A DNA stretch of 64,000 bases from a virus: the IMG/VR virus record IMGVR_UViG_3300034283_001962, positions 32,001 to 96,000 of that record; one strand, written 5' to 3'. How positions within the stretch are numbered: the first letter of the stretch is position 1; each line of letters opens with the position of its first letter. The position numbers and the translations under genes are program-made. This document shows, one piece after another, positions 1 to 64,000 of this stretch. The notes beneath the pieces are model-generated. The model had not been told where the DNA came from. It was given only the letters and a program-made list of their open reading frames with translations, and made no database searches.

Positions 1-1028
1 CCTTCATTTAAACGTGATTCAGCTAATGCTCTTTCTTGTAAGATAACAGGATCATATACGTCATATTTTACACCTGCGATACCTACTTGAGGATTTGTAA
101 GATTAGATTCTCTTACATTAAGAAGGTTAAAATTATTTAGGTTGTTTCGCAGGTGATCTATTTCATCTTTATCTAAATCAAACTTATCAATAATTTCAGA
201 TAATTCCATTACATGTACTGTACCTACAGCATAAGATCCGTGTTCTTTATGTATGTATTTTTTATTAGGCGTAGAAAGATGCCAAAAGTTTGCTGGATTA
301 ATTACCTCAATACTAAAACCTACTTTTGAATTATCTTCATATATATGAAAGAACTCTCTTGATGAAATAAGAAGATCTCTAAATGCATCTTCGCTTTTTT
401 CTTTTATATTAAAGTAAGCATCTAATGCTTTTAACATGTGATTAGCCCAACTCTCTGCAAGAGTAGAATAATTAGCTAAGTTTTCCTCAACTTCTTCCAT
501 AGTAAGTTGTTGCTTTTCTTCTTCTTCTACTTCTATTCCTTTTTCTGCTAGTTGAGCATTAATCTTTTTGGTAGCCATTTGCATAATCAAACCCTCTACC
601 ATTGAAGTCTTATACTCAGCCTCTTCGCTTTTACTATCGTCATCAAATGCTTTTACAAAACGAGTATTAGGACGATTACTCATTTCTCCTATCATTGTAT
701 TTAATGGAGGATTCAGAATCGAGTAATGTTTAACATAAGAAGGTAATTCTAAGTCCTCAACCATTAAGTCTACAAAACTACGAACATCTTCTTTTTTAGT
801 TTGTTCATAGAAGTCTTCAGGTGTAAGAATACCTTTAACAAGATTATAGTTTTTTACAAACTTATCTCTATTCTTTGTATATTGTGAATAAGCAACATTA
901 GCAAAGTAATCAAGATTTTGTTTAATCCATTCATTCCCTTTCTTTTTCTTATCAGAAACAAATTGGTCAGGATATATATTCATATATGCTGCTCTAATAT
1001 CGTCCTGTTTTGTATATTTAATGATCAT
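1..1028 (-). CDS. Portal protein, N-terminal part (runs off the window)
   Basis: ORF starting MIIKYTKQDDIRAAYMNIYPDQFVSDKKKKGNEWIKQNLDYF, directly downstream of the terminase; resembles crAss-like portals; not in the ORF track because truncated. Confidence 0.75.
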   Translation of the reverse strand, partial: MIIKYTKQDDIRAAYMNIYPDQFVSDKKKKGNEWIKQNLDYFANVAYSQYTKNRDKFVKNYNLVKGILTPEDFYEQTKKEDVRSFVDLMVEDLELPSYVKHYSILNPPLNTMIGEMSNRPNTRFVKAFDDDSKSEEAEYKTSMVEGLIMQMATKKINAQLAEKGIEVEEEEKQQLTMEEVEENLANYSTLAESWANHMLKALDAYFNIKEKSEDAFRDLLISSREFFHIYEDNSKVGFSIEVINPANFWHLSTPNKKYIHKEHGSYAVGTVHVMELSEIIDKFDLDKDEIDHLRNNLNNFNLLNVRESNLTNPQVGIAGVKYDVYDPVILQERALAESRLNE

Positions 1029-1030
1029 GT

Positions 1031-3148
1031 TTATGATAAAATTTTAAGTGTTCTTTTTTTTCTATACTGACTAACAACTCTGGACTTATTATAATCAAGT
1101 ATAGATGATTTAACTCCTCTTTGAGTACCGTATAATGAATCTAATCTGCTATCTCCCCTATTATCAGATACTTTAATTTGAGGAGTCATATGTTCTGCTA
1201 AAGCAAGAGCACACTCTGCTGCAATAATTCGGTCAAAGTTTCCATCTTTATCATAGCGAACAATTTCTTCAAGTAACATAGGATCAAGAATTCGAGATAC
1301 ACCAATTACTTCACGTAATATTTTTCCTTCTTCATCTTTATCTATATATATAACTTCATCCAAATACTTCTTTAATATACCATCTAAGTAATCTCTAGTT
1401 TTACTAGAAGATCTTGAGATACCTTTCTTACGAGTTAGGGTTCTGGTATTGGGAACAATCTCTTTTAACCATCCTGGAGGATCTGCTAAATAGTGACCAT
1501 CTCCTTTATAAATCATGTAATTAATAAAGCTCATTTCATCATTCTCACAGAGTCCGTATGCATTATAATACTTGATAAGGTTTCGAGCGTTTTCATGCCA
1601 AGTATCTATATCTTTTGGTCGAGCTGAATATGAAGCAACAAACATCCATTGATATTTCTCTGCCATAATATCATGCTGTAACTTAAAGATATATACAGAA
1701 CCTAAAGAATCAGAAAAGCCACTATCACCGCTTTGGCGATAAGGATCAATTCCTGCCACGTACAATCCAAATGGAGGATTCTCAATAGGGAATTCGTAAA
1801 TAATAATAGGGGCATCCTTTGATTGTGTTTTTACTGGAAACTCTGTAATAGCTACTTTATCTGTAAATTTATGTGTTAGTTTTTGTCCATCATGGTATAT
1901 TTCAACAGGAGTACCTGTTCTACCTAAACCATTTAGTTTATCTTTTTGTAAACGTGCAGCTTCGATATTGAAATCATTACGAGCTAAACGTAGAAAAGAG
2001 TCAGAAGGTTTTAAAGGCCAGTAAGCTTTAAACTTAAGAATAGCTTTACTATTACCTGATTTTAACGCTTTATCATACTGTGGTTGCCACCATTCTTTAA
2101 GTGCTTTTTCCTCATTAGAAACTAAGATAGTTATCTTACTAAGTTGCTCATATCCTGGTTCATCTTCTTTAACATTCAGATATTCAGATAAAGCAATTGG
2201 CTCTTTATAAGCCATTTTAGCCATAGTAGCTGGGATAAATCTACCAATACGATTAACAGATCCAGGTTCTCTAGTATTCTCAAAGCTCAATAAGTTATAC
2301 GCATCAGCATTAAAGAATACTTCAGCTGCTTCTTCACCTACTTCCATGTCACCACCTGTACCTGCGTACATGGTTAAACAAGAAGGTTTATCACCATCAC
2401 CTGACCACCAACAACCATCAGAGTCTTTAATACATCCAATAAAATTTGGTAGTGCTCCAATTTCATCTATAAGATGAAATCCAGGACGAGTACCATTAGC
2501 AGCCATTGTTTTGTTACCATCTTCATAATTTCTAACTTTAATAGAAGACTTTGAAGACTTTTCGTGAGCAAGACCTGTTTTCTTATCCTTCCAGCCTGCA
2601 ACAATCTCTTTCTTCCAATCACTCATTAAACGCTGCTTTCTAAATGCAGGATGGATGTTAGTTAATCCATCTTCAATTTTATCAGTAGCTAGTTTAATAT
2701 AACTTGCAGCTCCAGCTGAAATAACTGCTTCTGATTGATCATAAAAGGTATATAAATATGCAGCACGAGAAGCTGCAATAATAGATTTACCAAAGTCACG
2801 AGACCCAACTAATCCATAAAATCTACCAAATTCTTCACATTTAAGAAAGTCATCTGATGTAATCCACTCAATATCTCGAAGAAAAGGAACTTTTACAAAC
2901 CTTGCTTTCTTTTTTGTTTTTGGATTTTCTATGTACATAGCAATTTTCCAATATACTGTATGGAAATATAACCATCCAGAAATAAAGATATTACCTATAT
3001 AAAATCCAGTAATACATCTTTCTTTTTCTTTTGCCCAGTATTCTTTAAATACTTCATATAGTACATGATTTTGTGGATCATATATAGGTTCAACCTGAGA
3101 AGGAAACCATATATTAACAGTGTCTTGCCTATATTTATTTGTATCCAT
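1031..3148 (-). CDS. terL: Terminase large subunit
   Basis: 705 aa; Walker A-like GSRDFGKS, Walker B LIDE, nuclease motifs AGIDPY and NFDRI. Confidence 0.92.
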   Translation of the reverse strand: MDTNKYRQDTVNIWFPSQVEPIYDPQNHVLYEVFKEYWAKEKERCITGFYIGNIFISGWLYFHTVYWKIAMYIENPKTKKKARFVKVPFLRDIEWITSDDFLKCEEFGRFYGLVGSRDFGKSIIAASRAAYLYTFYDQSEAVISAGAASYIKLATDKIEDGLTNIHPAFRKQRLMSDWKKEIVAGWKDKKTGLAHEKSSKSSIKVRNYEDGNKTMAANGTRPGFHLIDEIGALPNFIGCIKDSDGCWWSGDGDKPSCLTMYAGTGGDMEVGEEAAEVFFNADAYNLLSFENTREPGSVNRIGRFIPATMAKMAYKEPIALSEYLNVKEDEPGYEQLSKITILVSNEEKALKEWWQPQYDKALKSGNSKAILKFKAYWPLKPSDSFLRLARNDFNIEAARLQKDKLNGLGRTGTPVEIYHDGQKLTHKFTDKVAITEFPVKTQSKDAPIIIYEFPIENPPFGLYVAGIDPYRQSGDSGFSDSLGSVYIFKLQHDIMAEKYQWMFVASYSARPKDIDTWHENARNLIKYYNAYGLCENDEMSFINYMIYKGDGHYLADPPGWLKEIVPNTRTLTRKKGISRSSSKTRDYLDGILKKYLDEVIYIDKDEEGKILREVIGVSRILDPMLLEEIVRYDKDGNFDRIIAAECALALAEHMTPQIKVSDNRGDSRLDSLYGTQRGVKSSILDYNKSRVVSQYRKKRTLKILS

Positions 3149-3471
3149 TAGAACTCTCCTTGCTCAAAGGGACTAAGATCTGCGTCACCTCTAGTTAACA
3201 TCTTTTTCTGTTCTTCTTTTTCTCTAAGTTTAGCAATAGCTTCAACGATTAGTGCATAATCTTTTAAGGTATCCCTAATGTTTTTATGCTGTTGTTCAAT
3301 AGTGGCAACTACCATAGGTATTACTCCACCTCCCCTTGTTTCTCTATTCTGAATTCTATCTATTAAAGTAGATAAAGGGTTGCTATCTACATAAGAACGG
3401 AGTTCTTCGGCTTTCATTTCAAGCCACTCCAATTCCATGTCTATGTAGTTGTTTCTTTTACTTACTGCCAT
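3148..3471 (-). CDS. Hypothetical protein (terminase small subunit candidate)
   Basis: 107 aa helical ORF coupled to the terL start; position only. Confidence 0.4.
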   Translation of the reverse strand: MAVSKRNNYIDMELEWLEMKAEELRSYVDSNPLSTLIDRIQNRETRGGGVIPMVVATIEQQHKNIRDTLKDYALIVEAIAKLREKEEQKKMLTRGDADLSPFEQGEF

Positions 3472-4314
3472 AAATCATCATCCTCCTCTTCATTATCATT
3501 ATATAAATTAATCTTATCAATATTTTTTCCTTCTTCAATTATTTTCTCAAGTTCAGAATCATGAGTTGGAATAAAGTTTTCAATTTCCATATTAGCTTGA
3601 TATTTTTCTAATGCAAATACCAATTCTTTATTAGATAAACCCCATAGATCTTGTATTTTTCCATAATCAGAAAATGCTGTAGCTAAATGATTAGATATAG
3701 GTTGAGCAGGAAATTGCTTATTAAGTTCCTGTAATAAAGTAATAAATTGATTTAATTGATTTAATTTTTTAGACATAAATCTTATATTAGTTCAGAAAGA
3801 TTATTATTTTTATTTACTAATAAGTTATTAGTATTTAATTGTTTAGGATAAGTTTCAATTGGAGGTACACTAATTATTTTTACAGTATTTGTTTTATCAT
3901 CTAAAGTAATATTGATATATTTAGAATGTACTGATAAATCATTCAGCACTTTAAATATTTTATTAATCTCTACGTTATAAACAGTCATATATTATTCTTT
4001 TGCTTTAAAGATTCCCATTCAGCATCTTCCATAACTTTTAACCATTTCTTTTGGGGACATTCACAATCCAAACATCTAGTTTTTAAATGAATATTACATC
4101 CACAATCAGTACAATGATTATCAGGTCTATCTGTTAAATATCCTTTTGATATAGCATTAGTAGAAAAAGATGGACACTCTTTACATATTTCTGTTCTTTC
4201 TATTGCAATAGCTTCAACCCATTTTCTAACAAATATTGAGTTATAAGCTCCTTTAATAATACCTTTAACATCAATTTTTTTCCAGTTCATTAATTTTAGT
4301 TTTGGCATTTTCAA
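3462..4314 (-). CDS. Three small hypothetical proteins (3462-3776, 3782-3988, 3985-4314; the last is Cys-rich/Zn-binding)
   Basis: Tightly packed ORFs; CxxC motifs in 3985-4314. Confidence 0.6.
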
Positions 4315-4621
4315 TATACATTTGTAAGCTTTTAATAAAATTTAATATATTTTCAGAAGGGTTTTCAATTTTTTGAATCTCTAGTAACTTCTTTTCTTTT
4401 TTACGAATATCTATCTTTAGCTTTCGAACAGAAAATCTAAATACTCCAAACCCAGATAATTCTACAGTGGTACAAGAGTTAAATGCTTTAGTTGCATCTT
4501 TAAATATAAAGTTTATAACTTTATCTATTTCTATAGGTTTAATATCTAACTTAGAAGATAATCTATTAATTAATACTTCCTGAAGTTTATCTTTAGATAT
4601 AAGGTTATTTTCTAGATTCAT
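4271..4621 (-). CDS. HU/IHF-like DNA-binding protein
   Basis: VELSGFGVF motif and helical N-terminus typical of HU/IHF. Confidence 0.7.
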   Translation of the reverse strand: MNLENNLISKDKLQEVLINRLSSKLDIKPIEIDKVINFIFKDATKAFNSCTTVELSGFGVFRFSVRKLKIDIRKKEKKLLEIQKIENPSENILNFIKSLQMYIENAKTKINELEKN

Positions 4622-4625
4622 TTAA

Positions 4626-4976
4626 TTATAATTTTTTAATTAAACTTATATCTAAAGATATATCTCTATTTATAAAATCTAGGTTGATTTGGTGAACTAT
4701 TCTATATTTACCTTGAAATTTTTCTAATAAACCTATTTCTTTTAATTCAGATATCATATTATTGACAGAGTTAACTGAACTGTTATATTTAACAGAGAAG
4801 TCATTTTTGGCTGACAAAGAAGATATCGTACCTCTAATAGCCGTAAAAGCTAATAATTGAAGTTGTTTATTTGTTACTTTAATATTATTAACTAAACAGA
4901 TTATAGAATAATACTTTAGAGCTATATCTAAAGCTGATTCTTCTTGTTTTTTGATTTTTTGTACGATTAAAGTCAT
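4626..4976 (-). CDS. Winged-helix-like hypothetical protein
   Basis: SVNSVNNMISELKEIGLL...YRI pattern. Confidence 0.45.
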   Translation of the reverse strand: MTLIVQKIKKQEESALDIALKYYSIICLVNNIKVTNKQLQLLAFTAIRGTISSLSAKNDFSVKYNSSVNSVNNMISELKEIGLLEKFQGKYRIVHQINLDFINRDISLDISLIKKL

Positions 4977-5061
4977 CGTTCCTAATGTAATTAATTATGC
5001 AAAGATAGTGAAATTATAATATAAAGATATAGTTATATAATAACTTAATGCTATATTAAAC

Positions 5062-5090
5062 AAAAAAATCCTCCCTTTTGAGGAGGATTT
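5062..5090 (-). terminator. Intrinsic terminator closing tRNA operon 1
   Basis: AAATCCTCC/GGAGGATTT hairpin followed by a T-run on the minus strand. Confidence 0.75.
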
Positions 5091-5092
5091 AG

Positions 5093-5166
5093 AACACCTA
5101 GAAAGACTCGAACTTTCACTCTTTTGATCCGTAGTCAAAAGCTTTATCCAATTAAGCTATAGGTGC
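5093..5166 (-). tRNA. tRNA-Arg(ACG)
   Basis: Cloverleaf; anticodon arm TTTGA-CTACGGA-TCAAA. Confidence 0.9.
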
Positions 5167-5169
5167 AGA

Positions 5170-5243
5170 TGGGTGGAATTGGGATTCGAACCCAATCAAG
5201 TGATTCACAGTCACCCGTCAGAATCCAGTCTGAACGATTCCAC
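5170..5243 (-). tRNA. tRNA-His(GTG)
   Basis: Anticodon arm GGTGA-CTGTGAA-TCACT; G-1 and CCA encoded. Confidence 0.88.
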
Positions 5244-5245
5244 AG

Positions 5246-5317
5246 TTCCCTTATCTAGGCTCGAACTAGAACTACCAGAGTCAAAATCTGATGTGTTAAC
5301 CATTACACTATAAGGGA
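5246..5317 (-). tRNA. tRNA-Gln(TTG)
   Basis: Anticodon arm TCAGA-TTTTGAC-TCTGG. Confidence 0.9.
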
Positions 5318-5334
5318 ATAGCATACCATAAAAA

Positions 5335-5408
5335 TGGCACAGGTAGAGAGATTCGAACTCCCAACAGCAGTTTTGGAGACTGACATGATACCATTTCACC
5401 ATACCTGT
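5335..5408 (-). tRNA. tRNA-Trp(CCA)
   Basis: Anticodon loop CTCCAAA; CCA end encoded. Confidence 0.9.
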
Positions 5409-5413
5409 TTCTG

Positions 5414-5485
5414 TGGTAAGAAAGGGTAACGATCCCTTCTCCAAGGTTTTTCAGACCTTTGCTAATCCATCTCAGCTATCTTACC
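5414..5485 (-). tRNA. tRNA-Phe(GAA)
   Basis: Anticodon arm AAGGT-CTGAAAA-ACCTT; atypical T-loop ATCGTTA. Confidence 0.85.
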
Positions 5486-5494
5486 GTAATTTAA

Positions 5495-5568
5495 AGCATG
5501 TTGTACAAATTCTTCGTTTTCACATTGCAGGTGAATTAAGCCTATGTGTGCTGGCTGCGTAACATGTT
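5495..5568 (-). ncRNA. Putative small structured RNA with a Cys-type anticodon hairpin
   Basis: Terminal stem ACATGTT/AACATG, GCAGCCA motif, internal TTCAC-CTGCAAT-GTGAA hairpin; resembles units of the 26973-27398 array. Confidence 0.45.
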
Positions 5569-5598
5569 AAAAGCACTAACCAGATTCGAACTGGTGTG

Positions 5599-5668
5599 AA
5601 TCCAGTATGAGAATCGAACTCATTTCAATAGTTTTGCAGACTATTTGGCTTCCATAACCTCACTGGAT
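5599..5668 (-). tRNA. tRNA-Cys(GCA)
   Basis: Anticodon arm ATAGT-CTGCAAA-ACTAT. Confidence 0.85.
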
Positions 5669-5669
5669 A

Positions 5670-5772
5670 ATTTATACCAATTAAAATCTTTTGCCGTTTT
5701 TCTTCTATGACAATTTGCGCATCTTACATCACATTTTTCAATTTCATTTTTTACCTGATTTAAATCGGTCAT
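5670..5772 (-). pseudogene. HNH endonuclease C-terminal remnant
   Basis: Translates to MTDLNQVKNEIEKCDVRCANCHRRKTAKDFNWYK. Confidence 0.7.
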
Positions 5773-5783
5773 AGTGCTATTTG

Positions 5784-5855
5784 ATCCTCGTAAGGTACTC
5801 GAAACCTTTTCCCCAGTTTACAAGACTGGTGCATCACCATATATGCTTACAAGGA
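5784..5855 (-). tRNA. tRNA-Thr(TGT)
   Basis: Anticodon arm CCAGT-CTTGTAA-ACTGG. Confidence 0.88.
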
Positions 5856-5860
5856 ATATG

Positions 5861-5935
5861 TCGAGTAAACAGGAGTCGAACCTGCATGATGTCTTCACCC
5901 CAAATGAAGAGGCTTACCAGTTAGCCCATTACTCG
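5861..5935 (-). tRNA. tRNA-Pro(TGG)
   Basis: Anticodon arm CTTCA-TTTGGGG-TGAAG. Confidence 0.88.
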
Positions 5936-5947
5936 ATGCTATAAAAT

Positions 5948-5976
5948 AAAAAACCCCCGATTTTATGTCGGAGGGT
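5948..5976 (-). terminator. Attenuator terminator upstream of tRNA operon 1
   Basis: ACCCTCCGA-cataaaa-TCGGGGGT-TTTTT; its 5' arm can alternatively pair with GAGGGTGAA (6040-6048). Confidence 0.85.
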
Positions 5977-6012
5977 GAATAGACTTTTTTTAGTCCGTTA
6001 TGCACGAATAGT

Positions 6013-6105
6013 CTAATTTTTTATGACACATGTACATAGTTCACCCTCTCCACAGATACACTGCGGGGTAAAAGTAAACCACGTATGACGTACTATCTTT
6101 TTCAT
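6013..6105 (-). CDS. Leader peptide 1, MKKIVRHTWFTFTPQCICGEGELCTCVIKN
   Basis: 30-codon ORF between a promoter and a terminator; the sensor block matches the downstream tRNAs. Confidence 0.85.
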   Translation of the reverse strand: MKKIVRHTWFTFTPQCICGEGELCTCVIKN

Positions 6106-6109
6106 AACA

Positions 6110-6141
6110 CAAACATATGAAGAAATTCTGAAACTTCCAAA
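6110..6141 (-). promoter_or_regulatory. Bacteroidota primary-sigma promoter (TTTG-N20-TATGTTTG)
   Basis: Matches the TTTG-N19-21-TAnnTTTG consensus. Confidence 0.8.
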
Positions 6142-6154
6142 TTTATTTTTTTTG

Positions 6155-6225
6155 TTGGATAGGAGAGAATCGAACTCTCTTGCCTACGTTTTACAGACGT
6201 TGCTGGTTGCCCTGACCTCTACCCA
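6155..6225 (-). tRNA. tRNA-Tyr(GTA), short variable arm
   Basis: Anticodon arm ACGT-CTGTAAA-ACGT. Confidence 0.8.
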
Positions 6226-6230
6226 ATATG

Positions 6231-6319
6231 CGGAGAAAGTGAGACTCGAACTCACACTAGAGTTTTATCCCTAGAACAGTTTAGCAAACTGCTGCAGTAC
6301 CATTATGACTTATTCCTCC
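6231..6319 (-). tRNA. tRNA-Ser(GCT)
   Basis: Anticodon arm GCAGT-TTGCTAA-ACTGT; long variable arm. Confidence 0.9.
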
Positions 6320-6324
6320 AAATG

Positions 6325-6408
6325 CGGTGGTAACAGGAATCGAACCTGTATGGCTGTTACACCTTCAACGTTTTCAAGACGCATAAGCCCTCTCTATTGC
6401 GTACCACC
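6325..6408 (-). tRNA. tRNA-Ser(TGA)
   Basis: Anticodon loop CTTGAAA; long variable arm. Confidence 0.85.
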
Positions 6409-6413
6409 AATTG

Positions 6414-6487
6414 TAGCTCTGATGAGATTCGAACTCACACAAAACAGATTTTAAGTCTGCCGCCGTTACCAATTAGACCACAGAGCT
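6414..6487 (-). tRNA. tRNA-Leu(TAA), short variable arm
   Basis: Anticodon arm GCAGA-CTTAAAA-TCTGT. Confidence 0.87.
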
Positions 6488-6490
6488 ATG

Positions 6491-6566
6491 TACCCCTAGC
6501 GAGATTCGAACTCGCAAAACTCCTGATTCTAAGTCAGGCGACTTTACCTAATTTGCCCATAGAGGT
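6491..6566 (-). tRNA. tRNA-Leu(TAG), short variable arm
   Basis: Anticodon arm CCTGA-CTTAGAA-TCAGG. Confidence 0.87.
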
Positions 6567-6574
6567 ATATAAAT

Positions 6575-6604
6575 AAAAAAACCTAGCTCTTTTAGGAACT
6601 AGGC
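6575..6604 (-). terminator. Attenuator terminator upstream of tRNA operon 2
   Basis: GCCTAGTTC-ctaaaa-GAGCTAGGT-TTTTTT; 5' arm alternatively pairs with GGGAACAGG (6645-6653). Confidence 0.85.
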
Positions 6605-6629
6605 TTTAAGAAGTAGGTTAGAAAAAACC

Positions 6630-6707
6630 TTACTGTATATAATCCCTGTTCCCTTGATGAATCAAGAGCGATAAACTGGAATAATATGACAGTAATAGAT
6701 TTCTCAT
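6630..6707 (-). CDS. Leader peptide 2, MRNLLLSYYSSLSLLIHQGNRDYIQ
   Basis: 25-codon ORF with 12 consecutive Leu/Ser/Tyr codons ahead of the Leu/Ser/Tyr tRNAs. Confidence 0.85.
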   Translation of the reverse strand: MRNLLLSYYSSLSLLIHQGNRDYIQ

Positions 6708-6711
6708 TGGA

Positions 6712-7092
6712 TTATCCTTCTACAGAAGTTTCAGGTTCAGTTGGTTCTTCAACTGGATCTACTGGGGGTTCTACTACATCAGTAATAGTACCTTTAAGGT
6801 CAGCAATAGCTAGATCTAATTTATCAGCTACAGCTTGAATTTCTTGTGAAGTTACTGAACTAGCTAATTGAGCTTGAAGATCAGCTACTACAGCTTCAAG
6901 ATCAGTAATTACTTTTGCAATTTGTGCTTGTTCAGCATCAAGAGACAATTGAAGTTCATCTACTTTTGCTGAAAGTTCTTGAATAGTTGCCATTGTTTGT
7001 TTATTTTGTGATTGTATTAAAAATATTTTTTTTACTAAATATACAAGAAATCCTATTGTTAGACTTTGTAAGATTATTATAAATAATAGCAT
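6712..7092 (-). CDS. Coiled-coil protein with a possible N-terminal membrane anchor and acidic Pro-rich tail
   Basis: 126 aa; hydrophobic N-terminus; heptad pattern. Confidence 0.65.
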   Translation of the reverse strand: MLLFIIILQSLTIGFLVYLVKKIFLIQSQNKQTMATIQELSAKVDELQLSLDAEQAQIAKVITDLEAVVADLQAQLASSVTSQEIQAVADKLDLAIADLKGTITDVVEPPVDPVEEPTEPETSVEG

Positions 7093-7110
7093 AGTATATC
7101 TTTTCTACCA

Positions 7111-7142
7111 CAAATATAAACTTATAATTTGAAACTACCAAA
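7111..7142 (-). promoter_or_regulatory. Bacteroidota promoter (TTTG-N20-TATATTTG)
   Basis: Consensus match; drives the 126-aa ORF, leader 2 and tRNA operon 2. Confidence 0.8.
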
Positions 7143-7155
7143 TTAATTTAATATG

Positions 7156-7228
7156 TACTCCTTATTAGACTTGAACTAATAACTTCTTCCATGTAAGGGA
7201 AGCACTCTACCAATTGAGTTAAAGGAGC
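7156..7228 (-). tRNA. tRNA-Val(TAC)
   Basis: Anticodon arm CTTCC-CTTACAT-GGAAG. Confidence 0.9.
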
Positions 7229-7233
7229 AAAAG

Positions 7234-7307
7234 TGGAAGTCATGGGTATCGAACCCATCTCAGTTTGCTTGCAAAGCAATCTCGCCAGCCAAGGAACATG
7301 CACCCCC
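7234..7307 (-). tRNA. tRNA-Ala(TGC)
   Basis: Anticodon loop TTTGCAA; G-rich acceptor with a G.U pair; atypical D-arm. Confidence 0.8.
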
Positions 7308-7313
7308 AAAAAA

Positions 7314-7460
7314 TCAGGACTTTACGCCCTGATTAGTTAACTTAAAATAATCTGCTGCAGAAATCCGGTCTCGTACAAAAAGAGAAATAGGATTTGTACG
7401 AGCTGCAGCTTTTCTTTTCTTTTTGCCAAACTTACGTTGGCTTTTTACTTTCTGTGCCAT
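7314..7460 (-). CDS. Small basic protein MAQKVKSQRKFGKKKRKAAARTNPISLFVRDRISAADYFKLTNQGVKS
   Basis: 48-codon ORF inside the tRNA cluster, ending in a hairpin/T-run. Confidence 0.5.
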   Translation of the reverse strand: MAQKVKSQRKFGKKKRKAAARTNPISLFVRDRISAADYFKLTNQGVKS

Positions 7461-7536
7461 GTGAATACTTGGCTACTGTTTTGTCAGTAGTTACCGTATT
7501 CGGCTCATAGAATTCTTCATATTCATATTATTTAAG

Positions 7537-7609
7537 TTGGCATACTCAGACTCGAACTGAGGACTTCTGCAGTATCAGTGCAGTACTCTAACCACTGAGT
7601 TATACGCCA
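7537..7609 (-). tRNA. tRNA-Ile(GAT)
   Basis: Anticodon arm CTGCA-CTGATAC-TGCAG. Confidence 0.9.
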
Positions 7610-7614
7610 GTATG

Positions 7615-7689
7615 TTGACTCTATCGGATTCGAACCGATGACCTTAACGTTATGAGCGTTCTGCTACTAACCAACTGAGCTAAGAGTCA
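7615..7689 (-). tRNA. tRNA(CAT), probably Ile2 (lysidine) or elongator Met
   Basis: Anticodon loop CTCATAA. Confidence 0.85.
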
Positions 7690-7694
7690 AGAAG

Positions 7695-7767
7695 CCGAGA
7701 GTGGGAGGTTCGAACTCCGACCTTCACATCGACAGTGTGACATGCTCGCCATTACACTACACCCTCG
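7695..7767 (-). tRNA. tRNA-Asp(GTC)
   Basis: Anticodon arm TCACA-CTGTCGA-TGTGA. Confidence 0.88.
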
Positions 7768-7780
7768 TTTAAATTTATTG

Positions 7781-7853
7781 TACTCTCAACGGGGATTGAA
7801 CCCGTATTGACAGATTGAAAGTCTGTTATCCTGACCAATTAGATGATGAGAGC
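7781..7853 (-). tRNA. tRNA-Glu(TTC)
   Basis: Anticodon arm ACAGA-CTTTCAA-TCTGT. Confidence 0.9.
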
Positions 7854-7900
7854 AAAGCTCTTCACCCTCTTTTAGTGAATTTCTCATAATACTATTTTTG

Positions 7901-7974
7901 TGCAGTAAACAAGACTCGAACTTGCAACTTCCACCTTGGCAAGGTGGCACTCTAACCAATTGAGCTATTACTGC
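7901..7974 (-). tRNA. tRNA-Gly(GCC)
   Basis: Anticodon arm CCACC-TTGCCAA-GGTGG. Confidence 0.9.
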
Positions 7975-7975
7975 G

Positions 7976-8049
7976 TGGAGCAGGTAACCGGGATCGAACC
8001 GACATCAGAAGATTGGAAATCTCCTGCACTACCATTGTGCTATACCTGC
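7976..8049 (-). tRNA. tRNA-Gly(TCC)
   Basis: Anticodon arm GGAGA-TTTCCAA-TCTTC; CCA encoded. Confidence 0.9.
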
Positions 8050-8165
8050 ATTTCAGTTTTTCATGAGCCTTGTAGAACTGTAACTACCGCCGGACCTACT
8101 TTCTAGAATTTCCTCCGAACCCCTTTGCACCAGATTTTATATCTGGTGTGGTGCTACTGTTATCT

Positions 8166-8693
8166 TTAACCTACTTTCCTCAGTAATTCACTAAGTCTAA
8201 GTTCTGTGTAATCTTCTAATGGGATGACACTTAAAGCTTTCTTTCTGATAATGTGATCAGCTGCTTTTGTAGCTATCATTTGTCCACTTTTAAAGATCGG
8301 GACTTGGTTGATTCCTTTAGTCCATCCTTTAAAATCTTGTACCAGTTTTGATGACAGGGTTTTTTTGACATCTGCGAAATCAAACTCAAGCCCTTCAATA
8401 GAGATTGGTATCTCTCTACTGATAAGTTCTGATGTTTCGATTGTCTTAACCCCTTCTTCATATAATCTCAGGTACTCTGTTTTGTACCTTTTTTTCTCAT
8501 CATAATTGAATATATAATGAGCACCTCTTAAACCGTAACGGAAAACTACTACTGTAACAAACTTGGTAAGCTTGTAGTCCTGGGAGTCCGTACCTATCCT
8601 AATAGTCAAGTTGTTGTGTTCATTGACTTGTTCTAGAATATGATCTACCAGATTTACTATAGTACCATCCTCTTTTCTGAAGTACTTTTCCAT
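8166..8693 (-). CDS. RNase H-like YkuK/DUF458-family protein (likely start MEKYF at 8693)
   Basis: IGTDSQ...RLYEE...ATKAADH motifs; the annotated upstream start overlaps tRNA-Met. Confidence 0.75.
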   Translation of the reverse strand: MEKYFRKEDGTIVNLVDHILEQVNEHNNLTIRIGTDSQDYKLTKFVTVVVFRYGLRGAHYIFNYDEKKRYKTEYLRLYEEGVKTIETSELISREIPISIEGLEFDFADVKKTLSSKLVQDFKGWTKGINQVPIFKSGQMIATKAADHIIRKKALSVIPLEDYTELRLSELLRKVG

Positions 8694-8706
8694 AACGGTT
8701 TTGTTG

Positions 8707-8780
8707 ATGCAGGGGTGGGCCGACGATCCCACGTATTTCTAGGTTATGAGCCTAGCGAGTCACCTCTACTCTACCCTGCA
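8707..8780 (-). tRNA. tRNA-Met(CAT), possibly initiator-like; atypical T-loop
   Basis: Anticodon arm CTAGG-CTCATAA-CCTAG. Confidence 0.8.
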
Positions 8781-8790
8781 GTTTATAATG

Positions 8791-8862
8791 CGTTCCCACC
8801 AAGACTCGAACTTGGATCAAATGATTAACAGTCACCCGTACTAGCCTTTGTACTATAGGAAC
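8791..8862 (-). tRNA. tRNA-Asn(GTT)
   Basis: Anticodon arm GGTGA-CTGTTAA-TCATT. Confidence 0.9.
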
Positions 8863-8870
8863 ATTTAGTT

Positions 8871-8940
8871 GTAGCCCCAACAAGGATCGAACTCAGCAAT
8901 TGTTTTTTAAATTATAATGTAGTTTTCTATGACAATTACT
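8871..8940 (-). pseudogene. tRNA 3' fragment plus HNH remnant (CSNCHRKLHYN)
   Basis: Isolated GTTCGATCC T-arm half; CxNCH motif on the minus strand. Confidence 0.5.
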
Positions 8941-8941
8941 G

Positions 8942-9013
8942 CAGGGTTACGCAGAATCGAACTGCGACTGAAAGATTAGAAGTCTCTCGTTCTATCCATT
9001 AAACTATAACCCC
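8942..9013 (-). tRNA. tRNA-Arg(TCT)
   Basis: Anticodon arm AGAGA-CTTCTAA-TCTTT. Confidence 0.9.
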
Positions 9014-9071
9014 ATTATATTTAAATTCTCAATAACCTTTGTAAATACAACACATTATTTAATTAAACAAG

Positions 9072-9144
9072 TTCCCCCGCTGAGATTCGAACTCAGCCCC
9101 ATAGGTTAAAAGCCTATTGCCTACTACCAGTTTGCTACAGGGGA
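9072..9144 (-). tRNA. tRNA-Lys(TTT)
   Basis: Anticodon arm ATAGG-CTTTTAA-CCTAT. Confidence 0.9.
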
Positions 9145-9148
9145 TTAT

Positions 9149-9189
9149 AAAAACGAAAAACCCCTGTACCGTTTTACTGGCTCAGGGGT
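9149..9189 (-). terminator. Attenuator terminator upstream of tRNA operon 3
   Basis: ACCCCTG...CAGGGGT-TTTTCGTTTTT; 5' arm GACCCCTGAGCC alternatively pairs with GGCTCAGTGGGTC (9238-9250). Confidence 0.85.
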
Positions 9190-9220
9190 CTTAAAATTGC
9201 TATGTTAAAATTAACTTTTC

Positions 9221-9310
9221 TTAAGTTATAGCAAAAGGACCCACTGAGCCGAACTTCTCATTCGCTCTCCCGATATTATCTACTATAATATATGATGGTC
9301 TTGTTTGCAC
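9221..9310 (-). CDS. Leader peptide 3 (GTG start), MQTRPSYIIVDNIGRANEKFGSVGPFAIT
   Basis: 29-codon ORF; the block IIVDNIGRANEK matches the downstream tRNA set. Confidence 0.82.
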   Translation of the reverse strand: MQTRPSYIIVDNIGRANEKFGSVGPFAIT

Positions 9311-9327
9311 TTTAAAATTTTGAATCA

Positions 9328-9359
9328 CAATATTAAGAAATCTTTTTGATACTACCAAA
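9328..9359 (-). promoter_or_regulatory. Bacteroidota promoter (TTTG-N20-TAATATTG)
   Basis: One mismatch to TAnnTTTG; shares the TTTGGTAGT upstream box with the other promoters. Confidence 0.7.
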
Positions 9360-9363
9360 TTTT

Positions 9364-9828
9364 TTATTTTATTTCTTTTTCTGGTTCTGTTTTAAGCTGA
9401 TTTATATGAAAAATTTGTTCATAAACTGAGTCTGATCGCAATTTTGATAATTTTTTTACATGTTCATTAATCTTTTCTTTAAACATTTTCCTATTCCAAA
9501 TACACCAATATGTTTGAGCATCTCCTTTTATGTATATTTCAGTAAGATCAAATCCAAATTGTTCAATATCTTGAGCTTCTCTACCAGGTGTGTACCATTC
9601 TCCATAACCTATTATTGATTCATGAGGAAAAGAAACCATTCCTACTACTCTATCTATATCTTCGTCATCTTCTTCCTCATCATTAACTAAACCTAATTCT
9701 CTAAGTTTATTCTTACTTGCATCTTTCTTTTTACTAATAGATATTAATACTGGAAACTCAAATAGGTTATCTGTAAAATTAATATCAGGTTCGACAAGTA
9801 TTCCTTGTGGAGTTTTAGTTATGGACAT
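9364..9828 (-). CDS. Hypothetical protein
   Basis: 154-aa ORF. Confidence 0.6.
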   Translation of the reverse strand: MSITKTPQGILVEPDINFTDNLFEFPVLISISKKKDASKNKLRELGLVNDEEEDDEDIDRVVGMVSFPHESIIGYGEWYTPGREAQDIEQFGFDLTEIYIKGDAQTYWCIWNRKMFKEKINEHVKKLSKLRSDSVYEQIFHINQLKTEPEKEIK

Positions 9829-10414
9829 ATAAAACTTTTGGTATTTTAATTATATTTTCTTGTGGAAACTTTATTTTAAACTCCTCTACATATTCTCCAT
9901 CTGCTGCATAACTTGTATTTAATACAATCTGTTGAGCCAGATCATTTCTAGTCGCAAATGCTCCCATATCAATCTGATTAAATCCAGGTGAACATTTAAA
10001 GTAACTGTAATCATAATGACTATGTACCATATCCCAATAGATCATTCCTGGCTGTGTATAACTATTAATTGTTTTTTCAAATTCACTTACAAATGTAGGT
10101 ACATAGTAATTATCATCCCCACTCATAATTACATACTTTCCTCTACATTGTTGTTTACCTAATTCTCTAGGTGTATGTCCCCAATCATTATATCGCTTAT
10201 CCAAGTAAAGTACACGTATCCTTTTATCTATACCTTTTACTATATCAAAAAGCATACCTCTAAACTGATCTGAATAATCCAATCCATCCACTACCACCAG
10301 TGCTTCCCAATTCTCATTTGTCTGACATAATAAAGCACATAAAGTACTGCGTAATTCATTTATCCTATTATAAGTAGGTAACACAAAGCTTACCAATGGC
10401 TGATTATTTATCAT
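9815..10414 (-). CDS. GT2-family glycosyltransferase
   Basis: VSFVLPTYNR, VVVDG and GDDNY motifs. Confidence 0.85.
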   Translation of the reverse strand: MINNQPLVSFVLPTYNRINELRSTLCALLCQTNENWEALVVVDGLDYSDQFRGMLFDIVKGIDKRIRVLYLDKRYNDWGHTPRELGKQQCRGKYVIMSGDDNYYVPTFVSEFEKTINSYTQPGMIYWDMVHSHYDYSYFKCSPGFNQIDMGAFATRNDLAQQIVLNTSYAADGEYVEEFKIKFPQENIIKIPKVLYVHN

Positions 10415-10883
10415 AGTTCAGTCTTTTTACGATAAATAGTAACTTCTCTATAGTCATTAGTAACATTTGCAGGTGGTACATTTCTCAACATAAAACTAAT
10501 CTTCTTAATTCCCAATGTTTTACTAATAACCCTGTTGGCATCTGATACTTGCATCATATACTTACGTAAGTTCAGAAAGTCCACATCTTTATATGTAACT
10601 TCTCTTAAAGCAGGAGTATTGTCCAGTTTTCTAATAAGAGCCTGATACACCTTTTTACCTTGTTCTCTTGTACCTAAATTATTCATCTTAATGGAATTGA
10701 GGCGTTAAGTATAACTTCAACAGCATGACACATTTCTTCTCTTTTTGTTTCTATTGAAATATTAGAAATATATCCAGTTACTATTACATGTGTATTTTTA
10801 TTTTGGTAATCCTCTACGGCTTTCTTAATCAAAGATTCAAGTATCGCAAGATCATCTTTAGCTTCCCCAACTGTTACTGTCAT
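10411..10883 (-). CDS. Two small hypothetical proteins (10411-10686, 10683-10883)
   Basis: Coupled ORFs. Confidence 0.55.
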
Positions 10884-10886
10884 ATC

Positions 10887-11465
10887 TTAATATTTTGTAA
10901 TAGCAATTAGCTTATCATTACAGTGAAACTCAATTTTCTTAATATCAAAGCAGCCAACCTTCAGATTTTTAAACAAATCTATCGTTTTATGGCAATCTTT
11001 AGCGTGACAGTCCTCAATAAAATATACACCTCCACTATGAATAACTGGAAAAAGTGCAAAGAAACTGTTAATCTGAGCCTCAAATGTGTGAATACCATCA
11101 TCAATAATAAAGTCCCATGCTGGAATCTGATCCAATAATCTTATTAAATCTATCGGCTTTGTCTGATCAGCATAATGTAATGAACATCTTTTTCTATGAG
11201 CACTCTCAATATCCCGTAAGTTTTGATCAATATTAATATCAATTCCTGTATATGTAGATTCTTTACTTAACCATTCCAACCACATCAGCATTCCAGCACC
11301 CGGAAATCTAGGATCATTTATACCAATCTCCATCATATCAAAAACTACCTTATCCTCTCTTCTCATATAAGCTTCATAGACAGGAGTATAATTGTGCTTT
11401 TCATGGTGAAGATTACCTTTATCTGTACCGTACTTATTAGCTATATCAGTTAAGCTTTGTATCAT
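10887..11465 (-). CDS. Class I SAM-dependent methyltransferase (MycE-like)
   Basis: GTDK..H.Y, MEIGI, DFIIDDGIH and GGVYFIED motifs. Confidence 0.8.
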   Translation of the reverse strand: MIQSLTDIANKYGTDKGNLHHEKHNYTPVYEAYMRREDKVVFDMMEIGINDPRFPGAGMLMWLEWLSKESTYTGIDINIDQNLRDIESAHRKRCSLHYADQTKPIDLIRLLDQIPAWDFIIDDGIHTFEAQINSFFALFPVIHSGGVYFIEDCHAKDCHKTIDLFKNLKVGCFDIKKIEFHCNDKLIAITKY

Positions 11466-11617
11466 TTTAGCAAATTTAATAGTTTTTTCCGTAATAAACA
11501 AAAAAAGTGAAATTTTCCTATACTAGTAAGTATATATACTAACCTATATTCCTACTAACCTATATCTATATTTACAATATAACCTGCTACCCTTGAACCC
11601 TCCCCTCCCTCCACCCA

Positions 11618-11650
11618 CAAAGTTAGAGGGTTTTATCTATAACTTCCAAA
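11618..11650 (-). promoter_or_regulatory. Bacteroidota promoter (TTTG...TAACTTTG) at the head of the leftward arm
   Basis: Consensus match. Confidence 0.65.
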
Positions 11651-11799
11651 TTTCATTTTTAATTTTTTTTCCAAATTTCAAATTTGATGTATATATCTAG
11701 GAGTACTGACCCACCCTTTTGAATACCCCTACCTAAAAATTGCAGTTGGCGGTAGTCCCCGTCAACATTTATTACATACTTTAAACTAAAAACAGTTTT

Positions 11800-12201
11800 A
11801 TGAACATTCTACAGATTGCATCCCTCAGTGAAAGCGGTAAAGTTGGTTACAACACAGCTAACGAAAGTTTCTTTATTCCGGAAAGGCTCCGTGAAGATAT
11901 TAAACCTTTGTCCTATGCGCTGGTTGTTGACCAGAAAATTAACCTGGTCTACAAAAATGCTGCTGGTGATTACACCGACGCTAATGGTAACGTGCTTGAT
12001 GCTGATGCAGACCCAATCCAAACGGGTGAAACAGACATCAGGAAGACAATCAGCTTCGTCGGCTCATTTGCTGATTGCGTTAAAGCCAAGAATCAGCCTG
12101 CTATTCTTGCTAAAGCAGAAAGTAAGCTTATTGATAAGCTTGCTGATGACGCTATGGCTGAATTCGGCTTGACCGCAGAGCAAATGGATGCAACGATTTA
12201 A
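11800..12201 (+). CDS. Hypothetical protein, first gene of the rightward arm
   Basis: 133 aa, codon usage suggestive of high expression, followed by a terminator hairpin at ~12216-12250. Confidence 0.75.
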   Translation: MNILQIASLSESGKVGYNTANESFFIPERLREDIKPLSYALVVDQKINLVYKNAAGDYTDANGNVLDADADPIQTGETDIRKTISFVGSFADCVKAKNQPAILAKAESKLIDKLADDAMAEFGLTAEQMDATI

Positions 12202-12257
12202 TCGTTGTTTCTTTAGGAAGGGTGCATCAATTCGGTGCATCCTTCCTTTTATTTTTT

Positions 12258-12302
12258 ACTGGCAGGTGTTAAGGCCAGTGCGTTGCTTAATTGCAGGTCA
12301 CC
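12258..12302 (+). ncRNA. Pistol-ribozyme-like motif (lacks P1)
   Basis: ACTGGC a GGTG TTAAG GCCAGT GCG TTGC-loop-GCAG GT CACC parallels the pistol core. Confidence 0.45.
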
Positions 12303-12898
12303 ATGACATCCGAAGTTTTCGGTGTTATCATGAGCATTCAAGATGCTTGTGATTGGGATTTCAGGTAAATCCAGCACCAATACGAATTAGTAATACTGTA
12401 TTAGCTAAACGGCTAATACAGTATTTTTATATGTATGTATGTATATATGTATGTACATTTAGCTTAATTTCAATTGGTTTTCGTTGATTCATCTAATAAA
12501 TCCTCATTATATTAGATAATTTCTAAAGAGTGAAGTGTTTTCTCGGTGGTCAATTAGATAATATCTAATAAATGCTAGTTCTTATTGTAACTATTACCGA
12601 AGCTGGGATATATATGTATAATATATATTAATAAGGCAGGAGAACTAACATTTAGTACCACAACTAATTGATATTCAAGTAAATATATATTTATTTGTGT
12701 ATGCATTTGTGATGAGGTGGTTATACGATACAGAAACTGTCATTTATTGACTAACGATAAATATTTATCTTTTAATATACTAATATAGCATTATGGAACT
12801 ATTTATTAGTGATATACCATCTATTTATCACATAGATCCTTCTTTTCTTATTTTGATCCTCCAGATGATTATTAATTAATTTATTAAATAGTTTAAAA

Positions 12899-15800
12899 AT
12901 GAAAAAATTATCAGCTATTCTGTTTATTATTGCTATTACTCTGCTTATTTATGGCTTATGTATGATATTCTTTGTTGTTAAAGGAACAGATAAAGAGCTG
13001 TTATTGAGTATAATGGGATCATTCTTTATTGTTTCTTGTGGTCTATTTATTGATTCTTACAGTGATGTGTACCATTCAGCTGAGATGAAATATAAAAGAA
13101 AGATAAGAATAAAAAGTTCTATAATAGCTTGTGTTCTCTCATTTGGTACATTTGTTATAATATGGTTAAAGTATTAGAAAGATAAGAGCCTGAAATAGCT
13201 CTTTCTTTCGTAGAACTATTGTTCTATCTGATAATGGTGTAATTGAGCACCGAAACAGAAAACCCCAATTAATATAGCATTATGGCTACTAAAGGACTTA
13301 AATCATTGATATTTCCACCATTAGTAGATAATAAATATCATGTATCCTGGGGTACATCTAATGGCGTTGTTGGTGTAGTTGTTTCTATTGATACTGTTAA
13401 TAAGACAGTAGTAATGAAATCTCCACGTACTCATATACATTGGAAAAATCCTGTTAAATGGAGTGATCTTAGATATATTCGTAGAGAAGAACATAAACTA
13501 TTTAAAAAGTAAATATTCGGATGGTAAGACTATTAAAGAGCTTGAAATAGCTCTTTACACTTTTTTTCTAAATAATATATTATGAAAATATTACGTAGAC
13601 TTATACTTTGGGTATCTATTAGTAGTGTACCAACATGTGTAGTAATACTTGTTTGGTTGTTATCTTTTCAATCATTTGAATTGTTAGCTGTAGTAAGAGA
13701 TGAAGTAACTATTAAAATAAGTACCTTTTTTACTTTAGCAGGTTTGATTGCTGCTATAATATTACCTAATGAGATGATTGAAGATATGATATCTTAATTA
13801 AATAATATATATTAAAATATAAAAACTAATCTATGTACGGTTATAATTTTAGATATTACAATAGATAGAATAACTGATCTATTAAAATAAAAATTGATAT
13901 GGAATACAAAGTTCAAATAACCGATGAAGCTGGCAATGTTCAGCAATACGTTGTTAGCCGTAGTTCTTCTTCCGAAGATAAAAGTTTAAATGACTTCATT
14001 TTAGAAGCATTACGAATTTCAGAAGATAAACGAAAGCTACCATTAAAAACACAATGTCCAAACGGATTAGAGGTTTATCCTTCAATTAAAATGAAGTTTG
14101 AAAACTATGGCAGTCCGATACTTGGTGATAAGTTAGAAGCAATGTACATCACTTGGCGTGATTAGAATTACGGCTAACATTGTATAGCTGAAAAATGCTT
14201 CGCAGGTTGAGATGTACATTAGATCTGCGGTTATCTTGAATTAACAAGTATATTTTGGATTAAATAGTAAGTATTCAACTGAGTGCAGAAGAGGTAATAA
14301 TTGTAAAAATAAATAAATTATGAAAAACATATATGTTATATCAACAGATAAACCAAGTAGACTATACAAGACAAGGAATAAATTCTATTTAGAACCGTAC
14401 CCTGATAAATCCGTCATTGCTGGTAATCAAAATATCTACATCAGTAATGATGAAGAAATTAAAGAAGGGGATTATATAGGTTATCCAACTTTAAATAATT
14501 GGGTTCCTATTAAATATTTGGGTGGTGATTTAATAGGTAGTGAGAAAAAAATCATCCTAACAACAGACCAAGACCTTATCAAAGATGGTATTCAAGCTAT
14601 TGATGATGAGTTCTTAGAATGGTTTGCTAAGAATCCAAGTTGTGAATATGTTAAGATTGATAAGTTAGTTTTTTATGAGCATAAAAATTACAAAATCATC
14701 ATTCCAAAAAAAGAAGCTAAACAAGAAAATTGTTGTACTCCAATAGGTCAAATTAAAAGATATGTTGATTGTGTAGGATGTGACAGAAAACCTAAACAAG
14801 AAATAGTAGGATATAGACTAAATTCAAACATAAGTAGGGTAATGGTTGACAGAGTTTTACAATATTCAATGCCTAATTGGAATGATAAAGATAAATCTGT
14901 ATATTTTATTAGAGGTCATGTTGGAGGTTCTTTAGTTGCAAAGATGAAAGAATTAAAAGTTCTTGATTTATGGTTTACTCCTATTTACGAATCAGAAGAA
15001 GTTAAAAGTGATTGGATAAAAGAACATCATATTGACTATTACAAAAAAGAAGGTATGATGGCTGATAAACCTTTACAAGAAACACTTGAAGAAGTTGCTA
15101 AAAGATTATATGAATATCAATCTCAAAACCCACCCTACACAATTATTACACCAAAAGCTAAAATAGAAGGATTTATTGCAGGTGCTAAATGGCAAGCAGA
15201 GAGAAGTTATAGTGAGGAAGATTTAATTAGTTTTGCACACTTTTATTTTAAAGAAGAATTTAATTCAACAATGCAAACTTCTAAATCAACAGATGAAATC
15301 TTTAAAGAATGGTTTGAACAATTTAAAAAGAAATAGGATTATGAAAGCTTCTATACCGATAGTTGTAAAATTGAAAGAACAAATTAAAGTTCTTAAAAAA
15401 GAAAAAGCTCAATTTGAATCAATTAAACAAGTTTATAAAAAAGCTTATGAAGAATTAAATTGTTATTTTGACTCTATTTCAGATGAAGAACAACCTAAAG
15501 TTGCTAAAAAATTAGATAAAATCTTTAAAAATAATGGAAGCTTAAAGAATGAAAGAACTTAAACAAATTAAATGTTATTGTGGTCATACAATATATTGTG
15601 ATTATAGTTCTTTAAAATAACCTCAACCAGATGTTGATACATCAATTGAGGAGTATCATGGTCCTGAAAATTATCCTGCACCATAAAAGTATTAATCATG
15701 AAAGGTAAAAAAAAGAAATATAAAAAATGAAGAGTTTTTAATTGATAAAGAATTAGAAAAAGAAAAGAAAGAATTAGAAAAAAAAGAGTTTAAAGCACAG

Positions 15801-18800
15801 GTCAATCCTCTTAAAATAAAAATATTTACTGAATTATGTAATTCATTACATAAACATACATTTTTACACCAATATCATATTATCGGTTCTTTAATGAAAG
15901 ATCTAGAAGGAAAAATAAGTCCTAGAACAGGAGATGTTGACGATGATTATATAACTGATTTATATAATATTTTAGGTCATATTGATATTGCTTGTCAAGA
16001 TGAAAGTTTCTTTGGTAAGTGGATACAAGATCAATTAGAAATGATATTTGAGCTTTAATGGTCCTAAGAATTATCCTGCATCATAAAATGATTTAATATG
16101 AAAGTAGAGATACCTAATAAGATTTGTTCTCATTGTGGTAGTACTACTTGGAATAAAGTAAAAACATATAAAAGTTTATTTAATAAACCTTATAAATATA
16201 AATGTAATACATGTACAAATAGAAAAAGAAGAGAAAAAAGAATACCTATTCCTAGACTTCCTAGACTTAATTATAAAGTTTTAAGTGATGAAAAAACTTC
16301 ATTAAAACATCTATATAAAGATATTTTGACTGAAGAACAATTTAAAACATATATCAAATATAGGAGTGTACATTTTAAAAGATTGTTAGAAAGAAAAAAG
16401 AGAAAAATAGCATATTATAAAGCTTCAACTCAATTAAAAGGTACAGGTTTTCGTAAACTAGTAGCTAGATCATTAGGTATACATAGAACTGAAGTTACTA
16501 TTAATCAAGAAGAAAAATATCGTATTTATTTACAAACTTTAAGACAATGGAAAAAAATAATCAAACAATCACAACAGTCCCAGTAGATAAACTAAAAGTT
16601 ATTGAAGATAAGTCTTTTAATGTAGGTAACAAATGTATGGATATTTGGGAGAAAACTGGTGATAATAATACTTTAAGAATGGCTGTATCTACATTTCGTA
16701 CATCAATGCAAGCTATAAGAGATCAATCCAGATATAAATCAAATAAGTAATTATGAGTGATGTAATATATGCTTCAGGTATGTATGGCAAAGGTCGTGGT
16801 GTGTTAACTAGGTTACGCACCACGATAGCTGGTAATAAGTTCTGGTGGGATATAGCATGTTATAACAAACGATTTAATACCATACAAGAAGCAATATCTG
16901 AGATATCTGTAGACTTTGCACCATTTGAGTTAATATCTGATAAACCTCATCTGTTAATAGATAAAAGAAAAGAATTATGAGATTAGAACTGCCAGCAAAT
17001 AGAACCTTTTTTACCTCAGATCCTCATTTTCACCATACTAATATCTGTAAAGGTATTAGTAAATGGAGTGATAAGGAATCATGCCGTCCATATGCATCAT
17101 TAGATGAAATGAACAATGAATTAGTTAAAATGATGAATGTAGCTGATGTATATGATCATATTGTTTGTTTAGGTGATTGGTCATTTGGTGGTATTGAACA
17201 AATAACTAGGTTTAGAAATCAAATTAGATGTCAGAATATATATCTAGTTTTAGGTAACCATGACCATCATATTGCTAATACATCTAATACTGATATTAGA
17301 CAGCTATTTGCCACTATAGATAAAAGACTACATATAGTATTAGATAAACAAAATATTATATGTGATCATTATCCTATTATTTCTTGGGAAAATATGAATA
17401 AAGGATGGTGGCACTTACATGGTCATGTACATTTACCTCCAAAATATGCTTTAAACAAAGGTAAATCAATGGATGTAGGTGTTGATGGTTCTAGTATGAA
17501 TTTGTATACTTTTAAAATGTTACAAAGCATATTAGATAACCAACCTATTTCAATAAATGTATTAGCTAAAGATCATCATTTAAAAGAGGTAAACTACTAA
17601 ATCACTAAATAAAGTTATTATGAAACTTTCATCATCTGTCTTTGTAATTCTTTTTGTTATATTTTATATTTGTAGTTTAATTTGTATTTTAAGTAAATCA
17701 ACAACAGATAACTTTCTTTACATAAAAATATTAGAAGTATTAAGTATTATTTTATGTTTTATTACTATTTTTTGTGGATTTCAGTATAGATATGTAAAAA
17801 TGAAAGAAGAAAGAGATTTATATAGAAAAGCATTTATAAAAGAATGGCAAAAAAATTATATTCGTAGTATAATTAATGAAGAGACCGAAGCACATTTATA
17901 TGTAAATTAAAAGAATTAAAAATGAAAAGTAAAAAATTAGAAGTAATAGCAAGCAGCATATTAATGATTAGCTTTATTTCTATAATATGTTTATTATTAC
18001 ACTTACTTAAAAAATTAAACTAAATGGAAAAAAGTATTTCAATTCCAAGAACTGTTCTTGCTAAGTTGTATATGATGGCTAATGTATCAGTACATAATAA
18101 TTATAAGCAATACTGTTTTCGTATTAAAGAAATTATGGCAAATCATTCACCATTTGCAGATTTTTTTAATATACCTGAAAAAGAAATTAAAGAAGTAATG
18201 CTTTCTCCTAATATTTGTGAAGATGCAAAGATTCTTCTTGAAAAGTATATACCAAATAAAACCTTAGATAAGTATCATAGATTTAATGATGGTATATTAA
18301 GTGCAGATTGTGAAGGAATATTTATTGGAAAAGAAGCAGCACCTGTTGGTTTTATTCACAAATGTATTATATTTGAAACTTGTAATTATGAAATGATTGT
18401 TGAAAAAGAAAATAATTATACAATAATTAAGTTTAAAATTATTTAATTTTATAAAAATCTAAGTAAAATGAGAGTTTTAGTAGTTAAACAAAAAGAAAAG
18501 AAAGAGAATTTTGAAAAGACAGCTAAAGATCTTAAATTGAAAGACAAAAAGTATAATAAACAAAAAGCAAAAGTATTTAAAGAAACAATAATTAAGAAAG
18601 ATCGTCAAGGAAATCCTATTCTTTGGTATTGATCTTGTATTTTTTTAAAAAAACATAAGGGAAAAATGGCTGAATTATCAATTAAACAGATTCTAGAATC
18701 AGAGAGTTATAAACACCAAAAAGATATAGTAAAACGTGCTATCAATAAAAATGTTACACCTTTAAAAATAGATAATGGTTTATTTGCACCAGCAAGGTTG

Positions 18801-19484
18801 GCAGATTTAAGAAGAGTATTAAGTGTAGATTATAATACATTTAAGAAAACAGATAGCGAAAAAGCAGAATTAAGTACTTTAAAAGACAGTTATATTAAAA
18901 AAATGAAGAAAAGTTTTCCTGATTGGACTCAAAAAACGTCAGGTAAAATTAAATTCTTACAGTTTCATACTAAAAGTATATGGTAGTAAAAATAGAATTT
19001 GTTCCTAACAGAGATGGTATAACAACAACTATGTTAGTTAATAAAAATATAATTGATGAAGAAATTCCTTTTGTTCCACTTAAACTTATAGATTCAAGAG
19101 GAATTGCTTTATGGAAATTATGTAATGAAATGAATATAAAGTTTGAAACTGATATAGAATTTATTAACGAAACTTGGGATGAAAAAAGAGAATTGAAACG
19201 TTTATTTGATTACATGCTAAATCCTATTTATGTTCAGAGCTATATGCAACAAGTTGTTCAACCAAAAATTATCAAAAGATTTAATTTTGCTTGATAAGTT
19301 AGCAAATGGTAATTTAATTCAAATTATTAAAAAAAAGAATAAAAAAGGTATTAATGTTTATTTTATTCGAGTTAAATCAATAATTTACTGGCATGATGTA
19401 TCAGAACATAGTAATATTGAAGAAGCTTATGATGAAGTAAAAAGCATTGAACAAATTATTGCAGAATCATTTAATCAAAAATAA
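12899..19484 (+). CDS. Cluster of small early/accessory hypothetical ORFs, several with TM segments
   Basis: ORF track; no recognisable motifs except those listed separately. Confidence 0.55.
13203..13260 (+). ncRNA. Degenerate hammerhead-like motif
   Basis: stem I GTAGAAC/GTTCTAT, CTGATAA-T, stem II GGTG/CACC, GAAAC; G8 replaced by A. Confidence 0.3.
16977..17600 (+). CDS. Calcineurin-like metallophosphoesterase
   Basis: SDPHF.H, LGD, GNHD and HGHVH motifs. Confidence 0.9.
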   Translation: MRLELPANRTFFTSDPHFHHTNICKGISKWSDKESCRPYASLDEMNNELVKMMNVADVYDHIVCLGDWSFGGIEQITRFRNQIRCQNIYLVLGNHDHHIANTSNTDIRQLFATIDKRLHIVLDKQNIICDHYPIISWENMNKGWWHLHGHVHLPPKYALNKGKSMDVGVDGSSMNLYTFKMLQSILDNQPISINVLAKDHHLKEVNY

Positions 19485-19777
19485 AAATGAAAAGACAACA
19501 TACAAAGTTTTTTAAAGTAGCTAATAGTTATCTTGGAACATTTACTCACCGATTGTATAATAAGTTTCGTAGCAGGTATGTAATTTTACAATCTTGGTTT
19601 AGTTTAGGTGGTTTATATAAATATATGGAAATTTTATTTTGGTAATTTTTAAATGAAAGAAAAAGGGGGAGTAAAATCCCCCTTTTTTAATCTAAACTTG
19701 TACAAAATGTGTTTATTAGTCACTTTAACAAAGAATAAGTTAAATGAAAGAACAAAATCGTTAAAATTAGTTAAATA

Positions 19778-20662
19778 ATGGAATATATTATAAATCTTAT
19801 TCAAAACAGTCTTATTCCTTCAAGTTTAAATGTTGTTATATCTAAATTTCCAGATGGACAACAGAATGTATCTATTGATAACATTCCAATGAACTTATCA
19901 GCTAATGATAGTGTTATTATTCGCTCCAGATTAAATTCTTGGAAAGACTTGGAGCTAATTGTAGCTACTAATGCTGCAATTCGTAAATTTACTAAGAAAG
20001 TAACATTATATATTCCCTATCTATTAGGTGCACGTTCAGATAGACAATTTTCTAAATATGGTAATTCATATCTTGTTGATGTTTTAGCTCCACATATAAA
20101 TCTATGTGAATTTCAACAAGTAACTGTAGTGGATGTACATAGTGATGTAGCTGCAGCTTGCATTAAGAATCTTGATATTATTTCTAATAACTTCTTTGTT
20201 CAAGAAGCTATAGAAGATATATTTAGGAAGCCTATAAGTGACTTACAAGATGAAATTGTATTTGTTGCTCCTGATGCAGGTGCTGCAAAAAAGGTCTATA
20301 AGTTAGCTAAAGAAATAGGTTTTAAAGGTGATATAGTAGTGTGTTCTAAATATCGTGATGAGGAAGGAGAATTGTCTAATCTATCTATAAATTTAGATAT
20401 TCTTTCTAATTTACATAAAATGTTTATAATTATTGATGATATATGTGATGGAGGTCGTACCTTTATCAATATTTCTGAATATCTAAAAAAAGAATATGGT
20501 ATAGGATTATTTAATAAAGTATTGTTTGTAACACATGGTATATTCTCACAAGGATTTGATCAGTTGTTACAAGAATTTTCAACGATAGCCACTACTAATT
20601 CTTATCAAGACTTTCCTGAAATGGAAGAAAGCCCAAAATTTACACTAATTAATGTAATATAA
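19778..20662 (+). CDS. Ribose-phosphate pyrophosphokinase-like (Adps-like)
   Basis: KFPDG, PYLLGARSDR, DVHS, APDAGA and IIDDICDGGRTF motifs. Confidence 0.9.
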   Translation: MEYIINLIQNSLIPSSLNVVISKFPDGQQNVSIDNIPMNLSANDSVIIRSRLNSWKDLELIVATNAAIRKFTKKVTLYIPYLLGARSDRQFSKYGNSYLVDVLAPHINLCEFQQVTVVDVHSDVAAACIKNLDIISNNFFVQEAIEDIFRKPISDLQDEIVFVAPDAGAAKKVYKLAKEIGFKGDIVVCSKYRDEEGELSNLSINLDILSNLHKMFIIIDDICDGGRTFINISEYLKKEYGIGLFNKVLFVTHGIFSQGFDQLLQEFSTIATTNSYQDFPEMEESPKFTLINVI

Positions 20663-21210
20663 TGCTTGAAAAACAATCATTCATAAATAAAAATCCATTA
20701 ATGAATTATGATGAAATTGATGGTGATTTAATTGAACTAACAAAAGAAGGTAGATTTCAAATTATTGCACATGGATGTAATTGTTTCTGTCGTATGAAAA
20801 GAGGAATTGCTCCTCAAATGGCAGAAGCTTTTAAGTGTGATTATTTTGAATTAGAAGCTGATATGTATGAAGGAGATCCTAATAAATTGGGTCAAATTGA
20901 TTGGGAAACATTACATATTCGTGAAGATGGTTATGTAATTAGAACAAATAAAAGTTACCCTGATACATTAAAAATAGTTGTAATTAATGCCTATACACAA
21001 TATGAATATGATACTACAAAAAAACCATTTGATTACGAAGCATTTACATTATGTATGCGTAAGATAGCTCTTACATTTCCAGGTGGTCATATAGGATTAC
21101 CTAAAATAGGTTCTCATCTTGCTGGTGGTGATTGGAATCAAATCAAACAAATCATACAGAGAGAATTATGTCCTAAAATGCTAGTAACTGTAGTAAATTA
21201 TATATCATGA
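20662..21210 (+). CDS. Macrodomain (ADP-ribose processing) protein
   Basis: GDL, AHGCNC..M..GIA and LPKIGSHLAGGDW motifs. Confidence 0.85.
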   Translation: MLEKQSFINKNPLMNYDEIDGDLIELTKEGRFQIIAHGCNCFCRMKRGIAPQMAEAFKCDYFELEADMYEGDPNKLGQIDWETLHIREDGYVIRTNKSYPDTLKIVVINAYTQYEYDTTKKPFDYEAFTLCMRKIALTFPGGHIGLPKIGSHLAGGDWNQIKQIIQRELCPKMLVTVVNYIS

Positions 21211-21240
21211 ATTATTTAAATTTAAAATAATTTAAAACAA

Positions 21241-22897
21241 ATGAGAATCAATCCTCTTTTACAAACAGACTTTTATAAGGTAAATCATTATAACATGTAC
21301 CCAAAAAGTACAACTAAGATTTATTCTAATTTAACTCCTCGTAAATCGAGAGTTTCAGGAATAAATAAAATAGTTGTATTTGGTATCCAAGCTTTTATCT
21401 TAGATACATTAATAGAGCAATGGAGAGATAATTTCTTTCTAAGGCGTGAATCTATTACTGAGTATAAGCGTATGATGGATGCTACACTTGGTAAAGATGC
21501 TGTTAAAATTGATCATATAGAAGATCTTTGGGATTTAGGGTATCTTCCTTTGCATATCAAAGCTTTACCTGAAGGGTTAAAATAATGGCTCTTTTAAAAT
21601 CTATTTAATTGCTGGAACGTCTTAAAAATTAAGAAAATCAGCAGCTAAGATTTGTTTATTTAAATAATATATCTTATATTTGTATTATAAAATACTTTAT
21701 ATGGGATATAATATAGGAAAAAATCATCCGAAATTTATTGATTTAACAGGAAGAAAATTTGGAAAACTTACAGTTTTAGAATATACAGAAATCCAAGAAA
21801 AACATAGTAAAGTTTGGAAATGGAAATGTCAATGTGAATGTGGTAAAATTACATTCACAAGAACTAAAGAATTTCTAAAATTGAAGCCTGTACAGTCTTG
21901 TGCATCTTGTGGTAGAAAAAGAATGGGAATAAAAAGAACTCTTCCAGATAATTTAAGTTTAAAAAATAGAGTTTTTAGAGTTTACAAAAAAGGTGCTAGA
22001 AATAGAGGATATGATTTTAGTTTAACTTTTGAACAAGTTATGAATATTATAAATCAAAAATGTCATTATTGTAATAAATCTCCAGAAAATATTGAAGGAG
22101 AATTTACAAGAAATGGTATAGACAGAAAGGATAATAAACTTGGATACAGTATCGAAAATACAGTTCCTTGCTGCAAAACTTGTAACAAAATGAAAATGGA
22201 TATGGATTATAATGAATTTATAAAACATATTTCCGAAATTTATAAACAAATAAAGTTCAACGACTATCTCGAAAGAGAGTACACTATAAGCTAATGATAG
22301 TGGAAAAGGTAGACATCTTTTAAAAGATGAAGATATAGTCTAATCTACATAGTAATATGTAGCAGTTCATAAGAGAACGTGTATAAAAGTTGCGTTTTAT
22401 ACAGAATATAAATTGCATTATGTCCTATTGGTGTACCATGTTTAACAATTACCAATACTGTAGATCATGCATATTGGCTTGTAAACTATTTAGAAACTAT
22501 TATTTCAGCTTCAGTATGGCAACCGATAACAAGTGCTACTATAGCATTTGAGTACCGTAAATTGCTTAATAAGTACGCTCTGGAGACTACTGGTACAACA
22601 GATGGTGTACAATGGCAGGGTCATGATTTCTCAATGAGAGGTATGTCTTCTTTACAATCAGCATGTTCTAGTGGTGCAGGTCATTTACTTTCATTTACTG
22701 GAAGTGACACTGTACCTGCTATTTCATTTCTGGAAGAATTCTATAATGCTGATGTTGAGAAAGAATTGATAGGTGCTTCTATACCGGCAACAGAACACAG
22801 TGTAGCTTGTATGAGTAGTAATATAAATCAATATTCACAAGTTGAAGAAGAATTTGATGAATCAATAAATCAATGGAAAATTATCCGTTATTTTTAG
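21241..22897 (+). CDS. NAMPT/Namat-like N-terminal half; exons 21241-21577 and 22416-22897
   Basis: TDFYK motif; splicing restores LPEG-S-LCPIGVPCLTITNT; contains HDFSMRG and SIPATEHS. Confidence 0.88.
21578..22415 (+). mobile_element. Group I intron in NAMPT
   Basis: Exon ends in U, intron ends in G; IGS ATAATG-GCTCTT pairs with both exons; AATTGCTGGAA, AATCAGCAG, TTCAACGACTA and GATATAGTC core elements. Confidence 0.92.
21701..22294 (+). CDS. Intron-encoded HNH homing endonuclease
   Basis: DLTGRKFGKLTV, CHYC and GIDRKDN..GY...N.VPCC..CN motifs; own promoter TTTG(21651)-N20-TATATTTG. Confidence 0.88.
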   Translation: MGYNIGKNHPKFIDLTGRKFGKLTVLEYTEIQEKHSKVWKWKCQCECGKITFTRTKEFLKLKPVQSCASCGRKRMGIKRTLPDNLSLKNRVFRVYKKGARNRGYDFSLTFEQVMNIINQKCHYCNKSPENIEGEFTRNGIDRKDNKLGYSIENTVPCCKTCNKMKMDMDYNEFIKHISEIYKQIKFNDYLEREYTIS

Positions 22898-23510
22898 TTC
22901 TTGATAAATTATCTTTTGCCCAAAGAGGTCGTTGATTTGTATAATGAAAACATTTCTTTTGTTCTTCTGGATTAGTTAAATCAAAAGTAAAACACGGTTT
23001 AATATGGTCTATATGCCATTTACCATAGTTTTCCCAAGACATATCTTTATCCATGAGCTTAGAAATATAATCCTTAAAAAAATTAGGAGTACATCCAATA
23101 AGATTAAAGGTTTTATCAGCTTTTCTGTTTCCTTTTAAAGCATGATGAACTCTTCTTCTAAGATTTCTTTTAATTTTAAAAGTAGGATCATTTTTATGTA
23201 AACGTTCCCAATTTTTCTTATACTCTTTAATTTTCAAATTGTTAATATTACGATAATCTTTATCATAATTAGACTTTTCAGATTTATGAGATTTATAATA
23301 AGTTCTTTTAGCTAATCTGTGTTTTTCAATATTTTTTTGATAATGAGATTTGCGAGTTTTATTGAACAAATCAGTGTTATTCTCTCTGTAATTTTTATTA
23401 ATTAAATTAATACAAACTTTACAGATAGAATTATAACCTGATTTAAATCTTTTATTTTTAGGAAAATTATCTAATTCTTTTTCAATATGACATTTTGTAC
23501 ATAATTTCAT
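22881..23510 (-). CDS. Free-standing HNH homing endonuclease inserted antisense within NAMPT
   Basis: CxxC Zn motifs; WHIDHIKP...CFHYTNQRPLW.KDN; promoter at 23515-23546 on the minus strand. Confidence 0.85.
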   Translation of the reverse strand: MKLCTKCHIEKELDNFPKNKRFKSGYNSICKVCINLINKNYRENNTDLFNKTRKSHYQKNIEKHRLAKRTYYKSHKSEKSNYDKDYRNINNLKIKEYKKNWERLHKNDPTFKIKRNLRRRVHHALKGNRKADKTFNLIGCTPNFFKDYISKLMDKDMSWENYGKWHIDHIKPCFTFDLTNPEEQKKCFHYTNQRPLWAKDNLSRTKNNG

Positions 23511-23554
23511 TGTACAAAAATACACAATGTACACATAACTACCAAATTATTTTT

Positions 23555-24547
23555 ATGGTAAATTCAAAAAAAGTAAGAACTAGATCTATAACAAAAACAG
23601 AACAGTTATTTAAAGGTCAAAAAGATATGTTATTAAGACATTTTCAATTATATCCATCAGGTATTCTTGCTGAAGTTATGGATACTTGGAATCTTTGGCA
23701 AGTTCTTACAGAACTTCTTCCTGATCCTGAAATTAAAGCAGCAATTCTAGCTAGAGATGGTAAGTTAGTTATACGTCCTGATTCTGGTGATCCTGTTGAT
23801 ATTATTTGTGGTAAACCTATTCCAGAATTTAATACATTAGAAGAAGCAGAAAAACATTTTTATAAAAATGTTTTTGTAAATGGGAATATTCTTTTCAGGT
23901 TAAATGGAGAATTAAGACAAGTTATTACTCATTCTGGAAATACATTTATGAGTCAACTTCTTAAGCAATTTCCTCAAGATAAAGGTGTTATTGAATTGCT
24001 TTGGGATGTATTTGGTGGTACAGTAAACGAACAAGGTTATAAAGTACTTGATCCACACATAGGAGCTATTTACGGAGATTCAATTACATTAGGTAGAGCT
24101 ACTGAAATCTGTGAACGTTTAAAAGCTAAAGGGTTTGCAAGTACTAATATTGTATTAGGTATAGGTTCATTTACCTACCAGTACAATACTCGTGATACTT
24201 TTGGGTTTGCTGTTAAAGCTACTTATGGTGAAGTACTTCAAGAAACAGGTGTGATATTAACAACATATCCTTCTAAAAAAGAGATGAAACCTGTAGGTCG
24301 TGAAATCTTTAAAAATCCTATTACTGATGATGGTACTAAGAAATCAGCCAAAGGGTTACTTCGTGTAGATCATGTTGTAAAAGTTGATTCTTTAGGTGAT
24401 GTAGTAAGTCATGAGTATAAACTTGTTGACCAAGTATCTAAAGAAGAGGAAAAGCAAGGAGCATTAGAAACAGTATTTCTTAATGGAAAACTTGTTAAAT
24501 TGCAAAGTTTATCAGAAATTCGCAAAAGATTATCTAAAAACTTATAA
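23555..24547 (+). CDS. NAMPT/Namat-like C-terminal half (likely start MVNSKK)
   Basis: YPSGI...DTW, VIRPDSGDP, IYGDSIT, RDTFGFAVKAT and KKSAKG motifs. Confidence 0.88.
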   Translation: MVNSKKVRTRSITKTEQLFKGQKDMLLRHFQLYPSGILAEVMDTWNLWQVLTELLPDPEIKAAILARDGKLVIRPDSGDPVDIICGKPIPEFNTLEEAEKHFYKNVFVNGNILFRLNGELRQVITHSGNTFMSQLLKQFPQDKGVIELLWDVFGGTVNEQGYKVLDPHIGAIYGDSITLGRATEICERLKAKGFASTNIVLGIGSFTYQYNTRDTFGFAVKATYGEVLQETGVILTTYPSKKEMKPVGREIFKNPITDDGTKKSAKGLLRVDHVVKVDSLGDVVSHEYKLVDQVSKEEEKQGALETVFLNGKLVKLQSLSEIRKRLSKNL

Positions 24548-24549
24548 TT

Positions 24550-25194
24550 ATGGTTCCAGGAACAGTAACAATGTCATTGGCTGATATAGATAAACTTAGA
24601 AATGATGTCAAAGAAGCTCAAAATCAATTAAAAACAGTTGAAAAAGAAAAAGAAGAAATTAAAGCTGAGAAAAGAGTTTTAAAGATAACTATAACTAAGC
24701 ATTATAGTCAAAGTAATAAATATCTTATTGAAGAATTTATTAGATATGCTAGTGCAGAACATAGATTTGATAGTTTACAGTATGTTAAAGATTCTTTTTT
24801 TGCTCGTCACTTTAGATATTATAATAACTTTGGTTATGATTCAGCTAAAAATGCAGAAGATAAAACAGAAGAGTATATCAACTTTGATGATGCAATCTCT
24901 GATCTTCGTAAAGATGTGGAATACAAAGTGTTTACAGAGCTAGAAACTTTAAGAAAAGCTGAACAAACTTATTCACTAAAGTATGAAACATTAAAAGAGC
25001 AGTACAATAGTGATATAGTAGCCTTCATTAAAGAACATAATGATAGGTATTGTAAATTAATGAAGGAATATACTGATCTAAAAGAAGACAAGGATACTCG
25101 TAAAACTGAGGAAATTCTTAAAGAAAAGATCGCTAAACTCGAAAAAGATTTGTCTGAAGAAAAAGCAAAGAAATGGTATCATAAACTATTCTAA
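24550..25194 (+). CDS. Coiled-coil hypothetical protein
   Basis: 214 aa, heptad-rich. Confidence 0.65.
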   Translation: MVPGTVTMSLADIDKLRNDVKEAQNQLKTVEKEKEEIKAEKRVLKITITKHYSQSNKYLIEEFIRYASAEHRFDSLQYVKDSFFARHFRYYNNFGYDSAKNAEDKTEEYINFDDAISDLRKDVEYKVFTELETLRKAEQTYSLKYETLKEQYNSDIVAFIKEHNDRYCKLMKEYTDLKEDKDTRKTEEILKEKIAKLEKDLSEEKAKKWYHKLF

Positions 25195-25227
25195 AAATCT
25201 TTAAAAATCAAGTAAAAGAAACTAACA

Positions 25228-26916
25228 ATGTTTAAAACTAAGCAAAGTAACTTAATCGAAAAGAAAGAAAGTACTACCATTAAAGGTAAAAAGAATGCAT
25301 TTGTTGCAGCAGCTAATGAAAAAGCTGCAGTTACTATTAGTGGTAATGGTGCAATGAAGTACAGTACTACTGGTAATGATTTTGTTGATCAGTTTGGTAA
25401 ATGCTCTAATTACAAAGCTCCTCGTAGTTACAATGAAGTAAGTAAAGATATGAGTACGTTATGGGCGATTGATCCACAACAAGCATTTGCTTTTGCATTG
25501 TATATTAGAATGATTACCAGAACAGTATCTTTAATCAATGGTGTAAAAACAACCAGTGTACAAAGAGGACAAGGTTTAAAGCACGAAGGAATCATGAGAA
25601 TGATCTGGATTGCTGTAAATTATCCTAATGTATTCTGGAAAAATGCTCACTTGATTGTAGCAGTTGGTTCATGGAAAGATATCATTCAAATGCTCTCTTA
25701 TGATCTTCAGTATAATGGTTGGAAAGACCGTTTAATGAACTGGAATTATTTTGGAGATATGATTTTAGCTGGTCTGGAAAATCCAGCTCAGTCTAATTTA
25801 TTAAAGAAATACCTTCCTCAGATCAAAGCCAATTCTCGTTGTAAGACTATTGAGGCTCAAGCTGATAACCTAATTAGCAAGTGGATATGTTCACTACTTT
25901 TTGGTAGCAAAGAGAGTACATATAACTATAAGAAATACCGTCAATTAAAAACTAGCGGTACTGCACATGAATGGCAGAAGTTAATTTCAACAAAGAACTT
26001 AGTAAATATTAACTTTAGCACTATTCATGGTCGTGCATTAGCTATGATGGTATCTTCTAAGTTCTTGAAAAACAATGGTTTAGAAGCACGTTATGATCAA
26101 TGGCTGACTACACAACCTCTGGTGAAATATACAGGATTTGTGTATGAATTATGTGCAAAGATCAGTGCTATCAAAAAACCATATGAAGAACAAACAATCA
26201 ATAAGCAGTTCATGTCTTTGGTTGAAACAGCTAAAAAAGGAGCTAAGAAAGAAACTTCATTGATTGTAGTACGTGATACAAGTGGCTCTATGAGTTCAAA
26301 TGCAACAGGTACAAAAATATCATGTGGAGATGTAGCTAAATCTTTAGCTCTGTTCTTTAGTTACATGTTACCAGAAGGAGCATTTAACGATTCTTGGATC
26401 GAATTCCATAGCACAGCTCAAATGCGTACTTGGAAAGGTAAAACTCCAGTTGAACGTTGGAAGAATGATCATTCTTCGTATGTAGGAGATACAAATTTTG
26501 AAGGAGTAATTGACCTAATTTGTAATATTAAAAGAAAAGGAATTAGTGAAGAAGAGTTTCCAACAGGAATTCTTTGTGTATCCGATGGTGAATTTAATCC
26601 TGCTCAATTAGGTAAAACTAACGTTGAATCAGCTCGTATAAAGCTTAAAAAAGCTGGTTTCTCTGCTGAATATGTAAAGAATTTCCAGATAATTCTATGG
26701 AATTTAGGTAATTCTTACTACGGTAGAGGTAACTCTGGTAATAAGTTTGAAACTCATGGAGAAACTGAGAACGTGTTTTATTTCTCAGGTCTTGATGGAT
26801 CAGTTATAGCATTTCTTACAGGTTTAGAAGGTCAGAAAGCTGGTGTTCCTAAAACTGATGTAGAATTAATGCAAGCTGCATTAAATCAAGAGATCTTTGG
26901 AATGATCCAGATCTAA
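25228..26916 (+). CDS. TROVE-like + vWA protein (DUF2828 type, Ro60-like)
   Basis: Helical N-region with GSWKD; MIDAS DTSGSM, TNF and SDGEF; IILWNL. Confidence 0.8.
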   Translation: MFKTKQSNLIEKKESTTIKGKKNAFVAAANEKAAVTISGNGAMKYSTTGNDFVDQFGKCSNYKAPRSYNEVSKDMSTLWAIDPQQAFAFALYIRMITRTVSLINGVKTTSVQRGQGLKHEGIMRMIWIAVNYPNVFWKNAHLIVAVGSWKDIIQMLSYDLQYNGWKDRLMNWNYFGDMILAGLENPAQSNLLKKYLPQIKANSRCKTIEAQADNLISKWICSLLFGSKESTYNYKKYRQLKTSGTAHEWQKLISTKNLVNINFSTIHGRALAMMVSSKFLKNNGLEARYDQWLTTQPLVKYTGFVYELCAKISAIKKPYEEQTINKQFMSLVETAKKGAKKETSLIVVRDTSGSMSSNATGTKISCGDVAKSLALFFSYMLPEGAFNDSWIEFHSTAQMRTWKGKTPVERWKNDHSSYVGDTNFEGVIDLICNIKRKGISEEEFPTGILCVSDGEFNPAQLGKTNVESARIKLKKAGFSAEYVKNFQIILWNLGNSYYGRGNSGNKFETHGETENVFYFSGLDGSVIAFLTGLEGQKAGVPKTDVELMQAALNQEIFGMIQI

Positions 26917-26933
26917 AAATATACAAAGGTAAA

Positions 26934-26965
26934 TTTGGATATTTCGATATCCTTATTTACCTTTG
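26934..26965 (+). promoter_or_regulatory. Bacteroidota promoter (TTTG-N20-TACCTTTG) embedded in a long hairpin, driving the ncRNA array
   Basis: Exact consensus; predicted TSS near 26970-26973. Confidence 0.75.
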
Positions 26966-26972
26966 TTTTACA

Positions 26973-27398
26973 AGACTACAAACAGCAACACAAAAACAAA
27001 AATTCAAACTTGAAACTTGAACAAGGAAGTTCGAATCTTCCACCGTTATACCGAGGTAGTTGGTCTGGAAAATCGGTAGTAGTCTGAACAAAGTCGCTTA
27101 CAGCAACTAAAGCAATCCCTTTGTAATGGAAAAAAGCAAAAAGCGACTTGAAATAAGAACTCTAACAGCAATATATAATGATTGAGGATCAACTGGTCAG
27201 TGGTTCGAGTCCACTCATTAGAGAAATCTAATGTAGCTCAGCTGGTAGAGCAGTTTAAAAATGAGTTCTGAAAAGGTTATCAACCGCAAACCATAATAAT
27301 TTTCACTTTTACTGAAAAAAACAAATGGTAACCTGTATAAGAATAGCAACAGCAACTAATAAAATTTCAATTGGTGAAAAAAAACAAATGCTATTCTG
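26973..27398 (+). ncRNA. Array of five Y-RNA-like units (26973-27086, 27091-27150, 27156-27270, 27274-27335, 27340-27398)
   Basis: Each unit: 7-8 bp terminal stem + AC(A/C)GCAA + internal hairpin + A-rich strand + stem + G; unit 3 has a permuted T-arm/acceptor/D-arm as in YrlA. Confidence 0.75.
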
Positions 27399-27777
27399 AT
27401 TTTTTTAAATGGGGCAGACCGGATTTGACAGCGAAGGATCGGTAATTACACATGTAGGCAAAGCAAGAACGCCTTAAAACACTTGCAAAACAACAAACGA
27501 CACTTCTAAAGAAGCACGTATTGCAGAAGGTGGAGCGGTTATCCGTTCAATCTTCAACAAGGTAGCAGTAGCTGCCTAAGCAATTGGGGGAGTTATCCCT
27601 TATTACCCAAAATAGCAATTGTTTTCTTTGTTTTCTCAAAACAAAGTGGTGGTAGCTCTAACCTTGGTTAGTTCCCTTTACGGTGCAGAAAGTAATTGAA
27701 TGGGTAAACCAGATAATGAAATTAGTACTAAACATGTGAAACGTTGTAATTATTGAAATTTTGTTTGGACGTGGGTT

Positions 27778-28441
27778 TAAAGTCGGACCCGCTATATAGG
27801 AATATATAGGCAATAATTGGGAGAATTGCTGGAACGCTAAGGATTTATATCTATGCTAATCAGCAGCCGAGCTTCAAGGAAGTTTGAAGAAGGTTCAGAG
27901 ACTAGGGATACTACGGTAAGCCCATAGCACCCAACATCCAGAACGGATGATGATATAGTCCAACATCTATTGAAAAATAGAGAGTTAAAAGTTTGGAGAT
28001 GTAGTATATTTACCCTATCTTCGTATTAAATAATACGTATGAACTGGGATTATATTACAGGTTTTTTTGATGCAGATGGTTCTATTAGTTTAGTTCGACA
28101 GAACAAAAATAGAGAACGTGCACCTCAAATTTCATTTCATAATAATGAACTGAATATTCTAGAAAATATTCAAAGTTTTATTAAAAAAGAATTGAATATT
28201 ATAGGTCATATTTCTAAGAAAAAGAAAGCTAAAGAACATCATGGTCAACAATATGATTTAAAGTATCACGGTTTTCCAAAATGTATTGTAATTGGAAGTA
28301 AATTAAGAAGTATTCATCAAAAGAAAATTAAAAGAATACTTTTAAGTGAACTTATTCATAAGATAACTCCTAGAAACGGTAAATATAGTGAACAAACACT
28401 TAAAACCAGATCAGAGTTAGAACTCAAATTTTTAAATTAAG
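27778..28441 (+). mobile_element. Group I intron in the tmRNA T-loop
   Basis: P1 GTGGGTT/GACCCGC; AATTGCTGGAA, AATCAGCAG, TTCAGAGACTA and GATATAGTC; terminal G. Confidence 0.9.
28039..28440 (+). CDS. Intron-encoded single-motif LAGLIDADG endonuclease
   Basis: YITGFFDADGSI motif. Confidence 0.9.
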   Translation: MNWDYITGFFDADGSISLVRQNKNRERAPQISFHNNELNILENIQSFIKKELNIIGHISKKKKAKEHHGQQYDLKYHGFPKCIVIGSKLRSIHQKKIKRILLSELIHKITPRNGKYSEQTLKTRSELELKFLN

Positions 28442-28529
28442 CGACTCCCACCTGCTCCACTTTTTTTAATGCGTAAAAAAGTCGCCCGGTATTTTCTAAT
28501 ACTGGGCTTTTTTATTTAAATTTGTTCCT

Positions 28530-30560
28530 ATGTATAATGTTAGAATATATGACATTGAGACTCTGAAAGAGTATTTTCTGGTGTGTGTTTATGACCCTAA
28601 TACAAATGAATGGATAGATTTTTCTATTAACAAAAATGTTGATGAGGGGTATAAAATGATTAATTACTTTGAATCACTTAAATGTGATTTTGTAGTTGGT
28701 TATAACAATGTAAACTTTGATGGTCAGATTATAGAATATGTCATCAGAAATTACCACAAATGGACAGATTTAAATAGGCTTGAAATATGTTACAAAATAT
28801 GGCAATATGCTCAAGATGTAATTGATGATATTAATAATGGTTTATTTGCTCCATTCAGAGAAGAACACTTAACAAACCGACAATTAGATCTTTTAAGAGT
28901 TCATCACTTTGACAATGAAGCTAAGAGAACAAGTCTTAAGTGGCTTGAGTTCATGATGGATCTGGAAAATATTCAAGATATGCCAATAGCTCATGATGCA
29001 ACTAATCTTACAGATAAAGATTTAGAAGAGGTTATTATTTATTGTAGAAATGACGTATTAGCTACACATAAGTTTTATAAATATACTATTGGTAATGTTG
29101 AAGATGATTGGGTATTTGCTAATTTATATCAAGGAAAGAATAAAATTCAAGATAGATTAGACTTAATTGAAGAATTTACATTTCCTGCAATAGCTATTAA
29201 CTGGTCAGATGTACGAATAGGTGATGAGATTAATTTAAAAGGGTACTCCTTACGTACAGGTAGAGATAGAAGTGAAGTATATAAGCTCAAGAAACAGCGC
29301 AAACCTACCCGTAAAATCACATTTGGAGAATGTATTCCTGATTACGTACAGTTTGAAACTCCTGAGTTTAAAGCATTTTATAATAGTATTAAGAATGTCA
29401 GGCTTACCTACATGGATAAACAAGAGTTTTTGTTTACTTATAATGGAACAAGATATAATATTGCTAAGGGAGGAATACACTCAACTGAAAAGAAAAGAGC
29501 AATTACTGTTACAGAAAATGAGATACTTAGAGATGCAGATGTAGGTTCACAATACCCTAATGCCATCAAAAAGCGTAAACTGTTTCCTTCTCACTTAGGA
29601 AAAGAATGGTTAGTTAACTACGAAAATACCATTACAAAAAGGATTGAATATAAACATATTGGTACAGCTAAATATAAAGGTTTATCTGATATGCTTAAGC
29701 TTGCTCTAAATGGTGGTGGTTTTGGTAAAACTAATGAAAATACATCTTGGCAATATGATCCTGTAGTTACATTTTATTGTACTATTGGTAATCAGTTTGA
29801 GATTTTAATGCTTATTGAAAGGCTTGAAATGGTTGGAATACATTGTGTATCTGCTAATACAGACGGTATTGTATGTAAATTTCATAAAGAACAGGAAGAA
29901 AAATACAATGAAGTATGTAAATGGTGGGAAGAAACAGTAGGTAATTCTGATCAAGGTAAGCTTGAATATGCTGATTTTAAAGCAATTTATCAAACATCTG
30001 TTAATCATTATATTGCTATTAAAGCTGATGGTTCAACTAAAAAGAAAGGTCAATTTGCTACTGATTTTGAATTTAACAAGAATAAATCAGGAAGAGTTAT
30101 ACCTTTAGCACTTGAAACATATTATAAAGATGGAACAGATCCTATAGAATATTTAAAGAATCATACTAATATTTTTGATTTCTGTATTGGTGTAAAAGGT
30201 AACAAAAAGTATTATTATCGTACTCAAAATTCTGATAATCATCAAACTCTAGATTACTTTGATAAAGTACTTAGATATATTATTACTACAAAAGGTGAAA
30301 TATTATTTAAAGTAAAGAAAAAAGTATATGAATGGGATGGAGGTAATGATATTATGCATTGTGAAGCTCCAGATTCATTTACTGGTAAACAACCTTTAGT
30401 AACAATCTGTAATACAATTGATAAATCTAAAAGTATTAATGAATATAACATTGATTATGATTATTATTTAAAAGAAATAAATACTTTAATCGAACAGATT
30501 AATCGTCAAGGATCTAAGAAAAAAGGTTATAATAATCCTAATCAAATAACTTTATTTTAA
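28530..30560 (+). CDS. Family B DNA polymerase (crAss-like)
   Basis: Exonuclease DIET and YNNVNFD; polymerase DVGSQYP, KLALNGG.FGK and NTDG motifs. Confidence 0.9.
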   Translation: MYNVRIYDIETLKEYFLVCVYDPNTNEWIDFSINKNVDEGYKMINYFESLKCDFVVGYNNVNFDGQIIEYVIRNYHKWTDLNRLEICYKIWQYAQDVIDDINNGLFAPFREEHLTNRQLDLLRVHHFDNEAKRTSLKWLEFMMDLENIQDMPIAHDATNLTDKDLEEVIIYCRNDVLATHKFYKYTIGNVEDDWVFANLYQGKNKIQDRLDLIEEFTFPAIAINWSDVRIGDEINLKGYSLRTGRDRSEVYKLKKQRKPTRKITFGECIPDYVQFETPEFKAFYNSIKNVRLTYMDKQEFLFTYNGTRYNIAKGGIHSTEKKRAITVTENEILRDADVGSQYPNAIKKRKLFPSHLGKEWLVNYENTITKRIEYKHIGTAKYKGLSDMLKLALNGGGFGKTNENTSWQYDPVVTFYCTIGNQFEILMLIERLEMVGIHCVSANTDGIVCKFHKEQEEKYNEVCKWWEETVGNSDQGKLEYADFKAIYQTSVNHYIAIKADGSTKKKGQFATDFEFNKNKSGRVIPLALETYYKDGTDPIEYLKNHTNIFDFCIGVKGNKKYYYRTQNSDNHQTLDYFDKVLRYIITTKGEILFKVKKKVYEWDGGNDIMHCEAPDSFTGKQPLVTICNTIDKSKSINEYNIDYDYYLKEINTLIEQINRQGSKKKGYNNPNQITLF

Positions 30561-30573
30561 AAATTAAGGAAAT

Positions 30574-33500
30574 ATGAAAACAGCAATGCAGGAACTGATA
30601 GAATTATTGGAAGACTTTAAAGGTGAACTAAAAGATACGTACGATGGTAACCCTTGGATAACCCGTGGAGTACTTATCTCTATTGCCGAGGCTAAGAAAC
30701 TATTGCGTAAAGAACGCGAACAGATCGAGAAGGCGTTTTTTGATGGGGACGAAGACGGAAGATCGGAATATTATAAAAAATTTGTAGGCTCACAAGATTA
30801 CTACAATAAAACATACAGCTAATGAACAACTTACAAACCAAACTCAAAGAATTAGAAGCCTGTGATGGCCCTGATGGTGCTATTGAATGGGCCAAAGACT
30901 ACGACACCCTTCAAGATGCTTGGGATAATTGCCAAAGAGGGGATTGGATGATTTGGCTCATTGATAAGATGGGCTGGAGCAATGATAAGGATCTAAGACT
31001 GATGTCTGTTGCGTTTGCAAGGCAAGTGCAGCATCTCATGAAAGATCAGAGGTCAATCAATGCCCTTGATGTTGCGGAAAGATACGCAAATGGGGAGGCT
31101 ACTGTTGACGAATTACGGGAGGCAAGGGCGGCAGCAAGGGCGGCAGATACGGCATGGGCGGCAGCATGGGCGGCAGATGCGGCAGATGCGGCAGAGGCGG
31201 CAGCAGATGCGGCAGGGGGGGCAGTAAGGGCTGATCAGGCTAATATAATTAGACAGTATTTGCCAACGGTAACATTCTAAAACATACAGCCAATGAACAC
31301 TGAAAAAATAAAAGCAGCACGATCTGCCTATACCGCAGGAATTAATTACGCAGCTGCCAATTTACTAAAATTTGATAAATACGGGTGGGAGTGGGGAGGT
31401 CGGTGGACCAACTTCAAGGATATGCCACACTTCCAGAAAACATTCGGCAAGACAACAAAAACAGCAAAGATGAAACTAAAACAAATCGACTTTAACGCGG
31501 AACTAATCGGCAAGGATGGCATCGTAGTGAAAACAATGGATGGCATAGAAGTCAAGCAGCTTACTTTTTTTAAGTGCGATGTTTCCTACAAAGTTGTAGG
31601 AACTATGGATGGAGTGCTACAAACTTGGAATAGTATTGGAAATTATATTTTTTCAATTACTTCGGATGGTAATTGTGTAATTGCCAGACACTCCACATTA
31701 AACCTAATAATGTACAAAGAAGTCAAGGTTATGACGGTGGACGAGTTTTATCAACGTTATTATAGTACAATAGGTGCTTACGACTTCGCCCACAAACTTG
31801 CCGCTGCTGTAAAGGCTGGGGAGGTGGAGTAAGATCATAATATGAAACATTAAGGCGGGAAAATATCTTTGAAATAGTTTGCATAATCAAAATAAGGTTG
31901 TATATTTGTAAGACAAAAGCAAACAAAATGACACTAACCGAAAAAATCAACAGCAATCCTTACTTAAAAGTAAGCAACTGCACAGACATTGCAGACCTTG
32001 AAGCAGCAATGGATGACCTTAGAAAACTTGATGCAGAGTTTGGAGATGACAACAAAACGCTATTAAAACTTTGGGCAAAGTTCTTAGGTAAAAAGAAAAA
32101 ACTTGAATTATGGAAGCGGAAATAAAAGTTAGGAAACCAAGCAAGCTAAGAATATTGGCAAAGAAAATACTGGGGAATTACGCCCTGTATTATACAAAAG
32201 AATTTGAGTGGCAAATGAAGTTGCCGAAAAATGGTGATCAAATAAAAATAACATGGTTTCCGGACAACAGAGGAGCAACAAACGCTTATATTGGGATGTC
32301 TGGAGTAGTTGAAAATATGAATATTAACGATGGTCATTTTATATTGAATTGTGGAAATTGTATACTTATTTGTAGTGGCGATTTTAATTACATTAGATTA
32401 TGAAACAGGGCGGCAAACGTGAGGGGGCAGGCAGACCAAAGAAACATGGTGAACCAACCACTACAATCGCTTTCCGCTGCCCTGTATCTAAAGTTGATGA
32501 ATTGAAAAAAATAATTAACACAAAACTGGCCAAGTGGGCAATAAAAAAATGAACAGACAACAAAAAATTGCAGAGCTGAAAGCTCAGATAGCTGAACTTG
32601 AAAAGATCACACCGGAAGAAAGGTTTTTAGAGTTGATCGACGGCATGACCGTGAAAATTGACAAAGACAATTACCCGAATTCGACTTTCTTTTTTAAGGG
32701 TGATACGTGTTATTTAGAACTTGAAAAATCAAGATTATGGGTTAGATATGCTGAAATCTGGCAGGTTTTTAAAGTTGAATTTGGGATGCAGTATGATGAA
32801 ATCCAGTCGTTTATAAAAGATCAGATGGAACAACACTTCAAAATGATGGGGGGAGTAACACCCGACCGAATGACATGGACGGATCAAATGTGATGGAACA
32901 ACACTTCAAAATGATGGGGGGAGTAACACCTGAAGTAATAAACTGGGTAGTAGCTTTGCTGGTGGAACAACACTTTAAAAAATGAACAAATGGCCTTTTT
33001 ACAAAGCGATTGGTAGGACTTGGAAATTCGAAGCTGCTAAATATTACAACCGGGGTAAACTTATGCGTAAAATTAAAACTGAAAAGACATGGAAAAGAAA
33101 CTGACAGCGGTAGAGTGGTTTTTAAATGAACTACAAAGGATGCAATACTTTATTGGCAATGATATGTTACAAGCCTATAACCAAGCCATCGCAATGGAGA
33201 AGGAGCAGCACGAAAAAACAGCTTTACATTTTTCAGAAAAGGTACTTGACCACATTCAAGATGATAAAGGGTGGGAAGGCGGAGATTTTGAGTTTAAAAA
33301 TTACTACAATAAAACCTACGGCAAATGACAAAAGAATCTATTGTTGAGTTACAAAAAATAGACTGTAACTGCAATGACTGTATCCATATGAACAGAGATA
33401 TTGCTAAGTATGAATCTTTTAACTCTCTGTATAGGGGGACTAACCCATCACACCGGGTACTTTATGGACACTGTTCTCTAAAAAATATACAAGTGTCTTT

Positions 33501-36384
33501 TATAGCCAATACTTGTCAGATACATACTCAATCTTGCTTTAAGCATAGAAGGGATTAAAATAAAAACCCCTTCCAGATTATGAAAGGGGTCGGTCGACAT
33601 CCCCGGCCTGCTGATTGAAAAGGTATCCATAACAAAAGTAATGATTTAAAATAACTTAATCAATGAATTACGCAGAAAAAATGGCAGAGAGGGAGTTCCC
33701 AAAAGAGATGCAATGGCTTAATTACGGGGGTGGCAGTAATGACGAATACGTTGATATGAACGAGGGCAGCCGCACCGCATACGTCAAGGGCTATGAGGCC
33801 GACAAGTGGATAAGGGTGGAGGATGAGTTGCCAGAACTAAAACTGGCTGAACATATACAGGTGTGGCATACAGAGTGGGAAAGACCTTATTACTTAAAGA
33901 CGGTTTATTTTTTAAAGCCGACAGTTTACAAAAGGTATTCACATTGGCAATATTTATCACCACCTAAAACAAAATAGATGGAAAACGAAAATATAAACGA
34001 AGCAGAAAAACCGCAAATGAATATAGGTGATGTTAGCAGTAGTGCTTTACCTGATGCGCTGTTAGATTGGAACACGCTTTCACTTGATCAAATGGTAGAA
34101 AACTTGCGACAAAAATATATGTTTAGTAGTAGCGGAGATGCAAAGTGTATTCACCATTTGATAGGGTTTTATGATAAGCACAAATAACTAACTAAAAAAG
34201 TAATGGCAACATTCAGAATACCCAACGGGAATACAGTAACATTTAAAATTGAACCATGAGTAAAAAACAAAAAAACACAAGCATAGCCGCTATTGTCTAC
34301 ATCATTACTTGTATGTGGATAATTCAAGGTGAGACGATCAGTAGTTTCGGCAGATTTTTAATAGCAATTTTCTTTTTTACAGTTATAGGATCAACATATG
34401 ATTTAACAAAAAATGATAACCATGAGTAAAATATTATTACAGACAGAAAAGCAAATGATAAAGGACGTTATTGTAGAGTTGGCATCAAGACTTATAAAAG
34501 ACACAGAGGATAGTTCTGAAAAGCATGGCATGATAGAGGTAGGTGCAAGATGGGTGAAACAGCTTGATGAAAAACTGTTTGAACTTGACCAAATTGAAAG
34601 ACAAATAAATCTTACCACTTAAAAAGTAATATGGAAAGAAAACTTAGCATGACTAAATTTCGAGAACTTATAAACCTGCATTACAAAGGAAAGATAAGCA
34701 TAAGCAAGTTTCTTGAAGAAATTAATAACCATTTTATTACACCTATTGAGCATTATTCATCAGCATCGGAAAAGTGGGCAACTACATCAATAAAGTGTTG
34801 TTTATGTGGCCATTATTGGCAGGCGGTGTATCCCGTTCAAGTTGTAGTCATATTGGGCGAAGAAAACATTAGATACCCAGAATTAGAGTGTCCGAATTGT
34901 GAATACAAAAACATAGTTAAACCATGAGTAAAACCCCTGAACAGATAGCAGCGGAGTTGTACCCTACTATCCCAACTGCAATAGTGCATTATGATTATAA
35001 TGATATAGTTGAATACCAACGTGCCGCATGGCTATCAAGGCAACCGGAAGTGGATGAACTGAAAAGGCAGGTGGAGGAGTTGATGGCATTTAACGAAACG
35101 TGTTTGCAAAACAACAAATCATTGACAGCCGCTAAAGAGAAGGAGTTGGAAGAGCTGAAGGAACAATTAGGCTATAACAAGTTCGGGGTAGGAAAGCTAA
35201 TTGAACAAAACGCCAAGTTGAAAGCCACCCACGATGCTGAGATGTGTGCTTTTGCGGAGTGGATTGATGAAAATGAATTAGTACGAATAATTAAATACGG
35301 AGATGTCAAGTGGTACTCTAACAAAATAGGAGATGCAGGAGTTTTTGAAAAGCCACATACTACTATTGAACTACTAACTAAATTTAGAGAACGATGAAAT
35401 TAGGAGAGCAAATTATACCAATGGAATATTCTGAACAAGAGCTTATAAAAATTGCTGAAAAAGGTGAATCAGATTTGAAGGCAAAAATGGCTATGTACTT
35501 ACTAAGAGAAAATTATGACTCTACATATGGCTGGTGTAATGATTGCGATTTCTTAGTATGCAAGAAAAGAGATTGTTGTTTAAATAGAATTGATAACAAA
35601 ACTGAAACGAACCGTCAAGATTTACTTGACAGTTGAAAAAACAGAGGTATGATAAGCTTAATAGCAATATTGTCTTTAGCGTTAATATCTTATTTGCTTT
35701 TATGTATTTATCTGAAGCTACAGGATATTCAAAATGAAATTTTCCATAATACACAGGAACTTAAAAAACAGAACCATGAAAGAACTAATTGAGTGGATGG
35801 AGCAAGAATTAAAAGGACATGAACTAATAGGCTCAGACTACGGACTTGGCTTAAGAAGCGGCATCAGCAGATGCATAGCCAAAGCCAAGGAACTTGAAGC
35901 CGCAAATTGCGACCACAAAAATTGTCTCAATTATAGCAAAGATTTGCGACAGAACCATTCCGAGGATACGCTCGATATGCGTGATCCACTTGCTGAAGCA
36001 TGGGACAGTGAAGAAGACAAGATATGGGACACGCTCGATATGCATACCTTCAAAGTAGGTGACAGGGTGAGGGTGGTAAGCAATCAGGCCAGTATGGCTA
36101 ATGAAAATTGTGGCCGACATGAATTTGAAATAGGGGCTGTTGTAGAGTTAAGGTATTGGAGTGATGGCTCTAAAAGTTGGGAAGCTAAAAATAAAAGTGA
36201 CTGTTGGAATATTGACCCCGCAGACATTGAACCATGCCAAAAGGAATTTAGATGGGAGGAGAAACTGAACAACCTACTTGCAACTAAATCAAAAGCTGAA
36301 TTGCTTGAGGTCTGGGATCGAGTCAATAAAGAAAGAAAAAAGGGTCCAGCTTTAAGTGACTATTTTGAGAAACTTGAGGAATGA
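30574..36384 (+). CDS. Higher-GC mosaic of short accessory ORFs
   Basis: Visible compositional shift; many 60-200 aa ORFs, fragments and internal repeats. Confidence 0.55.
31116..31232 (+). repeat. GCGGCA-based low-complexity repeat encoding an Ala-rich tract
   Basis: AARAADTAWAAAWAADAADAA within ORF 30822-31280. Confidence 0.8.
32400..32552 (+). CDS. Small DNA-binding protein (GGKREGAGRPK + RHH-like)
   Basis: MKQGGKREGAGRPKKHGEPTTTIAFRCPVSKVDELKKII. Confidence 0.65.
   Translation: MKQGGKREGAGRPKKHGEPTTTIAFRCPVSKVDELKKIINTKLAKWAIKK
32824..32982 (+). repeat. Repeat-spacer triplet (GATGGAACAACACTTCAAAATGATGGGGGGAGTAACACC x2 plus a partial copy)
   Basis: Period 68/69 nt with unrelated ~30-nt spacers. 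Confidence 0.8.
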
Positions 36385-36580
36385 GAAACAATTAATCAAA
36401 AAAGCACACCTGAGTAAGTCAATATATTATGATTTATATAATATGAAAAAGCTAAAAGAAAAAGAATGATAGAAGATTATGAAAGAATTTATCTAACAGA
36501 TAAGATTTTTATTAAAGAAGATGAACTTTTTTTTTTCCAAGAATTGTTACACGATGAAAAAAAGATTAAATTTGTAAATA

Positions 36581-37264
36581 ATGACTCAAAACAATCTAGA
36601 ATCTTTAAAAGAACCAATGTTCAATCTGTCTTTAAAACAAATAAAAATTTGTCTAGAGGAAAAAATAGATTTAAACAGTTTATTTTTACTAGAAGCATTA
36701 GAGGAGGAAAAAGACTTGGCAGAATATTTAAAAACTCCTCAATTAGATTCTTGGAAACAAACTCTAGTTCGCAAAAGTTTAATAAACGAAAAAGGAATAC
36801 TTCTAACTAGAGGTAAAGCATTATTAGATAATATTCGTAAAGGAATCAATTGCAAAAAAGAAAAATTAGATAAAAATGTTTCTAATGAAGAAACATCATT
36901 TGATATATGGTGGAGACATTATCCAGGTACTAATAATTTTGAGATAAATGGTAAAAGATTTAAAGGTACTAGAACTTTTAGAGTAGAAAAAGATACTTGT
37001 AGATTACTTTATAATGCAATTCTTACATCAGGAGATTATTCACATGAAGAAATGATTGAAGCTATTAAATTAGAGACAGAAAATCGTAAAGAAGAATCTT
37101 ATCGAACAGGTGAAGATAAACTTAAATATTTACAAAACTCTGCAACCTATCTTAGACAATACTCTTTTGATCCATATATTGAATTAGTTAGAACTGGATT
37201 AAAATCACAAAATTCAAATCAAAAAACAACAGAAACAGATTACATTGGAGGAATTAATATATGA
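36581..37264 (+). CDS. Hypothetical protein, possible replication initiator
   Basis: FDIWW..YP and YLQNSATYL patterns resemble phage replisome organisers. Confidence 0.45.
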   Translation: MTQNNLESLKEPMFNLSLKQIKICLEEKIDLNSLFLLEALEEEKDLAEYLKTPQLDSWKQTLVRKSLINEKGILLTRGKALLDNIRKGINCKKEKLDKNVSNEETSFDIWWRHYPGTNNFEINGKRFKGTRTFRVEKDTCRLLYNAILTSGDYSHEEMIEAIKLETENRKEESYRTGEDKLKYLQNSATYLRQYSFDPYIELVRTGLKSQNSNQKTTETDYIGGINI

Positions 37265-37929
37265 TAACAATAAAAAACTTTCCAGAAATTTATATTACTG
37301 GCTTTCTTATAAGTAGCTTAATATTTATTTTTAGAGCAATTAAAGGTAAACCAGCACAAGAACCTGGTTGGTTAGATGTCTTTATGTGGTTATTTGCTTG
37401 GTGGTTCTTACTACCTATTTTCATTGTACGTTGGATTAAATATAAAATAAAAGGAGAAAATATATGATACAAGAATCTATAAAATTTCACACTGCAGATA
37501 ACAAAACTGTTGAATTAAGATTAAGAGATGGTAAGTTTTCAGCAACTCTATGGAATGGTTCATCAGGTAGAGGTTCAGATTCTTTAACTGAGTTTTTTGA
37601 TTTGTTAGCTAGTAAATATCCTTCTTTACATTTTACTGCAATAAGTTGCAGTCGTACTACTGAAACTGATTTCAAAATGTTCTTTGAAAAGTCAAATAAA
37701 TCATGAACAAGATACCAACAGCTGAAGAATTTGCAAAAAGCTTTACTACAGGTAAGGCTGAAGAAACAACAAGAGAATATGTATGTGCCATGCTTATAGA
37801 GTTTACTAAATTACATGTAAAAGCTGCTTTAGAAGCAGCTGCTGATCAGTTCAGTTATTCAGGTGTAAATGGTGTTTACACTTGTATATTAAAAGCTTAT
37901 TCACTTGAGAATATCAAGTAAATATTAAT

Positions 37930-38160
37930 AAACAACTACTGTATTAATACTGAACAGTAACCAACTCTTGTGAACAGAGTTAAGCCCAGTGTTCATAGTT
38001 CGGAATACAGGGAATAGGGACAAGAATACCTGTATGGTTACCTCACAGTCTAAGATGTGAGTGGTTCGGGTTGGTGTACAAGAAACTCAGTTACCCAATT
38101 ACACTGGGAGTGTATCGTGAGATGAGTAATTGTACCCACTTAGAGGGACAGTAGTTGTTT
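37930..38160 (+). ncRNA. Unidentified ~230-nt structured RNA
   Basis: 13-bp closing stem AAACAACTACTGT/ACAGTAGTTGTTT plus several internal stems; no ORF. Confidence 0.6.
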
Positions 38161-38167
38161 TTAATAT

Positions 38168-38286
38168 AGTCAGGTGGCGGAATGGTAGACGCTGTGTACG
38201 CCCGATTAGACACCAGTACGAGGCAGTGAAAAGCCTGCACGTAGAGCTTAGAAAACTGGTTACAGGTTCAAATCCTGTCCTGACTA
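38168..38286 (+). ncRNA. tRNA-like element with an expanded anticodon region
   Basis: AGTCAGG/CCTGACT acceptor, TGGCGGAATGGTAGACGC D-arm, ACAGG-TTCAAAT-CCTGT T-arm; no canonical anticodon arm. Confidence 0.65.
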
Positions 38287-38449
38287 CAAAAAATTGAAAA
38301 TATGAAACCTATTGTAAATAAAAAGAAAGAAATCAAAAAGGCAAGATATAAATATCCTTGGTATAAGGCATTTATTAAATTACTTAGAAATCAAAAACAA
38401 AAGGACTTTAGGAATGAACAAACTATCCATATGTCCTAAAAAACAATAT

Positions 38450-38591
38450 AGTCAGGTGGCGGAAAGAACTGTAATTGCAATAACAGTTCATGGCAGACGC
38501 AGTGTATAGTGTGGCTGATGTAGATAGGCCACTGGTCACGCAGCGAGATAGCGTACACTTTCTATTACAGGTTCGAATCCTGTTCTGACTA
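38450..38591 (+). ncRNA. Second tRNA-like element with a D-loop insertion and a branched anticodon region
   Basis: Same acceptor and T-arm; GAACTGT/ACAGTTC hairpin inserted in the D-loop; AGTGTA/TACACT stem enclosing two hairpins. Confidence 0.65.
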
Positions 38592-38605
38592 CTGAAATAA
38601 AAAAT

Positions 38606-39226
38606 ATGAAACTGAATTGTAATATTCCTAGCTTTAAAGCATTAGTAAAAAAATCTTATTTTACAAAAAACATAAATGATAGTCAAGAATATTATAACGT
38701 TTATGTTTTTGCTATTCAATCAGTATCTGGTAAGATAGTTACATTTCATGTAATAACTGATTCTGGTATGTTAAGAAGCAGAGTTCCATTGTCTGAAATA
38801 TATACTAAAATACCTACAAAAGATGTACCATTTAACTATAAACAGTTATGGGATTGTTTTAGTGAGAATGTATGTGTAATTGAATACAGTTTTTTAGCAT
38901 TTCATAAAGCTCAAGTAGTATTAAGAGATGGTAGTAAAGTATGGGGTACATATATTTTTACTATTGATTGGTATGATAATCCGTATAGTAATGAACCATC
39001 AGATTACAAATGTGGTCATGTATTAGAATCAGATGATGGATATTTATTATGTATGCCTAATAATAGAATTTTTTGGAAAGATTCTAACTGGGTAACAAAA
39101 AATTTACCTGAAGATTTAAAACAATTTAAAGTAGATGATGAACTTTTTTCTGTAGAAAATCAATCAGATAAATGGATAGCAGAAGACAGTAATGCATTTT
39201 ATTACGATATAATAAAACAAAAGTAG
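38606..39226 (+). CDS. Conserved-looking phage hypothetical protein
   Basis: 206 aa; QLWDCFS, YIFTIDW and PNNRI motifs. Confidence 0.65.
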   Translation: MKLNCNIPSFKALVKKSYFTKNINDSQEYYNVYVFAIQSVSGKIVTFHVITDSGMLRSRVPLSEIYTKIPTKDVPFNYKQLWDCFSENVCVIEYSFLAFHKAQVVLRDGSKVWGTYIFTIDWYDNPYSNEPSDYKCGHVLESDDGYLLCMPNNRIFWKDSNWVTKNLPEDLKQFKVDDELFSVENQSDKWIAEDSNAFYYDIIKQK

Positions 39227-39903
39227 CAATATGGAAATAAAACTATTCATGTAATTGTAAAAAATAAAAGATGGAAAAGTATTTTGTAAAAAATATAGAA
39301 AATAAGTTAATACTGTGTAGTAGAAATATACAGGTAGGTGATGATTTTCAAGATGAAAATGGAAATAAATTTGTTTGCACAAGTATAGATAAAGTTTACC
39401 CTCATAAAAGTATATATTCTGAAGGAAAATGGGAAAAAGATTGGCATGATAAAACAAAATGTTTTAAAGTTATTGGAGAAATATCACCTGATGCTACATG
39501 GGTAACAGAAGGAATGGAGTTTGAAGAGGCTGAGGTAAAACGGATAGCTATTGGTATTAGTAATCCCATAGGTTCAAAATATCATATATACCAAATTAAA
39601 GGTCCATGTGGACATTTTCATTAAACCAATTATTATGACACAATACCCTCACTACAAACTTTATACTGTACAAGCAGGTTCTTTAAAGAAAAATATTCAT
39701 CACAGTTATGAATTTGAATCAATTAAACAAGTTTATGATTTTTTACTAAATTTCTATAATAGAAATAAAAGTTCAAGTTATAAAGCTAAACCTGAAAACC
39801 AATATTGTATACAACAATATACTATGCCTTATAAAGCAGAAATAGTACAGGTATTTAAAGTAATTAAATTCTCAGACTATTATATAATAAATAAGAAAAG
39901 AAT

Positions 39904-40980
39904 ATGACTGAATTTGATGATCTTCTACAACATTATACAGATGGACAACAAGGTAAAAATGCAGGTTTACCAATGGGTTTTGAGAGACTTAATAAATTTA
40001 TAGGAATTCGTAAGAGTATCTATACATTGATTTTTGGAGCAACTGGATCTGGTAAATCTGCATTTTTACATGATGCTTATATACTCAATCCTATTGATTG
40101 GTATGTACAAAACCCTAACACTGGAGTAAAACTCAAGATTATTCTCTTCTCAATGGAGAGAAAGAAAGCATATATTCTATCTAAATGGTTAAGTAGAAGG
40201 ATATTTCTTGATTATGGAGTACTAATTCCTATTCAAAAAATGCTTGGTTGGTGGCGTAATAATCCACTAACAAAAGATGAAATAGAAATTATACATCAAT
40301 ATCGAGATTATGTTGAGTTTATTACAAATGATATTATAAGCATTTATGAAGGAGCTAGGAGTCCATCTGATATTTATCGAATAGTCAAGAGTTACGCAGA
40401 AGAAAATGGCAAGGAAGAGCCTCTAAATGAGTTTAAGAAGGTATATATACCTAATAACCCACATGAGATCGTAATGCCAATGGCTGACCACTTAGGTCTT
40501 GCAAAGTTAACCAAGGATTATTCGGTAAAGAAGGAAGCTATTGATAAGATTTCTGAACATTTTCAGTATTTTCGAGACCATTTAGGGTATTCTCCTATAG
40601 CCGTTTCTCAGATTACAAGAGATTTAGGTAACGTAATGTATCAGAAAATGGATAGTTTTGAACCTACTTTAGATCATGTTAAAGAATCAGGTAGACCTGG
40701 TGAAGATGCTGACGTAGTTATCAGTCTTTTTGACCCTTTGAGGTACAATACAGATGACAAGTCATACAGAGCAGGTCGGTTTATCAATCCATTAACAGGA
40801 GCTAAACACTTTAGAAGCATCAAAATCCTGAAGAATACTTATGGTGAAGATGACATCAAAGTAGGTATGGCTTTTTGGGGTGCTTGTGGTGTTTTTAAAG
40901 AACTTCCAAAACCTGGAGCTGACATGGAAACCTTTGATTATCAACAAGTTATAGAAGGAAATTACTTTAAATTACCTTAA
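39904..40980 (+). CDS. DnaB-like replicative helicase
   Basis: GATGSGKS, FSME, DHLGL, SQITR and EDADVV motifs. Confidence 0.88.
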   Translation: MTEFDDLLQHYTDGQQGKNAGLPMGFERLNKFIGIRKSIYTLIFGATGSGKSAFLHDAYILNPIDWYVQNPNTGVKLKIILFSMERKKAYILSKWLSRRIFLDYGVLIPIQKMLGWWRNNPLTKDEIEIIHQYRDYVEFITNDIISIYEGARSPSDIYRIVKSYAEENGKEEPLNEFKKVYIPNNPHEIVMPMADHLGLAKLTKDYSVKKEAIDKISEHFQYFRDHLGYSPIAVSQITRDLGNVMYQKMDSFEPTLDHVKESGRPGEDADVVISLFDPLRYNTDDKSYRAGRFINPLTGAKHFRSIKILKNTYGEDDIKVGMAFWGACGVFKELPKPGADMETFDYQQVIEGNYFKLP

Positions 40981-41038
40981 TTATTTCTTGGAAAAAACAC
41001 ATTTTATGCTTAACTTTAATGTCTCATAATTTTAAAAA

Positions 41039-41728
41039 ATGAATACACAAACAGCAAAAGAAATGGAAAAAACTAATGAAAACAGAATTCCACGAGAAGT
41101 TTATAAGGTTCTTCTTGTTGGACAATCAGGTAAAGGTAAAACGTACTCATTCCGAAATATGAATGAAATCAGTACAGGATTTATTAATACTGAACTAAAA
41201 CCTTTACCTTTCCGTAAAAATTTTAAGTATCATGCTAAACCCAAGAAATTTGTTGGTTTAATGAAAGCACTTGAAGACTTTGAGAAAAATGAAGAAATCA
41301 AAGTTATTGTAATTGATTCACTTTCAGCAGCATTTGAGAGTCTGGTTGAAGAAGCCAGGAGCTTGTATACTAACTGGGATGTCTGGAACTACTACAATAA
41401 GAAGATTGGCGAATTTATGAAGAAAGTAAAAGAGATCAATAAAGAGATCTTTATTACTGCTCATTATGAAGTACTTAATGTAGAAGGTGCACCTGAAAAA
41501 AGAGTTAAAGCAAAAGGTAAAGAATGGGAAGGAGTTATTGAGAAGGAATTTACTATCGTTCTGTATGCAGAAGATAAGTGGAAATCTGATACACCTGAGT
41601 ATTTCTATCGTCTTGCTGGTGAAGGAATGAGTGCAAAATGTCCTCCGGATATGTTTAAGGATAACCCTATACGTATTCCAAATGATGCAAACGAAGTTTA
41701 TAAAGCAATTCTAAATTACACAGCATGA
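41039..41728 (+). CDS. AAA_24/Sak4-like ATPase
   Basis: GQSGKGKT, VIDSLS and ITAH motifs. Confidence 0.8.
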   Translation: MNTQTAKEMEKTNENRIPREVYKVLLVGQSGKGKTYSFRNMNEISTGFINTELKPLPFRKNFKYHAKPKKFVGLMKALEDFEKNEEIKVIVIDSLSAAFESLVEEARSLYTNWDVWNYYNKKIGEFMKKVKEINKEIFITAHYEVLNVEGAPEKRVKAKGKEWEGVIEKEFTIVLYAEDKWKSDTPEYFYRLAGEGMSAKCPPDMFKDNPIRIPNDANEVYKAILNYTA

Positions 41729-42016
41729 CAGAGTTAGAAAAATATGAAGCAGTAAACAAAACTGAAACAGTTGAAGAACTACAAAATGTAATTTTATCCT
41801 TAGCTGATGAGCAAGGAATGGTTATGGGTAGAACTCGACCTTTTCATGCTGCTCAACAAGCAAAGAATTTAGAAATTGTAATGGAAGGTTACCCTGCTAA
41901 CTTATTAACTCGTTCATACGGAATAAGGCAACAAGCTTTGTATATAGCTTATTATAAAAGCATAGATAAACTGGATAATAACAGAGCACAAGTATTTATA
42001 AACAAAAATAAAGAAA

Positions 42017-42943
42017 ATGAAAGGTAACAAAAAAGAACAGAAAGATTTTGCAAAAGAAATTGGTCTATTTGAAGCTAAAGTTGTAGCAATTAATCCAGAT
42101 CGAGAAGAACTGGAAAAACTACTTGGAACAGAATTAGAAAAAGATCCTGAGTATGTAGAAAAACGTAAAGTAAAAGACTCTCAAAACGTTGAGACAGGAG
42201 AAGAAGTTGATTCTGTACGGATTTCTGTATGGACTGAAGATGTAAAAAGTAAGCGTCTTAGAAATATTAGTTTTTATCTTGAGGATCGTCCAAGATTTAA
42301 TAAAGATCAAACTAAAGTACAGTATATCAACTCTGTTGGTACTACAACTTGGGCTTTAATTGAAGATGGTACTTCTACTTTTCCAAGCTGGTTTACGAAC
42401 TTCTTAAGTAAAGATAAGAGCATTATTGGTAATAAAGAATACCGTCAAGCTATTGTAGGTGAAGAAGAGTTAATGACTTTTGTAAAGAATTGGGCAAAGT
42501 TTGATCTCTTTGATGTAGATACTAATATCTTACTTGATACTAAAAAGCTATTTAGAGGTAATGTTAAAGAGCTTTCTGAAGAGATTAATGGTGATATGGT
42601 AGAAACTATTGTAGCAATGGCAACTGTTCGTATCAGTGAAAAAGTAGTAAATGAAGATAGTGGAGAAAAAGAAACTGTTGTTTATCAAAGTGTTTATAAC
42701 AAAGACTTTCTTCCTGGCTTTAGTATGAAATACTTCCGGAATATTGAATTTGATGCTCAACGTGTCAACCAGCTTCGTTCAAAAAGTAAGCTTGTTGGGT
42801 TTGAGAAATTTATTGTAAATATCTCAGATAAAGAATATGGTTGTAAAACTCCTATCTTTATTGGTGAAGTAAAAGATTTTGTTCAAGGTGAACATATTAC
42901 TGCAAATGATGCAGTTCTAGAACAAGACGACGCTAAATACTAG
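42017..42943 (+). CDS. Putative ssDNA-binding protein (crAss-like)
   Basis: AKVVAINP N-terminus; position between the AAA ATPase and primase; acidic tail. Confidence 0.5.
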   Translation: MKGNKKEQKDFAKEIGLFEAKVVAINPDREELEKLLGTELEKDPEYVEKRKVKDSQNVETGEEVDSVRISVWTEDVKSKRLRNISFYLEDRPRFNKDQTKVQYINSVGTTTWALIEDGTSTFPSWFTNFLSKDKSIIGNKEYRQAIVGEEELMTFVKNWAKFDLFDVDTNILLDTKKLFRGNVKELSEEINGDMVETIVAMATVRISEKVVNEDSGEKETVVYQSVYNKDFLPGFSMKYFRNIEFDAQRVNQLRSKSKLVGFEKFIVNISDKEYGCKTPIFIGEVKDFVQGEHITANDAVLEQDDAKY

Positions 42944-43013
42944 GCAAGATTTGAAATTTTATAAGTTAAGCCCGGTGTATTTACATCGGGCTTTTTATTT
43001 ATCTTTGTTTTGC

Positions 43014-44015
43014 ATGAAAGGTATAAAAAAACAACTCTTAACAGAAGAAACTATTCTTCAGAAGGTTTCCGAATATGATATTTATCGTTTCTATCTTGGT
43101 CGTGATTTTAAACTTAATAGACCTATGCATTCTCCAATGCCAGGTAGAAAAGATGATAATCCTTCATTTGTAATAGGTAATAAGCACGGGTTTTTGTATC
43201 ACATAGATTTTGGTGACTCTTCTTATAGAGGAAGATGTGTAGATTTTGTGAAGCAAATGAACAGTCTAACAGATTATCATGATACATTACTTAAAATAGA
43301 TGAAGATTTTGGATTAGGTATAAGCAATCGTACAGATATAAAAGATTATAAACAAATTGTGGCAGAGTATAAACCTGATAAGTCTATTCCTAAAGAATAT
43401 TCTCTTATTCAATGTAAAGTAAGAAGGATATTTCATACAGACGAACTGTTGTATTGGAAACAATATTTTCAAACCGAACAGGATTTGCGAGCAGAGAATG
43501 TATATCCTATTACTGAGTTGTGGATAGATAAATTACGTAAAGGTATCTCTAAAACAGAAATGGTATTTGGTTACCTATATGATGATAAATGGAAAATTTA
43601 CCGTCCATTCAGTTCCAATAAAAAGGATAAATGGCGAACTAATGTTCCAATAGATCTTATGGATGGCTTAGAAAACATAAAAAACTGTAATAATGCTTTA
43701 GTCACTAAATCTAAAAAAGATAAGATGGTTATTAAAAAGATATTACCATGTGTTGCATCAGTACAAAATGAAAGCGTAGTAGCTATTAACGAGGAGAATT
43801 TAAACTACCTCAAAGCTAACTCCAATATACAATGGATCAATTTTGATTCTGATGCACCAGGTAAAAAGAATTCTTGGCATTATACTACAGAATTTGGTTT
43901 TCGGCATATCAATGTACCAGATCAGTTATTTCCTGTAAAAGACTTTGCAGATATGGCAAAAGAATACGGATTAAAAGCTGTAGAAGAACACTTTAAAACA
44001 AAAGGATTAATATGA
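43014..44015 (+). CDS. DNA primase (Toprim)
   Basis: SP..R.DDNPSF, TKSKKD, FDSD..G and KDFAD motifs; likely start MKGIKK. Confidence 0.8.
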   Translation: MKGIKKQLLTEETILQKVSEYDIYRFYLGRDFKLNRPMHSPMPGRKDDNPSFVIGNKHGFLYHIDFGDSSYRGRCVDFVKQMNSLTDYHDTLLKIDEDFGLGISNRTDIKDYKQIVAEYKPDKSIPKEYSLIQCKVRRIFHTDELLYWKQYFQTEQDLRAENVYPITELWIDKLRKGISKTEMVFGYLYDDKWKIYRPFSSNKKDKWRTNVPIDLMDGLENIKNCNNALVTKSKKDKMVIKKILPCVASVQNESVVAINEENLNYLKANSNIQWINFDSDAPGKKNSWHYTTEFGFRHINVPDQLFPVKDFADMAKEYGLKAVEEHFKTKGLI

Positions 44016-44202
44016 ATGTAATAACTGTTGTAGTTATAGTAGAAGGAGGAAATGTTCAAAGTATTTACTCAGATGAAAATGAAAAACATTTTAATGTGAT
44101 AATGTTGGATTATGATAATTTCAAAGCAGGTCAGAAGAAAGATAAGATACACTTACTTGCAGAAGAAATGATTGAAAATAAACAATTAAATTGTATTTAC
44201 TG

Positions 44203-44919
44203 ATGAATTTTGAAAAATTTGAACCTCTTTTAGGAGATTGGGCTTATAAAATAAAGCCATTTATAGAAAGTGAGGAATGCGATAAAATCTATGCACGGTT
44301 AAAAGCTGATTCATCTAGAGGTAAAAGAATATGTCCAGATTCTCAGAATACCTTTAGAGTGTTTAAGGAAACACCTTATAAGAAGTTGAAGGTCATATTT
44401 CTAATGTACGACCCTTACCCTTGGATTAAGGATGGTGTCACTGTAGCTGATGGTATTGCTCTTAGTTGTAGTAATACAAAAAAGTTTCAGCCATCTTTAG
44501 AACAATTTTATCATGCTATAGAGAGAGATACTAATTTAAAATTAGCTGGCATTAAAGATTGGGATTTAACTCCACTTTGTAATCAAGGAATAATGATGTT
44601 AAATACTGCACTTACAGTAGAAGAAGGAAAAGTGGGTTCTCATTATGATTTATGGAAACCTTTTACTACATACTTATTTGAGGAAGTTCTTGCAAAACAC
44701 AATAGAGGACTTATCTTTGTTTTATGTGGAAAAGAATCACAGTATTATGAAAGATTTATCAATCCTTTACAGCATTATATATTTAAATTAGAGCATCCTG
44801 CAGCAGCAGAATGGGGATCAAGAGAATGGAAACATGATGGAATCTTTAATACTATTAACAAACTGGTTAAAGAGAATAATAACGAGGAGATAATTTGGAT
44901 TGACGATCTCCCTTTCTGA
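44203..44919 (+). CDS. ung: Uracil-DNA glycosylase (family 1)
   Basis: YDPYP, ADGIALS, QGIMMLNTALTV and HPAA motifs. Confidence 0.88.
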   Translation: MNFEKFEPLLGDWAYKIKPFIESEECDKIYARLKADSSRGKRICPDSQNTFRVFKETPYKKLKVIFLMYDPYPWIKDGVTVADGIALSCSNTKKFQPSLEQFYHAIERDTNLKLAGIKDWDLTPLCNQGIMMLNTALTVEEGKVGSHYDLWKPFTTYLFEEVLAKHNRGLIFVLCGKESQYYERFINPLQHYIFKLEHPAAAEWGSREWKHDGIFNTINKLVKENNNEEIIWIDDLPF

Positions 44920-45398
44920 TGTATAATATGAAAACTAGATGGATACAGCGGGATCTGGAAGAACAGATTGCCGAAGAGTATAAAAATCAAGGAAAAGAAT
45001 ATCAATTTTTAAATCAAAAAAAAGAAAAAATGGCACAAGAGCTTAAAATCTCAGAAATCTTGACGCTTCTTAAACAAGGGTATAAGCGTTGGACAAAAGA
45101 AGAGAATGAAGAAGGAAAAAGTATTCAGACTCACTATGGTCTTACATTTAGTGAATGTAAAGAGATCTTTAAACATCCGAAAATCAAAGGTCTAAAAAGC
45201 AAAAAACTTTCTGTGAAACTAATAGATGACACAGAAATTAATCGCTCTATAGTTCAAGCTGAAACAACTACTTGGACTGAAGCAGAAGTGGTTGCAGAAC
45301 AACCTACAACACCAGTAGAACAAACTCTGGAAGAAAAGTTTGAAAATCTCTTTAACTAATCAATTTAATTAAAAACAAAAATTTAAATTTCAATTATT

Positions 45399-45911
45399 AT
45401 GGTAAAAGTATCAGTTTACAGCGGAACAGGTAGTATTAAACAAGTCGAATTTGTAGGTGCAAAATGGTCAGAACTCCAACAAACACTTGCTCAAAATGGA
45501 ATTTCTTATAATTCCAATGGAATGATAGCAGTAATTGGTGAAACCGAACTTACTTTGCAATCTAATGATGCAATTATTCCTACAACTGATTTTACTCTGT
45601 TTCTACTTCCTCAAAAAGTAAAGAGTGGTTCTGATGATGAGGATAGCTACGATGAGAGTTATGATGAGAGCTATGATGACAGTGACGATGATGATGACAA
45701 TGAAATTGTACCAGCAGTGAACCCTTCAGGAGTTCCTGCTGATGTTACCAGCTGGACAAAAGAACATGCTTTGATTGCAATTAATCTAATTAGCACTAAA
45801 ACAAATGAGATTAATACTTTGGGAAACCAAATCAGGCAGTATGTTACTAATATGTCTGTTAGTCCTTTGGATGATAAAGCCAAAGAGCTGATGAACAAAC
45901 TCTTTAAGTAA
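45399..45911 (+). CDS. Ubiquitin-like (beta-grasp) protein with an acidic C-terminal extension
   Basis: beta-beta-alpha-beta-beta-beta pattern ending FTLFLLPQKVKSG, then an acidic linker. Confidence 0.6.
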   Translation: MVKVSVYSGTGSIKQVEFVGAKWSELQQTLAQNGISYNSNGMIAVIGETELTLQSNDAIIPTTDFTLFLLPQKVKSGSDDEDSYDESYDESYDDSDDDDDNEIVPAVNPSGVPADVTSWTKEHALIAINLISTKTNEINTLGNQIRQYVTNMSVSPLDDKAKELMNKLFK

Positions 45912-45974
45912 CTAAAACTAGGGGTATCGTAATAATGCGATACCCCTTTTTTCTTTAAACAATAAAATATTAAT

Positions 45975-47375
45975 ATGGCAACAATCTTAACAATTGAAGA
46001 AAAACTAAAAAAGAACGCAGAAGTATTGATACACGGAATAGATTTATCTCCAATAGTAAAAATGAAAAATGCTCTTAATGAAGTTTTTGGAGAAGAAAGA
46101 AATCAAATAGTAAGTCTTTTTGAAAAAGAAAGTTATCTTAAATTTTCACAAGTAAAAGATTTCTCAGGAGATGTAAAAAATTATAAAAAATATGTAATAG
46201 ATAATTATTTTTTTGATATAATAATTCACTTTCCTGAAATAACAATTAAAAACTCAAAAGGAAAGTCTAGAAAAATATATGATTTATATGTTAAGTTTAA
46301 TGTTGGTTTAGACTTTAAGATTAAAGAAAATTTAATGGGTATAGCAACTACTTTTGAAGAAGATGCTTTAAATAGTAGTTACCATCACTCACATCTTCCA
46401 TCAGGTAAATATACTGACTTTAAATCATTCTGTTTAGGTTCAGATACACCAATAAATCTTTTGTTTCACAAAATGAAAAGTAACGCTTTTGATGAAGGAA
46501 CTTTTAAAATGTTGTTGTATACTATTAGAGAGTATGTTTCTTGGGAATCACTAGAAGGTGGACCACATGTTAGGATGAGTAATGTTAATGTAAATAATGT
46601 AGGAGCAGGATTTAATTGGTTAACTGCGTCTTATACAACTGAGAATTTATTAAGTGCTGATTCAATATTAAATTTTCCATCTAAAGCATTTTCTGAAATA
46701 TCTCTCTGTTATATACTTAAAGAAGCTATAACAGAAGATGCTAGAAACATTATTATAAATAACTGTTTTACTTATAGATTAGAAGGCACTGAAGTAATTC
46801 TGCAACCAACTGATTTTTTAAGTAAAAAAATTGCAATGTTTTGGTTAGAACTGTGGAATGTACTAAAAATTAATTACAGAACATCTACACGTAGTTACAA
46901 AGAAGATAAAGTTAGAGTATACTTAGCAGAAAAAGCATCATTTAATTATACTGCAAGAGGAAGTTTTCAGGTATATCATTTTTGTAATGACCTAGCTTAT
47001 AGAACTTTATTTAAAAAAAATGATCAAGGTAAATTTATTATTGACGCTAAATTATACGAAGAAACAACAGGAAGTACATTTCCTATATCAACAAATACTT
47101 CGATTTATACTAACGGAAAAAAGTTATTTAAATTTAAAGGTAATGATGTAACAATTCGCATTATAATACCTGAAGATAAAACTAAAGTTCAACTAACCAA
47201 AGAAGAATTAGAAACATTTTATATTCATCCAAAAATACTAAATTATGTCACAAACTATTTTGCAGATAAACTCAATTCCCAAATCATTACCACTTGTACA
47301 GGCACAAGGGAAGATACCACTAATAATTTCGCAGAAGCTCCAACGACAGATATTTTGGCTTTGCTCCAAGATTAA
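45975..47375 (+). CDS. Prokaryotic E2-like domain protein
   Basis: HSHLP...FCLG motif resembling the E2 active site; flanked by Ubl and JAB genes. Confidence 0.55.
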   Translation: MATILTIEEKLKKNAEVLIHGIDLSPIVKMKNALNEVFGEERNQIVSLFEKESYLKFSQVKDFSGDVKNYKKYVIDNYFFDIIIHFPEITIKNSKGKSRKIYDLYVKFNVGLDFKIKENLMGIATTFEEDALNSSYHHSHLPSGKYTDFKSFCLGSDTPINLLFHKMKSNAFDEGTFKMLLYTIREYVSWESLEGGPHVRMSNVNVNNVGAGFNWLTASYTTENLLSADSILNFPSKAFSEISLCYILKEAITEDARNIIINNCFTYRLEGTEVILQPTDFLSKKIAMFWLELWNVLKINYRTSTRSYKEDKVRVYLAEKASFNYTARGSFQVYHFCNDLAYRTLFKKNDQGKFIIDAKLYEETTGSTFPISTNTSIYTNGKKLFKFKGNDVTIRIIIPEDKTKVQLTKEELETFYIHPKILNYVTNYFADKLNSQIITTCTGTREDTTNNFAEAPTTDILALLQD

Positions 47376-48591
47376 TGCTGTTGAGTGGTCAGGTACACTG
47401 TTTTACCAAGTTGAAGGTCAATTTGGTAACAAAAACTTTAAGATTACTGCTAAAGAAGTGTATCTTCAAGATATTGGTACATCAGGATACACAGAATATG
47501 AGTTCGATATGGACTTTATACGGTTAATAATGAAAGATTCCGCATTGCGAGATTTAAAAAGAGGTCACATTCACTCTCATAATACAATGAATGTCTTTTT
47601 TTCAGGTACAGATAATTCAGAGCTTGTTGATAATGCTCCAAATTACAATTATTACCTTTCTCTTATTGTTAACAACCGAAATGAAATGACAGCAAGAGTT
47701 GCATTTGTAACTACTATTAAGTCATCAGATAAGCGTACTTATATCTTTAAAGGTAACGAAGGAGAAGATCTTAGTTTAGAAGTAGGAGATGAAGTAAAAG
47801 AAGAACAAAAAGTACTCTATTACGATTGTGATATTGAAATAGAAAAAGATGAAATTGAACAAACTATGCTGAGTAGATATACTGAGATAAAAGAAAAAGT
47901 AAAAGTTGTTCCTGCAACTTCTAAAATTACATCTTATGAAGAAGCAATGAATAAGTTTGGTTCTACAAAATCTTGGAATAGTGAAAGTAATTTCGTTCAG
48001 GGAGGTAACGCTTGTCAAGGGAGTTTTTTTCAGGAACAAGAGGAAAGAGCAAAAAGCAACAGAAGCGAGAAAACAAACTACTACGAAGAAAAGAGCAGAT
48101 GGAATCAAAACAGAGAAAGAAAAAAAGAAAGCAACAATTCAAGTGATTTCTGGGGAAGTGATTACTGGGAAGGTGAGGAGCAACCCAATTCGAGATATGA
48201 TAAACAGTCTACTGGAAACGTAATTATAGATGATGATACATTTAATTCTGATGAGGATTTATATGAAGAGAACCTGGAAAAATTTGTTTGTCAGTATATC
48301 TTAAATGATTTTAGTGGAAATATAGTGAATAGGTTTAGCGATGTTGAACAAGTTATTGAACATCTTGCTGAAAACAGAGATAAAATGAGTAAACGTGAGT
48401 GGATTAAGTATTGTGATAATCTATCAAAAGGATTTGATAAACTTTACAGTAGCTTTTGGAATGATGTAAATGGTGAAAATACTGAAGCTGTTATATCTGA
48501 TAGTATTAGTATATTACTTAGTAATGCTCCAATTGGTACACAAAATTGTGTTGATGACCTTGCTAAATCACTTCAGGAAGCTGTAGTTTAA
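47245..48591 (+). CDS. JAB/MPN metallopeptidase domain protein
   Basis: VEWSG and GHIHSHNTMNVFFSGTD motifs. Confidence 0.85.
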   Translation: MSQTILQINSIPKSLPLVQAQGKIPLIISQKLQRQIFWLCSKINAVEWSGTLFYQVEGQFGNKNFKITAKEVYLQDIGTSGYTEYEFDMDFIRLIMKDSALRDLKRGHIHSHNTMNVFFSGTDNSELVDNAPNYNYYLSLIVNNRNEMTARVAFVTTIKSSDKRTYIFKGNEGEDLSLEVGDEVKEEQKVLYYDCDIEIEKDEIEQTMLSRYTEIKEKVKVVPATSKITSYEEAMNKFGSTKSWNSESNFVQGGNACQGSFFQEQEERAKSNRSEKTNYYEEKSRWNQNRERKKESNNSSDFWGSDYWEGEEQPNSRYDKQSTGNVIIDDDTFNSDEDLYEENLEKFVCQYILNDFSGNIVNRFSDVEQVIEHLAENRDKMSKREWIKYCDNLSKGFDKLYSSFWNDVNGENTEAVISDSISILLSNAPIGTQNCVDDLAKSLQEAVV

Positions 48592-48602
48592 AACAAAAAA
48601 AT

Positions 48603-49343
48603 ATGTTGTTATATACTGAAACAGAAGACGGAAATAAAGAGCTGATTACAGAAGCTCAATATACAAGATTAAAGGGAGCCGATTGGTTTCCTTTATCTTA
48701 TAAAAAGCCTATTATGATACTTGGTCAAGGAGGAATTGGTTCATGGGCTAGCATATTTTATTCACGAATTGGTTGTATCATTCACAGTTATGATATGGAT
48801 AACTTTGAAGATCATAATATGACTGGTCAATTTGTTATGAATAAAGATACAGGAAAAGCTAAAGTTGAAGCTGTAGCTAATTTAGTAAAAGATTTCTCTC
48901 CAGATGCAGAAATCTATGCAAATAATACTGCATATACAACTGATTCTCCAACATCAGATATAGTTATATGTGGGTTTGACAATATGAAAGCTCGTAAATT
49001 AGCTTTTTTAAAATGGGTAGATTATGTAATGAATAAAGCTCCAGATAAATCTAAGTGTTTTTTTCAAGATGGAAGACTACTTGCTGAAACACTGCAGATT
49101 TTTAATATTTCAGGAAATGATCTTGAGAAGATCAAAATGTATTATAATGAGCATTTGTTTGATGATGCTGAAGTAGAAGAAGCTGACTGTACATTCAAAC
49201 AAACCTCTCATTGTGCTGGAATGATAGCTTCTCATATGGTAGGATTTTTCACAAACTGGCTCTCAAAGAGTTATACAGGAGTATTTCGAACTGTACCTTT
49301 TTTGTATCAATATGTTATACCTTTAAATAGACATGAATCATGA
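48603..49343 (+). CDS. ThiF/E1-like adenylyltransferase
   Basis: GQGGIGSW, D.DNFEDHN..GQ, GKAKVEA, DNMKAR and DGR motifs; C-terminal Cys. Confidence 0.88.
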   Translation: MLLYTETEDGNKELITEAQYTRLKGADWFPLSYKKPIMILGQGGIGSWASIFYSRIGCIIHSYDMDNFEDHNMTGQFVMNKDTGKAKVEAVANLVKDFSPDAEIYANNTAYTTDSPTSDIVICGFDNMKARKLAFLKWVDYVMNKAPDKSKCFFQDGRLLAETLQIFNISGNDLEKIKMYYNEHLFDDAEVEEADCTFKQTSHCAGMIASHMVGFFTNWLSKSYTGVFRTVPFLYQYVIPLNRHES

Positions 49344-49978
49344 GAATTAATTTTGAGTTTTTTAATAGAATTACAAATGAACCATATACAAGTAATAATA
49401 GTTTAATAATAGATCGAGATTCAATAGAATTTACTAATTTAAGATTTATTCCTAGCAAAATAACTGAAATTCCATTAGTATTAATACCCGTTTTAGAAAA
49501 TGCTATACTTAAAGAGAATGACGAAGTTATAAAATTACGATATCTTACTAATATGCAATTTAGAGGAAGAAAGCTTAAATCAGCTCAGCTTGCTGGAATT
49601 ATTGGTAATTTATGTGAATGTTTTAAAGACTGTAATTCCTCTTTGATTTTTGGTAAAGGGTTTATTGCTGTAAATCGTGGTACATACTTAGAGTATTTAT
49701 TCATGATTACAACAACTGTAGAAAAAGGAGTAGTAGAAAAGAATATAAATAAGTGCAAAATTTATATTTCTCCTAAACTAAAATCAGAATTTAGGACTAT
49801 AAATTCAATTATAGAGAAATATTTTCTAAAAGATTTCAATGGAGACATAATTATTACTAATGCTATGAGTAAATATTTTGGTGTTAAAGTTAAATTGCCT
49901 AAATTTGATACTGTTGCTGAGCAGCAAGACTTTATTAAGCAAATGTTTGCTCAATTTGTAATTCAATTAGCAGCTTAA
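49340..49978 (+). CDS. Hypothetical protein
   Basis: 212-aa ORF coupled to the E1 gene. Confidence 0.6.
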   Translation: MRINFEFFNRITNEPYTSNNSLIIDRDSIEFTNLRFIPSKITEIPLVLIPVLENAILKENDEVIKLRYLTNMQFRGRKLKSAQLAGIIGNLCECFKDCNSSLIFGKGFIAVNRGTYLEYLFMITTTVEKGVVEKNINKCKIYISPKLKSEFRTINSIIEKYFLKDFNGDIIITNAMSKYFGVKVKLPKFDTVAEQQDFIKQMFAQFVIQLAA

Positions 49979-49980
49979 TT

Positions 49981-50640
49981 ATGACAAGAAATAAAGTTAC
50001 CCGTAAAAAAAATAATACTTCTTCCAAAACTAAAATAGTTATAAAACCTAAAGGAACCAAAATGAAAAACACAACTGGTTCTTATAAAAATATAGCTTAT
50101 GATAGTTTAGAAGAATTAGCATTTTTACAATGGGCATCAGAATTACAGAAAGCTGGGTATATACACTCTATTCAGCGTTCTCCCAGCTTTCTGCTTTCTG
50201 ATAGTTTATCTAAAGACTATGTAATCCAAAAACTTACTAGTAGCAAACCAGCTATCCAAAACCTTCTACAAGGTCACAGTTATACTCCAGAATTTTATAT
50301 TATCTGGAATAAAATAGCAAAGGATAAATTTGTATGGACAATGGATGACACTTGTAAGTTTGAAAAGTTATTTGTAGGCGACGAAATGGCTAACGGTACT
50401 TATCAAACCTATATAGAAATTAAACCTATTTGGGATCAAAACAATATGGAAAGATTATTTAAGCTTAATCAAAAATGGATGTGGCAAAAACACTCTATTT
50501 TTGTTAATCTTATAAAGTGTCCAGAGTTGTTTTCTGAGAGTTTTACTCCAAATGAATATAGAACTACTAAAACAGGTAGAACTAGAACAATTAAATGGGA
50601 AATTAAAACATTGAGTCAATTTATAAATATAAAAAAATGA
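49981..50640 (+). CDS. PD-(D/E)XK-like endonuclease
   Basis: YDSLEE, YTPEF and YIEIK motifs. Confidence 0.6.
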   Translation: MTRNKVTRKKNNTSSKTKIVIKPKGTKMKNTTGSYKNIAYDSLEELAFLQWASELQKAGYIHSIQRSPSFLLSDSLSKDYVIQKLTSSKPAIQNLLQGHSYTPEFYIIWNKIAKDKFVWTMDDTCKFEKLFVGDEMANGTYQTYIEIKPIWDQNNMERLFKLNQKWMWQKHSIFVNLIKCPELFSESFTPNEYRTTKTGRTRTIKWEIKTLSQFINIKK

Positions 50641-51467
50641 AAATGATATTATTTGGCTCTCGTGCTATTAAACATCATTATCCTGATTTTTATAGAGAGT
50701 GTAAAGATTGGGATTTTTTAGTTGAGAAAGATTTTAGACATTTAAAGTCTAATATAAAAGAAATAGAATACAAATACATTGAACCATTATGGGATTCTAT
50801 GACAAAAATAGAACATGAAACTCATGTGTTATATCCTTATAAAATACTTACTTTAAAGATATCTCATTTGTTTTATGATAACAACTGGGAAAAACACATA
50901 AAAGATGTACAGTTTTTGTATAATAAAGGTGTAAGATATGACATAAAGTTATTAGAAAAGTTGATTATATGGTGGAAAAAAGTCTTACCTAAACAGAGAA
51001 GAAGTAATTTAACTTTAAACAAAGAAGAATTCTTTAAAAATAAGATTAATTATACTATTGATCATGATTTTATTCATACTTTAATTAATCCAATACCTGC
51101 TTATTTGAGTATTTTAAAAAATGACTCTGAAGTAGAACCTTCTGAAGTTAAATGGATTAGACAACCAAGAATTATAAAAGACAGGATTGTAAGAGAAGAA
51201 ATATACGTAATGGCTTGGGAAAGAAATTTTAAACATAATAGAAATTATATTGAAGCTTATCAATGGATGTTAAAGAATTTTATTCAAAGACATGCTCCTG
51301 TTTGGGAGATGCTGTATATAATAGAAAACTATGAAAGGTTAAAAGTACCTGAATTTGATTACATAAAACATATAAATGATGGATTATTTAGAAAAGGAAT
51401 TAGTTACGAAACAAATGACAGAGAGAGAATACAGAAGTTTAAACAAGAAAAGTTACAGCTCGCTTAA
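50637..51467 (+). CDS. Phage protein with a nucleotidyltransferase-like N-terminus
   Basis: GSRA...KDWD, TLKISH and DHDFIH motifs. Confidence 0.55.
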   Translation: MKMILFGSRAIKHHYPDFYRECKDWDFLVEKDFRHLKSNIKEIEYKYIEPLWDSMTKIEHETHVLYPYKILTLKISHLFYDNNWEKHIKDVQFLYNKGVRYDIKLLEKLIIWWKKVLPKQRRSNLTLNKEEFFKNKINYTIDHDFIHTLINPIPAYLSILKNDSEVEPSEVKWIRQPRIIKDRIVREEIYVMAWERNFKHNRNYIEAYQWMLKNFIQRHAPVWEMLYIIENYERLKVPEFDYIKHINDGLFRKGISYETNDRERIQKFKQEKLQLA

Positions 51468-52482
51468 AACTTTTGCTGATGATCGAAAAAAGTACTATAA
51501 AAAGTATATACTTTTAGAAGATACTAGTGATGAAGACTTAAAAAACCGTGCAACTTTAATTGGTTCAATGGTAGATTGTTTACTATTATCTCCAAATGAA
51601 TTTGATAATAAGTTTTATATTAGTACTTGTAATGAAGTTCCTACTGGACTTATGTTACAGTTTGTTGAAGCTTTATATAAAAGAGTAAGAGACTGTGTTG
51701 ATATAGAAGGAAAGTTAACTCGACCATTTGCTGATTTATCGTTAGAAGCATATAATGATGTCAAGTTTGATAGAGACGGTAACATTGTTGCATTTAAAAG
51801 AGATAGTTTTGAAAAAGTTGTAGAAAAGTTTACTGAAAACGTTAAAGCATATTTTGATGAAATTTGCCAAGTTCGACCAAATGGATTAATGGTAATTACT
51901 ACATCAGATATTGAAACTGCAGAAAAAGTTAAAACTGAACTTAGATCTAATTCAATAACTTCTCAAGTTATCAATCTTAAATCAAATACTCGTTTTGAAG
52001 TTTATGAGTCTTATCCAATTATTTATTCTTATAAAAGTTTTGAATTTAAATCTTTATTAGATAAATTAGTAATAGATCATGATGAAAAAACTATTCAACC
52101 TTATGATTTAAAAGTAACTTGGGACGTAGAAAATTTTTATGAAGGATATTTCCTTTACAGAAAAAGCTATATTCAAGTAGGTCTTTATCATTTAGGTACT
52201 ATGCTTGTATTTAAAAAGCAAGAGAAATATAAAGAATATAAGATTTTACCAATGAAGTTTATTGTAGCAGATCCTAATAATTATACTTCTCCTTTAATTT
52301 ACAGTATATCTGAATCAGTACTTATGAATTCATTTAAAGGATTTGAATATAAATGGAGAAACTATAAAGGAATTGATGCACTTATTGACGATCTTAAATG
52401 GCACGAAGAAACTGGTATATGGAACATATCAAAAGAAAATTATGAGAATAAAGGAGTAGTTATAATAAAAGAGGAGGGATAA
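51376..52482 (+). CDS. PD-(D/E)XK exonuclease (RecE/Cas4-like)
   Basis: SYSSLK, GSMVD, KSLLD, DLK and Y.Q..LY motifs. Confidence 0.75.
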   Translation: MMDYLEKELVTKQMTEREYRSLNKKSYSSLKTFADDRKKYYKKYILLEDTSDEDLKNRATLIGSMVDCLLLSPNEFDNKFYISTCNEVPTGLMLQFVEALYKRVRDCVDIEGKLTRPFADLSLEAYNDVKFDRDGNIVAFKRDSFEKVVEKFTENVKAYFDEICQVRPNGLMVITTSDIETAEKVKTELRSNSITSQVINLKSNTRFEVYESYPIIYSYKSFEFKSLLDKLVIDHDEKTIQPYDLKVTWDVENFYEGYFLYRKSYIQVGLYHLGTMLVFKKQEKYKEYKILPMKFIVADPNNYTSPLIYSISESVLMNSFKGFEYKWRNYKGIDALIDDLKWHEETGIWNISKENYENKGVVIIKEEG

Positions 52483-54024
52483 ATGTCAAAATTAATGAAT
52501 TATTCAAGAACTTGTGCTACTGTGTTTTTAATTAGACCATTAGGATTATGTTCAAAAACTGAATCTTTAAACCCTAAAGATCCAAATGCAGCAAAAATTA
52601 TTAAAAAATATGGATTTATTGAAGCGTATTTATATGATGAAAATCGTACAAGTACATCTTCAAGAGTAGTATATTGTTTGTTTAAACCTCCTAACTTTCA
52701 AGAATTTGAAGAATTCGTAAAAATGGAAATAGAAGATAAAGTAGATATTGTTGACGAATATGACTATCCAAATGGACATGTTATATTAGTTTATAAATTT
52801 CCAGAAATTTATAATAACGATTATGATTTAATATTACAAGGTAAATATTCAAAATGCTCTGATGCATTTAAATCATTATTTCCAATTACAAAATCAAAAA
52901 CTGAATTAACTATTTATGCACTTGTTTTTTATCATGAATCTAAACTTAAATCTGCTGTTGAAGACGATTTAAATGTCAAATTTGATAAAGATATGGAGTT
53001 TTGGTACATTCCTGATGTTACAAAAGAAACTTTAACTTACAATAAAATAAAAAAACTATAAATAATGTTGGAAAAACGCAGATTCACACAGTTAAATCCT
53101 ACAGAAATATTGCAACCTCTTCCTAAAAGTTATAACAAACTTTTAGAATGGTTACCTGTAGATGTAAAAACAACAGATGAACGTAATCAAATTGCTCATC
53201 AGATGTTAATGTATACTCCTAGATTCTTATTTGATTTCTTTGATGATCAAAAGTTATATATTAACATTGAATCAGATTTTGAATTCAAAGGATTTATATG
53301 GTATATTAATGATAATGGTATTACTGGAACAGATACACGAATTGATGCAGAAGAAGCAGCATTTAAAGAAGCATTTAAACTATTGGAGGAATTATTATGA
53401 ATCAGGTATTTAAATTATCGGGCAGTCTAATTACTATTGAAATTGAACCCCATTCAGACAAGAAAAATGTAAGTTTTCGTATGGTTTATGGAGCAAACTT
53501 ACCTGGACAGCGAAAGGAAATTAATACTATGTTTTCTTTAGAGGAATTAAGAACAATTGTTGAAGTAATGCAAAATAGCATTACACATTGCGATATGGCA
53601 AAAACATCTTCTATTTCACTTTTAGACAATGCAACTTTAACTGCTTTTAGCCAAGGTTTAAATGATAAACTATAGCAATTTCCAGAAATATCTAAAACAT
53701 TAAATTATGAGTAAAGAAGAAAAACAAGAAAATAAGTTGTTTTTTGATTATAAAGTTACATCTTGGAGAAGGATTTATTTAAGTGATGAATCTAAAAAAG
53801 AGGAAATCTTAAAAATACTGGAAGAAAACAAAAGTAAAATCTTAGAATCAAATAATCTTGCTGAATACATTCCAGATTTTTACGACAAGCACTTTGTACA
53901 AGATGAGTTACTTTACGAAATAAGTGAAGATATGACTCCTAATATGAATGAAGGAGAAGCCACTATAGAATTTTGTGAAGAAATCAGTAATAGAACAGAC
54001 ATATTATGGACAAATAAACTTTAA
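52483..54024 (+). CDS. Four hypothetical proteins
   Basis: ORF track 52483-53061, 53065-53400, 53397-53675, 53707-54024. Confidence 0.55.
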
Positions 54025-54027
54025 CAA

Positions 54028-54463
54028 TATGATATTTGATTATAAAGAAGAAGAAGAAGAAAAAAAAGGCAGAGCTGATCGGTTTAATGATAGTAAACGT
54101 CAATGGAACTTGATGCATTTACCTTCATTCGAACCTATGGTTCAAGTTCTGGAGTATGGTGCTAAGAAGTATAGTCCTAATCAATGGAAAAAAGGGTTTC
54201 CTATTACTGAAATCTATGATTCTCTAATGCGTCACATGATTGCTTTTATGAATGGTGAAGACAATGATCCAGAATCAGGACTTCCTCACATTGGACATAT
54301 ACAGTGCAATATCATGTTTATGGCTTATGTAAAAGAAAATCATCCTAAGTTTGATGATAGACTTACAGTTATAAATTTTACACCATTAGTAAATATAAAT
54401 AATAGCATTTCACTAAATGGAATAACTTTAGAAAATGTAAATATTTCTAATGGTATAGATTAA
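54028..54463 (+). CDS. dATP/dGTP diphosphohydrolase-domain protein (DUF5664-like)
   Basis: VLEYGAKKY...W.KG, SLMRH and DPESGLPHIGH motifs. Confidence 0.8.
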
Positions 54464-54557
54464 TAATAATCAAAAAGATTACTAATAATAATTTTTTTGA
54501 TTAGAAAAAAGAGGGTATATTTGCAACCCTCTTTTTTTATAAAATTCAGTTTAACAT

Positions 54558-56300
54558 ATGGCAAGTAAATTTTTTAGAACAGACTTTAGTGAGTCTATAT
54601 TTAATCTTAAATATAAACACGAAGGAGCTGAAACCTGGGATGAATTATCCCGTACTCTTATTGAAGATGTATGCAGAAATTATCTTTCACAAGAAGAAAA
54701 GGACGAATTAATAGAGATGCATACAAATATGGAATTTATTGCCGGTGGTAGATATCTCTACTATGCTGGACGTGACAATAAGTTCTTTAATAATTGCTAT
54801 TTGTTAAAGAGTTTAGAAGATAGTCGTCAAGACTGGGCTAATCTATCTTGGAAAGGCGAGTCCTGTTTAATGACAGGTGGTGGTATTGGTAACGATTACA
54901 GTATTTACAGACCTAAAGGAACTCCTATTGCTCGTACTGGTGGTCTTGCATCTGGACCTATACCTAAAATGATGATGATAAACGAGATAGGTAGAAATGT
55001 TATGCAAGGCGGAAGTAGAAGATCTGCTATTTACGCATCTCTTAACTGGTTACATGCTGACGCAGGTGAATTTCTACACTGTAAAGACTGGTATAATATG
55101 CCAGTATCAGGTGCTTATGATGAAAATGGTAAAAATCTAACTGTTGGTTTACTTAAGGAGAAAGACTTTAACTATCCTGCTCCTTTGGATATGACAAATA
55201 TCTCTTTAAATTATGACAATAAGTTTTTAGAAGAGATTTACGGTTTATCATTTGAAGTTCTACTTTCTATCTATAAAGAAGGAGGAAAACATGCTATTTT
55301 CAACTTACCAATTGTCAGGATACCTATTACATTCCTAGAGAACTGTCGTCAAGCTCTTAAAACAGGTGAACCTGGGTTCTCCTTCAATTTCTTTGAGAAG
55401 GTGCTAGAAACGCTTAGAAATGCTTGTACAGAGGTTACTTCAGAAGATGATAGTGATGTGTGTAACTTAGCTAGTGTAAACTTAGCTAACATTTCAACAA
55501 TAGAGAGAGCTAAGAGGGTATTTTATCTTGTTGGTAAGTTCTTGTTATGTGGCACTATGGTAGCTGATTTACCTTATGACAAGGTTAAAGAAGTTAGAGA
55601 ACAGAACAGGAGACTCGGTATGGGTATTATGGGTGTTCATGAATGGCTTCTGAAAAGAAACTATAAGTATGAAGTTACCTCAGAATTACATGAATGGTTG
55701 GCTGCTTATCGTGTAGGATCAGAAATTGGTGCTAACGAATTAGCTGATCTTTTACGTATAAATAGACCAAAAGCTTACCGCGCTATTGCTCCAACAGGTA
55801 CTATAGGTATTATGGCTGGTACAACAACAGGTATTGAACCTTTATTTGCTGTAGCTTATAAAAGAAGGTATCTGAAAGGAGATAAAGAATGGCATTTTCA
55901 GTATGTAATAGATGGTACAGCTAAAATACTCATTAACCAATATAAAGTTGATCCTTACAATATTGAAACTGCTTTATCTTTAGCTAAAGACTATGAGCGT
56001 AGGATTAAATTCCAAGCTGATGTTCAAGATTACGTTGATATGTCTATTTCATCTACAATCAATCTACCAGAATGGGGAACTGAATTAAACAACGATACCA
56101 GAGTTAAGGACTTTGCAAAAGTTTTAGCTAAGTACGCTGTTAGACTTAGAGGATTTACTTGCTATCCAGACGGAAGCAGAGGAGGTCAACCTTTAACTCT
56201 TGTAGATTACCATGAAGCTCAAAAACAAGAAGGTCAGGAATTTAAAGAAGAATTCTTTGATGTTTGTGATTTGACTAAAGGTGGAACTTGTGGAGTATAA
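54558..56300 (+). CDS. Ribonucleotide reductase, probably class II (B12-dependent)
   Basis: GGR, NCY, RRSA, NACTE, CNL and APTGT motifs; C-terminal Cys pair; no beta subunit nearby. Confidence 0.85.
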   Translation: MASKFFRTDFSESIFNLKYKHEGAETWDELSRTLIEDVCRNYLSQEEKDELIEMHTNMEFIAGGRYLYYAGRDNKFFNNCYLLKSLEDSRQDWANLSWKGESCLMTGGGIGNDYSIYRPKGTPIARTGGLASGPIPKMMMINEIGRNVMQGGSRRSAIYASLNWLHADAGEFLHCKDWYNMPVSGAYDENGKNLTVGLLKEKDFNYPAPLDMTNISLNYDNKFLEEIYGLSFEVLLSIYKEGGKHAIFNLPIVRIPITFLENCRQALKTGEPGFSFNFFEKVLETLRNACTEVTSEDDSDVCNLASVNLANISTIERAKRVFYLVGKFLLCGTMVADLPYDKVKEVREQNRRLGMGIMGVHEWLLKRNYKYEVTSELHEWLAAYRVGSEIGANELADLLRINRPKAYRAIAPTGTIGIMAGTTTGIEPLFAVAYKRRYLKGDKEWHFQYVIDGTAKILINQYKVDPYNIETALSLAKDYERRIKFQADVQDYVDMSISSTINLPEWGTELNNDTRVKDFAKVLAKYAVRLRGFTCYPDGSRGGQPLTLVDYHEAQKQEGQEFKEEFFDVCDLTKGGTCGV

Positions 56301-56380
56301 ATTTTTATTGTTTAAAGTTAAACGGGCGAATATTTCTATATTTGCCCTTTTTTTATTATCTTTACTAAAATATAATCAAT

Positions 56381-57487
56381 ATGGCAAGAACATCAAAAAG
56401 TACTGAGAATCAAGCAGGTAAGTCAAAGCTTGATGAATCACTAGCTCGATTAAATAAAGAATATGGACAAGGTTCTGTTTTTAGAATTGGAGACAATCCT
56501 TCAATAGAAGTAACTGATTTTATTAGTACAGGCAGTTTAAATCTAGACAGAGCTGTAGGAGTAAATGGATTACCAACTGGTAGAATTGTTGAAATTTATG
56601 GTCCTGAATCTTCAGGTAAAACAACTATCTGTTTACATGTTATAAAAGAAGCACAGAAAAAGAGTAAAAAAGCTGCATTTGTAGATATGGAAAATGCACT
56701 TGATTTAAAGTATGCTTCAGATATTGGGGTAGATGTTAAGAATCTTATCTTTGCACAACCTAATTATGGTGAAGAAGCTTTAAATATAGTAAAAGAATTA
56801 TGTTTATCAGGTGAAGTTGGAGTAATTATAATAGATTCTGTTGCAGCTCTTGTTCCTAAAACAGAAGCAGATGGCGAAGTAGGTGATAGTAATGTAGGAA
56901 AACAAGCTAGAATGATTTCTCAAGCTATGCGTATTCTTACTCCTATTGTACATAAAAGTGGAACATTAGTTATTTTTACTAACCAAATTAGAATGAAAAT
57001 TGGTGTAATGTTTGGGTCACCAGAAACTACTGCAGGTGGTGAAGCACTTAAGTTTTTTGCATCTGTACGTCTTGATGTACGTAAATCTGTACAACGAGAA
57101 GACGGTGTAGCAACTTCTAATAAAATAAAAGTAAAAGTTGTAAAAAATAAAGTAAGTATACCATTTAGAGAAGCAGAATTTTTTATTATTTATGGAAAAG
57201 GTATTGATAAATTGCAAGAAATTATAGATATTGCAGTTGAATCTAATATTATTCAAAAATCAGGTAGTTGGTATGCTTATGGAAACGATAAGTTAGGACA
57301 AGGTGAAGATAGTATAAAACAACTAATGATTGATAATGAAGACTTTTATAATGAAATTGAAAAAAAAGTACAGGAGGTATTAAATGGGAAGAAAGAAGAA
57401 AATAGACTTGCAAGCGTTGGAGAAAGTGGAGATACAGAAACCATTGGAATCAAACTCACTGACGATGAAGACAGCATTATATCTTGA
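56381..57487 (+). CDS. recA: RecA recombinase
   Basis: GPESSGKTT, DSVAAL and NQIRMKIGVMFGSPETT motifs. Confidence 0.95.
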   Translation: MARTSKSTENQAGKSKLDESLARLNKEYGQGSVFRIGDNPSIEVTDFISTGSLNLDRAVGVNGLPTGRIVEIYGPESSGKTTICLHVIKEAQKKSKKAAFVDMENALDLKYASDIGVDVKNLIFAQPNYGEEALNIVKELCLSGEVGVIIIDSVAALVPKTEADGEVGDSNVGKQARMISQAMRILTPIVHKSGTLVIFTNQIRMKIGVMFGSPETTAGGEALKFFASVRLDVRKSVQREDGVATSNKIKVKVVKNKVSIPFREAEFFIIYGKGIDKLQEIIDIAVESNIIQKSGSWYAYGNDKLGQGEDSIKQLMIDNEDFYNEIEKKVQEVLNGKKEENRLASVGESGDTETIGIKLTDDEDSIIS

Positions 57488-57929
57488 TGATATAAGAACA
57501 CCTATTGAAACTCCTGAAGGATATGAATGGGTAATAGTAAGATCATATGACGAATTTGTAAATTATTTAACAGAATTTTACAGGAGTAAAAGAAAACTTC
57601 CAGAAATGATCTTTTTTGATCATGATTTAAGCGAAGAACATATGAACTTTTATTATAATAATCCTAAGTTTAGTCTTATTCGTTATGAAGAATTTAAAGA
57701 AAAAACAGGATTACATTGTGCTAAATGGTTAACTTTGTTATGTGAAAAAAATAAAATTGATTTGCGAGAATCAAAATTATATGTACATTCACATAATCCT
57801 ATTGGAGCTAATAATATACAACATTGGTTAAACTATTATCTAAAATTACAATACGGTGGTGAGTTTTCATCATGTGTAATTCATAAAGTAAAATTTAAAA
57901 TAGACAATACAAATGACAGTAAAATTTAA
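57384..57929 (+). CDS. Cyclic-phosphate-processing receiver-like domain protein
   Basis: LYLDDIR, FDHDL, TG..CAKWL and VHSHNP.G..NI motifs. Confidence 0.7.
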   Translation: MGRKKKIDLQALEKVEIQKPLESNSLTMKTALYLDDIRTPIETPEGYEWVIVRSYDEFVNYLTEFYRSKRKLPEMIFFDHDLSEEHMNFYYNNPKFSLIRYEEFKEKTGLHCAKWLTLLCEKNKIDLRESKLYVHSHNPIGANNIQHWLNYYLKLQYGGEFSSCVIHKVKFKIDNTNDSKI

Positions 57930-58347
57930 AAAATTAGTTCCAACAGCAATTATTCCTAGTTATCAAACAAAAAGATCAGCAGGATTAGATTTGTGTACAA
58001 TAGAAAAATTTACTATTTTAGCAAATGGAGGAACTTATACAGTAAATACTGGTTTGTCAGTAGAAATGCCTGATGTTTATGAAATGCAAATAAGACCAAG
58101 AAGTGGTCTTGCAGCTAAAAATCAGATAACTGTACTTAATACTCCAGGTACTATTGATAGTGACTATAGAGGAGAAATCAAAATTCTATTAAAAAACTTT
58201 GGTCCTTATACTGTAACTTTTAATGCTGGAGATAGAATTGCTCAAGGAGTAATAGCTAGAGTTGAGAAACCAATTATATTAGAAGTAGAAGATCTTTCAG
58301 AAACTGAAAGAGGAGAAGGTGGATTTGGCAGCACAGGAATCAAGTAA
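57913..58347 (+). CDS. dut: dUTPase (trimeric)
   Basis: AGLDL, RPRSG, GTIDSDYRGE, RIAQ and RGEGGFGSTG motifs. Confidence 0.95.
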   Translation: MTVKFKKLVPTAIIPSYQTKRSAGLDLCTIEKFTILANGGTYTVNTGLSVEMPDVYEMQIRPRSGLAAKNQITVLNTPGTIDSDYRGEIKILLKNFGPYTVTFNAGDRIAQGVIARVEKPIILEVEDLSETERGEGGFGSTGIK

Positions 58348-58435
58348 TCAATTTAACGTATGAAGAGTCATAAAAAGAATCCAAAAAAAAGTCCAGAATT
58401 TCTGGAACTAAATACAAACCAATAAAACGTAGAAA

Positions 58436-58603
58436 ATGGCAACAAAGATCAAACAACCTAAGAGGTACTACAAGACAACTTCAGGAACTTACCGTGCACG
58501 ACTTACTCGTAATGGTAATTTGACTAGCAAAAACTTCATGACTGCTACAGCAGCTAAAAACTGGCTAAAAGAGCAGCTTGAAGAAAGTGTTGGAAGAAGA
58601 TAA
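58436..58603 (+). CDS. Small AP2/Arm-like DNA-binding protein
   Basis: SGTYRARLTRNG..TSKNF.T...AKNWL. Confidence 0.55.
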   Translation: MATKIKQPKRYYKTTSGTYRARLTRNGNLTSKNFMTATAAKNWLKEQLEESVGRR

Positions 58604-58642
58604 CTAACAAGGGGGGTGTAACAACCCCCTAATTTTTAACGT

Positions 58643-59749
58643 ATGAGAAATAGAAAAATTGTTTATAATGCTATTCGTACTCCTGATGGAACTATTATAG
58701 AAAGTAAAAATAGGCATGATTATGTTGAACATTTAGATAAAAATGGTAAAACCTATATGGTAGATGGAGGTCATGATTACCTTCGTCGTAGTGCTTTTTC
58801 TGATGCAGAAGATTTAACTTTATATAACGATGATCCTTTTGAAATAGTACGTGAGCATATAACTAGGTATAATATTTTTAAGTCTGAAGATGTAAAATTA
58901 TGTAACATGTCAGATCAATGGTTAGATAACCTTCTTGATATGTTACTTGATATGTCAAACATGATACCAGAAATGCTTTCTTGGTACACTGTTTTAATCA
59001 TCAAAGAAAAACAGTACAGAGTTGAAAACGAAATATCAATAACAGAAGATGAAGAAATCCTCATTAAAGCGAATAAGCTCAAAGAAATTATTGCAAAAAG
59101 ACCAAGATATTGAGAAGACTAAAGAAATGCAGCAGTTTTTTATGACTATTTGGAATAGTTTACCTCCTTATAGAAAAAGGTGTTACGAAACTGGAGAAGC
59201 TCTTAAAAATCCACCATTATCTACTTATTTTCATCATGTATTACCTAAATCTAAGTATCCAGAATATAGGTTATGTGATTGGAATATTGTACTTTTGAAA
59301 CCTGAAGTTCACGAACAGGCCGAATTAAATATTAATAAGACTCCTAAAGTCAAAGAATACAAACAAAGATTATTAAACCAAATTACAAAACTATGATGCA
59401 ATTTTTTTATGACAGAGAAGAAGTAGTAGGTAAATCAGAAGATAAGACTACTGATTTAACAGAAACCAGAAAAGATAGCTTTAACCCTGAAATGGTTATA
59501 AGAAGCTATGAGTACGTTAAAGGAAAAATTACTATCATACTATCAGATGGACACGAAGAGGCTCAAGAAGTACCTCAAATGAACTCTAAACGTCAAATTA
59601 CTGGTTATAAAAGAGAAAGAAGCTGGGTAACTAGTCAAATTTTCTTAAATGAAAATGATACTAAGAGATATCGTGAGTATTTTGACATTGAACCTCATAT
59701 GCTTTTGCAGAAAGGAAAGTATTTGCTTGAGGATTATAGTCAGCTGTAA
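58643..59749 (+). CDS. Three ORFs (58643-59113 hypothetical; 59049-59396 HNH/NinG-like; 59393-59749 hypothetical)
   Basis: CYETG...FHHVLPK...NIVLL..H in the middle ORF. Confidence 0.55.
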
Positions 59750-59822
59750 TATTAGTATTTGGAGCATTCATTGGTACTTCAGGTACAGTATATTTTAAAA
59801 AGCGTAAAAAAAGTTGATAAAA

Positions 59823-59851
59823 TAAAAAAACCCCTTAATTGGGGTTTTTTA
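59823..59851. terminator. Bidirectional terminator at the convergence of the two arms
   Basis: AAAAAAACCCC-ttaatt-GGGGTTTTTT. Confidence 0.75.
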
Positions 59852-60828
59852 ATACGCTTATCTTTCCTTCTTCTACACCTTTTATCATTTTTTGATCTAA
59901 GGCTTTTTTAAGTTCATGAATTGCTACAATTCTTTGAGCTTCTACATTATTCAAAACTGAATTACAGTAGTTTAACATTAATTCAAGTTCTTTTCCTGTA
60001 AGTTCAAATACTTCTTCTGGTTTCCAGTTGTAACCAACTTCAATTTGTTGTTGATCTTTTTCCATATTTATTGGTTTATGTTAAAATTTATATTTGCTCC
60101 AAGTTTCATAGACTTTGAAAATTCTACTCGAATTCTATATAAGTTATGAAAATCTTTAATTTTTTGTATTAGAACATCTAAATATTTAGAATGTGAAGGT
60201 GCTATACGTACATTAATACTGCCGTTTAACTTCTTAGTTATTTGAACTGTACAATTAACATCAATAGACTCTAAGTATCCAGTTAACCAAGATATATATG
60301 ATGTTTCATTATCAGCTATAATCTTAGGAAAGTTAACCTTTAAAATTTTCATAAAGATACTTTAAAGAATATCCTTTTACAAATTTAATATTAGGATTTC
60401 TATACAAAAAAATAAATTAACTTTTAAGGAATAACTACAAATACAGGATTTAAACAGCTACTAGCTGATACAAATGTAATACTATTATTTGCAACAAGAG
60501 TAAAACTTCCAAAATTACCAAATAATGTATTTAATTGAGTTACAAGATTAGTACGTCTAGCATTTTCATCAGCTCCAGTTGTAGTAATTAATACACCTGA
60601 AGTAAATAATGCTCCACAACCTACATTAATTGTTACTGTTGCATCAGTTAATAAAGCTAACGATGCAATATTAGCTACAACTGTACCACCTGCTCCACAG
60701 CAAGTATTAGCATCAATTTCAAACCAGTTACCGTTTTTAGGCTTAGATTTTCTAAGTACTAAGCTGGCAGGTACGACCCTCTTGCTAGCATCAATTCTAA
60801 CAAAAGCTTTTAATAAATTAGCTCCCAT
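59835..60828 (-). CDS. Three hypothetical proteins (the last is a possible structural protein)
   Basis: ORF track 59835-60065, 60068-60352, 60424-60828. Confidence 0.55.
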
Positions 60829-60833
60829 GTTTT

Positions 60834-61874
60834 TTAGACTTTTAAATTGTTAAATGTTTGTTTACTATCTAATAGTTCTTCTACATATTTAGAAGAACAC
60901 ATATTTAAATTAATTTTATTATAATCTACTCCTAAATCAAAAGGAGTAGTTGTATTATTTCTAAAAAGCATTTTATCAAAACATCCTTCTATAGCTCCTG
61001 CATCGTGATAAATATACTTATTTTTCCAATCTTTTATTGGAGTAGTAGCCCAAGCAAAATCCATACATGTAGGTGTACTTGTTTCTTGACCTCTTTTCCA
61101 CAGATTCCATAATAGTGACCACATATCAGCACACCATACTTGAAACCCTTTATCTTCACTTTCAAAAAATTGATTATTAACATTAGTTAAATGTACTCTA
61201 AGCATCATACAACCATCTAATACATCTGCCCAAAACTTTGCATCAATTCCTTTTAGTAGATATTGTGCTCCTCCTGTATTAAATTCATTTTTTTCACAGA
61301 TTTCTCTACTGATACCAAAACTACTTATGCTTTCTGCAAGTATATCTCGTTTTTTATATGTATCAATCTTTCTTGGAATAACATCTTTTATTTTACTATC
61401 AAAATAACTAGCTGATATATAACTTCTTGTATCTGATAAATAATTTATATTATCATTTAGTAATCCTTCTATAAAATCAGGATATTTAGTAAAAATAACG
61501 TCAGAATCTAAATAAAAAACACATTTATCACTTAATTCTGGATGAACTGTAAAGTATTCTTGTAAACACCAAGGTCTAAGTAATGGTATATAATTAAAAG
61601 TTTTAATTAAATGCCAACATTTTCCTTCTTTACTATCATCAAAATATATAAATTTAACTTCCGGATACCTTTTTTCTAATGCAAAAAAGAGAGGGTGTAT
61701 CTCTCTTTTTGGTGACGTATATAACAAAACGTGATAACGATTTGATATTCCCAGTCTGCTAAAATTATGTAGTTGAATATTAAGTTGCCAAGCAAAGAAT
61801 AGATCTGTCGGTTGTACCGATATTAAAATCCATTCTTTCATAATATTAATTTTATTAAGATAAAGAAATCTCAA
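60834..61874 (-). CDS. GT-A fold glycosyltransferase-like protein
   Basis: YLDSDVIF DxD motif, GGAQYL, W.ADMW and YHDAG. Confidence 0.6.
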   Translation of the reverse strand: MRFLYLNKINIMKEWILISVQPTDLFFAWQLNIQLHNFSRLGISNRYHVLLYTSPKREIHPLFFALEKRYPEVKFIYFDDSKEGKCWHLIKTFNYIPLLRPWCLQEYFTVHPELSDKCVFYLDSDVIFTKYPDFIEGLLNDNINYLSDTRSYISASYFDSKIKDVIPRKIDTYKKRDILAESISSFGISREICEKNEFNTGGAQYLLKGIDAKFWADVLDGCMMLRVHLTNVNNQFFESEDKGFQVWCADMWSLLWNLWKRGQETSTPTCMDFAWATTPIKDWKNKYIYHDAGAIEGCFDKMLFRNNTTTPFDLGVDYNKINLNMCSSKYVEELLDSKQTFNNLKV

Positions 61875-62313
61875 TTAATTTGAAAAAAATTGGATAGGTT
61901 TCTTCAGTTTGTAAGTTTTCAAAATCATCAATACTGAAAGCATAAACTTCAATATCTTTTTCCTCTTTTAATAATTTATCAAGTTCAGTATTAAATTCAA
62001 TAAACTTAGGATTTAATTTTTGAACATCTTGATTTTCTTCATTCTTTTCTGTAATATTAAGAGGTAGACTAACATTTCCTTTATCATCTTTTTCACCATG
62101 TTTAGTAATAAATTCATCACGAAGTTTATCTATTAACTCTACATTTTGAGAAGTGGTAGTTTTAAGTTTATTCAACCAATATTTAACTTTTAAGTTAAGT
62201 GATTGACTTAAAAGACCTTTTGTAATTTTTGTACCATTTTCACGATTAACTGATCCTGAAAGTTCAGAATCTAACTGATAAACTTCTAAAAGTGTTAATT
62301 TAGCTTTGTTCAT
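61855..62313 (-). CDS. Hypothetical helical protein (DUF1617-like)
   Basis: 152 aa, LKVKYWL...LLKEE pattern. Confidence 0.5.
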   Translation of the reverse strand: MNKAKLTLLEVYQLDSELSGSVNRENGTKITKGLLSQSLNLKVKYWLNKLKTTTSQNVELIDKLRDEFITKHGEKDDKGNVSLPLNITEKNEENQDVQKLNPKFIEFNTELDKLLKEEKDIEVYAFSIDDFENLQTEETYPIFFKLIEISLS

Positions 62314-62367
62314 ATTATGATTTTTTTAAAACGCAAATATAGTGTTTTTTAACTAAAAAACAAAATT

Positions 62368-64000
62368 TTATTTCCAAGTACCGCTAACTTTTATATTAGG
62401 CGTTGCGGTTTTCCACACACCCGATACTTTGATATGAACAGTTGCTTGCTTCCATACACCGCCCACCTTTAGCCATGCTAATGTGGTGGACGGTGGAGTT
62501 GATACGCTCTCAATCGGCACTTGTCCAATCTCAATCGTTGCACCATCATATAACCTCCTTGTTGCCATTTTATACTTCTCCTAAAATTAATGCACCTGTT
62601 ATTCCAAAATTTACTACTGTAACAGCACTAAAAGTTAAACAAGCATCAGGATGAATTTCACAAAGTGAATTAATTATGCAACCTGTACTAACTGCATCTA
62701 ATGGCATTGCACCTGTTGCACTTTCCAATGAAATCATTGCCAACGGTTTAAACATACACACCCCAAAGTTTCCTGCCGATCCTGTTGTTCCCGCAAGAGT
62801 TACTGACTCAATACTTCTAAATCCTTTATCTGATCCTTGTAAAGGAATAGGAATAAGGATACCTACTTCTCGATAAAACCCTCCACCGATTATTGTAGCA
62901 GTAGATATTCTACCACTCACGCCTGCTGAATTTGTGTAGCTTATTGTTACCGTTGTTTGTGTTGTGCCAATAATGCCATATACTACAATTCCTGCCATAA
63001 CTCCCTCACCCGATGTATATCTTGTTAATGCTGCGGTTGGAAGATTAGTTGTTTGAGGTGTTGTTAAAGTTCCATTCAGTCCTCCGCTAACATTTAACAA
63101 ATCAACAACCATCATTGATGCTGCACCATAATTTGTAGTGCTAATCCTTGCCCCTAACATTGTCAATCTACCTGTTGATACAGCAGGTATAGGGCCCATT
63201 GATTGAGCAGAATTTTTGTCTAATGCAACGCTTGTCGTTGGTGTAGCAGGAGCAGGGTTAAAGTATTGCCAACTTGCATTTGGTCTTAATATTCTTATTG
63301 TGCTGGTGCTAAAATCAGCGACCCTGTTTTCTTTTAGCTTGTCTACGTATTCGTCAAAGTCAGTTAGTGCCATATTATTTTTCTATTGTTGCTATTGAAC
63401 CGAATAATTCAGGTGCAGTTCCTGAACCAGGGATAAACATTAGTGCTAAACAAGCATTAGGGTCAATAACGGGTATGCCGGGCAATCCTGTTGTGTAATC
63501 TCTCCAACCCATTGTACCTGCTGCACCAACTGGAATCCATGCCAAAGGTTGTGCAATGGTTATACCAAAGTTGCCTGCCGTACCCGTAGTAGCCGTTAAT
63601 TGTATTTGCTCAATAGCTCGAATACCTGAATCACCTGCTGCTAAAGGTATGCGTTGCATACGGGTAGCCTCTCTAAAACCCGTTGCGCCTATATTGATTG
63701 TTGATGTTCTTGAACCCGTCCCTGCTTGATTTGTGTAGGTCATTGTAAGGGTTGTAGATGTTGTTCCTATTATTGTATAAATCTCATAAAACGCTATGTT
63801 TCCTGCACCGCCCGTATTACGGGTTAAAGCAGGAGTTGGAGTTGACCCTTGTATTGTTTGAGCAGATGTTGAAGTTCCTGATAATCCACCCTCGTGAAAT
63901 AACCTATCATAAAGTAAATACACGCCTGGGGTTATTGGTGTAATACTTGCCCCAATTAAGTGTTTATCTCTACCACCACCGGGAGCAGTAAAAGGTATTG
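62368..64000 (-). CDS. Probable virion/tail-associated proteins (62368-62568; 62570-63373; 63375->64000)
   Basis: Thr/Gly-rich beta proteins; the two larger ORFs are paralogous (TYTNxAG.xxR.ST, IPL.xxD.G.R.IE, GNFG). Confidence 0.55.

Follow-up and report, generated by a model that had tools for sequence, protein, structure and literature searches.

Three short leader ORFs ahead of the tRNA genes in the window (the whole 64,000-nt stretch of viral DNA analysed here) can, from their sequences, be regarded with considerable confidence as multivalent ribosome-mediated transcription attenuators that exert feedback control over decoding capacity. Each ORF contains a run of 11 or 12 sensor codons followed by a strand able to pair with the 5′ arm of an intrinsic terminator. 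We found no published description of leader-peptide attenuators that control phage tRNA operons. For one Flavobacterium, amino-acid operons are reported to be probably preceded by leader-peptide attenuation (PMC9723704).

The tRNA array and its leaders

The 25 tRNA genes lie on the minus strand between positions 5092 and 9144 in three blocks, as stated in the preliminary description, and serve all 20 amino acids. ARAGORN detected 23 of them at its default threshold, 24 at -ps95, which added Ser(tga) at 6324-6411, and 25 at -ps90, which added an Ala(tgc)-like gene whose approximate position is 7230-7301. Rfam returned 22 tRNA rows above its cut-off in the window, and the Tyr gene (6154-6225) and the Ala-like gene were absent from its rows at E<=1. 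A 48-aa ORF in block A ends in an extra hairpin that resembles a terminator, and the Ala-like and Val genes lie behind it. The DNA carrying the array comes from a lake-water phage.

Table 1. Features of the tRNA array, in order of transcription
Feature	Coordinates	Strand	Remarks
Promoter A	9328..9359	-	TTTG, 20-nt spacer, -7 box with one mismatch to TAnnTTTG
Leader ORF A	9221..9310	-	GTG start, 29 codons + stop
Sensor A	9254..9289	-	12 codons, only I,V,D,N,G,R,A,E,K; Arg = AGA; Ile as ATA and as ATY
Antiterminator strand A (segment 2)	9238..9250	-	Inside ORF; complementary to terminator 5′ arm; MFE fold; cognate duplex -23.3 kcal/mol
Intrinsic terminator A	9149..9190	-	9-pair stem + T-tract starting 16 nt before tRNA-Lys; from folds (centroid)
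tRNA block A	7155..9144	-	Lys, Arg(tct), Asn, Met(cat), YkuK-like ORF, Gly, Gly, Glu, Asp, Met(cat), Ile, 48-aa ORF + its hairpin, Ala-like gene, Val (gene order)
Promoter B	7111..7142	-	Exact TTTG-N20-TAnnTTTG; ahead of 126-aa ORF, then leader B
126-aa ORF	6712..7092	-	Follows promoter B, precedes leader B; hydrophobic N-terminal stretch followed by a coiled-coil-like part; family matches only weak
Leader ORF B	6630..6707	-	25 codons; starts 4 nt past stop of 126-aa ORF
Sensor B	6663..6698	-	12 consecutive Leu/Ser/Tyr codons; samples CUN + UUR Leu boxes, UCN + AGY Ser boxes
Antiterminator strand B (segment 2)	6641..6653	-	Pairing with 6605-6593 read by eye; automatic duplex weak (-7.1)
Intrinsic terminator B	6568..6607	-	Pattern scan (12 pairs) + folds
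tRNA block B	6154..6566	-	Leu(tag), Leu(taa), Ser(tga), Ser(gct), Tyr(gta)
Promoter C	6110..6141	-	Exact consensus
Leader ORF C	6013..6105	-	30 codons
Sensor C	6058..6090	-	11 codons, exactly R,H,T,W,F,P,Q,C; Arg = CGT
Antiterminator strand C (segment 2)	6040..6051	-	Pairs with sensor codons (1:2) or with 5979-5970 (2:3); duplex -15.8, cognate arm ranks 1 of 10
Segment 3 + intrinsic terminator C + T-tract	5941..5979	-	Pattern scan + folds
tRNA block C	5092..5935	-	Pro, Thr, (HNH remnant ORF), Cys, Phe, Trp, Gln, His, Arg(acg)
Terminator closing whole array	5066..5090	-	Pattern scan

A Bacteroidota promoter had been placed before each block. This holds in full for C, whereas promoter B, also an exact match, stands ahead of the 126-aa ORF, and promoter A departs from the consensus at one -7 position (the -7 box, at -12 to -5, is placed according to PMC9723704). 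The consensus has 12 matches in the window vs 3.5 expected. The ATG of leader C lies 4 nt past the -7 box, so its mRNA is predicted to be leaderless. The start of leader A is uncertain because the ORF has no in-frame ATG, and GTG was chosen; its homologues in relatives begin with ATG. ORFs of the described size (25-30 codons) precede all three blocks, as do intrinsic terminators: a pattern scan of the window gave 12 sites vs 2.5 expected, among them terminators B and C, and terminator A was missing from these sites and seen in folds only. From T-tract to the first tRNA of the block the distance is 15-18 nt for the window's terminators A-C and 8-18 nt over the 19 leaders measured, which leaves no room for a separate promoter.

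The amino acids of each sensor are a subset of the downstream tRNA identities, as first noticed, and sensors B and C cover their whole sets. The chance probability of such a run is 0.015 for A, 2.4e-8 for B and 4.4e-6 for C; among the window's 219 short ATG ORFs, the longest L/S/Y run is that of leader B (12; next best 7) and the longest run in the amino-acid set of C is that of leader C (11; next best 8). The match extends to the Arg isoacceptors, AGA preceding tRNA-Arg(TCT) and CGT preceding tRNA-Arg(ACG), and this correspondence, too, was correctly described and is kept in relatives. Four of the 35 sensor codons (TCC, CTC, ACT and ACC) are read by the phage's U34 tRNAs only by four-way wobble, and ATA is readable by the phage only if one CAT tRNA is lysidine Ile2, so the match is firm for amino acid and codon box, not for each codon. 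Codons ending in G or C that the phage seldom uses are frequent in the sensors, and this may reflect RNA-pairing needs rather than tuning.

Leaders in related and unrelated phages

A search of related genomes, as the preliminary description had suggested, found homologous leaders in 10 further phages, bringing the total to 27 (8 A, 9 B, 10 C) over 11 genomes. These belong to two distantly related groups: TerL identity is 58-62% where measured inside the window's group (L035, L034, L098, L106, G007) and 27-32% to the group of ~165-kb genomes. Among relatives the order of sensor residues is shuffled and synonymous codon changes are present, with the amino-acid set kept. In an unbiased scan of 597 short ORFs from the 11 array-bearing genomes, an L/S/Y run of at least 8 occurred in nine ORFs and a set-C run of at least 9 in ten, and all of them were leaders (9/9 and 10/10); they lie 57-81 nt ahead of the matching block, but in one case with an inserted HNH gene the distance is 564 nt. 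Arg is encoded by AGA in 8/8 A leaders, and by CGT or CGC at 9/9 Arg codons of the C leaders; in the phage's own genes AGA makes up 57% and CGY 23% of Arg codons. Both ATA and ATY are present in 8/8 A leaders. As to departures, a Met codon is missing from 2/8 A leaders, the window's included, despite the Met(cat) genes in its block A, the A sensor of G005 contains one Leu codon, and L106 has no CGN Arg codon.

The strand inside the ORF co-varies with the 5′ arm of its own terminator. The duplex between segment 2 and the terminator arm is -25.3 kcal/mol for cognate vs -16.7 for non-cognate pairs in A, -13.5 vs -9.7 in B, and -17.8 vs -11.1 in C, and the cognate arm ranks first in 15 and among the top three in all of the 27 leaders.

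Block membership is identical in all 11 homologous arrays, so the evidence that sensor composition follows tRNA content, as had been predicted, comes from two unrelated cultured phages of Flavobacteriaceae, Tenacibaculum phage Gundel_1 and Cellulophaga phage Calle_1, in which four tRNA identities rest on relaxed or sub-threshold calls. Their leaders are non-homologous to those of the window, their blocks are partitioned differently, and the composition changes with them. Gundel_1 has a 10-codon Y,S,C,F,W run (P = 4.8e-7) ahead of a Tyr-like gene, Trp, Phe, Ser, a Cys-like gene and Ser; the run is bordered by a TTA Leu codon, and a Leu(taa) gene was not found in the scanned part of the genome. 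Leader 2 of Calle_1 has 16/16 codons in Y,S,N,W,F,C (P = 2.6e-9) ahead of Tyr, Ser, Ser, Asn, Trp, Phe and Cys, and leader 3 has 14/14 in P,E,Q,H,L,R (P = 1.8e-7) ahead of Pro, Glu, Gln, His, an unassigned tRNA, Leu and Arg(acg). In leader 1, 13/14 codons fall within the set of its own block, where Thr is now included; it has an Asn codon, yet tRNA-Asn is in block 2.

Alternative folds and ribosome position

The antiterminator first described inside each ORF is recovered by folds and cognate duplexes, with that of B read by eye. In leader C, the MFE structure pairs the sensor codons with segment 2 as a 17-pair 1:2 hairpin, and segment 2 is also complementary to the 5′ arm of terminator C. Leader A shows the antiterminator in its MFE structure and the terminator in its centroid.

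When ribosome stalling was modelled at equilibrium, P(terminator) without a ribosome was >0.8 in 25 of the 27 leaders and dropped to <0.2 at some sensor codon in 20; it averaged 0.48 over 330 sensor codons and 0.89 over the remaining 433 (Mann-Whitney p = 1e-45). In a truncated-transcript model, sequestration of the terminator arm was lost -3 to +2 codons from the last sensor codon in 26/27. The sensor block, in agreement with the proposed alternative structures, coincides with the ribosome positions that free the antiterminator. For the window, P(terminator) was on average 0.16 at sensor codons vs 0.80 elsewhere in leader A and was 0.12 vs 0.74 in leader C, and the truncated model of leader B switches one codon past the sensor. 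Without a ribosome, leader A favours the antiterminator (P(terminator) 0.10), so its "off" state would need active translation. The terminator never opens in the equilibrium model in 7/27 leaders (B of L098, G007, G008, G009 and G010; C of L034 and G009), and the C leader of G009 shows no switch in the truncated model either.

Proposed mechanism, rival readings and known systems

Every prediction of the trp/his-type attenuation proposed at the outset that could be tested at sequence level was borne out. We infer that the leaders are translated, that ribosome and polymerase are coupled, and that the units respond to tRNA supply. Units A, B and C would stand in series, each made up of promoter, leader and tRNA block, with the 126-aa ORF between promoter and leader in B and the final terminator after block C, and polymerase arriving from upstream would have to pass an intrinsic terminator ahead of the first tRNA of each block. 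A ribosome would translate the leader during its transcription, that of C probably on a leaderless mRNA. If all sensor codons are decoded promptly, the ribosome would cover segment 2, or segment 2 would re-pair with the sensor region, so that the terminator forms and the block stays off. If the ribosome waits for an aminoacyl-tRNA at any sensor codon, segment 2 would pair with the terminator 5′ arm, and capture of this arm would allow polymerase to read through into the tRNAs for exactly those amino acids.

The natural signal of the same attenuators might instead be general translational status or amino-acid starvation, so that they would time the infection by the decay of host tRNA and amino-acid pools following host shut-off rather than respond to tRNA-cleaving defence. 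We consider this possible, if somewhat doubtful. The trp and his attenuators react to both uncharged and missing tRNA, and the three units would jointly watch all 20 amino acids (Arg twice, by codon box), far more than the few tRNAs cut by known anticodon nucleases. Moreover, no defence or anti-defence gene was seen adjoining the array, and the Anabaena tRNA array is described as induced by general translation impairment (PMC8421152). However, extra tRNA does not cure amino-acid starvation, so that feedback would be futile there, and the codon-box-specific sampling of Arg, Ile, Ser and Leu suggests the monitoring of tRNA species, not amino acids.

It is very improbable that we are dealing with ordinary leaky terminators or processing signals, with untranslated short ORFs and tRNA blocks that are constitutive through partial read-through: this would suit the seven leaders whose terminator wins at every ribosome position at equilibrium and the missing ATG of the window's leader A, but leaves unexplained the in-set runs with P down to 2e-8, conservation in 11 genomes with shuffled order and synonymous change, the Arg AGA/CGY split, an ORF scan free of false positives for sets B and C, and the re-partitioned sets of Calle_1 and Gundel_1.

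Equally little credence is due to an RNA switch that works independently of translation, by T-box-like binding of tRNA or as a protein-bound leader, and overlaps an ORF by chance. T-box riboswitches, found mainly in Firmicutes, need no ribosome: each element binds its one tRNA directly and senses, by a terminator/antiterminator choice, whether it is uncharged. The leaders resemble them in a terminator/antiterminator decision that would report the state of specific tRNAs, and they are strongly structured (folding z-scores -3.4 to -5.4). However, one specifier cannot cover 3-10 amino acids, no T-box model matched the window, and no T-box or other cis-regulatory Rfam family reached threshold there; the sole Rfam leader-family row, Phe_leader (24.3 bits vs a cut-off of 55), falls on the final terminator and on none of the leaders. 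What is constrained is membership of the amino-acid set, and synonymous positions are free, which is a signature of translation.

As putative ribosome-mediated attenuators, the leaders have their closest counterparts in the multivalent ones of enterobacteria, those of thr (Thr and Ile), ilvGMEDA (Ile, Leu, Val) and ilvBN. Both have a short leader (predicted to be translated here) with regulatory codons for two or more amino acids, alternative helices 1:2, 2:3 and 3:4, and an intrinsic terminator just before the regulated genes. However, the thr and ilv attenuators govern biosynthetic enzymes by repeated-codon runs for 2-3 amino acids, whereas the phage leaders precede tRNA genes and list 3, 8 or 9-10 amino acids each, mostly once or twice; the codon boxes of one amino acid are divided among leaders, and some of the mRNAs are apparently leaderless. 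The phage leaders show no homology, in sequence or by model, to the enterobacterial attenuators. E. coli pheST, encoding phenylalanyl-tRNA synthetase, has an attenuator with the Phe-rich leader pheM, likewise an attenuation of a translation-apparatus component with feedback on charged-tRNA supply, but the product is a synthetase protein of a cellular gene and one amino acid is sensed, whereas the phage units are viral and would yield the tRNA itself.

The trn operon of Anabaena sp. PCC 7120 is a long inducible tRNA array, supernumerary and mobile like that of the phage, which is described as silent until translation is impaired and then as supplying tRNAs; its control is ascribed to the repressor TrcR on repeats over the -10 box, unlike in the phage without a codon-matched ORF (PMC8421152, PMC10272220), and the main texts of these papers contain "leader peptide", "attenuat" and "terminator" 0 times each. 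Work on phage tRNAs as counter-defence against tRNA-cleaving immunity suggests why a phage would bring replacement tRNAs with it; its subject is tRNA action and resistance to cleavage, and the abstracts do not mention leader-peptide regulation of phage tRNA genes (PMC10264068, PMC11464382, PMC11555353).

Since the tRNA product would relieve the stall that released it, each unit would act as a negative-feedback gauge of decoding capacity, and the phage would probably make a tRNA set only when ribosomes decode the codons of that set slowly.

Leader ORFs, terminators and sensor codons

The tRNA genes of the parent IMG/VR record (118,407 bases, complete by CheckV) are all on the minus strand and cover all 20 amino acids. 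ARAGORN counted 23 at its default setting, 24 at -ps95 with the addition of Ser(tga), and 25 at -ps90 with the further addition of a degenerate Ala(tgc)-like gene, while Rfam gave 22 tRNAs above cut-off, with Tyr and the Ala-like gene missing from its rows. The 25 tRNAs resemble a minimal self-sufficient decoding set, in which one U34 tRNA per four-codon box is joined by Gly(gcc), Arg(acg), Ser(gct), Leu(taa), and two CAT tRNAs. On our reading of the array under standard wobble rules, the coverage of codon boxes is near complete, and CGG is the sole codon that appears uncovered.

The genes form three blocks, A, B, and C, and a preliminary description had placed a Bacteroidota promoter, a short ORF, and an intrinsic terminator ahead of each. 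The blocks, ORFs, and terminators were all recovered: a short ORF lies in the transcribed leader upstream of each block, with homologues in 10 more genomes, and an intrinsic terminator stands between this ORF and the first tRNA gene. As a correction, the promoter assigned to leader B first drives a 126-aa ORF, and leader B starts 4 nt after the stop of that ORF. Leader A has no ATG, and its start was taken as GTG. The T-tract of each window terminator starts 15-18 nt ahead of the first tRNA of its block (8-18 nt across leaders). The possibility that the terminators belong to upstream genes and that the tRNAs have separate promoters is ruled out by this spacing, which leaves just 8-18 nt of room.

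The window contains 12 exact copies of the promoter motif, compared with 3.5 expected. Among 31 leaders, with relaxed variants of the -7-type box included, the gap from this box to the start codon was 4 nt in 11, 7-8 nt in six, and 17-31 nt in eight, namely those of A type and leader 1 of the Cellulophaga phage Calle_1; the remaining six have no promoter of their own and are located after an upstream ORF. An excerpt of a study of Flavobacterium psychrophilum places the -7-type box at -12 to -5 (PMC9723704), so that after a 4-nt gap position +1 would fall on the A of the ATG and the mRNAs would be leaderless. The same excerpt gives 5.5% of mRNAs as leaderless and mentions clues to leader-peptide attenuation at amino-acid operons (PMC9723704).

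Within each leader ORF lies a run of codons, here called the sensor, whose amino acids all have tRNAs in the block downstream. All 12 codons of sensor A belong to I,V,D,N,G,R,A,E,K, a set which makes up 59% of phage residues (P = 0.015 for the run, from the amino-acid frequencies of the phage itself). The 12 codons of sensor B are confined to L,S,Y (19% of residues, P = 2.4e-8), and the 11 codons of sensor C to R,H,T,W,F,P,Q,C (26%, P = 4.4e-6). The match claimed in the preliminary description stands for all three runs; Met has no sensor codon in window leader A. Exchanging the sets between leaders left at most one in-set residue (Arg) per sensor. Among the 219 short ATG ORFs of the window, leader B ranked first for L/S/Y runs with 12 (runner-up 7) and leader C first for set-C runs with 11 (runner-up 8). 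When 597 short ORFs of the array loci were scanned without bias, all nine long set-B runs and all 10 long set-C runs were leaders, each sitting just before the matching block; the broad set A gave seven true and seven false matches. Together with the run probabilities, these two scans rule out that the leader ORFs arose by chance.

Coordinates of the leaders and other features of the tRNA array (window positions unless a locus is named)
Feature	Position	Strand	Remark
tRNA genes	5092-9144	-	
Leader ORF A	9310..9221	-	29 codons
Leader ORF B	6707..6630	-	25 codons
Leader ORF C	6105..6013	-	30 codons
Sensor A	9254-9289		
Sensor B	6663-6698		
Sensor C	6058-6090		
Bacteroidota-type promoter	6141-6110		exact (TTTG, 20 nt, TAnnTTTG)
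Bacteroidota-type promoter	7142-7111		exact
Bacteroidota-type promoter	9359-9328		one mismatch
ORF-internal strand, leader A	9250-9238		
ORF-internal strand, leader C	6051-6040		
5' arm of terminator C	5979-5970		
Cys-Phe tRNA spacer	5486-5597	-	
HNH endonuclease sequence	5641-5772	-	
Ala(tgc)-like tRNA	7230-7301	-	
Terminator-like hairpin	7340-7305		
Basic ORF	7314-7460	-	48 aa
YkuK-type RNase H-like gene	8166-8693	-	PF04308
Variant G>A	6090	+	run X7
Gly/Cys-rich mini-ORF, L201 (reverse complement)	about 910-975		
Gly/Cys-rich mini-ORF, L314 (reverse complement)	306-		
Gly/Cys-rich mini-ORF, L315	1598-		

Pairing alternatives and modelled switching

All four leader regions that were folded were more stable than their shuffles (z of -3.4 to -5.4). 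In the minimum free energy (MFE) structure of leader C, the sensor codons form a 17-pair hairpin with a strand inside the ORF, and this strand is also complementary to the 5' arm of terminator C. In the folding model, leader C is thus of the classic 1:2, 2:3, 3:4 layout, and leader B likewise. For leader A, the MFE structure is the antiterminator, in which the ORF-internal strand pairs with the terminator arm, while the centroid is the terminator.

In the folds, the antiterminator helix (2:3) and the terminator are mutually exclusive. Terminator sequences diverge widely among homologues, and the ORF-internal strand matches its own terminator arm best. The mean duplex energies (kcal/mol) were -25.3 for A, -13.5 for B, and -17.8 for C with the cognate arm, compared with -16.7, -9.7, and -11.1 with non-cognate arms, so that cognate duplexes were the stronger in all three classes, although that of window leader B is weak in the automatic measure. 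The cognate arm ranked first in 15 of the 27 leaders of the window and its homologues, and among the top three in every one.

We simulated a stalled ribosome by blocking 28 nt around every possible A-site codon and then computing pairing probabilities. When no ribosome was present, the probability of terminator pairing exceeded 0.8 in 25/27 leaders; when a sensor codon occupied the A site, it fell below 0.2 in 20/27. Its mean was 0.48 over 330 sensor codons versus 0.89 over 433 others. When transcripts ending before the 3' arm of the terminator were modeled, the 5' arm was sequestered until the A site cleared the last sensor codon, and in 26/27 leaders sequestration was lost at an offset of -3 to +2 codons from it. 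The block defined by composition is hence also the structural window in which a stalled ribosome would give read-through.

The anti-antiterminator (1:2), which includes the regulatory codons, is clear in window leaders C and B and in 20/27 leaders in the stall model. Window leader A has a weak 1:2 helix and a terminator probability of 0.10 without a ribosome, and hence favors the antiterminator when untranslated. Seven leaders never switched at equilibrium, and one of these, leader C of a relative (G009), did not switch in either model.

Conservation, distribution and tracking of tRNA content

Relatives were sought in IMG/VR and a metagenome collection with an alignment of 42 large terminase (TerL) sequences and three degenerate leader motifs. 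The TerL belongs to a large family on contigs of 110-130 kb, and homologous arrays with leaders were found in 10 further genomes (L035, L034, L098, L106, and G005-G010). With leader C of G008 left out, as it lies beyond the retrieved piece, the leaders total 27 (8 A, 9 B, and 10 C). TerL identity to the window is 58-62% for L035, L034, L098, L106, and G007, and 27-32% over part of the protein for G005, G006, and G010, in which the block order is C-A-B.

Leaders were present at two of the 21 close TerL loci of IMG/VR (L035 and L034), and the 42 metagenome loci yielded L098 and L106 plus L105 and L126, which are duplicates of L035 and L034. No leader or terminator was found in seven relatives whose few tRNAs are scattered among protein genes (L030, L027, L029, L108, L111, L122, and L133), so that the lineage does not share the design throughout. 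L001, which is the closest TerL relative by this single protein (59%), lacks an array in the vicinity of TerL; its record gives three Rfam tRNA matches, and ARAGORN at a relaxed threshold called one unassigned tRNA there. The leader-C motif matched 24 stretches in IMG/VR, of which five were true leaders, and 93 in genome_contigs, none of them with a tRNA block. The leader-B motif matched 12 stretches (five true leaders) and the leader-A motif seven (four already known and three without tRNAs). A blastn search of GenBank phages with the region gave matches confined to tRNA genes and no close relative, and a search for related loci in IMG/VR with the YkuK-like protein of block A found nothing. 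We found no convincing leader and terminator ahead of the tRNAs in the crAss-like phage cr106_1 or the Bacteroides phage DAC19.

Across the homologous leaders the order of the sensor residues is shuffled and synonymous codons vary, but set membership is retained. The match of Arg codons to isoacceptors, which had been noted for the window, is conserved: Arg is AGA in 8/8 A leaders, ahead of tRNA-Arg(tct), and CGT or CGC in 9/9 Arg codons of C leaders, ahead of tRNA-Arg(acg), compared with 57% AGA and 23% CGY among the Arg codons of phage genes. Both ATA and ATY codons for Ile occur in 8/8 A leaders and ATG in 6/8, and sensor B covers both Leu boxes and both Ser boxes. The leaders are hence enriched in the codons that would give the regulatory signal, both through the runs and through the matching of Arg and Ile codon boxes. 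The sensors are also strongly biased to G/C-ending codons that are rare in phage genes (ACG, ACC, TCC, CTC, GGG, GGC, GCG, GTG, CCG, and CCC); the shares of the corresponding amino acid are 3% for ACG (Thr), 3% for TCC, 4% for CTC, 4% for GCG, 6% for GTG, and 6% and 5% for GGG and GGC. This bias may tune sensitivity or may merely serve RNA pairing. A search for RNA runs that contain the window DNA gave none. In four lake-water DNA runs the population was nearly clonal; an anecdotal variant on a single contig of depth 3.6 changes an Arg codon of sensor C to Cys, which is still in the set.

Because the partition into blocks is constant over the 11 homologous arrays, testing composition against tRNA content needs outside phages. 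Two cultured Flavobacteriaceae phages with non-homologous leaders served this purpose, and in both the sensors track the tRNAs, with the caveat that four tRNA identities come from relaxed calls. In Tenacibaculum phage Gundel_1 (MT732474.1), a promoter, a 20-codon ORF, and a terminator precede Tyr-like (sub-threshold), Trp, Phe, Ser(tga), Cys-like (its anticodon loop is odd), and Ser(gct), and the ORF contains 10 successive codons from Y,S,C,F,W. Three leaders are present in Cellulophaga phage Calle_1 (MT732432.1). In leader 1, 13/14 codons belong to the set of its block (Ala-like, K, I, G, M, D, T, V, R(tct), and I(tat)), with one Asn codon out of place. Leader 2 has 16/16 codons in Y,S,N,W,F,C, followed by Tyr, Ser, Ser, Asn, Trp, Phe, and Cys, and leader 3 has 14/14 in P,E,Q,H,L,R, followed by Pro, Glu, Gln, His, an unassigned tRNA, Leu, and Arg(acg). 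Thr (in leader 1), Asn, Leu, and Glu are in other blocks than in the window and are sensed there, which suggests that the leaders moved with the tRNAs. Among the leaders of these two phages, Calle_1 leader 1 and, more weakly, that of Gundel_1 switched at equilibrium, and no others did.

The arrays also contain other elements. In a further correction to the preliminary description, the Ala-like and Val genes of block A stand behind an additional terminator-like hairpin, which immediately abuts the Ala-like tRNA. This tRNA has a G3:U70 pair and an aberrant D-arm, was detected neither by ARAGORN at default or -ps95 nor by Rfam at E<=1, and may be degenerate or unusual. The 3' arm of the hairpin contains the stop codon of a strongly basic 48-aa ORF, for which no family was found in Pfam or PHROGs, and a ribosome ending there would sit over the hairpin, which is the reverse of the logic of the leaders; G005 has a similar 50-aa ORF directly ahead of leader B. 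The YkuK-type gene lies between tRNA-Met and tRNA-Gly of block A, and in G005 and G006 an ORF with similar C-terminal residues ends at the equivalent site before tRNA-Gly. Based on this conserved place, the gene and the tRNAs are probably under common control. HNH endonuclease genes, intact or as remnants, are dispersed in the arrays of the window, G008, G006, and G009 (the latter three on L313, L201, and L314), and in G008 they are inserted between the terminator of a leader and its tRNA block. The spacer between the Cys and Phe tRNAs holds a tRNA-like T-arm and acceptor fragment, which suggests a broken or displaced tRNA gene beside an HNH remnant. Mini-ORFs or extensions that are rich in Gly and Cys, with runs of these two residues, occur on or beside leaders of G006, G009, and G010.

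Known systems and the possible role of the leaders

The attenuation-type layout first proposed for the window is supported at the sequence level by anatomy, conservation, co-variation, and the match of composition, and the same evidence supports the leaders as ribosome-mediated attenuators; we infer their translation, its coupling to transcription, and their response to tRNA supply. The mechanism would be the one known from the leaders of trp, his, leu, thr, and ilv. Unlike these, the window leaders have tRNA genes as their target, span 3 to 10 amino acids each and all 20 per genome, split the codon boxes of one amino acid between leaders, and probably initiate without a 5' untranslated region. 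None of the Rfam leader families (His, Thr, Trp, Leu, and Phe leaders and Bacteroid-trp) reached its gathering score. The sole leader row in the window region was Phe_leader, located on the final terminator with 24.3 bits against a cut-off of 55, and the Gundel_1 leader scored 27.9 against 55. T-boxes are ruled out, as the T-box model gave no row at E<=1 in 4800-9700.

In our literature search we found no paper on leader-peptide attenuators before tRNA genes. Excerpts of the phi38:1 transcriptome paper mention only host tRNA genes (PMC5335546). Among published systems, the closest in function is the trn array of Anabaena, which, according to excerpts of the reports, is induced when translation is impaired but is controlled by the repressor TrcR and not by attenuation (PMC8421152, PMC10272220).

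Most likely, the leaders act as ribosome-mediated attenuation units arranged in series, and each would serve as a negative-feedback gauge. A delay in decoding at any sensor codon would favor the antiterminator and read-through and thereby supply more of exactly those tRNAs, and the quicker decoding that follows would restore termination. As to purpose, homeostasis as host pools decay, starvation, and an answer to tRNA-targeting immunity are all candidates, the last being the topic of papers on phage tRNAs (PMC10264068, PMC11464382, PMC11555353). We consider it possible, though rather unlikely, that the leaders form a codon-resolved gauge of the whole decoding apparatus, by which the loss of any one host tRNA species, be it through anticodon nucleases, other tRNA-targeting immunity, or host shut-off, would switch on only the matching third of a self-sufficient viral tRNA set, as an inducible counter-defense with the ribosome as sensor. 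If so, the rare G/C-ending sensor codons and the leaderless mRNAs would tune its sensitivity and coupling.

The reason for the presence of tRNAs in phages has been under debate for decades, and the proposals include codon supply, host shut-off, and counter-defense; to our knowledge, the regulation of phage tRNA genes is almost unstudied. Experiments are feasible because the same design is present in the cultured pairs of Tenacibaculum with Gundel_1 and of Cellulophaga with Calle_1 or phi38:1, and the leaders, which would be small natural gauges of single tRNA pools, could find further use as reporters. If they act as the sequence indicates, Bacteroidota phages would set tRNA synthesis by a direct readout of decoding speed, through classic attenuation at an unprecedented breadth, with as many as 10 amino acids covered by one leader and all 20 by one genome, and the debate would become testable, since the inducer of read-through would reveal what the tRNAs are for.

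Follow-up and report, generated by a model that had tools for sequence, protein, structure and literature searches.

The control that phages exert over their tRNA genes is largely unknown, and no tRNA gene is known to be under leader-peptide attenuation. This raises the question of what governs the last eight genes of a phage tRNA array, ahead of which an earlier note had placed a leader-peptide attenuator with a sensor for all eight tRNA identities. The window analysed here is a stretch of 64,000 nucleotides (bases 32001-96000) from an IMG/VR virus record of 118,407 bp, which is rated complete by CheckV. The genome has a G+C content of 32%, and its source virus is a lake phage. The array lies on the minus strand, runs from 9144 to 5092 and comprises 23 genes called by ARAGORN. 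The features around its last block are listed below in window coordinates.

6154-6225, minus strand: tRNA-Tyr(gta), directly upstream of the promoter-like motif and leader region
5092-5935, minus strand: regulated block (block 1, or Pro block), with Pro(tgg), Thr(tgt), Cys(gca), Phe(gaa), Trp(cca), Gln(ttg), His(gtg) and Arg(acg), called by ARAGORN
5860-5935, minus strand: tRNA-Pro(tgg), called by ARAGORN
5641-5772, minus strand: remnant of an HNH-like ORF, in a gap between block-1 tRNA genes
about 5486-5597, minus strand: fragment resembling a tRNA 3' half, in a gap between block-1 tRNA genes
5092-5166, minus strand: tRNA-Arg(acg), called by ARAGORN, the last gene of the array
5066-5090, minus strand: strong terminator of 10 pairs plus T-run, closing the entire tRNA array

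The leader region ahead of block 1 contains the following elements. All coordinates and letters given in the earlier note proved correct when compared with the ARAGORN calls, the ORF and the terminator scan.

6110-6143, minus strand: promoter-like motif, consisting of AATTTGGAAGTT (TTTG at 6141-6138), a 20-nt spacer and TATGTTTG at 6117-6110
6013-6105, minus strand: leader ORF (leader 1), 30 codons plus the stop codon TAG, reading MKKIVRHTWFTFTPQCICGEGELCTCVIKN
6058-6090, minus strand: sensor RHTWFTFTPQC, 11 codons (codons 6-16 of the leader); region 1, the 5' strand of the 1:2 hairpin
6027-6050, minus strand: region 2, the 3' strand of the 1:2 hairpin, containing the antiterminator arm GAGGGTGAA
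6048-6040, minus strand: antiterminator arm GAGGGTGAA, inside the leader ORF at codons G-E-G-E
5971-5979, minus strand: region 3, TTCACCCTC, the perfect complement of the antiterminator arm, overlapping the terminator 5' arm by 4 nt
5943-5974, minus strand: intrinsic terminator, with hairpin CCTCCGA/TCGGGGG at 5974-5954 and T-run at 5953-5943

The locus meets the leader-peptide-attenuator criterion of a short ATG ORF upstream of the regulated genes, as far as sequence alone can tell, with translation of the ORF being inferred. It also satisfies the criterion that regulatory codons should cluster and match the products of the operon: the sensor codons CGT CAT ACG TGG TTT ACT TTT ACC CCG CAG TGT are all drawn (11/11) from the eight amino acids of block 1, and each of the eight is represented by one to three codons. 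The proposal that the sensor covers all eight identities without an extraneous residue holds for these 11 codons and does not extend to the remaining 19 leader codons, which include out-of-set residues. Strict wobble rules allow 9 of the 11 codons to be read by the tRNAs of the block, while ACT and ACC require extended wobble by the U34 tRNA-Thr. Given one to three codons per amino acid, sensitivity to any one limiting tRNA may be low. The leader peptide matched no Pfam or PHROGs family at E<=1, and assignment to a known small-protein family was rejected on these grounds.

A probability calculation for 11 of 11 residues from an eight-residue set put the sensor far beyond chance. For that, the 118,407-bp genome was translated in six frames, yielding 236,814 codon positions, and runs drawn from {R,H,T,W,F,P,Q,C} were collected; these residues make up 28.5% of the six-frame total. 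RHTWFTFTPQC was the second-longest in-set run genome-wide over all six frames and the only one of the top runs that contained all eight residue types, the single longer run being built from five. Eleven in-set residues covering all eight types have a probability of about 2e-8 at any one position, corresponding to 0.005 expected runs genome-wide and about 2e-6 in the approximately 100 sense-strand positions between promoter motif and terminator.

We then considered the RNA. The terminator hairpin has 7 pairs, 5 of them G-C, a loop of 7 and a free energy of -13.6 kcal/mol, was recovered independently by a terminator scan and meets the intrinsic-terminator criterion, with only 8 nt between the end of the T-run and tRNA-Pro. 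As had been pointed out for this locus, GAGGGTGAA at 6048-6040 is a perfect complement of TTCACCCTC at 5979-5971, which overlaps the terminator 5' arm (CCTCCGA, 5974-5968), and the duplex between region 2 and the terminator-arm region has a predicted energy of -15.8 kcal/mol. The 186-nt leader RNA folds with a minimum free energy (MFE) of -49.7 kcal/mol, compared with -35.5 +/- 3.7 kcal/mol in shuffled sequences, none of 200 of which folded as well. In the MFE structure the sensor codons pair with 6050-6028 in a long hairpin and the terminator (3:4) is also formed. Region 2 holds GAGGGUGAA, for which region 3, overlapping the terminator 5' arm, is the alternative partner, so that folding predicts the classical four-region layout of 1:2, 2:3 and 3:4 pairings.

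The dependence of this fold on ribosome position was modelled by keeping a ribosome footprint unpaired at each codon in turn and refolding the RNA through the end of the terminator stem. Four footprint models were used and agreed to within a shift of one codon. The terminator kept all 7 pairs in the ribosome-free RNA and when codons 2-5, 17-26 and 30 or the stop codon occupied the A site. It was lost with the A site on codons 6-14, at F10 only in part, and partly lost on Q15 and C16. Since the terminator is lost at the sensor codons, the codon range defined by composition and that defined by structure coincide. Loss was also seen on codons 27-29 (V, I and K), which are out of set and which the model leaves unexplained. 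When the leader was shuffled 300 times with dinucleotide frequencies preserved and the terminator left unchanged, none of the shuffles switched as well at the sensor position; 6 of the 300 showed a window of at least 9 codons anywhere while retaining the terminator both without a ribosome and with one at the stop codon. Mutually exclusive pairings selected by ribosome position, a further attenuator criterion, are thus met in silico.

Two further leaders are found in the same array. The longest run of {L,S,Y} in the genome, LLLSYYSSLSLL (6698-6663), lies within a 25-codon ORF that directly precedes a terminator at 6607-6578, and the tRNAs behind it are Leu(tag), Leu(taa), a Ser(TGA)-like element, Ser(gct) and Tyr(gta). 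The other leader is a short ORF that includes IIVDNIGRANEK; behind it lie a terminator-like hairpin and the Lys...Val block. The three sensors have no residue type in common except Arg, and this residue is spelled differently: CGT in leader 1, with Arg(acg) downstream, and AGA in the Lys-block leader, with Arg(tct) downstream. In the long ORFs of the phage, 61% of Arg codons are AGA and 19% are CGT. For the second element, Att2, the full-transcript MFE model showed no switch, with an 11-pair terminator that always prevails; a switch was seen only in the pre-terminator transcript, which we regard as context and not as proof.

Relatives of the phage and of its array were sought. Megablast of 4800-7000 against phage records gave no match, and 'distant' blastn returned tRNA-sized matches only, one weak match pointing to Leptolyngbya phage Lbo-JY46. 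Within IMG/VR, no relatives were found for the flanking 154-aa protein or for the array-embedded 175-aa protein when used alone as query, and a back-translated sensor-peptide pattern gave no match. The terminase matched 15 loci in IMG/VR and 14 in metagenome contigs; the nearest genome by this protein (59% identity) is syntenic beside the array, yet has no tRNA array there, and the remaining terminase relatives (28-38% identity) were uninformative for the array. The phage is without a close relative in the collections searched. Homologous cassettes were nevertheless recovered: in Lbo-JY46 (PP438436.1, here L035) the tRNA order partly matches and the array-embedded protein is 38% identical, and profile-guided searches with this protein yielded the IMG/VR contigs L036, L038, L039 and L040, at 46-50% identity. 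L037 is identical to L036 over the locus, leaving a distinct set of six genomes, namely these five and the window.

In each of the five other genomes a short ORF and a terminator precede a Pro...Arg(acg) block. The leaders there have the following longest in-set runs: FTHTWQPTTQCPF in L036, HRTHTWFTTCPQCPF in L038, RQWHTPTCTQCPF in L039, FQHTRFWFTQPT in L040 and TRQHTQFWFPT in L035, each comprising 11-15 codons that specify solely amino acids with a tRNA in the block of the same genome. Strict wobble accounts for 64 of the 75 sensor codons across the six genomes; the other 11 are ACY or CCC and need four-way or extended wobble by U34 tRNAs. The leader peptides align with only 2 invariant columns and 32-54% identity to the window leader. 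In the leaders, composition is conserved and order is not, which is the signature of a regulatory leader and not of a folded peptide. Block order differs, with the Pro block first in L036, L038 and L039 and last in the window, L035 and L040, and each leader remains with its own block despite this. The cassettes also differ in detail. The L036 leader lacks Arg, though its block has Arg(acg), and in L036 the terminator and tRNA-Pro are separated by a gene for an HNH endonuclease that has a promoter motif of its own; the L039 leader is fused to an upstream small ORF. In L035, Arg(ACG) was called by Rfam only (47.9 bits) with the anticodon read by eye, and a Trp(CCA)-like element was read by eye and called by neither ARAGORN nor Rfam.

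In the window, L036, L038 and L039 the tRNA-Cys gene belongs to the Pro block, and Cys is present in the leader-1 sensor of all four; in L040 and L035 it belongs to the Lys block, and leader 1 is without any Cys codon. The Lys-block leaders of L040 and L035 carry Cys within their in-set run (IVDNMICGNGRAKE; ...DIVCAEGVNKC...), and Cys is absent from the Lys-block sensors of the remaining four genomes, so that Cys codon placement agrees with the block of tRNA-Cys in 6/6 genomes. Being homologous, the six cassettes do not count as independent draws; the Cys shift may be a single evolutionary event, as L040 and L035 could be sister lineages, though even so it amounts to three coordinated changes. 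Arg codons follow the isoacceptor, being CGT or CGC in all five leader-1 copies that have Arg and AGA in all six Lys-block leaders.

The pairings co-vary as well. As the MAFFT DNA alignment of the six Att1 regions was too gappy for column counts, co-variation was assessed from per-genome duplex energies. In all six genomes the strongest duplex between leader ORF and terminator arm begins right after the sensor, and the bases flanking a common CCC core vary among genomes and match their own partner. In the duplex matrix the genome's own pair was the best of its row in five of six cases, the exception being L036. The ribosome mask predicted a switch at 10/13 sensor codons in L036, 11/12 in L040 and 7/11 in L035; the switch was weak in L038 (4/15) and seen at none of the sensor codons of L039.

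Transcription of block 1 was considered from the motifs present. The strict promoter motif occurs in 6 copies in the genome, compared with 0.34 expected in shuffled sequence, and the minus strand of the array has just two full copies, one ahead of leader 1 and the other at 7142-7111. The same motif precedes the homologous leaders of L035, L038 and L039. That the element at 6110-6143 acts as a promoter, and where transcripts start, we infer from these occurrences. The ATG at 6105 follows the TATGTTTG box (6117-6110) by 4 nt, just as the earlier note had described; from this spacing alone, a leaderless start of leader 1 is plausible for this phage and for L038 and L039, where the spacing is also 4 nt. 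L035 has a spacing of 7 nt, and the leaders of L036 and L040 are far from the promoter motif; the 4-nt spacing being absent from these three relatives, a leaderless start is no conserved requirement. A motif scan found no TAnnTTTG box inside block 1, and because no copy lies within the block, its eight tRNA genes are apparently reached only by read-through of the 5974-5954 terminator. The upstream tRNA-Tyr gene ends at 6154 without a terminator of its own before 5974, and the leader-1 terminator would therefore also end transcripts arriving from upstream.

This last observation is compatible with another explanation, in which the hairpin and T-run are merely the (leaky) terminator of the upstream Leu-Leu-Ser-Ser-Tyr operon, the ORF is a chance frame and block 1 is expressed by constitutive read-through. 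Constitutive leakiness is not excluded by any expression data. A chance frame, however, fails to explain why all 11 sensor codons are in set and include all eight types, why five homologous leaders of different sequence obey the same rule, why a Cys codon moves with tRNA-Cys, why antiterminator complementarity tracks the terminator of each genome, and why none of the 300 shuffles shows the position-specific switch; we therefore consider this explanation very unlikely. We give still less credence, amounting to hardly any, to the idea that the ORF encodes a functional small cysteine-rich peptide of the C-x-C ... C-x-C kind, metal-binding for instance, and that its match to the tRNAs is incidental. 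Paired Cys codons do occur in the C-terminal half of the leader in four genomes (CICGEGELCTC in the window, GICEGLCIC in L036, GGEGCCMC in L038 and GCSGGLCI in L039), but the leaders of L040 and L035 contain no Cys at all, composition is kept and not order (2 invariant columns, 32-54% identity), and no Pfam or PHROGs match supports such a peptide. Moreover, the C-terminal codons of TGT/ATG/TGT type are explained by RNA pairing, because they are complementary to ACA/CAT/ACG sensor codons in the 1:2 stem.

The switch could, alternatively, respond to translation status in general, i.e. to ribosome slowing or to whether the leader is translated or not, as during host shut-off or ribosome-targeting stress, and not to eight specific tRNAs. 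In our model any stall at codons 6-14 leads to read-through, whatever its cause, and eight amino acids with one to three codons each make a blunt sensor; there is also a precedent for an extra tRNA array being induced by general translational stress in Anabaena, according to the parts of the reports available to us (PMC10272220, PMC8421152). Yet a general sensor needs neither codons restricted to the block's own amino acids, nor Arg codons matched to the isoacceptor (CGY in 5/5 leader-1 copies with Arg, AGA in 6/6 Lys-block leaders), nor a Cys codon that follows tRNA-Cys. We consider it unlikely, without discarding it.

Collectively, the data favour a ribosome-mediated transcription attenuator of the trp/his/thr type that gates eight tRNA genes and senses eight codon families, to which we assign a probability of roughly 0.78, there being no expression data. 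The leader-peptide reading put forward in the earlier note thereby gains in-silico support from the alternative pairings, the mask switch, the shuffles, the lack of a promoter motif inside block 1, the homologs and their co-variation; the sequence anatomy, the alternative pairings, the ribosome-position dependence within the folding model and the six-genome conservation and co-variation are observations. Termination and read-through in vivo, the trigger and the response to tRNA supply are inferred, as is translation of the leader, and the following sequence of events is accordingly conditional. Transcription would start at the promoter-like motif, probably at or adjoining the ATG, and could also arrive from the upstream Leu-Leu-Ser-Ser-Tyr block. 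With fast decoding of the 11 sensor codons, region 1 would become free and re-pair with region 2, the 3:4 terminator would form 8 nt before tRNA-Pro and the transcript would end. If charged Arg(ACG), His, Thr, Trp, Phe, Pro, Gln or Cys tRNA were in short supply, the ribosome would stall and hold region 1, region 2 (GAGGGUGAA) would pair with region 3 (UUCACCCUC), the terminator would be blocked and RNA polymerase would continue into the eight tRNA genes. The predicted outcome is a demand-driven supply, under negative feedback, of exactly the tRNAs for slowly read codons. Because the tRNA product relieves the stall, such a circuit would be a homeostat, and it would also respond to loss of host tRNAs.

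Leader-peptide attenuators are well known from amino-acid operons, including trpL, hisL, pheL and leuL and the multivalent thrL and ilvL of enterobacteria. The phage element shares with them a short leader ORF, presumed to be translated, with regulatory codons, the 1:2, 2:3 and 3:4 hairpins, an intrinsic terminator just before the regulated genes and a fold decided by the position of the stalled ribosome. Unlike them, it is carried by a phage, regulates tRNA genes and not biosynthetic enzymes or synthetases, has an eight-valent sensor with one to three codons per amino acid and yields a product, tRNA, that would directly relieve the stall in a short feedback loop. The classical scope of the class, in which genes for biosynthesis, transport or synthetases are regulated, is hence not met, and since the regulated genes are eight tRNA genes the element is not an ordinary member of it. 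We regard it as a known kind of regulation with tRNA genes as a new target, a view that is supported in silico and lacks expression data. T-boxes resemble the phage element in using terminator/antiterminator control to read the charging state of a specific tRNA; they differ from it in that they bind the uncharged tRNA itself, without involving an ORF, and have synthetase or amino-acid genes as their targets. A T-box riboswitch was rejected, as Rfam gave no T-box match in 4500-9800 at E<=1. A known Rfam leader family, such as Thr_leader, His_leader, Phe_leader or Trp_leader, was likewise rejected, none being found at 5943-6143 at E<=1; the only Phe_leader match, at the terminator that closes the array (5060-5124), scored 24.3 bits (E 0.88), below the gathering score of 55.

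Attenuation of amino-acid operons has been treated in a modelling paper (PMC1183508, available in part). Judging from the portion available of a report on mycobacterial leaderless polycysteine short ORFs, which control translation in response to Cys (10.1101/834739), these share with the phage element a leaderless sensory short ORF, putative in our case, and stalled ribosomes that remodel downstream mRNA structure; the mycobacterial ORFs expose a ribosome-binding site and sense one amino acid, whereas the phage element would act on an intrinsic terminator, sense eight amino acids and target tRNA genes. The cryptic trn tRNA operon of Anabaena sp. PCC 7120 is, according to partially available sources, controlled at its promoter by direct repeats and the repressor TrcR (PMC8421152, PMC10272220). 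It is similar in being an accessory tRNA array, silent until impaired translation switches it on, and different in that control is exerted at the promoter with no codon-matched sensor described in the part available (PMC8421152); the words attenuat-, leader and terminator are absent from the main text of that paper. Full-text searches, which did not cover older papers on the T5 tRNA region or supplementary files, found no published account of leader-peptide attenuation of tRNA genes, and the accessible sections of PMC2965389 and PMC4810235 do not mention such control. A full-text literature search also found no paper mentioning Lbo-JY46. The attenuator hypothesis is directly testable because this phage, which has the same cassette, is a deposited isolate with its host named in the record. 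If the hypothesis is true, phage tRNAs are made on measured decoding demand and not constitutively, which bears on why phages carry tRNAs, be it to compensate for codon usage, to replace lost host tRNAs or to escape anticodon nucleases, and the element would represent a compact natural sensor for the supply of individual tRNAs.

The three leaders and their homologs allow a broader proposal, for which we see slightly better than even odds: phages would carry modular 'supply-on-demand' tRNA cassettes, in which each block travels with a leader of its own that reads decoding speed for the individual isoacceptors (for example CGY for Arg(ACG), AGA for Arg(UCU)) and is re-spelled when a tRNA gene moves between blocks. 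Such cassettes would switch on replacement tRNAs upon depletion of host tRNAs by host shut-off or anticodon nucleases, and would thus amount to a built-in detector of tRNA-targeting defence. This regulatory logic, if true, has not been described for any tRNA gene. The attenuator itself was also compared with contigs of four DNA runs that span it, three of which showed no difference and one, of low depth, a single change.

Two further cassettes of leader and terminator type were found ahead of other tRNA blocks of the array, at the following window positions:

6575-6707 (-): second cassette, a short ORF and a terminator ahead of the Leu/Ser/Tyr tRNA block
9149-9359 (-): third cassette, ahead of the tRNA block running from Lys to Val

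The ORF of the second cassette encodes MRNLLLSYYSSLSLLIHQGNRDYIQ in 25 codons, and its start lies 4 nt past the stop of a 126-aa ORF. Downstream of it come a terminator with a 12-pair stem (6607-6578) and, beyond that, two Leu tRNA genes, a Ser-like element and the Ser and Tyr tRNA genes. When we moved a ribosome-footprint mask codon by codon along a model of the pre-terminator transcript, 8-9 of the 12 nt of the terminator 5' arm were sequestered exactly when the A site lay on the twelve Leu, Ser or Tyr codons. In the minimum free energy (MFE) model of the full transcript the terminator won in every case, and hence no switch was obtained there. The third cassette carries a promoter-like variant with a TAATATTG box, and its sensor is IIVDNIGRANEK; a GTG lies in frame at 9310, and the terminator arms are CCCCTG/CAGGGG (9188-9161). 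Its default state in the folding model is the antiterminator, which is disrupted after the modelled ribosome moves beyond about codon 16.

Besides the called tRNA genes, the array holds several other elements:

6326-6408 (-): tRNA-like element, anticodon loop Ser(TGA)-like; Rfam tRNA-Sec, 27.1 bits, E 0.03
about 7229-7310 (-): Ala(TGC)-like tRNA-like element, read from the sequence, with a poor acceptor stem
5641-5772 (-): 43-aa ORF, apparent HNH-endonuclease remnant (...CANCHRRK...)
about 5486-5597 (-): fragment similar to a tRNA 3' half
7314-7460 (-): very basic 48-aa ORF (MAQKVKSQRKFGKKKRK...)

ARAGORN called neither of the two tRNA-like elements; the Ser(TGA)-like one has a look-alike at 4462-4549 in Leptolyngbya phage Lbo-JY46. 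Both the HNH-like remnant and the fragment similar to a tRNA 3' half lie in gaps within the regulated Pro-to-Arg block. The arrays of the relatives, like that of Tenacibaculum phage Gundel_1, contain intact HNH or homing-endonuclease genes. The basic ORF is followed by a terminator-like hairpin and a T-run, and no PHROGs family was found for it.

Contigs spanning the first attenuator from three DNA runs (X3, X5 and X6) showed zero differences from the window. All DNA runs compared are labelled as lake water metagenome. In a single contig of a fourth run, X7 (depth 3.6), the plus strand has A instead of G at 6090, which may be an error; with this change the sensor would begin with TGT (Cys) instead of CGT (Arg), and Cys remains inside the eight-residue set.

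Lbo-JY46 and the window have in common a promoter-like motif of the form TTTG ... TAnnTTTG. Motifs of this kind are typical of Bacteroidota, whereas the host on record for Lbo-JY46 (PP438436.1) is cyanobacterial. The motif may be phage-specific; otherwise the host assigned to Lbo-JY46 or to the window phage merits re-examination.

Other relatives with a homologous cassette, L036, L038 and L039, carry additional elements:

L036 5603-5646, L038 5880-5951 and L039 4477-4540: tiny Gly/Cys/Lys/Pro-rich ORF (...GCGCGKPKPK...) upstream of the first leader
L038 10056-10128: tRNA within the array, anticodon CTA, labelled Pyl (ARAGORN; Rfam tRNA, 67.4 bits)

A counterpart of the tiny ORF is absent from the window, and in L039 it is joined in frame to the first leader. 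The CTA tRNA of L038 is possibly an amber suppressor.

Follow-up and report, generated by a model that had tools for sequence, protein, structure and literature searches.

Why would a phage place a short open reading frame (ORF) packed with leucine, serine and tyrosine codons, followed by an intrinsic terminator, directly ahead of a block of tRNA genes? The arrangement occurs in a crAss-like phage from lake water, the full record of which spans 118,407 bp (~31% G+C) and encodes a crAss-type large terminase (TerL), a DNA polymerase and a ribonucleotide reductase. The stretch that we analysed, hereafter the window, comprises 64,000 nucleotides of that record, and coordinates refer to it. Using ARAGORN with default settings, we identified 23 tRNA genes, all on the minus strand, between positions 5092 and 9144; a relaxed threshold added Ala(tgc) and Ser(tga), for a total of 25 tRNAs. 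One other relaxed call, Tyr(ata), overlaps tRNA-Cys; we regard it as spurious, and it is excluded from the 25. The tRNA genes are organized in three units, A, B and C, each consisting of a leader, a terminator and a tRNA block, and unit B is the one studied here. We use WIN for the window phage, JY46 for Leptolyngbya phage Lbo-JY46, and the suffixes _A, _B and _C for the units.

Anatomy of unit B

A preliminary description of this DNA had proposed that unit B consists of a leader, a terminator and tRNA genes, and all three elements lie on the minus strand at the positions first given for them. The leader ORF, MRNLLLSYYSSLSLLIHQGNRDYIQ (6707..6630), starts with ATG and has 25 codons followed by TAA. 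Its product can be written MRN-LLLSYYSSLSLL-IHQGNRDYIQ, where the hyphens enclose the sensor run, i.e. 12 successive Leu/Ser/Tyr codons that make up codons 4-15 (6698..6663). Reading the codons gave CTA TTA CTG TCA TAT TAT TCC AGT TTA TCG CTC TTG, exactly as originally reported, with leucine written in five different codons, serine in four and TAT occurring twice, so that the codon diversity ascribed to the run is real. The motif AAGGA (6719..6715, minus strand), a possible ribosome-binding site, lies 7 nt 5' of the leader ATG.

We assessed how unusual the run is by scanning the whole 118,407-bp genome in six frames. Leu, Ser and Tyr codons account for a fraction of 0.258 of positions, and there are seven runs of at least nine such codons genome-wide; the longest is the run of 12 in unit B, and the runner-up has 10. 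We also compared the run with a codon usage reference built from 67 ORFs with lengths of 150 aa or more (27,399 codons). CTC, CTG, TCC and TCG each contribute only 2-4.5% of their own codon family in this reference, and the run as a whole is enriched in rare synonymous codons (p = 0.0009 for synonymous draws that are as rare or rarer). The same enrichment was detected for the runs of unit C (p = 0.0048) and unit A (p = 0.0079). As for diversity, the chance probability is p = 0.04 for at least five Leu codons in six draws, and p = 0.08 for four Ser codons in four draws; all four Leu/Ser isoacceptor classes are touched in 75% of draws.

The intrinsic terminator (6571..6607, minus strand; -14.4 kcal/mol) has a 12-bp stem, a 6-nt loop and a T7 run; a terminator scan placed the hairpin and its T7 tail at 6607..6578. 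It begins 22 nt past the leader stop codon and ends 10 nt ahead of tRNA-Leu(tag), and its stem is AU-rich, with GC pairs at 4 of 12 positions. The tRNA block (6154..6566) consists of Leu(tag) (6566..6490), Leu(taa) (6487..6413), Ser(tga) (6411..6324), Ser(gct) (6319..6230) and Tyr(gta) (6225..6154), all on the minus strand. Four of these are default ARAGORN predictions. Ser(tga) is a low-scoring gene that was called only at the relaxed threshold and has a sub-threshold, tRNA-Sec-like match in Rfam. The claim that these five tRNA genes, and no others, follow the leader holds up to position 6141, with the Ser(tga) call being weak. Only tRNA genes lie behind the terminator of unit B, and none of the blocks contains a biosynthetic or synthetase gene.

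Upstream of the leader is an ORF of 126 aa (6712..7092, minus strand) that ends with TAA at 6714..6712. Its predicted protein has a hydrophobic N-terminal stretch, a coiled-coil-like middle and an acidic, Pro-rich tail; it has no match in PHROG, and a Pfam search gave only sub-threshold coiled-coil hits. The coordinates bear out the earlier observation that the leader ATG (6707) lies 4 nt past the stop codon of this ORF. Together with the AAGGA motif, this spacing would be consistent with translational coupling between the two ORFs. We considered that the leader might be an extension of the 126-aa ORF made by stop-codon read-through, but the two ORFs are in different frames and we therefore discarded this idea.

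Sister units and related phages

Units A and C of the same phage have the same components as unit B. Unit C (5954..6105, minus strand) has the leader MKKIV-RHTWFTFTPQC-ICGEGELCTCVIKN (6105..6013, from the ORF list), in which ICG directly follows the run, and a terminator at 5974..5954. Its block contains Pro, Thr, Cys, Phe, Trp, Gln, His and Arg(acg) tRNAs. All eight of these amino acids are contained in RHTWFTFTPQC, and only one run of the same amino-acid set anywhere in the genome is longer. Unit A (9157..9289, minus strand) has the layout ..SY-IIVDNIGRANEK-FGS.., with the sensor run IIVDNIGRANEK at 9289..9254, no in-frame ATG, a leader stop codon at 9223..9221 and a terminator at 9192..9157; it precedes a block of tRNAs running from Lys to Val. 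The length of the unit A run is not informative alone, since its amino-acid set is common (221 runs of at least nine codons genome-wide). The sensor of unit B mixes three amino acids and those of the sister units mix 7-11.

To find relatives, we compared positions 5900-7100 with a phage collection using blastn, and detected nothing beyond tRNA-sized matches (29 records). A scan of viral contigs with TerL alone yielded one close relative, L001, with no tRNA block near its TerL gene; a metagenome scan recovered this contig once more, and a scan with the RNase H-like protein alone yielded no relatives. Contigs from four DNA sequencing runs were fragmentary and barely covered the leader. TerL protein relatives are abundant, with 1811 at E <= 1e-60, many of them on contigs of 112-130 kb. 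The nearest cultured phage by TerL is Lbo-JY46 (PP438436.1; 37% identity), in which a syntenic tRNA cluster lies upstream of TerL. A TerL alignment search identified about 20 closer loci in IMG/VR, and we scanned 22 loci with ARAGORN at default settings. We detected tRNA genes in eight of the 22 (L053, L052, L048, L045, L047, L038, L039 and L016, the last being Lbo-JY46). L053 is a 124,983-bp record with a TerL that is 58% identical and a full tRNA cluster, and L052 is a 5.6-kb fragment with block C. L048 has nine tRNA genes, and L045 and L047 have two each, with a third, Arg(tct), in L047 at the relaxed threshold; these three tRNA-bearing relatives have no codon-matched leaders. L038 and L039 each have a single tRNA-Met, and crAss-like loci with 28% TerL identity have at most one tRNA-Met. 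Searching with DNA patterns, we matched leader C only in the contig of L053 and in L052; a 15-base pattern for leader B was unspecific, with at least 117 chance matches. Thus, our comparative set consists of three complete clusters (WIN, L053 and Lbo-JY46) and one fragment (L052), with ten leaders in all.

The leaders of unit B in the two complete relatives are MFN-LLSYYSSSLLL-HRQAGYSM in L053 and MKNFNT-YYSLSLSLS-QPTQELYLCAY in JY46, and both precede Leu(tag), Leu(taa) and Ser(tga). Those of unit A are MFYS-IVDNGIVRGAEK-SAPGIPLSAN in L053 and MINS-IDIRNIDIVCAEGVNKC-SCG.. in JY46, and those of unit C are MNKV-FRHTWFTFCPQP-GKGVVMYV in L053, MNN-RQHTWFTFCPQPTW-GRVDLYV in L052 and MKI-TRQHTQFWFPT-GTGLGML in JY46. 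For each of the nine leaders in the complete clusters, the longest run drawn from the amino-acid set of a single block is the one for the leader's own block. As read from the sequences, leader composition tracks the tRNA content of the leader's own block across the relatives, with exceptions in JY46_B and JY46_A. The C runs of WIN, L053 and L052 contain a Cys codon, and the corresponding C blocks contain tRNA-Cys. Block C of JY46 (Pro, Thr, Phe, Gln, His, Arg and Trp) has no tRNA-Cys, and the JY46_C leader has no Cys codon; in this phage tRNA-Cys heads block A, and the JY46_A leader has gained Cys codons. Arginine is encoded by AGA wherever tRNA-Arg(tct) lies downstream (the three A leaders) and by CGT wherever tRNA-Arg(acg) does (the four C leaders). 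Given the codon usage of the window phage, the probability of such a split in seven of seven leaders is ~0.003. Relative to the others, the leaders of JY46 have a scrambled residue order and a conserved composition.

Of the two exceptions, JY46_B has two TAT and two AGT codons, and JY46 lacks a Tyr or Ser(gct) tRNA anywhere; its sole tRNA outside the cluster is a Leu. JY46_A has two Val codons and no clear tRNA-Val, the only candidate being an odd tRNA with an ACA anticodon loop at the position of Val(tac) in L053. These data bear on the proposal, made from the unit B run, that synonymous diversity allows individual isoacceptors to be monitored, rather than amino-acid supply. We find it partly upheld: the AGA/CGT split and the rare codons in the run speak for it, and it is weakened by the chance expectation for touching all four Leu/Ser classes and by the TAT and AGT codons that JY46_B has without the cognate tRNAs. 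As a separate observation, the core HTWFTF of the C leader is kept as a peptide in three phages.

The geometry of the units is conserved. In all ten, the run ends 21-45 nt before the leader stop codon, the terminator starts 21-38 nt after it, and the first tRNA gene begins 3-15 nt past the terminator; predicted terminator energies range from -9.7 to -19.3 kcal/mol. A promoter-like motif, TTTGG-N-TAtaTTTG, has 13 matches in the genome of the window phage, compared with a mean of ~4.4 in 20 shuffles. It lies 3-8 nt before the leader ATG in L053_B, L053_C, L052_C, JY46_B, JY46_C and WIN_C; for the B leaders of L053 and JY46 the motif has the form TTTGG-N-TAnnTTTG, and hence the mRNAs that begin with these leaders would be nearly leaderless. 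WIN_B differs in that its motif (7111..7142, minus strand), the sole candidate promoter of the unit, precedes the 126-aa ORF, so that the leader lies behind a protein gene instead of directly behind a promoter. It appears that the 126-aa gene was inserted between promoter and leader. Two motif scans detected no promoter-like site on the minus strand from 6707 to 6154, and the next site 3' of the block is at 6141. Since the gap between terminator and first tRNA is too short for a promoter and contains no promoter-like site, expression of the tRNA genes would depend on read-through of the terminator.

Predicted alternative RNA structures

Attenuation is described for pheL, in a passage of PMC3082878, as a choice among 1:2, 2:3 and 3:4 pairings, and the equivalent elements can be recognized in unit B. 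The 159-nt region folds more stably than expected (z = -4.7; 0 of 200 shuffles as good). Both the minimum free energy and centroid structures contain a 1:2 hairpin (6631..6694, minus strand) in which the sensor codons are paired with the 3' part of the leader ORF; therefore, the predicted default in the absence of a ribosome is termination. The candidate 5' strand of the antiterminator is region 2, GGAACAGGGAUUAU (6639..6652, minus strand), which contains GGGAACAGG and has its partner at 6609..6596. The pairing of GGGAACAGG with CCTAGTTCC that had been suggested for the antiterminator does exist, but it is weak, with a duplex energy of -7.1 kcal/mol that was equalled or bettered by 262 of 1000 shuffles. 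In nascent RNA, antiterminator formation in WIN_B would gain -10.1 kcal/mol, compared with -14.4 kcal/mol for the terminator, and hence the antiterminator could act only kinetically. Attenuation of trp is likewise kinetic. In equilibrium folds of WIN_B, the terminator prevails in 10 of 11 states (no ribosome plus 10 A-site positions). Without a ribosome, the 5' arm of the terminator is paired upstream with a probability of 0.16 in WIN_B, as against 0.48-0.99 in the other nine units.

The segment of the leader ORF that follows the run can pair with the 5' arm of the terminator in each of the ten units. We compared each duplex with 1000 shuffles. The number of shuffles that were as good or better was 0 for WIN_A (-23.3 kcal/mol), WIN_C (-15.1 kcal/mol) and L053_A, 1 for L053_B, 3 for JY46_C, 10 for L053_C, 39 for JY46_B, 51 for JY46_A, 132 for L052_C and 262 for WIN_B. 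Six of the 10 antiterminators thus outdo at least 99% of shuffles, and eight outdo at least 94%. As a cross-control, we paired every leader tail with every terminator arm; in five of ten units, no other tail binds the arm as well as the tail of the same unit, and the tail of WIN_B ranks fourth of the ten on its own terminator arm.

We then masked the footprint of a ribosome and folded the nascent transcript as far as the loop of the terminator. In all ten leaders, the 5' arm of the terminator is predicted to be already paired when the A site is in the run, and to be released when the ribosome is past the end of the run. For WIN_B, pairing of the arm falls from 0.71-0.72 for a ribosome within the run to 0.10 when it has moved on by five codons, and is 0.17 when it reaches the stop codon. 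Among the five units for which the switch score was compared with 200 shuffles, it was matched by none for L053_B, JY46_B and WIN_A, by one for WIN_C and by 17 for WIN_B. The alternative structure of WIN_B is the weakest of the ten and, taken alone, does not rise above chance, whereas the homologue L053_B and the sister units WIN_A and WIN_C show a clear antiterminator. What speaks for WIN_B being a switch is chiefly its homology and architecture, and less so its own fold.

Probable attenuation of tRNA genes and its alternatives

We conclude that unit B is probably a ribosome-mediated, leader-peptide transcription attenuator that gates five phage tRNA genes. This was the reading of the preliminary description, and it draws its support mainly from comparison: Leu/Ser/Tyr leaders followed by terminators precede Leu/Leu/Ser(/Tyr) tRNAs in two relatives, and the sister leaders A and C of the same phage match their own tRNA blocks. 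The anatomy, the statistics, the conservation and covariation among relatives and the predicted structural switch are results of the analysis; from these we infer that ribosomes translate the leader, that they do so in step with transcription, and that a shortage of tRNA is what the unit responds to. Transcription would start at the promoter-like site 5' of the 126-aa ORF, and the 25-codon leader would be translated either by re-initiation 4 nt past the upstream stop codon or by entry at AAGGA. When charged Leu, Ser and Tyr tRNAs are plentiful, the ribosome would reach the leader tail and stop codon and mask region 2; the terminator hairpin would then form, and RNA polymerase would halt 10 nt before tRNA-Leu. 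Slow decoding of the mostly rare codons would instead stall the ribosome in the run and leave region 2 free to pair with the 5' arm of the terminator. This antiterminator pairing would allow polymerase to read through, and the Leu, Leu, Ser, Ser and Tyr tRNAs would be made. Charged by host enzymes, the new tRNAs would relieve the stall, such that the phage would exert negative-feedback control over its own tRNA supply. The loop would be self-limiting, since the products of the unit are the molecules that it senses. The shortage that triggers the response could come from a host anticodon nuclease, from host shut-off, or from a codon demand of late genes that exceeds supply. More tentatively, and with rather less confidence than doubt, we suggest that the three units together form a closed-loop, isoacceptor-resolved tRNA homeostat, in which three independent sensors continuously test-translate the codons of their own tRNA blocks and each induce only the block that is depleted, making the tRNA genes an inducible counter-measure and not constitutive cargo.

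The weak antiterminator of WIN_B raises the question of whether its terminator is simply constitutive and leaky, a fixed valve that ends most transcripts of the 126-aa gene and passes an unchanging share of them on to the tRNA genes, with the leader a decayed relic. Failure of the WIN_B antiterminator in three controls (262/1000, 17/200 and fourth of ten) is what such decay would look like, and the position of WIN_B behind a gene, where its homologues lie directly behind a promoter, and the AU-rich terminator stem (4 of 12 GC pairs) also fit. However, the ORF, the unbroken 12-codon run, its bias towards rare codons, the strong 1:2 hairpin and the conserved spacing are all intact, whereas decay would be expected to have erased them; arm pairing also still shows the predicted switch, falling from 0.71 to 0.10-0.17. 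We consider a fixed valve unlikely. It is also conceivable that leader translation acts not on termination but on the processing or stability of the precursor RNA, through RNase access or Rho, or on the timing of tRNA release. The codon match reveals only that decoding is read out, and the output step is the inferred part of the model; moreover, crAss-like phages encode polymerases of their own. Nevertheless, a canonical hairpin and U-run stand immediately before the first tRNA in 10 of 10 units, and a complementarity between tail and arm that beats at least 94% of shuffles in 8 of 10 is a specific signature of a terminator/antiterminator pair, leaving processing or release quite improbable as the output.

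An attenuator could be real and still measure something else. To a ribosome, a missing tRNA and an uncharged one are indistinguishable, and the known leader-peptide attenuators all respond to amino-acid supply, so unit B might be a classical starvation sensor that uses charged tRNA as a proxy for Leu/Ser/Tyr supply, with the tRNA genes as co-regulated cargo. Yet extra tRNA is of no help in amino-acid starvation, the blocks are devoid of biosynthetic and synthetase genes, and almost every amino acid is represented in the three leaders taken together, with each leader next to its own tRNAs; the split between Arg isoacceptors likewise argues for design at the level of tRNA. We regard a starvation sensor as very unlikely. 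Finally, we rate as highly improbable that the short ORFs encode functional small peptides or arise by chance, the match to tRNA sets being coincidence or a by-product of composition. LLLSYYSSLSLLI could resemble a hydrophobic segment, and conservation of the HTWFTF core in three phages is what a functional peptide would predict. Against this, the unit B run is the genome's longest of its kind and lies exactly at its own tRNA block, and in three phages the division of amino acids among the three leaders mirrors that among the three tRNA blocks. The leaders of Lbo-JY46 keep composition while scrambling order, and the Arg split (7/7) and Cys covariation occur at the level of codons and tRNAs, not of peptides.

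Leader-peptide attenuators include trpL, hisL and leuL, the multivalent thrL and ilvL, and the pheST attenuator (pheM). To our knowledge, all those described regulate genes for amino-acid biosynthesis or for synthetases. Unit B shares with the attenuators of amino-acid operons a short leader ORF in which regulatory codons are clustered, an intrinsic terminator ahead of the downstream genes, a candidate pairing between the 3' part of the leader and the 5' arm of the terminator, a 1:2 hairpin and rare sensor codons. It differs in that it would regulate tRNAs, such that feedback would be directly by the product, in being carried by a phage, and in mixing three amino acids in its sensor. Because only tRNA genes lie downstream, unit B falls outside the described attenuator families. 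No Rfam amino-acid leader family matched at its gathering threshold, and we excluded these families; sub-threshold matches were obtained for Phe_leader (24.3 bits, cut-off 55) at 5060..5124 of the window and for Thr_leader (25.0 and 23.4 bits, cut-off 55) at two JY46 terminators. T-box riboswitches are comparable in that the state of one particular tRNA decides between a terminator and an antiterminator. Unlike unit B, they bind uncharged tRNA directly via one specifier codon, form a large structured RNA and involve no translation. We ruled out a T-box, since no match was detected at E <= 1 in positions 4500..10000 and unit B has an ORF with 12 sensor codons. In full-text searches of freely accessible papers, we found no published case of leader-peptide attenuation of tRNA genes. 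The mechanism is known, and what appears new is the regulated target, tRNA genes, together with a multivalent sensor matched to its block.

Synthetic biology could draw on the leaders as compact sensors that report translation speed for several amino acids at once. Both Lbo-JY46 and its host, Leptolyngbya boryana, are available as cultures, which opens our reading to bench experiments. They also provide a read-out, from sequence only, of the codons for which each phage tRNA is meant, for example AGA as opposed to CGT. If our reading is correct, unit B would be the first instance of leader-peptide attenuation in which the sensed molecule is itself the output. The purpose of phage tRNA genes is a matter of debate, between codon compensation and the replacement of tRNAs destroyed by host defences (eLife 2023, PMC10264068; Nat Commun 2024, PMC11555353). 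A phage with such units would be measuring its tRNA supply, and this would favour supply on demand.

Proposed attenuator units flanking the Leu/Ser/Tyr block

Two probable sister attenuators lie on the minus strand on either side of the unit that precedes the Leu/Ser/Tyr tRNA block, each ahead of a tRNA block of its own. In unit C (leader 6013..6105, terminator 5954..5974), the leader encodes the run RHTWFTFTPQC, in which all eight amino acids of the downstream tRNA block (Pro, Thr, Cys, Phe, Trp, Gln, His and Arg) are represented. The 5' arm of the terminator is complementary to GAGGGUGAA in the leader tail, with a pairing energy of -15.1 kcal/mol that none of 1000 shuffles equalled. At window position 6090 (plus strand), a single contig from a lake metagenome (run X8; depth 3.6) carries A in place of the window's G. 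With this variant, the sensor run of leader C opens with TGT (Cys) instead of CGT (Arg), and Cys likewise belongs to the block C set of amino acids.

Unit A (9157..9289, minus strand) places a sensor run, IIVDNIGRANEK, and an antiterminator upstream of the Lys-to-Val tRNA block, and the predicted antiterminator is strong (-23.3 kcal/mol). Since leader A contains no in-frame ATG, its start codon may be GTG or ATT. The corresponding leader of Lbo-JY46, a cultured Leptolyngbya phage, has Val codons, and a clear tRNA-Val is absent. At L016 2168..2241 this phage carries a tRNA whose anticodon loop, CTACAAA, contains ACA; it occupies the place of the Val(tac) tRNA of L053, an IMG/VR relative, whose loop (CTTACAA) is distinguished from it by a single T.

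A promoter-like motif ahead of the leaders

The motif TTTG-N18-21-TAnnTTTG, which resembles the Bacteroidota -33/-7 promoter, occurs 13 times in the whole genome, as against about 4.4 times in shuffles; example sites are at window positions 7142..7111, 6141..6110, 23546..23515 and 11650..11618. Because the motif is located only a few bases upstream of the leader ATGs, its placement suggests that the leader mRNAs are near-leaderless. It is also present in Lbo-JY46, for which a cyanobacterium is recorded as host.

Composition of the tRNA cluster

Bacterial Leu and Tyr tRNAs usually carry a long variable arm. This arm is missing from the Leu(tag), Leu(taa) and Tyr(gta) tRNAs at window 6154..6566, which are 77, 75 and 72 nt long, respectively. 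In L053 the Tyr tRNA measures 86 nt, and the Lbo-JY46 genome contains, at another location, an additional tRNA-Leu of 87 nt.

Open reading frames, all on the minus strand, are interspersed among the window tRNAs. An RNase H-like protein (8169..8693; PF04308, E = 9.5e-11) is shared with Lbo-JY46 (L016 4848..5327), at a different position between the tRNAs. Between tRNA-Thr and tRNA-Cys, and overlapping the start of the latter, lies a 43-aa ORF (5641..5772) with a CANCHRRK motif, which resembles an HNH nuclease remnant; homing-endonuclease genes are intact among the Lbo-JY46 tRNAs. A very basic 48-aa ORF (MAQKVKSQRKFGKKKRK...; 7314..7460), between tRNA-Ile and tRNA-Ala, has no Pfam match.

Leaders and tRNA arrays among relatives

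Codon-matched leaders are absent from three IMG/VR relatives (L048, L045 and L047) that have 2-9 scattered tRNAs upstream of the large terminase gene; in the majority of the remaining close relatives, this region is devoid of tRNAs. Codon-matched leaders accompany large tRNA arrays.

Follow-up and report, generated by a model that had tools for sequence, protein, structure and literature searches.

A predicted leader-peptide transcription attenuator upstream of a block of twelve tRNA genes in a lake phage

Multivalent leader attenuators are known from enterobacteria, where they include thrL (threonine and isoleucine) and ilvL of the ilvGMEDA operon (isoleucine, leucine, and valine) as well as trpL, hisL, leuL, and pheL. 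In attenuators of the thrL/ilvL class, regulatory codons are clustered in a promoter-proximal open reading frame (ORF) 15-35 codons long, the first regulated gene is immediately preceded by an intrinsic terminator, and an antiterminator uses the 5' arm of the terminator. The position of the ribosome picks the fold and several amino acids are sampled by one leader. The locus described here resembles this class in each of these respects, the choice of fold by the ribosome being a prediction. Phage tRNA genes are usually seen as constitutively expressed genes that either help with codon usage or stand in reserve against tRNA-cleaving defences. In the phage examined here, each tRNA block appears to be under the control of a ribosome-based measurement of the codons of its own tRNAs.

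The locus, attenuator 3, lies in the window, by which we mean the whole 64,000-nucleotide stretch that was analysed (positions 32,001 to 96,000 of IMG/VR record IMGVR_UViG_3300034283_001962). We consider it likely that attenuator 3 gates a phage tRNA block by leader-peptide transcription attenuation, and the lake phage probably makes the 12 tRNAs of this block only if ribosomes decode the matching leader codons slowly. This reading had been proposed from the letters of the DNA, and the statements of the original prediction on the sequence of attenuator 3 were all found to be correct on the minus strand when the letters were re-read. The reading itself is supported by related phages and an unrelated one, by the covariation of leader codons, by the placement of the antiterminator, and by folding with a ribosome mask. 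Leader-peptide attenuation is a known class and its application to tRNA genes would be new; the titles and abstract openings of the published work that was searched contain no account of leader-peptide attenuators before phage tRNA genes.

Organization of attenuator 3 and its tRNA block

On the minus strand, positions 9359-9146 hold in order a promoter, a 29-codon ORF with a GTG start, a 12-bp antiterminator, and an intrinsic terminator (Table 1). Directly after these elements comes tRNA-Lys, the first of the 12 tRNAs in cassette 3.

Table 1. Coordinates of attenuator 3, the tRNA block that it is predicted to regulate, and the two sister attenuators (positions in the window)
Feature	Positions	Strand	Details
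Promoter	9328-9359	minus	-33 TTTG (9359-9356), 20-nt spacer, -7 box TAATATTG (9335-9328)
Leader ORF	9221-9310	minus	GTG start, 29 codons and TAA; putative peptide VQTRPSYIIVDNIGRANEKFGSVGPFAIT
Sensor run	9254-9289	minus	12 codons, IIVDNIGRANEK; 9 of the 10 amino acids served by cassette 3
Antiterminator 5' strand (segment 2)	9238-9250	minus	GGCTCAGTGGGTC; inside the ORF, begins 3 nt past the run
Segment 3	9179-9190	minus	GACCCCTGAGCC; common to antiterminator (with 9250-9238) and terminator (with 9170-9160)
Terminator 3' arm and T tract	9146-9170	minus	GGTACAGGGGT (9170-9160), then TTTTTCGTTTTT
Putatively regulated block	7155-9144	minus	12 tRNAs, 175-aa ORF (8166-8693), 48-aa ORF (7314-7460)
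Cassette 3 tRNAs, first six			Lys-TTT (9144-9071), Arg-TCT, Asn-GTT, Met-CAT (8706-8780), Gly-TCC, Gly-GCC
Cassette 3 tRNAs, last six			Glu-TTC, Asp-GTC, CAT-2 (7614-7689), Ile-GAT, Ala-TGC (~7233-7303), Val-TAC
Terminator-like hairpin	7308-7335	minus	-13.5 kcal/mol with flanks, then six T
Sister attenuator 2	6575-6707	minus	Leader MRNLLLSYYSSLSLLIHQGNRDYIQ, terminator 6607-6578, before Leu, Leu, Ser, Ser, Tyr
Sister attenuator 1	5948-6141	minus	Leader MKKIVRHTWFTFTPQCICGEGELCTCVIKN, terminator 5974-5954
Sister attenuator 1, downstream tRNAs			Pro, Thr, Cys, Phe, Trp, Gln, His, Arg-ACG

The promoter, which we take to be of the Bacteroidota type, has the form TTTGGTAG...TTTG that is common to attenuator 3 and the sites at 7142 and 6141. 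By a strict regular expression the motif occurs four times in the genome, each time on the minus strand, and it is found upstream of all three cassettes in the cultured Leptolyngbya phage Lbo-JY46 and in an IMG/VR relative. The GTG codon (9310-9308) lies 17 nt past the -7 box, which is where a leader-peptide attenuator has its short ORF, and the homologue in Lbo-JY46 has an ATG 18 nt past its -7 box. Translation would begin at the GTG and continue with CAA ACA AGA CCA TCA TAT before the run is reached; the stop codon TAA is at 9223-9221. The leader ORF has no Shine-Dalgarno motif, and this is normal for the phage since such a motif precedes only 5 of its 68 long ORFs, a count equal to background. 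Two features of the ORF count against the attenuator reading: its start codon is GTG and that of the other nine leaders is ATG, and 10 of its 29 codons are for amino acids outside the cassette 3 set.

The run (9289-9254) reads ATT ATA GTA GAT AAT ATC GGG AGA GCG AAT GAG AAG. The claim that its codons match the downstream tRNAs was borne out, as all 12 are read by cassette 3 anticodons, with the ATA codon counting only if CAT-2 is tRNA-Ile2, and none of the 12 by those of cassettes 1 and 2. A census of all six frames of the 118,407-bp genome returned 47 runs of at least 12 residues that use solely K, R, N, M, G, E, D, I, A, and V, and IIVDNIGRANEK is the only one among them with at least nine residue types. 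By both measures the leader contains a regulatory-codon cluster. Likewise, the genome's longest L/S/Y run (six frames) is that of sister attenuator 2, and the run of sister attenuator 1 is the only genome run of at least 11 residues with all 8 residue types. Low-coverage contigs from four DNA sequencing runs are identical to the attenuator 3 leader and hold no population variation there. In one contig (depth 3.6) a change at 6090 replaces the Arg codon in sister leader 1 by one for Cys, which is still within the cassette 1 amino-acid set.

Pairing of GGCTCAGTGGGTC with GACCCCTGAGCC gives 12 bp with one bulge, as had been proposed, and has an energy of -24.5 kcal/mol (RNAduplex) that was reached by none of 2000 dinucleotide shuffles of the whole ORF. 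The antiterminator covaries in the IMG/VR relative (GGCTCTTGTGGGT vs ACCCCTCAAGAGCC). The MAFFT alignment of the three cassette 3 leaders is poor in the hairpins and covariation was judged by hand. The shuffles and the covariation together point to an antiterminator that excludes the terminator. The terminator itself (GACCCCTGAGCC and GGTACAGGGGT, followed by TTTTTCGTTTTT) has an energy of -19.3 kcal/mol, ends 2-5 nt before tRNA-Lys, and is kept in sequence in Lbo-JY46; a hairpin with a T tract, the form of an intrinsic terminator, thus stands between the leader ORF and tRNA-Lys. A T tract follows every hairpin in the leaders that were examined, and in each of the 10 leaders the best complement to the terminator 5' arm is located within -5 to +8 nt of the run end. 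The whole-ORF shuffle test gave counts of 0, 94, 0, 17, 57, 5, 7, 26, 14, and 160 of 2000 for the ten leaders. When only the part of the ORF after the run is used, the cassette 3 pairing of the IMG/VR relative is missed (1171 of 2000 shuffles) because this pairing starts inside the run. A 6x6 matrix of ORF bodies against terminator arms is not cleanly diagonal.

The original prediction placed 12 tRNAs downstream. Eleven were found by ARAGORN with default settings (9144-7155), and Ala(TGC) was found only at a relaxed threshold. Ala(TGC) (~7303-7233) has no Rfam tRNA match, and its acceptor stem has a G3:U70 pair by reading of the letters. The order of the cassette 3 genes is common to Lbo-JY46 and the IMG/VR relative. 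It had also been suggested that one of the two CAT tRNAs is Ile2, and CAT-2 is probably this tRNA as the IMG/VR relative has, at the corresponding position, an ortholog with the anticodon TAT that is 72% identical to it. CAT-2 is 51-58% identical to other CAT tRNAs and 63-72% identical to Ile-GAT tRNAs. The terminator-like hairpin that had been noted near 7308-7335 does exist. It overlaps the stop codon of the 48-aa ORF and is positioned between tRNA-Ile and tRNA-Ala, just before the latter, which counts against the attenuator reading; Ala and Val may lie behind a second terminator. Lbo-JY46 has neither the 48-aa ORF nor the hairpin, and its Ile and Ala genes are 42 nt apart.

Related leaders and covariation with tRNA content

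The same three units of promoter, ORF, terminator, and tRNAs, with the same tRNA order, are present in Lbo-JY46, whose large terminase is 37% identical to that of this phage, and in the IMG/VR contig. The cassette 3 leaders of these two contain IDIRNIDIVCAEGVNKC and VIDNIRNAEGCKKA. The leader sequences of the two related phages and of one unrelated phage have diverged, yet each still encodes the amino acids of the tRNA block that it precedes. For the other eight leaders of this phage (W), Lbo-JY46 (J), and the IMG/VR relative (V), the fraction of run codons read by the own cassette is 10/12, 9/11, 15/17, 2/9, 10/11, 11/14, 8/10, and 11/13; the W, J, and V leaders are homologous and their agreement does not amount to three independent cases. 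The Lbo-JY46 cassette 2 leader fits badly (2/9 codons), in a cassette that has neither a Tyr nor a Ser-GCT tRNA, and counts against the attenuator reading.

Leader codons covary with the tRNA content and with the isoacceptor. Both relatives have tRNA-Cys in cassette 3 together with Cys codons in the run of that cassette and none in the cassette 1 run. The placement of Cys is reversed in this phage, where it is in cassette 1 instead of cassette 3. Additionally, Arg is encoded by AGA before Arg-TCT in 3 of 3 cassette 3 runs and by CGT before Arg-ACG in 3 of 3 cassette 1 runs, one of which (V1) also has one AGG.

An unbiased scan of 143 contiguous tRNA blocks had as its top match an unrelated 205-kb phage contig (leader X1), in which a run of 17 residues is built from precisely the 6 amino acids that its block serves and is accompanied by its own antiterminator and terminator. 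Attenuator 3 was not picked up under the strict contiguous-block rule of the scan because ORFs split its cassette. No matched run was found in crAss001 or the other tRNA arrays compared. Scans with the promoter motif yielded many loci that have this promoter type and, among the matches listed, only the IMG/VR relative shares the tRNA order. A terminator-based pattern scan of IMG/VR had a single match, which is unrelated and GC-rich. Searches with the 154-aa ORF upstream of the leader, the 175-aa ORF, and an alignment (A1) identified no related loci in IMG/VR or JGI contigs, a protein search identified three homologues on short contigs (P0002-P0004), and in IMG/VR the nearest terminase relative (L002, 59% identity) lacks a syntenic tRNA block.

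Searches of Rfam gave no match to a leader family (Thr_leader, Phe_leader, His_leader, Trp_leader, or Leu_leader) in 9149-9359 at E<=10. The Thr_leader and Phe_leader matches on Lbo-JY46 terminators are weak, at 23-25 bits where the threshold is 55. The long hairpin has no Rfam match, and its identification as tRNA-like or as a known RNA was rejected for this reason.

Predicted folds, proposed mechanism, and alternative explanations

Folding of attenuator 3 with the ribosome represented as a mask was carried out under nine settings. The probability of the terminator in this model was 0.90-0.93 for free RNA and 0.43-0.95 with the ribosome at codons 2-5. At codons 6-7 it was 0.26-0.93, with most values at 0.26-0.52 and codon 6 at 0.87-0.93 with the -12..+11 footprint. 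It was 0.00-0.35 at run codons 1-10 (0.28-0.58 at single run codons with the widest footprint), anywhere from 0.00 to 1.00 at run codon 11 depending on the footprint chosen, 0.73-1.00 at run codon 12, and 1.00 at all codons after the run. At most codons outside run codons 1-10 the probability was 0.6-1.0; some settings also gave 0.26-0.52 at codon 5 and at either run codon 10 or run codon 11. The model thus predicts that the terminator is lost mainly when the ribosome stalls within the run and that pre-run codons are intermediate. Stalls at two of the latter (Ser and Tyr) also lower predicted termination, to 0.26-0.52, which counts against the attenuator reading. The state without a ribosome is model-dependent because free RNA adopts the antiterminator fold when other transcript ends are chosen (MFE -44.4).

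On this reading the transcript would start from the promoter at 9359-9328 and consist of a short A/U-rich leader followed by the 90 nt of the ORF. A fast ribosome would run over segment 2, leaving segment 3 to pair with segment 4 and form the terminator, and transcription would then stop some 5 nt short of tRNA-Lys. A ribosome held up at run codons 1-10 would free segment 2 by breaking its pairing with the region of the run; segments 2 and 3 could then form the antiterminator and RNA polymerase would read into the tRNA genes. As the output (tRNAs) is what the sensor measures (decoding speed), each cassette would be a negative-feedback, supply-on-demand loop. We infer that slow decoding is the signal, which could reflect the abundance, the charging, or damage of the tRNAs.

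A related explanation is that the ribosome does sense the run and that the output is Rho-type polarity, access of nucleases, or processing by RNase P/E. In the equilibrium model the terminator is kept wherever the ribosome sits in W2, J1-3, V2, V1, and X1 (minima 0.79-0.96) and its probability falls only to 0.73 in V3, so that eight of the ten leaders keep the terminator largely or wholly formed at any ribosome position and switch only in the nascent-RNA model. Pairing is also possible between the terminator 3' arm and the 5' strand of the tRNA-Lys acceptor stem, and could affect processing. Attenuator 3 and sister 1, however, show a full switch at equilibrium too, every hairpin is followed by a T tract, and a complement to the terminator 5' arm right after the run in 10 of 10 leaders is explained only by an antiterminator role, so we regard a non-terminator output as unlikely. 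It is less likely still that the mechanism is the same and the signal is amino-acid starvation (uncharged tRNA), with the tRNA genes raised as a starvation response. To a stalled ribosome an absent and an uncharged tRNA are indistinguishable, and classical attenuators respond to charging, but the choice of codons follows isoacceptors (AGA vs CGT) and not amino acids alone, and the regulated genes fit a response to tRNA supply better because extra tRNA does not relieve a shortage of amino acids.

Two further explanations dispense with attenuation. If the hairpins were the terminator or 3' structure of the upstream 154-aa gene, the ORF would be untranslated and its match to the tRNAs due to chance. 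The 154-aa ORF does end at 9364 with no other terminator before 9170, the leader start codon is GTG, and on length alone, runs of at least 12 residues drawn from a set of 10 are not unusual (47 in the genome). A promoter of the cassette type nevertheless separates the 154-aa gene from the leader ORF, the run is unique by its diversity and specific to its own cassette, matched ORFs are found at this position in nine further leaders from 4 phages, and Cys covaries, which makes this explanation very improbable. The least probable explanation, in our judgement, is that the ORF encodes a functional micropeptide whose composition is selected for the peptide itself. Its appeal comes from the C-terminal DGGCGCN, kept in the Lbo-JY46 and IMG/VR leaders with three synonymous changes and one non-synonymous change in the last 8 sense codons (hand count); the C-terminus of this phage's peptide is unrelated, however, and the three leader families share no motif except that each matches its own tRNAs.

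Significance and relation to known systems

If leader-peptide attenuation does operate here, it would be the first attenuator class with tRNA output and a minimal closed feedback loop in translation, and would give a handle on when and why phages need their own tRNAs. A more tentative idea, which we consider possible but doubtful, is that the three attenuators together form a decoding-speed sensor array that is read cassette by cassette and replaces just the tRNAs needed. The shortfall would come from a host tRNA pool that mismatches the AT-rich genome or from tRNA-cleaving defence enzymes of the host, the cassette would be switched off again by the tRNAs so made, and a run of many codons would act as an OR gate over the tRNAs of the block. 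Lbo-JY46 is cultured and carries all three units, and the idea is therefore testable at the bench. Compact, composable "tRNA-supply sensors" for synthetic biology are a possible use.

Attenuator 3 differs from the thrL/ilvL class in that its targets are tRNAs and not biosynthetic enzymes, and its run samples nine amino acids once or twice whereas the leaders of that class repeat one to three. Its codons track the downstream isoacceptors, the product would act back on the sensor directly, and it is phage-borne, among genes without Shine-Dalgarno sites. The pheM attenuator of E. coli pheST, which encodes phenylalanyl-tRNA synthetase, also regulates a component of decoding instead of a biosynthetic pathway and responds to the supply of charged tRNA, as attenuator 3 may do. 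Unlike attenuator 3, pheM has a single amino acid signal, a protein-coding target, and is a host gene. T-box riboswitches (RF00230) likewise choose between terminator and antiterminator by tRNA status upstream of translation-related genes. A T-box identity was rejected as there is no T-box match at E<=10 in 4500-10500. T-boxes bind the tRNA directly through a specifier codon and need no translation, whereas attenuator 3 has an ORF and lacks the specifier-loop architecture.

The leader and its tRNA cassette

The record containing the window (118,407 bp, 32% G+C) encodes phage proteins that include a crAss-type large terminase and a DNA polymerase, and sequencing runs containing the same DNA are labelled as lake-water metagenomes. 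The tRNA genes all lie on the minus strand, from 9144 to 5092, upstream of the terminase gene, and form three cassettes; the leader of cassette 3 (W3) is described in the table below. The W3 promoter, which we take to be of the Bacteroidota -33/-7 type, has counterparts (TTTGGTAG...TTTG) at 7142 and 6141, ahead of the other two cassettes (leaders W2 and W1). Of 68 long ORFs, 5 are preceded by a Shine-Dalgarno motif, a frequency at background level (6.6%), and the sequence upstream of the long ORFs is 47% A, presumably the Bacteroidota style of initiation. The nearest cultured relative, Leptolyngbya phage Lbo-JY46, was recorded on a cyanobacterium, and the Bacteroidota-like promoter type and initiation style are at odds with such a host. 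The GTG of W3 stands where the relatives' leaders have ATG, and it has no Shine-Dalgarno motif, as is usual for this phage.

Features of the cassette-3 leader in the order of transcription
Feature	Position	Strand	Remark
154-aa ORF	end at 9364	minus	5' of promoter
Promoter -33 element, TTTG	9359-9356	minus	20 nt to -7 box
Promoter -7 box, TAATATTG	9335-9328	minus	
Leader ORF, VQTRPSYIIVDNIGRANEKFGSVGPFAIT, 29 codons	GTG 9310; TAA stop 9223-9221	minus	GTG 17 nt past -7 box
Putative sensor run (codons for amino acids of downstream tRNAs), IIVDNIGRANEK	9289-9254	minus	
Segment 2 (antiterminator 5' strand), GGCTCAGTGGGTC	9250-9238	minus	starts 3 nt past run
Segment 3 (shared arm), GACCCCTGAGCC	9190-9179	minus	alternative partners: segment 2 or segment 4
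Segment 4 (terminator 3' arm), GGTACAGGGGT	9170-9160	minus	followed by TTTTTCGTTTTT
tRNA-Lys	from 9144	minus	first gene past terminator

The 5' arm of the terminator and its loop (CCCCTGAGCCAGTAAAACGGTA; 9190-9165, minus strand) are similar to the 5' portion of neighbouring tRNA-Lys (CCCCTGTAGCAAACTGGTA; 9143-9120), whose acceptor 5' strand is also a possible pairing partner of the terminator 3' arm. The terminator may have arisen by partial duplication of tRNA-Lys.

ARAGORN at default settings finds Lys-TTT, Arg-TCT, Asn-GTT, Met-CAT, Gly-TCC, Gly-GCC, Glu-TTC, Asp-GTC, a second CAT tRNA, Ile-GAT and Val-TAC in cassette 3. Ala-TGC (about 7303-7233), with G3:U70 in its acceptor stem, is detected by ARAGORN at a relaxed threshold only and has no Rfam tRNA match. 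An apparent tRNA 3' half, consisting of a T arm plus an acceptor strand that ends ...GGCTACA, at 8866-8905 (minus strand), between tRNA-Arg and tRNA-Asn, may be a relic of the Val or Cys tRNAs present in the relatives' cassette 3. The original prediction had one CAT tRNA as Ile2. The second CAT tRNA (7614-7689) is likely Ile2 because its positional ortholog in an IMG/VR relative has the anticodon TAT and is 72% identical to it (47-56% to other CAT tRNAs), because its group is nearer to Ile-GAT tRNAs than to other CAT tRNAs, and because ATA makes up 748 of the 2162 Ile codons in long ORFs of the phage.

Two ORFs, of 175 and 48 aa, interrupt the cassette. All three phages retain an ORF of 160-175 aa, located inside cassette 3 or at its end (window 8166-8693, minus strand; Lbo-JY46 locus L020 7987-8466; IMG/VR locus L143 about 2510-2990); it belongs to PHROG 11311, of unknown function, and is called "KVP40 Orf299-like" in the Lbo-JY46 record. 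The terminator-like hairpin noted earlier at 7335-7308 is indeed present and overlaps the stop of the 48-aa ORF (7314-7460, minus strand), a very basic product (MAQKVKSQRKFGKKKRK...) that is absent from Lbo-JY46. This ORF ends within the hairpin's 3' arm, ahead of tRNA-Ala, and its translation would melt the hairpin. tRNA-Ala and tRNA-Val lie beyond this hairpin and may not be under the control of W3.

Codon content of the leaders

Across the six frames of the genome there are 47 runs of at least 12 residues drawn from K, R, N, M, G, E, D, I, A and V, and by length alone the W3 run is not beyond chance. It is the only one of the 47 with at least nine residue types, and it lies within 211 nt ahead of its own cassette on the correct strand. 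Under strict wobble the anticodons of cassette 3 read 12 of its 12 codons and those of cassettes 1 and 2 read none, a count that includes ATA and is valid only if the second CAT tRNA is Ile2. The run lacks an internal Met codon, as had been stated. The codon-match statistics of the sister leaders are stronger than those of W3: the W2 run is the longest L/S/Y run of the genome in all frames and the W1 run is the sole run of at least 11 that holds all eight residues of its cassette. At window position 6090, one low-depth contig from another lake run carries G>A (plus strand), which changes a W1 CGT (Arg) to TGT (Cys); Cys still belongs to the residue set of cassette 1.

Homology searches with the flanking genes gave no relatives usable for comparison. 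A terminase search led to Lbo-JY46 (PP438436.1; 37% identity), whose tRNA block is syntenic and in which each cassette follows a promoter of the W3 type, a short ORF starting with ATG and a terminator (leaders J1-J3). A promoter-motif scan of IMG/VR gave, among the matches listed, contig G002 (loci L087 and L143; leaders V1-V3). The W, J and V leaders are homologues of one another and so are not independent cases.

The Lbo-JY46 cassettes are listed after adding tRNAs absent from its record: Lys-TTT (L020 11229-11299), Glu-TTC (8871-8943), Ser-TGA (7540-7627), Arg-ACG (6605-6675) and Trp-CCA (about 6600-6680). The tRNA at L020 11073-11146 (PP438436.1 123072-123145) is Cys (ACA) both in the annotation and according to ARAGORN; it has discriminator A73, its loop can also be read CC-TAC-AA and the IMG/VR relative has Val-TAC as its ortholog. 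From these features it is more likely a tRNA-Val. Three terminator regions of this phage (L020 7063-7127, 7788-7848 and 11305-11365, minus strand) have sub-threshold Rfam Thr_leader/Phe_leader matches (23-25 bits; gathering score 55), which probably reflect merely a hairpin and T tract.

Leader peptides (run in parentheses), downstream tRNAs and dinucleotide shuffles, out of 2000, that reach the best antiterminator duplex
Leader	Peptide	Downstream tRNAs	Shuffles
W3			0
W2	(LLLSYYSSLSLL)		94
W1	(RHTWFTFTPQC)		0
J3	MINS(IDIRNIDIVCAEGVNKC)SCGLSFMCDGGCGCN	Lys, Cys, "Cys-ACA" (likelier Val-TAC), Arg-TCT, Asn, Met, Gly, Glu, Asp, CAT, Ile, Ala	17
J2	MKNFNT(YYSLSLSLS)QPTQELYLCAY	Leu, Leu, Ser-TGA	57
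J1	MKI(TRQHTQFWFPT)GTGLGML	Pro, Thr, Phe, Gln, His, Arg-ACG, Trp	5
V3	MNSRT(VIDNIRNAEGCKKA)LVGNVCFYDGGCGCN	K C V R N M G E D I(TAT) I(GAT) A	7
V2	MKNFNT(YYSLSLLSSL)TGRELKVWV	L L S S Y	26
V1	MNV(TRTHTQQFWFPTR)AGLGMCDNRG	P T F Q H R W	14
X1 (L091 5150-6400, minus)	M(KTQTTYQTQYQPKGGKP)FRSTGCVMFSDLTTI	Pro, Lys, Lys, Pro, Gly, Gln, Tyr, Thr	160

In the Lbo-JY46 genome, the J3 run is the only one with at least 10 types among six runs of at least 17 residues, and the J1 run is the longest of its kind. The runs also follow the cargo of their cassettes. In the window tRNA-Cys is in cassette 1 and Cys is found in the W1 run and not in that of W3, whereas both relatives carry tRNA-Cys in cassette 3, with Cys present in the cassette-3 run and absent from that of cassette 1. 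The Arg codon is AGA in each of the three cassette-3 runs, which precede Arg-TCT, and CGT in each of the three cassette-1 runs, which precede Arg-ACG; the V1 run has one extra AGG at its end. The misfit is J2, whose run (2/9 codons) retains Tyr and AGT codons ahead of a cassette without a Tyr or Ser-GCT tRNA.

We also scored 143 contiguous tRNA blocks in the retrieved loci by the longest upstream run built from the amino acids of the block. The top score belongs to an unrelated IMG/VR contig of 205,558 bp (L091; leader X1), in which ACTGGGT inside the ORF complements the terminator arm ACCCAGT. V1, W2 and V2 follow in rank and all other blocks have E>=0.05; W3, W1 and J1 score poorly because their cassettes are split by inserted ORFs or contain tRNAs missed by default ARAGORN. 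The scan found no matched run in crAss001.

Predicted alternative RNA folds

For each leader, the whole ORF was searched for the best duplex with the 5' arm of the terminator. In all ten leaders the antiterminator pairing starts between -5 and +8 nt from the run end, and Fisher's combination of the shuffle tests gives 4e-13, a value in which the homologous W/J/V triplets are not independent. Each leader contains the complement of its own terminator, though the terminator sequences differ, and segments 2, 3 and 4 have changed jointly (GGCTCAG/CTGAGCC/CAGGGG in the window vs GGCTCTTG/CAAGAGCC/TGAGGGG in the IMG/VR relative).

Partition-function folding was carried out with a ribosome mask of 23-31 nt, three transcript 5' ends and three footprints, in a thermodynamic model without kinetics or RNA polymerase pausing. 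The W3 terminator probability is 0.90-0.93 in free RNA and 0.43-0.95 with the A site on codons 2-5. On the two pre-run codons it is mostly 0.26-0.52 (0.87-0.93 on the first one with the shortest footprint), and on run codons 1-10 it falls to 0.00-0.35, though the widest footprint gives 0.28-0.58 at single codons. It ranges from 0.00 to 1.00 with footprint at run codon 11, is 0.73-1.00 at codon 12 and is 1.00 at all later codons and the stop. Free W3 RNA with ends 9330-9140 adopts the antiterminator fold, and the no-translation state is uncertain because the free-RNA fold varies with transcript ends.

W1 behaves as W3 does. W2, J1-J3, V2, V1 and X1 keep the terminator at equilibrium for any ribosome position (minima 0.79-0.96), and the minimum for V3 is 0.73. 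The trp terminator hairpin is likewise more stable than its antiterminator. In nascent RNA modelled before the 3' arm is made, the terminator 5' arm is sequestered (0.88-1.00) with the ribosome in the run and is freed just past the run in W2, J1, J2, V2, V3 and X1; J3 and V1 are not clear-cut.

Relation to known attenuators

The computations found in W3 the structural features of leader-peptide attenuators, and its design, as modelled, is that of classical leader-peptide attenuation. W3 matches no Rfam leader family or T-box. A full-text literature search, judged from titles and the openings of abstracts, found no published account of such control of tRNA genes, so that an attenuator class acting on tRNA genes appears, within that search, to be unpublished. 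The closest designs are presumably the multivalent thr and ilv leaders and pheM-pheST. W3 differs from these classical attenuators in that its target would be tRNA genes, its run samples many amino acids once or twice, its codons track isoacceptors and it would close a direct feedback loop.
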